Shown here: positions 1 to 9,216 of the stretch, one piece after another
How positions within the stretch are numbered: the stretch's first letter is position 1
Layout of the letters: the number at the start of each line of letters is the position of its first letter
Origin: a virus
Taxonomy: Duplodnaviria > Heunggongvirae > Uroviricota > Caudoviricetes
Strand: one strand, 5' to 3'
Virus record (IMG/VR): IMGVR_UViG_3300047446_000131
Coordinates: 1-9,216 of that record
DNA: 9,216 bases
Made by a program: the position numbers and the translations under genes
The notes under the pieces: generated by a model
Database searches by the model: none
What the model was told of the DNA's origin: nothing
The model's input: the letters and a program-made list of their open reading frames with translations, nothing else

Positions 1-766
1 TCGCGGCATACGTTTCCAGCGTCTTTGCCACGCCATCATCCTCACTGTACCCCGTGGCAATGAGGATGCGCGGTTGATAGCCTGTCACGCTCTTACTTTC
101 TGTCAGCGCCTCCATGGCCTGAATCACCGCCGCACGCTGTTCGCCCTCTTTCGCCTTTGTTTTACTTTCTGCGCGCACCACAATTACCAGCGCACCAGTC
201 TGGTCAAAAATATCTCGCAGGGCCGGGTATAATGTTCCGGCTGTGCCCAGTTTCCCTGCCTGAGTAATGGCCCCTGCCACCACCACTGGTGTATTGACCG
301 GGAACGCCTCATCTTCTCCGCCGGATAACGTCAGGCTGAACGGCAACACCACTTTATTTTCAGCGTCTCCTGCATTCAGGGTGCTGACAGCCGCCGTCAC
401 AGGCGAATCCCCCAGCGCATTCACCACTTCAGTCACACGGTCCGCCGTGGCGTTAACCTGGCTGTGTTCGTCCGTCCCCAGTGTTATCGTCAGGGTCGTA
501 CCTTTCAGCGAGGCCACTGTCTGCGCGTTTTGTTCTGTGGCAGCCACAGCAACAACCGAAATCTTATTACCGGCCCGACCTTCCTGTTTCGCCGTGAAAT
601 CCAGCGCCGTTCCCAGCAGCCAGGAGCCGGCTGTGCCGGAAGCGCACACACCACCAGAGGCGTCCGGCGCTGTCCCCACCAGGCCAATCACTGCCGTGGA
701 GATGGTCTGCACGGCAACCGTGCCTGTCGTCAGTTCAATGGTTTCAACACCATGTAATCCGGACAT
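1..766 (-). CDS. Contractile tail sheath protein (P2 gpFI-like), N-terminal part; gene runs off the left edge
   Basis: Not in the ORF track because it has no stop in the window. Hand translation of the minus strand from ATG at 766 (cat at 764-766) gives MSGLHGVETIELTTGTVAVQTISTAVIGLVGTAPDASGGV..., verified codon by codon for the first 40 residues; the rest was translated by eye and appears open to position 1. It resembles the P2 sheath N-terminus as I recall it ([38 protein letters not shown]). GGGAG Shine-Dalgarno lies about 6 nt upstream. Position after the tail fiber assembly gene matches P2 order (H-G-FI). Confidence 0.78.
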   Translation of the reverse strand, partial: MSGLHGVETIELTTGTVAVQTISTAVIGLVGTAPDASGGVCASGTAGSWLLGTALDFTAKQEGRAGNKISVVAVAATEQNAQTVASLKGTTLTITLGTDEHSQVNATADRVTEVVNALGDSPVTAAVSTLNAGDAENKVVLPFSLTLSGGEDEAFPVNTPVVVAGAITQAGKLGTAGTLYPALRDIFDQTGALVIVVRAESKTKAKEGEQRAAVIQAMEALTESKSVTGYQPRILIATGYSEDDGVAKTLETYAA

Positions 767-779
767 ACATTTCTCCCAT

Positions 780-801
780 AAAAAAACCGCCCTCAGGCGG
801 T
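780..801 (-). terminator. Rho-independent terminator downstream of the tail fiber assembly gene
   Basis: On the minus-strand RNA: ACCGCC-UGAG-GGCGGU (6-bp stem with 5 GC pairs, 4-nt loop; plus coordinates 786-801) followed directly by a run of about 7 U (plus-strand A-run 780-786). It sits between the stop at 821 and the sheath start at 766. Confidence 0.7.
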
Positions 802-820
802 CAGATGATTAACTTCTTTT

Positions 821-1363
821 TCAGGTATTTTGTGGCTGCTCAGGCCAGCTAATATTGTTGTAAGTGGTCTTATCCGTAATAGCGCTGAAATCCATCGCCT
901 GCAGCGATTTCGCGTAAATACGGTACGCTTTCAGCTTCTCCCTGTCTTCGTCACTGATTAATCCCAGCAGCAGGTCTTTTTCCCATTCGCTGGTCATGAT
1001 GCTGACCTGTTTTAACAGGGCATCGCGCTCATCTTCCGCTTTAAGTTTGTAGTCGAAGACAAATTTATCGTCGCGGTAAAACCAGTAACCAGGCACGGTA
1101 ATACGGCGGTTAGCGGTAATATCAGGAACTTCAATAACACTGGCGTTACGGGGTTCAATGCCTGTCACATCCTTACCGACCCACACCACGCGCCCGTCTC
1201 CGGTGTAAACCATTTTTATGGTGTCACTGGCAAAATTTTTCAGCTCTTCATACCAGTTTTTGTCATCTTCCGAAAAAAGCCAGGTGATACCATGTTGTTT
1301 TGTCATCTGATATTGTTCTGCGGTTTTCGGATTGCCTGCAGTAATATTTTTTAAATGCAACAT
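821..1363 (-). CDS. Tail fiber assembly protein (P2 gpG-like chaperone)
   Basis: Complete ORF, 180 aa, ATG start. N-terminus MLHLKNITAGNPKTAEQYQMTK...DKNWYEELKNF...VIEVPDITANRR resembles the P2 gpG N-terminus as I recall it ([22 protein letters not shown]...GKNWYEEVKNF...VVEVPDITSNRR). Lies immediately downstream of the tail fiber gene (stop TAA, 2 nt, then ATG). Confidence 0.9.
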   Translation of the reverse strand: MLHLKNITAGNPKTAEQYQMTKQHGITWLFSEDDKNWYEELKNFASDTIKMVYTGDGRVVWVGKDVTGIEPRNASVIEVPDITANRRITVPGYWFYRDDKFVFDYKLKAEDERDALLKQVSIMTSEWEKDLLLGLISDEDREKLKAYRIYAKSLQAMDFSAITDKTTYNNISWPEQPQNT

Positions 1364-1365
1364 TG

Positions 1366-2793
1366 TTAAACACTCGCCACGTTATACCAGGTGCCGTTAA
1401 TCAGTTTCTGAAGCGGTCGGTAATACACGCCGCCGATGTTATCTGCCGAATTACTTCCGGTTTCCTGCACATTAATACCGGATAACCCGTGGCCTGAAGG
1501 TGAGCGAAATGTCCAGGATACCTGGTTACCTCCCGGGTTGTAATACATTTCGGAACCATAACGCACATCCTGCACACCGCCATTTCGCTGCTGATAACGG
1601 GCATCGAAATTTCCATAGTTTGATGGGGTCATCTGTCCGTTTACAGCGAATGTGATACTGCCATCGGTATTTCTCTGGCTGTAAAAATGCCAGCCGGAAT
1701 CATCACCAAGCTCTGCAACTACAGGTCGGGATGAATTACCCCATAAATTAAACGTTGCGTTTTTCGTGGAGTTGTTGGCGCTGGATAACGTGAATTTTTT
1801 AGCATTTCCGGCCTGAATATTTTTTAACGCTATCGCCACACCATTCTGGAAACGAAATACATGCTGTCCATTCGCATAAACATCCAGAATGCCGTCGCCG
1901 TTTTGTTTTATACCTGTATCGTTATCCCCGAAAGCAATTGAGTTTCCGCCCAGCGCGTTCTGAACGCCGATACCCAGCGCACCATTGACCTGAGAACCGC
2001 CGCCAACAGACACTTTATGCGACATGGATATTTCACCCGTCCGCAGATTAATAGTGAACGGTCGAAGTGGACCAATATCGCCATTCTCGCCCTGACCTTC
2101 ACTGGTAGGGATAAGGTGCAGGCACTCTTCCGAACGACGAAAAATCAGACCAAAGGCTTCGTTGAAAATCCTCAGCGCATTAACACCACGGATTTTCAGT
2201 TCCCCGGTCATGGTGTCACCATCACGCTGAACGGCATTTTTTGCCTTGTCCACCGTGGGTTTTAATCCGAGGTTTTCAACAGCCTCATCCTTGTCTTCCA
2301 CATCCGAAAGATTCTTTTTTCGTTGCAGATAGCGTCTGTCTCCGATTTCCTGAGTAATAATGGCCCTGTCCGGATCAACTTCCAGCACCATGTTTTGTGC
2401 GTGCGTCAGCCCAAGAACCAGCGTCAGAATAACTTCCTTGATAACGGAGTCCGTCTGGTCTGGTAAAAAGGTGTCGGGATAACGTCCGTACGCGATAAGC
2501 GTACCTCTGTCGCTGATCATCCCCAGTTCACGAAGGGTTTTACCGGGGTATGATTTACAGTCAATCACAATATCCCCGCTGATGAAGCCCTCCTCCACCG
2601 CACCGTCGGAAAAGGGTTCCTGCCCGAATTCGCCGTACAACGATGTCATTGCTGCCATTTCATCCGGCGTGGATGGCAATGCCCGCCCGCCCCCGTCACC
2701 AAGCAGAACATGCCGGACGGTCACGGTTTGCCCGTTCTGATATGCTGCTTCAATTTCTGCAGCGCCGGACGTTGTCAGAATCAGTCCATTCAT
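1366..2793 (-). CDS. Tail fiber protein (P2 gpH-like)
   Basis: Complete ORF, 475 aa, ATG start overlapping the upstream stop (ATGA). The C-terminal half (NALGGNSIAFGDNDTGIKQNGDGILDVYANGQHVFRFQNGVAIALKNIQAGNAKKF...VVAELGDDSGWHFYSQRNTDGSITFAVNGQMTPSNYGNFD) closely matches the P2 gpH C-terminal region as I recall it. The N-terminal VGDGGG/LLGDGGG and RELG...GTLIA motifs are also shared. Confidence 0.9.
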   Translation of the reverse strand: MNGLILTTSGAAEIEAAYQNGQTVTVRHVLLGDGGGRALPSTPDEMAAMTSLYGEFGQEPFSDGAVEEGFISGDIVIDCKSYPGKTLRELGMISDRGTLIAYGRYPDTFLPDQTDSVIKEVILTLVLGLTHAQNMVLEVDPDRAIITQEIGDRRYLQRKKNLSDVEDKDEAVENLGLKPTVDKAKNAVQRDGDTMTGELKIRGVNALRIFNEAFGLIFRRSEECLHLIPTSEGQGENGDIGPLRPFTINLRTGEISMSHKVSVGGGSQVNGALGIGVQNALGGNSIAFGDNDTGIKQNGDGILDVYANGQHVFRFQNGVAIALKNIQAGNAKKFTLSSANNSTKNATFNLWGNSSRPVVAELGDDSGWHFYSQRNTDGSITFAVNGQMTPSNYGNFDARYQQRNGGVQDVRYGSEMYYNPGGNQVSWTFRSPSGHGLSGINVQETGSNSADNIGGVYYRPLQKLINGTWYNVASV

Positions 2794-3380
2794 ACACCTG
2801 CCTCACTCTGCCCGCCTGTGGGCACTGTCTTTGTTGTCACACCGGTACTTCTGATTTTTTCTGTCGCCATCACATAGCCGTAACCAAATCCACGCCCTGT
2901 GCTGTTCCCGTAAACGTGAATACTGAACCAGCTGCGCAGATTTTTGGCACGGAGCACCGCATGCTTCAGATCCTGATGATCATTCATCAGCACCGGTAAA
3001 TCCTTCTGCTCCACGTTCAGACGGAAGGTATACGGCTCCCCGGGTGGGGTCTGCTCATACCACTCAACAATCTGCGACCGGAAGGGACTGTCAGCCAGCG
3101 ATGCCATCAGCGCCGCTTTAGTCCCTCTGTGGCGGTGGATGTATGCAGCACGTTTTATCGCAGACCTTTTTTCCGCCTCCGTCCAGTGTTCATTCCAGGT
3201 GTCCACCGCCATTTCCCAGGCCAGCCATGGCAGCAATTCAGCAGGACATAAATCGGGATTTTTCACATAGCGGATTAGGCAGACCGCTATGTCTGACAGC
3301 ATATCTCCGGCGACACAGTCCACCACCCGCTCTGCCCGGCTGGCACTGACCGGCAGTATGCTGCTGATATCGTCATTCAT
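2790..3380 (-). CDS. Baseplate/tail protein I (P2 gpI-like)
   Basis: Complete ORF, 196 aa, ATG start. The motif CPAELLPWLAWEMAVDTWNEHWTEAEKRSAIKRAAYIHRHRGTKAA parallels the P2 gpI motif as I recall it (CPANLLPWLAWAFSVDRWDEKWPEATKRAVIRDAYFIHCHKGTIGA). It sits between the J-like and H-like genes. Confidence 0.85.
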   Translation of the reverse strand: MNDDISSILPVSASRAERVVDCVAGDMLSDIAVCLIRYVKNPDLCPAELLPWLAWEMAVDTWNEHWTEAEKRSAIKRAAYIHRHRGTKAALMASLADSPFRSQIVEWYEQTPPGEPYTFRLNVEQKDLPVLMNDHQDLKHAVLRAKNLRSWFSIHVYGNSTGRGFGYGYVMATEKIRSTGVTTKTVPTGGQSEAGV

Positions 3381-4287
3381 CAGTTGTCTCTACCTTGTTC
3401 AGCGTTACCTTACGGCACCACGGTGCCTGCCCCATCGCAGGAACGATATCACTGCCCGGAGAGGTCAGATTCACCGTAATCACCCCGGTCTGGTGAAGGG
3501 CACCATCCATGCCAGAACGGGATGCCACCGAGCCAATCCGGTGGACGCTGTCAGTGTATGACTGCAGCGCCTTGCGGGCATTTGCCATAACCAGTTCACC
3601 ATCCAGTCCGTAGGGAATATGAATATCCGCCACCACATCGTAGGGAATAATTTCTGCCGTCCGGACACTGACAAAATCCGTCAGGGGACGGGTTTCATCA
3701 TCACAGACTGATGCTGCCACCTTATCCAGCAGGGGTTGTGATGCAGTGCCATTTCCGGACCGGGATAACACATAAAGAAAAACCCGGCCTTCCCGCGAAT
3801 GTGTTTCCGGCCCGTAAGCCTTCACATCCAGCACATCAGGATCAGCACTTTGTGCAAAATAGTGATACGCATTTTTCGCGCCGGCGGTGCTGAGCCGTGC
3901 CCATGACAACTGGATACGTTCGCGAAAAGCGTCATCATCTTCATACACCGCCGGCGTGGGCGGAATGGTGGTGCCGTCTGCCGGGGTAATAACCAGCCGC
4001 TGAACCTGATAATTCGCGCCAACCTGATCCAGATCGCTCCCACCGGCACTGGCAAGCAGTACAGCACGGACAGCATCATTTATCTGCTGGCGCATCAGCG
4101 CCACCCGAAAAGCCAGCGCCTCTGCCCATTTATACGCGGGATCAGATTCCACCAGAGCCGAAAACAACGTATCCAGCTCCTGATACTTCGCCACTATCTG
4201 AGTGACCAGCATTGCGGTATCCGGCACTTCCACCGCATCCGGTACCGGTATCGCGGACAGATCAATGATTGCCTGAGACGTTGCCAA
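3373..4287 (-). CDS. Baseplate assembly protein J (P2 gpJ-like)
   Basis: Complete ORF, 304 aa. Start is TTG at 4287 with GGAGA about 7 nt upstream; no nearby in-frame ATG. N-terminal IIDLSAIPVPDAVE and the internal ITPADGTTIPPTPAV match P2 gpJ as I recall it (IIDLNQLPAPDVVE; ITPADDSTIPPTPAV). It overlaps the 3' end of the W-like gene by 26 nt. Confidence 0.88.
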   Translation of the reverse strand: MATSQAIIDLSAIPVPDAVEVPDTAMLVTQIVAKYQELDTLFSALVESDPAYKWAEALAFRVALMRQQINDAVRAVLLASAGGSDLDQVGANYQVQRLVITPADGTTIPPTPAVYEDDDAFRERIQLSWARLSTAGAKNAYHYFAQSADPDVLDVKAYGPETHSREGRVFLYVLSRSGNGTASQPLLDKVAASVCDDETRPLTDFVSVRTAEIIPYDVVADIHIPYGLDGELVMANARKALQSYTDSVHRIGSVASRSGMDGALHQTGVITVNLTSPGSDIVPAMGQAPWCRKVTLNKVETTDE

Positions 4288-4618
4288 TTTTTATCTCCTC
4301 GAGTCGAATCGTATCCTGAGTTTCGTTATTCACTCCGACAAGCGTCAGCCAAGCGCTTCCTTCTCCTGTCCACGTCACTTCCACCCGCCGGAGAGTCAGG
4401 CGGGGTTCCCAGCGTTCAAGGGCGGTTACCGTTTCACGAACAATTCTCACCCGCGTGAAATCATCCTGTGGGTTATCAAGCAGACTGAAAAGTCTGCTGC
4501 CGTATTCCCTGAGCAGGACCCGGCTGCCGACCGGTGTTGACAAAATATCGGTGACGGACTGGCGCAGATGTTCGTTACCGTGCAGATATCTGCCGGTGGC
4601 TGAATCAATACCAATCAT
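4262..4618 (-). CDS. Baseplate assembly protein W (P2 gpW-like, gp25 family)
   Basis: Complete ORF, 118 aa, ATG start. The core ILSTPVGSRVLLREYGSRLFSLLDNPQ...ERWEPRLTL resembles P2 gpW as I recall it (ILRTPVGSRVMRRDYGSLLASMIDQPQ...LKWEPRVTL). Gene order V-W-J-I is as in P2. Confidence 0.85.
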   Translation of the reverse strand: MIGIDSATGRYLHGNEHLRQSVTDILSTPVGSRVLLREYGSRLFSLLDNPQDDFTRVRIVRETVTALERWEPRLTLRRVEVTWTGEGSAWLTLVGVNNETQDTIRLEEIKIGNVSGNH

Positions 4619-4650
4619 GTTGTTTATTCCGGAAAAGAACTGAAAGGAGA

Positions 4651-5274
4651 TTACATTTGCTGACCAGGCTGTCCGGTGCTGCCACCACTGTCGCCCCGGT
4701 GATTGTGACCGTTATAGACAATTCTGATTTGACTCATCGTTCCGTGATAATCAGAAACCTCACCACCGACCATCAGATCCGCCTTAACCACCGCCTCAGC
4801 ATTCATGGTTGCTTTACCCTGTACGGTCAGGGTATCTGTGATTTCTACCGGACCGTCCAGGGTTCCCCTGCCGGTAATTTTATAGCTGCCGCCTTCAGCC
4901 AGCGTGATGGACAGGGCATTAGCCTGACGGTCGTAACGGATTTCCGTTCCGGTATCAAACAAAATAACATGTTCGTATTCACTGCCCTCAGGGACAGGAA
5001 TGGCGTCAATATTGGCCCCCGGATACACCCGACCGTTACGCAGATCGCCCGCCTCCGATATCACTGTAACGGCATCTCCGGGAGCCGGGTAATTACTGAC
5101 CTGCATGTAGCGCCCGGACTGTACCTGAATCCAGGGCAACGGAGGCGAAAGCACATCCCCGATATCCACCCGAACCATCACCGGGCTACCCGGGATCACC
5201 TCGTCCACCACGCCGCGACGGACCATGTCCGCCACCCTGCGGCGTAACTCAGCCACTTCATCTGCCAGACTCAT
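4651..5274 (-). CDS. Baseplate central spike protein (P2 gpV-like)
   Basis: The ORF track gives 4651..5568, but the ATG at 5274 (MSLADEVAELRRR...) is preceded by GGAGGG about 8 nt upstream and gives 207 aa, close to P2 gpV size. Using the track start would overlap the entire upstream gene. The C-terminus NGHNHRGDSGGSTGQP resembles the P2 gpV C-terminus as I recall it (HTHKHPGDSGGTTGSP). Confidence 0.85.
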   Translation of the reverse strand: MSLADEVAELRRRVADMVRRGVVDEVIPGSPVMVRVDIGDVLSPPLPWIQVQSGRYMQVSNYPAPGDAVTVISEAGDLRNGRVYPGANIDAIPVPEGSEYEHVILFDTGTEIRYDRQANALSITLAEGGSYKITGRGTLDGPVEITDTLTVQGKATMNAEAVVKADLMVGGEVSDYHGTMSQIRIVYNGHNHRGDSGGSTGQPGQQM

Positions 5275-5821
5275 CACCGGTGCCCTCCGATTTCCAGATA
5301 AGACGATAATCCTGCTCATGTCTCTTGCCGGTTTCCGGTACTTTACCCAGCCAGACTTCCTGTAACGGCGCACCTGCCGGAACCGCAAACGGATCTTCGC
5401 CGACCGGAATGTCCTGTTCAAAAGAGACACGGAAAACGATGTAGTCGTCCAGTAGCCGGTCGAAGGTATCCACCTCAGCATCGATAAAAACCGCCGGATC
5501 AACGTTATCCAGCCCGAACGTGGCTCCCTCAATCCAGTCAGATAAATCCATCGCCAGACAACGGGCAAAAATCTGCGGTTTTGGCACGTTTTCCGTCTTC
5601 CCGGCCCGGTCTGTCACCACAAACAGATCACATTTCAGCGTGACCCGCGTTTGCCCGTCAGCAAAATGAGCCTTGTCCCAGCCCGGTACATCTACAAACA
5701 CAGCAGGCGTCACCAGTTGCGTCACTTTTTCCGGGTACTCATCGGCATCTTCCACCCAGGGAATTTGTTTCAGACTGTCAATCACCGCCTGATGCCAGGC
5801 GCCCATCATCAATGGCTCCAT
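5258..5821 (-). CDS. Hypothetical phage structural protein at the head-tail junction; possibly a tail completion (gpR-like) protein
   Basis: Complete ORF, about 187 aa from ATG at 5821 (the track starts at GTG 5824). The ATG overlaps the upstream stop by 1 nt (TGATG coupling). Acidic protein lying directly upstream of the spike gene, where P2 carries tail completion genes R and S. My recollection of a faint resemblance to P2 gpR (a VVTD-type segment) is weak. The function is inferred from position only. Confidence 0.6.
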   Translation of the reverse strand: MEPLMMGAWHQAVIDSLKQIPWVEDADEYPEKVTQLVTPAVFVDVPGWDKAHFADGQTRVTLKCDLFVVTDRAGKTENVPKPQIFARCLAMDLSDWIEGATFGLDNVDPAVFIDAEVDTFDRLLDDYIVFRVSFEQDIPVGEDPFAVPAGAPLQEVWLGKVPETGKRHEQDYRLIWKSEGTGDESGR

Positions 5822-6543
5822 CACTCCAGCCCCTTAAATACCCGGAATTTCAGTTCATGCTCAAAATTTTTCAGGATCAGTGCTTCCGCATCCGGAAAAA
5901 CAAAATCCTCTATACGGTTCAGCATGGCTTCATAAATATCAATTTCCGCTTCACGCACCCTCCGTCGTCCGGATGCCTGTCGGATCAGTATCGTTTTCCT
6001 TTTTGATATACGTCCGTTACGATTTTCCGCTTCGAACTGGTTGATAAAGGCATCATCCGTTGACCAGGTGGTGACAGGCAGGGATTCCCCGGCAGGTTTA
6101 AAACGGATCTCCCGTGCCTTCCTGCGGCGGGAAGCTGGTGCAAAACGCCCCCGCTCATCGCGCAACTGATGGCGTTCGCCGCGTCGCCCCCCACTGATGC
6201 GTCCGCGCAGATCGCGTACTTTGATGGCATTCAGACCGAACCATACCTTCGCCTCATCAAACTCATCACCGTTACGACGAATGATAAAATTATGCAGAAC
6301 ACGCTTTTTGATCATTTTCTGACTGCGTGGGGCAACCTGTTTTTTAAACTCTGCCATAGCCTTCATCCGCAGTGCAGACGCGGCTCTTTTCAGCGCCACG
6401 CCCCAGGCTTTACGGATCTGACTTTTTGACCCACCCAGTTTAGCGATAATTTTCAGCACCTCATCTTCATCAATATCGACGACGAGGTTTCGTGCCAGCC
6501 GTCGCTGCCGGGCACTGCTTCGTTCATGCTCTCTGACTGCCAT
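5821..6543 (-). CDS. Hypothetical highly basic phage protein at the head-tail junction; possible virion morphogenesis or tail completion protein
   Basis: The ORF track gives 5821..6603 with a TTG start. The first in-frame ATG is at 6543 (MAVREHERSSARQRR...), about 240 aa, which overlaps the FII-like gene end by 20 nt. Which start is used is uncertain; no strong Shine-Dalgarno at either. Very Arg/Lys-rich (RRGERHQLRDERGRFAPASRRRKAREIRFK). I recognise no confident family. Confidence 0.55.
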   Translation of the reverse strand: MAVREHERSSARQRRLARNLVVDIDEDEVLKIIAKLGGSKSQIRKAWGVALKRAASALRMKAMAEFKKQVAPRSQKMIKKRVLHNFIIRRNGDEFDEAKVWFGLNAIKVRDLRGRISGGRRGERHQLRDERGRFAPASRRRKAREIRFKPAGESLPVTTWSTDDAFINQFEAENRNGRISKRKTILIRQASGRRRVREAEIDIYEAMLNRIEDFVFPDAEALILKNFEHELKFRVFKGLE

Positions 6544-6928
6544 AACGTTTACTCGGTCGTTCCGGTGCAGCAGGTGTATTTCTCCCCGGCTCTCCACGCG
6601 CAAGGGTGATGGTAATCACCCCCTGACCCACAGTGCCTGACTCACCCCAGCCGGGATCGACTACCTGATAGGGTTCGCCGTGGATCATGACCCTGTCATA
6701 TTTTTTCAGACCGGCGGCCCATGCGCTCCGGGTAAATAACACGGGCGCAGTATCACGAATTTCGCCGCTGCCAGTGTTCATCCCGGTGTTTTCTGCCGGG
6801 GCATCAAAAACGGCACGGATTCTTCTTTCCGTGCCGCCCGGATATATGCTGATTTCCGTCCCCATCGTATCCAGGATGATGTCATCCGCATCGCTCATGG
6901 CCTGATCGAACAGATTATCTAACATCAT
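6524..6928 (-). CDS. Head-tail joining protein (lambda gpFII-like)
   Basis: ORF 6524..6931 in the track (GTG then ATG ATG); I take the ATG at 6928, which overlaps the upstream stop (TGATG). N-terminal LDNLFDQAMSDADDIILDTMGTEISI...AVFDAP...PVLFTRS parallels lambda FII as I recall it (FDNLFDAAIARADETIRGYMGTSATI...GVFDDP...PSLFVRT). About 18 residues longer at the C-terminus than lambda FII. Confidence 0.8.
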   Translation of the reverse strand: MMLDNLFDQAMSDADDIILDTMGTEISIYPGGTERRIRAVFDAPAENTGMNTGSGEIRDTAPVLFTRSAWAAGLKKYDRVMIHGEPYQVVDPGWGESGTVGQGVITITLARGEPGRNTPAAPERPSKRYGSQRA

Positions 6929-7293
6929 CACTCCCAGATTTTTTCTGCCAGACCGTCCGCCAGCAACGCAGGAACTGCGGCTTCATTAACCAGCACAACA
7001 CTGGAGGCCCGGGCAAACATCAACATTTTTCCCGTCACAGCATCACAGGCTGGCATATGCGCCGTTTTCAGCATACGCACCCGGGCGAGTCCCCGCTCAG
7101 AATGCATTCCGTCGCCGGATGCATCGTTGCCCACATCTTCCTTCCCTGTCTCCTCCCCATCGAATCCGGCGGCCTCCTCTTCCCATTCCGCCAGGCGCTG
7201 CTCAAGATCGGCTTTTGAACCTGAAATATCTGCTTCACGCCCCAGAATCACTGCCAGTTCCTGCAAACGTTCAGTCATCTGCTCTTTTGTCAT
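6928..7293 (-). CDS. DNA packaging / head assembly protein (lambda gpFI-like)
   Basis: The track ORF 6928..7425 starts at TTG. The ATG at 7293 (MTKEQMTERLQELAVILGREADISGSKADLEQRLAEWEEE...) has GGAGAG 5 nt upstream and gives 121 aa. The N-terminus resembles lambda FI as I recall it (MTKDELIARLRSLGEQLNRDVSLTGTKEELALRVAELKEE). Located between the E-like and FII-like genes as in lambda. Confidence 0.75.
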   Translation of the reverse strand: MTKEQMTERLQELAVILGREADISGSKADLEQRLAEWEEEAAGFDGEETGKEDVGNDASGDGMHSERGLARVRMLKTAHMPACDAVTGKMLMFARASSVVLVNEAAVPALLADGLAEKIWE

Positions 7294-7311
7294 CACATCT
7301 CTCCCGTGCGC

Positions 7312-7341
7312 TAAAGAAAAAGGCGGGAATATCCCGCCCCG
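7312..7341 (-). terminator. Rho-independent terminator or attenuator immediately downstream of the major capsid gene
   Basis: On the minus-strand RNA: a GC-rich stem GGCGGGA/UCCCGCC (plus 7323-7329 and 7333-7339, 3-nt loop) followed by UUUUUCUUU (plus 7312-7322). It starts 3 nt after the capsid stop codon at 7344. Confidence 0.65.
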
Positions 7342-7343
7342 TC

Positions 7344-8372
7344 TTATTTCACCTGAACCACCACAAACGCATCCGGATCCGGCAGCACCATCAACGGCGC
7401 AGACTGCGTCATGGTATATTCGCAACCAGGATCCCCCACTTCCTCCCAGTGTTTCGGATAACGAATCGCAGAGGTGATCCCTTCACTCAGTGCCTGATTA
7501 TCCTGAATGGCACCATAACAACGGACGCCTTCCGCCTGAGTGTTCCCCAGAATCAGTGTACCTTCCGGCAGATAACGCTGTTCATCCCCGTTTTCGTCAA
7601 CATACGTTGTCTTCGCCACCACAATTGCCAGATCGCCGTAATGGCCTTTAAAGGAAACCACGGAGCCCAGATCTTTCAGTGCCGTTTCCAGCTCAGATTT
7701 GGAGCCACGGCGGGTATCCAGTTTTTCACGGAACAGTTTAAAACCGTTCAGCATACGCCAGACCGTGCCGTCCATAATCGCGATATTGATGGTGCCGGAA
7801 GCGAAATCGCAGTACGCATCCAGATCATGCGTCGGATCGAAGGTGTCAGCATTCTGCTGTGACCATTCGCGTCCGCCAGCCTGCGTAATGTTATTGGCGA
7901 CAGAACGCCCAAAATCCACTTCCACCGTCTCAAACTGCTCGCCGCTCATGGTGTATTTACCCTGCAGAACGGCACTGACCGCCTGCATTTCTTCCACCTG
8001 CACAATCGCCTGCTCTTCCTGTTTCAGGTTGTCCGTCAGAATACGCAGACGGCGGTAAGCCGGGTCATTAAGGCGGGCCGGATCTTCTCCCGGAAGACGT
8101 TCCACTGCCTGCTGATAATCAAAGCGGTGTTTTGGTTTTACATAACCGGGACGTAACACACGGGTTTCACCACCACGGCTGCGCAGCACTTTGCCTGACA
8201 CCACCGGAGACACATACGCTGCAACCGGTGTTTTGCCGGTAATTTTATCCAGCATGACTTCCTGAGTATGGAAAGTGATCGTGCGACGAAAGAACAGCTC
8301 CAGAAACAGCGCACGAAATTTCACTTTCTGCTCGGTGTACCCGAGTAACTGACGCGTGGTAAATAACCCCAT
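7344..8372 (-). CDS. Major capsid protein (lambda gpE-like)
   Basis: Complete ORF, 342 aa, ATG start with GAAGGA upstream. Extensive similarity along the whole length to lambda gpE as I recall it, e.g. YVSPVVSGKVLRSRGG...PGYVKPKH, QVEEMQAVSAVLQGKYTMSGEQF, KLDTRRGSKSELETALKDLG, ILGNTQAEGVRCYGAIQD, MTQSAPLMVLPDPDAFVVVQ. Confidence 0.95.
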   Translation of the reverse strand: MGLFTTRQLLGYTEQKVKFRALFLELFFRRTITFHTQEVMLDKITGKTPVAAYVSPVVSGKVLRSRGGETRVLRPGYVKPKHRFDYQQAVERLPGEDPARLNDPAYRRLRILTDNLKQEEQAIVQVEEMQAVSAVLQGKYTMSGEQFETVEVDFGRSVANNITQAGGREWSQQNADTFDPTHDLDAYCDFASGTINIAIMDGTVWRMLNGFKLFREKLDTRRGSKSELETALKDLGSVVSFKGHYGDLAIVVAKTTYVDENGDEQRYLPEGTLILGNTQAEGVRCYGAIQDNQALSEGITSAIRYPKHWEEVGDPGCEYTMTQSAPLMVLPDPDAFVVVQVK

Positions 8373-8395
8373 AATTTATTTTCCTTCAGAAACAC

Positions 8396-8420
8396 AAACG
8401 GGCCGCATCGCGACCCGTTT
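8396..8420 (-). promoter_or_regulatory. Intergenic RNA hairpin between the D-like and E-like genes (possible attenuator or mRNA-stabilising structure)
   Basis: On the minus-strand RNA an 11-bp stem with one G-U wobble (plus 8396-8406 pairing with 8410-8420, 3-nt loop), followed by a moderately U-rich stretch and then the capsid gene Shine-Dalgarno. Structure predicted by eye only. Confidence 0.35.
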
Positions 8421-8440
8421 TTCAGTTAATCACTTCACCA

Positions 8441-8776
8441 TCAGGCGTGGCTGATGGCACTTCCCACAAATGCGTTGGCTTTTTTCACCGCATCCACAGA
8501 GTCAGGCCAGACCAGCGACTCAGTGGCAAACGTACCGCTTTTGTAGTACGTCAGCGTGGGTTCTGTTCCGGTAAGCGCCAGAGCCAGCACCCCCACTGCC
8601 GTTCCGGCTTTCTGACCATCCCATGCCACCAGTTTACCGGTGGCGTCATCCAGCATCAGTGGCGTCAGTGCAGGCGTGGCAGCACTGATACCACTGATGG
8701 CTATAGCGGTATGCGCCGGATCGCTTCCGGTAAAAATACGTACATCCGCACGCGTCTCTGTCGTGGTTTTAATCAT
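8441..8776 (-). CDS. Head decoration protein (lambda gpD-like)
   Basis: The track ORF 8441..8806 starts at GTG. The ATG at 8776 (MIKTTTETRADVRIFTGSDPAHTAIA...) has GGGAG about 9 nt upstream and gives 111 aa (lambda D is about 110 aa). Motifs SDPAHTA, TPLMLD, KLVAWDG, YKSGTF and AFVGSAIS align with lambda gpD as I recall it (SDPAHTA, TPLMLD, KLVAWDG, YKSGTF, AFAGTAIS). Confidence 0.9.
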   Translation of the reverse strand: MIKTTTETRADVRIFTGSDPAHTAIAISGISAATPALTPLMLDDATGKLVAWDGQKAGTAVGVLALALTGTEPTLTYYKSGTFATESLVWPDSVDAVKKANAFVGSAISHA

Positions 8777-8815
8777 CTTTTCTGACTCCCGATTTATCTG
8801 AATCACTGTTGCCGC

Positions 8816-9216
8816 TTACGGCATACTCATCAGCAGGTCTTCTTCCCCGCGTCCGGCAGTTCCGCCGCCGGAAACCGCGCTGGCGGCATGCTGTGCCATA
8901 AAGCGATCAAAAAGCGTTTCCTGTGACGGTTGTGATGCCGCCGGTGCGGCTGCCAGCAATGTTTTCGCCTGCTCAACCGTCATTCCCGGTTGTTCTGCCA
9001 GTGCCTGTGCCAGTTGCTCGCGCCCTTTCGCCTCCGACAGTGCCATAATCTGCTCACCGGCACTTGCTGAACCAGCAACCGGTGCCGCTGCCAGTAACGT
9101 TTTTGCCTGGCCAACGGTCATTCCCGGCTGTTCAGCCAGCGCCTGCGCCAGTTGTTCACGCCCTTTTGCTTCCGGCAACGCCATAATCTGATCGCCTGTG
9201 CCTGCAGCACTGGCAG
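8816..9216 (-). CDS. Prohead scaffold/protease (lambda C/Nu3-like), C-terminal part; gene runs off the right edge
   Basis: The reading frame is open from the window edge to the TAA at 8816; the track shows only an internal-Met segment 8816..9184. The C-terminal motif QIMALSEAKGREQLAQALAEQPGMTVEQAKTLLAAAP matches the lambda C/Nu3 C-terminus as I recall it (RIMGILNCEEAHGREEQARVLAETPGMTVKTARRILAAAP). It lies directly upstream of the D-like gene, as in lambda. Confidence 0.8.
   Translation of the reverse strand, partial: ASAAGTGDQIMALPEAKGREQLAQALAEQPGMTVGQAKTLLAAAPVAGSASAGEQIMALSEAKGREQLAQALAEQPGMTVEQAKTLLAAAPAASQPSQETLFDRFMAQHAASAVSGGGTAGRGEEDLLMSMP
8909..9216 (-). repeat. In-frame tandem repeat, 138-bp (46-aa) unit, inside the scaffold gene: two full copies plus a partial third at the window edge
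   Basis: Units at about 8909-9046 and 9047-9184, with a third starting at 9185. Manual alignment of 106 nt of the two full copies shows 18 mismatches, mostly at codon third positions, while the encoded 35-aa cores differ at only 2 residues. Confidence 0.75.

Follow-up and report, generated by a model that had tools for sequence, protein, structure and literature searches.

Putative tail-finishing genes of the gpZ and terminator types between the FII-like and gpV-like genes of an E. coli prophage that joins a lambda-type head to a P2-type tail

The window analyzed here, a stretch of 9,216 nucleotides, comes from an E. coli prophage that combines a lambda-type head with a P2-type contractile tail; the full gene order of this element is Nu1-A-W-B-C(S49)-D-E-FI-FII, followed by the two genes considered here and then by V-W-J-I-H-G-sheath-tube-E-T-U-X-D. 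Both genes lie on the minus strand (Table 1), flanked by an FII-like gene and a spike gene resembling P2 gpV, neighbors that a preliminary description of this DNA had correctly recognized. The upstream gene matches Pfam Phage_attach at 1.5e-12, phrog_82 ('head closure Hc1') at 3.9e-28 and, slightly below the 25-bit cut-off, the NCBIfam model tail_join_FII (1.8e-5, 24.6 bits), while the downstream gene matches TIGR01644 (phage_P2_V) at 1.1e-19 and phrog_9992, a baseplate assembly protein, in agreement with its PGAP annotation. The 3′ end of the FII-like gene overlaps the start of the first of the two genes by 20 nt, and the gpV-like gene overlaps the 3′ end of the second by 17 nt; these abutting and overlapping genes, together with the absence of promoters in a scan of positions 4500-7500, are consistent with a single late operon.

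Table 1. Features at the predicted head-tail junction of the window
Feature	Position	Strand	Basis
FII-type head-tail joining (head closure, Hc1) gene	6524..6931	-	Phage_attach PF05354, phrog_82, tail_join_FII
Gene of the basic protein, putative tail completion protein, 240 aa	5821..6543	-	phrog_27; likely start ATG 6543
Expanded Arg/Lys-rich loop of the putative tail completion protein, about residues 115-148, GGRRGERHQLRDERGRFAPASRRRKAREIRF	6100..6201	-	alignments
Gene of the acidic protein, putative terminator, 187 aa (PGAP: 183 aa)	5258..5821	-	predicted terminator fold, PA0615, phrog_1072
P2 gpV-type baseplate spike gene	4651..5274	-	TIGR01644, phrog_9992, PGAP annotation

The listed open reading frames at this locus, 5821..6603(-) with a TTG start (260 aa) and 5258..5824(-) with a GTG start (188 aa), lie where they had been described and encode, as had also been stated, one basic and one acidic protein (pI 11.05 and 4.34), both larger than P2 gpR (155 aa) and gpS (150 aa). 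The true start of the basic protein is likely the ATG of Table 1, which is favored by the RefSeq/PGAP start and by homolog N-termini of the form MA(R/V/I)..., and the TTG start at 6603 is probably an over-extension. For the acidic protein, the ATG at 5821 is the likely start, given that it overlaps the TGA of the preceding gene as TGATG, has an AAGGGG/GGAG motif upstream and agrees with homologs that begin with M-x-P-[LV]; PGAP places this start at 5809. In a comparison with an E. coli prophage copy of 90-94% identity, the differences by codon position number 16/8/45 in the basic and 2/3/29 in the acidic gene, with 37 synonymous versus 19 non-synonymous codons in the former and 28 versus 5 in the latter. 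Both genes are thus real and under purifying selection, and the locus is present in 78 of the 5426 complete E. coli genomes. Two plus-strand open reading frames, 5651-5935 and 6169-6429, were rejected as genes, as they have no PHROG match and the pattern of substitution is in phase with the minus-strand codons. RefSeq calls both proteins 'hypothetical', and PHROGs lists phrog_1072, the family of the acidic protein, as of unknown function.

Neither protein is matched by a Pfam (E<=10) or an NCBIfam (E<=1) model, and the earlier view that they fall outside the P2 gpR (PF06891) and gpS (PF05069) families stands, with hhalign giving E 0.65 for the acidic family against gpR and E 0.39 for the basic family against gpS. 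The preliminary description had not been able to place the two confidently in the lambda Z/U families either; both can now be placed. The basic protein (57 K+R versus 33 D+E) scores 2.3e-28 against phrog_27 ('tail completion or Neck1'), with the match spanning profile positions 3-194 of 199; lambda gpZ matches the same model at 3.2e-69. As the protein itself has no Pfam match, being too divergent from gpZ for a direct score, its link to Pfam Minor_tail_Z (PF06763; gathering threshold 23.9 bits) is transitive or runs via the PHROG: the threshold is passed by its syntenic orthologs in Burkholderia phage HM795 (30 bits) and Wolbachia phage WO (gp7, 43 bits), and by four of eight shorter relatives (177-207 aa) that a search with the profile of the basic protein had retrieved, with four more slightly under it; in the same Pfam scan, two relatives of the long form and one of the short form had no match. 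A direct hhalign comparison with gpZ is collinear over 156 columns (E 6e-4), at a probability of only 28%. AF2 modeling of the basic protein is only moderate in quality, as a single one of the five models attains a pLDDT of 75 and the other four stay near 55; it suggests long N- and C-terminal helices flanking a beta-rich middle, an arrangement that is likewise predicted for gpZ and would fit the published description of tail completion proteins (TCPs), including the extra beta domain of gpZ (PMC11661146). No terminator fold is seen in this predicted structure, and phmmer and profile searches against PDB sequences returned only spurious helical-repeat and ribosomal matches. The gene lies directly after the FII/Hc1 gene and before the putative terminator gene, as gpZ does in lambda, and five other phages are alike in this respect. 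On these sequence comparisons, we identify the basic protein as a divergent TCP (TCP/Neck1) of the lambda gpZ type. It differs from gpZ in its length (240 versus 192 aa), in a basic loop that is longer by ~20-30 residues and carries its own RHxLRDxxxGRF and FxPxG motifs, in an additional 8-residue insertion and in serving a sheathed rather than a siphovirus tail.

The acidic protein matches phrog_1072 at 5.8e-51, and its AF2 model has a pLDDT of 80. With this model, Foldseek against the PDB recovered the pyocin R2 collar (6u5j/6u5f) at 4e-8 and the Mu terminator (9khy) at 6e-7, along with the cyanophage A-1(L) terminator, lambda gpU, T5 p142, T4 gp15 and the diffocin collar, all at a probability of about 1.0; the 31 PDB matches at E<=1e-3 are essentially all phage or tailocin terminators or collars, headed by 6u5j, 6u5f, 9khy, 8kef, 3fz2, 2gjv and 8bcp. 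The closest solved relative is the R2 collar PA0615 (171 aa, ~20% identity, TM 0.6-0.67), which is also reached by sequence, with the family profile scoring it at E 8.3e-4 (single sequence 0.087) on the basis of a shared C-terminal motif, P-x-x-G-x-x-H-x-x-D-Y. Membership in the P2 gpR family was rejected on the hhalign and Pfam results given above, and membership in the lambda gpU sequence family (PF06141, phrog_37) for want of a Pfam or PHROG match; hhalign of the acidic family with gpU gives E 0.004 at a probability of 8% over 45 N-terminal columns only. P2 gpR itself has no match among PDB sequences, and hence 2gjv is not confirmed by sequence as gpR-like. The model thus points to a tail terminator or collar that is fold-level kin of lambda gpU and belongs to the fold class of gpU, P2 gpR, the Mu terminator and T4 gp15; by analogy with these, it would assemble into a hexameric cap. 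It is larger than gpU (131 aa) as well as gpR, and its gene holds the place of gpU in the lambda FII-Z-U order. The gene lies directly upstream of a gpV homolog, as does the 'Collar' gene of WO and, presumably, that of the pyocin, which we take from the standard PAO1 gene numbering. Whereas the pyocin is headless, in the phage this protein has the additional task of docking a head by way of FII. The fold comparison that had been proposed for both proteins accordingly bore out a terminator only for the acidic one, through gpU, the Mu terminator and PA0615; the suggested neck or tail-terminator role is upheld in outline, as a function at the head-tail junction, but fails for the basic protein as a terminator.

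Megablast of the region against a phage collection returned no match, and tblastn found relatives in Hafnia phage yong2, Citrobacter phage Chris1, Vibrio phage Valp1, vB_EcoM-569R10, HM795 and WO. Five of these (yong2, Valp1, vB_EcoM-569R10, HM795 and WO) show the order FII-gpZ-Collar-gpV, and in Chris1 the two proteins are adjacent by their tblastn matches alone. Valp1 is a myovirus whose contractile tail has been seen by electron microscopy (PMC11054321), and for WO the order is in print as gpFII-gpZ-Collar-gpV, with a published HHpred match of its collar to the R-pyocin collar at 100% and E 1.7e-30 (PMC9203015 S1 Text). The block is an old one with a wide distribution, present in phages of Gamma-, Beta- and Alphaproteobacteria. 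These findings bear on the first interpretation of the pair, as novel adaptors that arose for the specific task of fitting a P2 tail to a lambda connector. That interpretation could draw on the lack of Pfam and NCBIfam matches, the unannotated state of phrog_1072 and the absence of sequence similarity to P2 gpR or gpS, but both proteins belong to established classes, one through phrog_27 and the other through its predicted terminator fold, and the arrangement recurs in sequenced phages and is already in the literature. We consider it extremely unlikely, as it is largely refuted by the phrog_27 membership, the Foldseek matches and the WO publication. The finding is an ordinary one: the usual tail-finishing pair, in a gene order already described in other phages.

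The charges of the two proteins fit this picture. The pI pairs are 12.0/4.05 for lambda Z/U, 10.5/4.5 for P2 S/R and 11.05/4.34 for the proteins of the window, so that a basic TCP adjoining an acidic terminator is the normal pairing. The Arg/Lys-rich region had been thought unusual for a tail terminator; since the protein that carries it is by its family a TCP and not a terminator, its charge is not anomalous, and gpZ has a run of such residues of its own (RRRRRKK). The order also follows the canonical Hc1, TCP, terminator (TrP) succession (PMC11784142), with the TCP ahead of the TrP as in lambda, whereas P2 has the reverse (R, then S).

It is highly probable, in our judgment, that the two genes encode the tail-finishing TCP and terminator of a temperate myovirus whose head is of the lambda type and whose contractile tail is of the P2 type. 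A distinctly improbable alternative is a two-terminator system like T4 gp3/gp15, in which one protein would end the tube and the other the sheath, and the basic protein would itself be a terminator that forms a ring. Older P2 genetics, in which mutation of gpR lengthens the tube and mutation of gpS the sheath (as summarized in PMC11784142), could be read in this way, and P2 gpS bears the same PHROG label, 'tail completion or Neck1' (phrog_26); however, the P2 virion has a single gpR ring that touches the adaptor, tube and sheath, and no gpS ring (bioRxiv 10.64898/2026.09.14.750843). The basic protein, moreover, falls in the phrog_27 of gpZ and not in the gpS family, and its model is devoid of a terminator fold. 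The capping protein in the structure of pyocin R2 is the collar PA0615, and the gene cluster of this pyocin is not known to include a gene of the gpZ type.

Under the preferred reading, as a TCP with a terminator, the acidic protein would, by analogy with its solved homologs, form a hexamer that caps the last tube and sheath rings once the tail has grown to the length that its tape measure dictates, and would then present a docking surface for the FII hexamer on the filled head. For the basic protein, the guide is 80alpha gp51 (HK97 gp10 family, PDB 9mu2), the only solved TCP, a monomer in the neck lumen that bridges the DNA end, through a positive face, and the tape-measure N-termini (PMC11661146). 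By analogy with it, lambda gpZ and SPP1 gp16.1, we infer that one or a few copies may occupy the uppermost part of the tail lumen, where they would bind the N-termini of the tape measure on one side and, via a positive face, the packaged DNA end on the other, a position that would render the joined particle infectious.

The location of TCPs does vary, and the basic protein could instead be a tail-tip or other non-neck accessory, comparable to T5 p143, or an assembly factor lost from the virion, which we judge very improbable. The T5 'TCP' p143 occurs as a monomer at the tail tip, where it is seated on the hub of the baseplate, and the authors of that study make the case that the TCPs may be a heterogeneous group (PMC11784142), while gpZ is unseen in lambda reconstructions (PMC11661146). 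Yet in the same study p143 is a structural outlier, and a single fold is predicted for gpZ, gp16.1, HK97 gp10, P2 gpS and the TCP of Mu (PMC11784142), the only solved representative of which, gp51, lies in the neck lumen (PMC11661146); the basic protein, for its part, is collinear with gpZ.

The main value of these assignments is in annotation, as the names gpZ-type tail completion protein and tail terminator/collar can now be given to the two products and extended to those of E. coli, Salmonella, Hafnia, Citrobacter, Vibrio, Burkholderia and Wolbachia phages. They also indicate that a PA0615-type terminator can couple a lambda-type FII neck to a P2-type sheathed tail and that the R-pyocin cap is related to the terminator lineage of the window rather than to P2 gpR; neither changes the understanding of head-tail joining.

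What remains as the distinctive feature is the lineage-specific growth of the basic loop. In the alignments the loop occupies the position of the SRRRRRKKGQRSS basic stretch of lambda gpZ, but the orthologs in HM795 and WO lack it, as do most relatives, with most of those of ~175-200 aa matching the profile in two stretches that skip it. Within the loop-bearing clade, H125, R128, G132, F148, P150 and G152 are invariant, and the AF2 pLDDT across the loop is ~57-60. The loop is a likely candidate for the DNA-facing positive face of the putative TCP. A more specific proposal, which we offer as speculative and rather doubtful, is that this conserved segment of ~30-40 residues, by which the gpZ basic patch is expanded in the enterobacterial and Vibrio clade, is a dedicated grip on the cos DNA end or a lumen plug in the contractile tail. 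If so, the loop-bearing TCP subfamily would be a tractable system in which to locate a gpZ-type protein and define its working.

Two genes stand between the FII-like gene and the P2 gpV-like spike gene of this E. coli prophage, and their products belong to known kinds of protein, namely a gpZ-type tail completion protein (TCP, or Neck1) and a tail terminator/collar protein. The preliminary description located the pair correctly, its coordinates matching two ORFs at 5821-6603 and 5258-5824, whose best-supported starts are tabulated here. The products have pI values of 11.05 (basic) and 4.34 (acidic). Relative to a prophage copy that is 90-94% identical, third codon positions take most of the substitutions (45 of 69 in the basic gene and 29 of 34 in the acidic one), and synonymous codon changes outnumber non-synonymous ones in both genes; antisense ORFs within the two-gene region gave no family matches.

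Best-supported starts of the two genes between the FII-like and spike genes
Protein	Best-supported start	Length	Strand	Support
Basic protein	ATG 6543	240 aa	(-)	PGAP start; homologues begin MA(R/V/I) there
Acidic protein	ATG 5821	187 aa	(-)	ATG overlaps upstream stop as TGATG; homologues begin MxP(L/V)

All genes of the window are on the minus strand, and a prophage adjoining the trp operon of E. coli C012 is 99.5% identical to it, the locus being present in 78 of 5426 complete E. coli genomes. The full prophage displays a lambda-type head module (small and large terminase, gpW, portal, S49 protease, decoration D, capsid E, FI and FII), with FII followed by two "hypothetical proteins" and then by a complete P2-type contractile tail module in the order V, W, J, I, fibre, fibre assembly, sheath, tube, E/E', tape measure, U, X, D. 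Pfam and NCBIfam identify the flanking genes in the window as Phage_cap_E, HDPD, Packaging_FI, Phage_attach (FII), phage_P2_V, GPW_gp25, Baseplate_J and Tail_P2_I.

The basic protein has no match in Pfam or NCBIfam, and PHROGs assigns it to phrog_27 ("tail completion or Neck1"; 2.3e-28), to which lambda gpZ is assigned when scanned the same way (3.2e-69), P2 gpS going to phrog_26 with the same functional label. Only 185 relatives emerged when 1.84 billion representative proteins were searched exhaustively with its profile. Same-position orthologues in Burkholderia phage HM795 and Wolbachia phage WOcauB1 (gp7) pass the Pfam Minor_tail_Z threshold; in a Pfam scan of the relatives, four of eight shorter ones (177-207 aa) pass it and four more approach it, while a match is lacking for two relatives of the long form and one of the short. 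The family aligns with gpZ over 156 collinear columns (hhalign, E 6e-4, probability only 28%). The AF2 model, the sole one of five to reach pLDDT 75, runs from helices at 26-36, 40-69 and 75-81 through a beta-rich middle to a C-terminal helix of 34 residues, an architecture compatible with the published TCP description, including the extra beta domain of gpZ at its apex (PMC11661146).

The Arg/Lys-rich central region, held in the preliminary description to be unusual for a tail terminator, lies in a MAFFT alignment at the position of gpZ's SRRRRRKKGQRSS, and in the window's clade this loop is ~20-30 residues longer than in gpZ. The expanded loop is missing from HM795, WO and most relatives; it is modeled with low pLDDT, yet contains invariant residues. 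This lineage-specific enlargement of the gpZ basic loop is what remains notable, together with the fact that both proteins are still "hypothetical" in public annotation. Separately, a 1582-aa protein from the representative-protein search (P0251) has 13 separate matches to profile positions 118-158, which cover the basic loop (E 1.4e-13), and is probably a low-complexity Arg-rich repeat protein, not a true homologue.

The family of the acidic protein, phrog_1072, is without annotated function in PHROGs. The pyocin R2 "Collar PA0615" (6u5f) is matched at E 0.087 by the single sequence and at 8.3e-4 by the family profile, and the C-terminal motif PxxGxxHxxDY is common to the family and PA0615. 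With an AF2 model from a 32-sequence alignment (pLDDT 80), Foldseek against the PDB recovers almost only tail terminators at probability 1.0, the best being the pyocin R2 collar (4e-8) and the Mu terminator (6e-7), with cyanophage A-1(L) gp7, lambda gpU, T5 p142, R4C, DT57C, GTA, the diffocin collar and T4 gp15 among the others. In a PHROG scan of references, P2 gpR and lambda gpU go to phrog_65 and phrog_37, both "tail terminator"; the acidic family cannot be connected to gpR by sequence, and its sequence signal to gpU is faint. In a preprint on the cryo-EM structure of P2, PA0615 is taken to correspond to gpR, which forms one ring in contact with adaptor, tube and sheath (bioRxiv 10.64898/2026.09.14.750843). 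By sequence profile, no solved protein is closer to this terminator family (window 5258-5821 (-); WOcauB1, L004, 5971-6492; L006, 6977-7510) than PA0615, and gpR is undetectable; accordingly, the R-pyocin cap appears to share the lineage of the FII-gpZ-Collar-gpV phages (WO, HM795, yong2, Valp1) and not to be part of the P2 gpR family, a kinship that nuances the usual statement that an R-pyocin is a P2 tail.

The pair is ordinary, because a basic TCP normally has an acidic terminator for a neighbour (pI 12.0/4.05 for lambda Z/U and 10.5/4.5 for P2 S/R), and the canonical gene order is head closure (Hc1), TCP, terminator (PMC11784142). The order FII-like, gpZ-like, collar-like, gpV recurs in Wolbachia WO, for which it has been published as gpFII-gpZ-Collar-gpV (PMC9203015), in Burkholderia HM795 and E. 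coli vB_EcoM-569R10, and in the Hafnia and Vibrio phages yong2 and Valp1, the latter shown by electron microscopy to be a contractile-tailed myovirus (PMC11054321); Citrobacter phage Chris1 has both proteins side by side (tblastn). The preliminary description's view of a pair that could not be placed confidently thus gives way to known families in the same order in sequenced phages, the kind of evidence that it named as refuting it. Around this conserved core the module order is fluid, because Valp1 inserts genes for a PAAR protein and a small hypothetical protein between gpV and gpW, WOcauB1 inserts one for a small putative membrane protein, and yong2 places its sheath-to-D block there; the E. 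coli prophage has no extra genes at this point.

By analogy with homologues, the acidic protein would form a hexameric cap that stops growth of tube and sheath and offers the FII ring a surface to dock on. The basic protein would enter last and lodge in the lumen, attached to the tape-measure N-termini, with its positive surface turned to the DNA end, like 80alpha gp51; its expanded loop is the best candidate for a DNA-facing element. Lambda Z- particles assemble, with infectivity ~500-fold lower (PMC11661146). Two caveats attach to the lumenal placement: T5 differs in TCP location (PMC11784142), and maps of lambda have never shown gpZ (PMC11661146).

Among the head genes, phrog_2353 ("major head protein"), whose profile has 481 positions, matches residues 1-314 of capsid gpE (7344-8372 (-)) and then runs on in the -1 frame, crossing the 3' end of E and the intergenic stretch, into FI (6928-7425 (-); profile positions 317-481); therefore, in some catalogued phages E and FI are fused, in fact or in the annotation. 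The window's own E has a canonical end (342 aa) and is covered by Pfam Phage_cap_E over the full length, and no obvious slippery heptamer is present near 7425-7440; the match may stem from an annotation error, an indel or a genuine frameshift product. Four nucleotides after the major capsid stop and before FI, a strong GC-rich hairpin and, after it, a T-run (GGGGCGGGATATTCCCGCC TTTTTCTTT; 7320-7340 (-)) look like an intrinsic terminator or attenuator, which could increase capsid mRNA over that of the genes downstream. The S49 protease/scaffold gene, which extends beyond the window, has in its scaffold-like C-terminal end a 138-nt tandem duplication (8941-9190; 1.8 copies, 83% identical) that repeats a ~46-aa segment (…EAKGREQLAQALAEQPGMTV(G/E)QAKTLLAAAP…).

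Follow-up and report, generated by a model that had tools for sequence, protein, structure and literature searches.

An old, strongly constrained pair of tandem units at the 3' end of a lambda C/Nu3-type prohead protease/scaffold gene, homologous to the Tri boxes of phage 21

What might explain why a phage head gene ends in several in-frame copies of one protein segment, with the amino acids almost unchanged from copy to copy and the codon wobble positions so different? The question is raised by the right-hand end of a 9,216-nucleotide stretch of tailed-phage DNA (IMG/VR record IMGVR_UViG_3300047446_000131), which we call the window. The original prediction held that a C-terminal scaffold motif, carried once by lambda C/Nu3, is present here in at least two full copies plus part of a third, and that purifying selection rather than recent slippage accounts for the pattern. 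Our answer has parts of unequal strength. For the gene identity, the repeat architecture and the way the array evolves, taken alone, we have very high confidence; the whole explanation, which adds a multivalent binding role for the units, we favor only slightly.

The long open reading frames (ORFs) of the window are all on the minus strand, and no ORF of at least 60 aa was found on the opposite strand of the repeat region. The coding frame of the repeat region (window:8816-9214:-) continues past the right window edge, and the fragment held by the window is the final 132 codons of the gene. It reads, in order, ASAAGTGDQ / IMALPEAKGREQLAQALAEQPGMTVGQAKTLLAAAP VAGSASAGEQ / IMALSEAKGREQLAQALAEQPGMTVEQAKTLLAAAP AASQPSQETL / FDRFMAQHAASAVSGGGTAGRGEEDLLMSMP*, comprising the final 9 codons of one unit, two full in-frame units of 138 nt (46 codons), which we call A and B, and a unique tail (Table 1). 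Tandem Repeats Finder reports the repeat at 8941-9190 with a period of 138 nt, 1.8 copies, 83% matches, 0 indels and a score of 374. Unit A scores 85 bits with the unit HMM described below, and at the given base composition the chance of at least 90 matches in 108 positions is 4e-34. The partial third copy is also real, because unit 3 of the collinear relative L013 ends in the same nine residues that open the window fragment, and in relatives a fourth copy lies further upstream. The units and the end of the preceding unit are a genuine repeat, and an assembly artefact is ruled out because the same array is present in 14 relatives whose assemblies are independent, closed chromosomes in many cases, and because the copies differ too much (17-29% of nucleotides) for collapse or expansion during assembly. 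The motif does lie in the C-terminal part of the protein, as predicted, but not at its extreme C-terminus, since the 31-residue tail follows. This tail resembles the lambda C/Nu3 tail (..LDRLMQG..NDLLNTPV) and the phage 21 gp5/gp6 tails, and its residues F508 and M512 are invariant in an alignment of 55 sequences.

Table 1. Features of the repeat-bearing gene end and of the two head genes beside it in the window
Feature	Position	Strand	Evidence
Major capsid protein gene (lambda E family, 342 aa); product is the presumed scaffold partner	7344..8372	-	PF03864
Head-decoration gene (lambda D / phage 21 shp homologue, 111 aa), downstream	8441..8776	-	PF02924
Stop codon of the protease/scaffold gene	8816-8818	-	ORF and translation
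Non-repeated C-terminal tail, 31 residues, FDRFMAQHAASAVSGGGTAGRGEEDLLMSMP	8819..8911	-	translation
Repeat unit B, last, 46 codons	8912..9049	-	Tandem Repeats Finder, alignment, unit HMM
Unit B linker position, AASQPSQETL, 10 codons, diverged and run into the tail	8941-8912	-	
Unit B core IMALSEAKGREQLAQALAEQPGMTVEQAKTLLAAAP	9049-8942	-	
Repeat unit A, penultimate, 46 codons	9050..9187	-	Tandem Repeats Finder, alignment, unit HMM
Unit A Ala/Gly/Ser linker VAGSASAGEQ, 10 codons	9079-9050	-	
Unit A 36-codon helical core IMALPEAKGREQLAQALAEQPGMTVGQAKTLLAAAP	9187-9080	-	
Linker end of the preceding unit, last 9 codons ASAAGTGDQ (9214-9188)	9188..9216	-	translation; matches L013 unit 3 end

Sequence comparison identifies the repeat region as the 3' end of an enterobacterial prophage gene of the lambda C/Nu3 type, encoding an S49 prohead protease and a predicted nested scaffold. 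The same segment occurs at 80-97% identity in more than 100 E. coli genomes, where the repeat-bearing gene is annotated as an S49 family peptidase. In the best complete E. coli genome (strain A36, L001; 96.6% identity over window 7300-9216) the full gene has 538 codons and encodes an N-terminal Peptidase_S49 domain, then four tandem 46-residue units and the same tail; its product matches PF01343 (E 1.6e-33) and SppA structures (E 1.5e-16) through the domain that falls outside the window and is read in relatives. Relative L013, collinear with all 9216 bases at 98.5% identity, likewise has a 538-codon, four-unit gene. A unit in these genes consists of a helical core of 36 residues and a linker, about 10 residues long, that is rich in Ala, Gly, Ser and Pro. 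The window fragment itself matches PHROG 53 (head maturation protease) with E 1.8e-43 and, in two stretches, PHROG 8940 with E 6.8e-21; the latter family, of 201 positions and labeled 'capsid assembly protein', has the label and length of lambda nu3, which upholds the proposed homology of the motif to Nu3. The position of the gene fits as well: D-like and E-like genes lie directly downstream in the window, and together these two are 76% identical in DNA to those of phage 21, while a portal gene lies directly upstream in relatives. The window's own gene leaves the window edge, and most probably has four units like the genes of its relatives.

A candidate nested start for the scaffold can be read in relatives, at a site beyond the window. 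In L013 and L005 a strong Shine-Dalgarno sequence, AAGGAG or CAGGAGG, stands 6-8 nt before an in-frame ATG at codon 303, where the annotated phage 21 gene 6 starts. Initiation there would yield a nested scaffold of 236 aa, a predicted product with about 20 residues followed by the four units and the tail. This nested 236-aa scaffold is without annotation in the E. coli genome records that were compared.

How widespread is the unit, and in how many copies? With an HMM built from the four A36 units, a single match was obtained in lambda C (residues 363-399, E 1.7e-16), so the premise that lambda C/Nu3 carries the motif once was right. N15, phi80 and HK225 also have one unit, three are present in phage 21, Gifsy-1, 4A7 and PhiR12_2_star, and the window's clade has four, with 3 or 5 in some members. 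The 120 best database homologues comprise 75 with 3 units, 41 with 4, three with 5 and one with 1. Within the close clade (at least 81% aa identity) the 492-aa proteins have 3 units, those of 538 aa have 4, and those of 568, 578 and 584 aa have 5, the longest being L014; copy number therefore does vary among relatives, as had been anticipated, at 3, 4 and 5 copies. A diverged form of the array is found also in phage 21, Gifsy-1 and many Salmonella prophages. Two further proteins show other rearrangements: P0107, of the phage 21 type and 551 aa long, has a fourth unit that is a Tri3/Tri2 chimera, and in P0044 (657 aa) a larger internal duplication takes in the end of the protease domain together with Tri1 and Tri2.

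The names of these units come from phage 21. In GenBank record M81255.1, which covers the phage 21 head operon, gene 6 (the analogue of Nu3, nested in gene 5) contains repeat_regions called 'Tri1 box', 'Tri box' and 'Tri3 box'; all three are noted as 'function unknown; putative'. They correspond approximately to gp5 residues 324-358, 371-407 and 418-455, and the unit HMM matches residues 320-355, 371-406 and 417-451. The window repeats are the same motif as these Tri boxes, on record since the 1990s, with the window a four-box relative, and tandem repetition as a kind is therefore already known. Literature searches found no papers on these repeats, explaining the Tri boxes or showing a binding partner of the unit. 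In phage 21 (M81255.1, OL657228.1) protease gene 5 with the nested scaffold gene 6 lies, like the protease gene of the window's clade, between the portal and decoration genes, the motif of about 35-38 residues is likewise tandem and in frame inside gene 6/5, and the nested start is at the position equivalent to the candidate start at codon 303 of the window's relatives. The capsid protein is 82% identical to that of the window's clade. However, clear differences can be discerned. The three phage 21 units are only 50-55% identical to each other, whereas the four (in some members 3 or 5) of the window's clade are 68-92% identical to each other and 53-76% identical to the phage 21 boxes. A Tri2-type signature (..AMPEMTVE..) is present in phage 21 and absent from the window's clade, and units 2-4 of that clade, unlike the phage 21 boxes, look like Tri3/Tri1 chimeras. 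The triplication seen in phage 21 is not matched, close relatives carrying four units and the window showing two and part of another. The tail module also differs, being P2-like in the window's prophage and lambda-like in phage 21.

Lambda C/Nu3 and its counterparts in N15, phi80 and HK225 have the nested organization predicted for the window's clade, with one copy of the motif followed by a similar C-terminal tail, and the lambda C protease domain is homologous to that of the window's clade (63% aa identity). In these four phages (L002, L022-L024), however, the single unit is preceded by a low-complexity stretch of about 70 residues, rich in T, S, A, Q and V, where the 21-type phages have extra units. 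The lambda Nu3 start is also further upstream, within the end of the protease domain, compared with the predicted codon-303 start of the window's relatives.

How old is the pair of units in the window, and what has kept it? Across the core 36 codons (IMAL..AAAP), units A and B are identical at 90 of 108 nucleotides (83.3%) and 34 of 36 amino acids (94.4%), exactly as the manual count of about 83% and 94% had it. By the Nei-Gojobori method the core has 15.5 synonymous differences on 28 sites and 2.5 nonsynonymous differences on 80, giving dS of about 1.0, dN of 0.032 and omega of about 0.03. Over the full 46 codons the identity falls to 71% of nucleotides and 78% of amino acids, because the linker position of the last unit has turned into the start of the unique tail, and the differences at codon positions 1, 2 and 3 number 8, 9 and 23. 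Of the 34 positions at which the residues agree, 19 also have the same codon, where 15.4 would be expected from independent draws of the phage codon usage (P(>=19)=0.12). The synonymous sites of the pair are not distinguishable from saturation or full randomization. Since the wobble sites look randomized while omega is 0.03, the pair is old and protein-constrained and does not stem from recent slippage. The same 19 identical codons against 15.4 expected give no evidence of an active keeping-apart of synonymous codons between units, that is, of selection against recombination. For scale, at a dS of about 1.1-1.2 between the clade and phage 21, the protease domain retains 73% and the capsid protein 82% aa identity, compared with 94% for the window units. 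The window pair is an old, strongly constrained pair within a dynamic array.

The dynamics become visible when the units of relatives are compared. In the alignment of units from 14 relatives, whole 3' halves including the linker have moved among positions 5, 4 and 3 from the C-terminal end, and in the five-unit array of L014 units u-4 and u-3 are 94% identical in DNA. Over 78 pairs of relatives, mean pairwise dS is highest in the repeats (0.15), compared with 0.064 for the protease domain and 0.047 for the tail; for L004 and L009 it is 0.11 in the repeats and 0.004 in the protease domain. More distant members have lineage-specific substitutions and linkers that are common to all units of one protein, such as LAKALAGQPGMSV..VAGTDNTGDQ in P0043 and ..GGTSAPVSDQ in P0041, and linkers vary freely both among units and among relatives. 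In other lineages, an E. coli prophage (L025, 1501-3135) and a Cronobacter prophage (L026, 1501-2979), the units of each array contain long identical nucleotide tracts (pS 0.08-0.3); units 1 and 2 of L026 are identical over their last 38 codons. The L025 and L026 tracts indicate recent gene conversion or duplication. These comparisons show that the array evolves through unequal crossover and gene conversion; between such events strong purifying selection holds the protein sequence of each unit. The simplest reading is a birth-and-death, concerted-evolution array, in which the last two units of the window have long gone unhomogenized and are held by selection. The predicted purifying selection is thus borne out by an omega of 0.03, but it is not the whole story, as the units are also periodically homogenized by conversion or crossover.

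One local comparison has to be read with care. The window and L013 have 31 mismatches in the 431 nt of the repeat region, which could be taken as divergence specific to the repeat. That is true only in part, since the decoration gene next to the repeat has diverged just as far (dS 0.24, with 12 nonsynonymous differences), unlike the capsid gene (dS 0.03, 1 nonsynonymous). Part of the divergence between the window and L013 at the repeat is a mosaic patch that also covers the decoration gene.

To what fold might such a unit correspond? AlphaFold2 predicts for each unit a short helix (..QIMAL), a turn (EAKGR), a helix (EQLAQALA), a second turn (EQPGMT) and a further helix (VEQAKTLLAA). In both the full protein and the window fragment the pLDDT of the units is 67-80 and lower in the linkers, and in the window units A and B are modeled as the short helix and two helices at a pLDDT of about 70-75. 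The mean pLDDT of the two models is 59 and 64, so confidence in them is moderate. Across 230 distinct units, 14 of 38 positions are at least 92% conserved, the near-invariant ones being I2, E7, A8, G10, R11, E12, L14, A15, L18, A19, P22, M24, A29 and L33. Family searches returned little. A Pfam scan gave no family for the unit, with only sub-threshold likeness to the HU N-terminus, DUF732, T2SSK and Volactin; a PDB sequence search gave only the SppA protease domain and a chance-level match to bL12 (E 0.07); and Foldseek with the AlphaFold2 models gave no significant match, none having an E below 2. A HMMER search of one 46-residue unit against 1.84 billion representatives returned only 56 matches. 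Among the HMMER matches those with five or six 'stretches' were considered as unit arrays and set aside as false positives, being ankyrin, TPR-like or unrelated repeat proteins. Identity with the helix-hairpin-helix (HhH) was also rejected: the Pfam scan contained no HhH family at E<=1, and RuvA and ERCC1 had Foldseek E>=2 with a probability of at most 0.12.

What, then, could the units do? Lambda Nu3 interacts with E, with C and with itself in two-hybrid assays (PMC3224144), and in the scaffolds of P22, phi29, SPP1, 80alpha and herpesviruses the coat protein is bound by C-terminal helix-turn-helix or helical elements (PMC11565965). Because of these interactions, and because the repeat region is common to protease and scaffold, we suggest that the units are repeated protein-binding modules of the scaffold/protease, a role for which we find the case evenly balanced. 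Each unit would fold independently, in helix-turn-helix-like fashion, on a flexible string, and would be one of several equivalent protein-binding sites common to the scaffold and the protease. The likeliest targets would be the inner face or N-arm of the major capsid protein, other scaffold chains, or both. A single chain could in this way connect a number of capsid subunits and bring the protease into the procapsid, and its valency and reach would depend on how many units it has. The S49 protease might plausibly cut within the Ala-rich linkers, by which the scaffold could be reduced to small pieces for removal. The comparison with better known scaffolds is one of analogy. In P22 gp8, phi29, SPP1 and 80alpha a largely flexible scaffold has small helical elements towards its C-terminus (PMC11565965), to which the predicted window unit is similar, but the element described here comes in 3-5 copies with a unique tail behind them, whereas the P22-type coat-binding element is at the extreme C-terminus. 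Neither the PDB sequence search nor Foldseek gave a sequence or fold match between the P22-type coat-binding domain and the window unit.

In the strongest alternative, the units are mainly a string that sets length or self-associates, the unique tail is the real capsid binder, and copy number acts through scaffold length. The unique tail rather than the unit could be the capsid-binding part, given its invariant residues and the extreme C-terminal position of the coat-binding element in other scaffolds (PMC11565965), and the self-association of Nu3 (PMC3224144) would also suit a string of this kind. Extra units may mainly supply length, as the lambda types work with one unit and a spacer of about 70 residues: in lambda, N15, phi80 and HK225 the low-complexity stretch replaces the extra units, and lambda Nu3 (201 aa) and phage 21 gp6 (200 aa) are of the same length with 1 and 3 units, respectively. 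A mere spacer, however, would not keep 14 of 38 positions at least 92% conserved across 230 units, nor would it give an omega of 0.03 between paralogous units, and the parts that are spacer-like, the linkers, do vary freely. We regard this alternative as possible but doubtful.

The binding-module reading has a stronger form, in which the number of units is a selected, tunable valency of the scaffold/protease for the capsid shell, and the series 1, 3, 4, 5 is an adaptation of assembly kinetics or fidelity. We think this form improbable. If it were true, the 94% protein identity alongside randomized synonymous sites would go beyond mere drift following an ancient duplication, and would mean either that selection keeps all units matched to one binding site or that there is selection against the nucleotide identity that invites deletion. 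The natural copy-number series of 1 (lambda-type), 3 (21-type) and 3-5 (this clade) makes scaffold valency and length testable for T=7 head assembly. The feature is otherwise an ordinary, widely sequenced part of enterobacterial prophage head modules.

Could the units matter instead as starts of translation? If each had its own start, at the ATG of ..QIMAL.., a ladder of nested scaffold proteins would result. This gene pair typically has nested in-frame starts, and every unit has an in-frame ATG after a purine-containing stretch, such as caggcgatcagattATG or ccggtgagcagattATG. Yet these upstream stretches are poor Shine-Dalgarno sequences compared with the AAGGAG or CAGGAGG at codon 303, unit 1 has Leu and not Met at the start position, and Met stands there in only 54% of all units, which makes such a ladder very unlikely.

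An even less probable idea is that the repeats act on nucleic acid, either as DNA or RNA sites, for example regulator boxes, or through HhH-like DNA-binding protein modules. The phage 21 record does label them as DNA 'boxes', a newer phage 21 record marks CII-consensus pattern matches within the gene, the best Foldseek matches (RuvA, XPF-ERCC1 and RecR, all non-significant) are helix-hairpin-helix proteins, and there is the weak Pfam likeness to the HU N-terminus and T2SSK. Against this, residues have been kept while wobble bases were randomized, whereas a DNA or RNA site would have the reverse pattern, and the fold and Pfam likenesses fall below significance (Foldseek E>=2; Pfam under the curated cut-offs). 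In lambda head assembly, moreover, the scaffold works inside the procapsid before DNA enters. Finally, recent replication slippage or an assembly artefact without a selected role can practically be dismissed: tandem repeats in general do arise by slippage, and relatives hold fresh duplicates (the L014 and L026 pairs above), but the window units differ at 17% of core nucleotides with synonymous sites indistinguishable from random, the frame is intact without indels, the same array stands in 14 independent assemblies, and diverged arrays are present in phage 21, Gifsy-1 and many Salmonella prophages.

The prophage around the repeat is a hybrid, in which a lambda-type head module abuts a P2-type contractile tail module (window 1-9216; L010-L017). 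Its head genes are Nu1, A, W, portal, S49 protease, D, E, FI and FII-like, and its tail genes are gpV, gp25/W, J, I, fibre, fibre-assembly protein, sheath, tube, tape measure, U, X and D. Neighboring head genes in some relatives look damaged or fused: the portal gene of strain A36 (L001 7122-8647) is annotated as frameshifted, and a 480-aa capsid-FI fusion is called in L016 (5011-6453). At the other end of the window, collinearity with most relatives is lost over positions 1-1840, where the tail-fibre and fibre-assembly genes lie. No database record has the exact fibre protein, and the 475-aa fibre arrangement of the window is matched among relatives only in L013. The plus-strand ORF at 267-812 (181 aa) has a low-complexity translation; since in relatives the sheath gene begins at this place on the minus strand, this antisense ORF is probably spurious.
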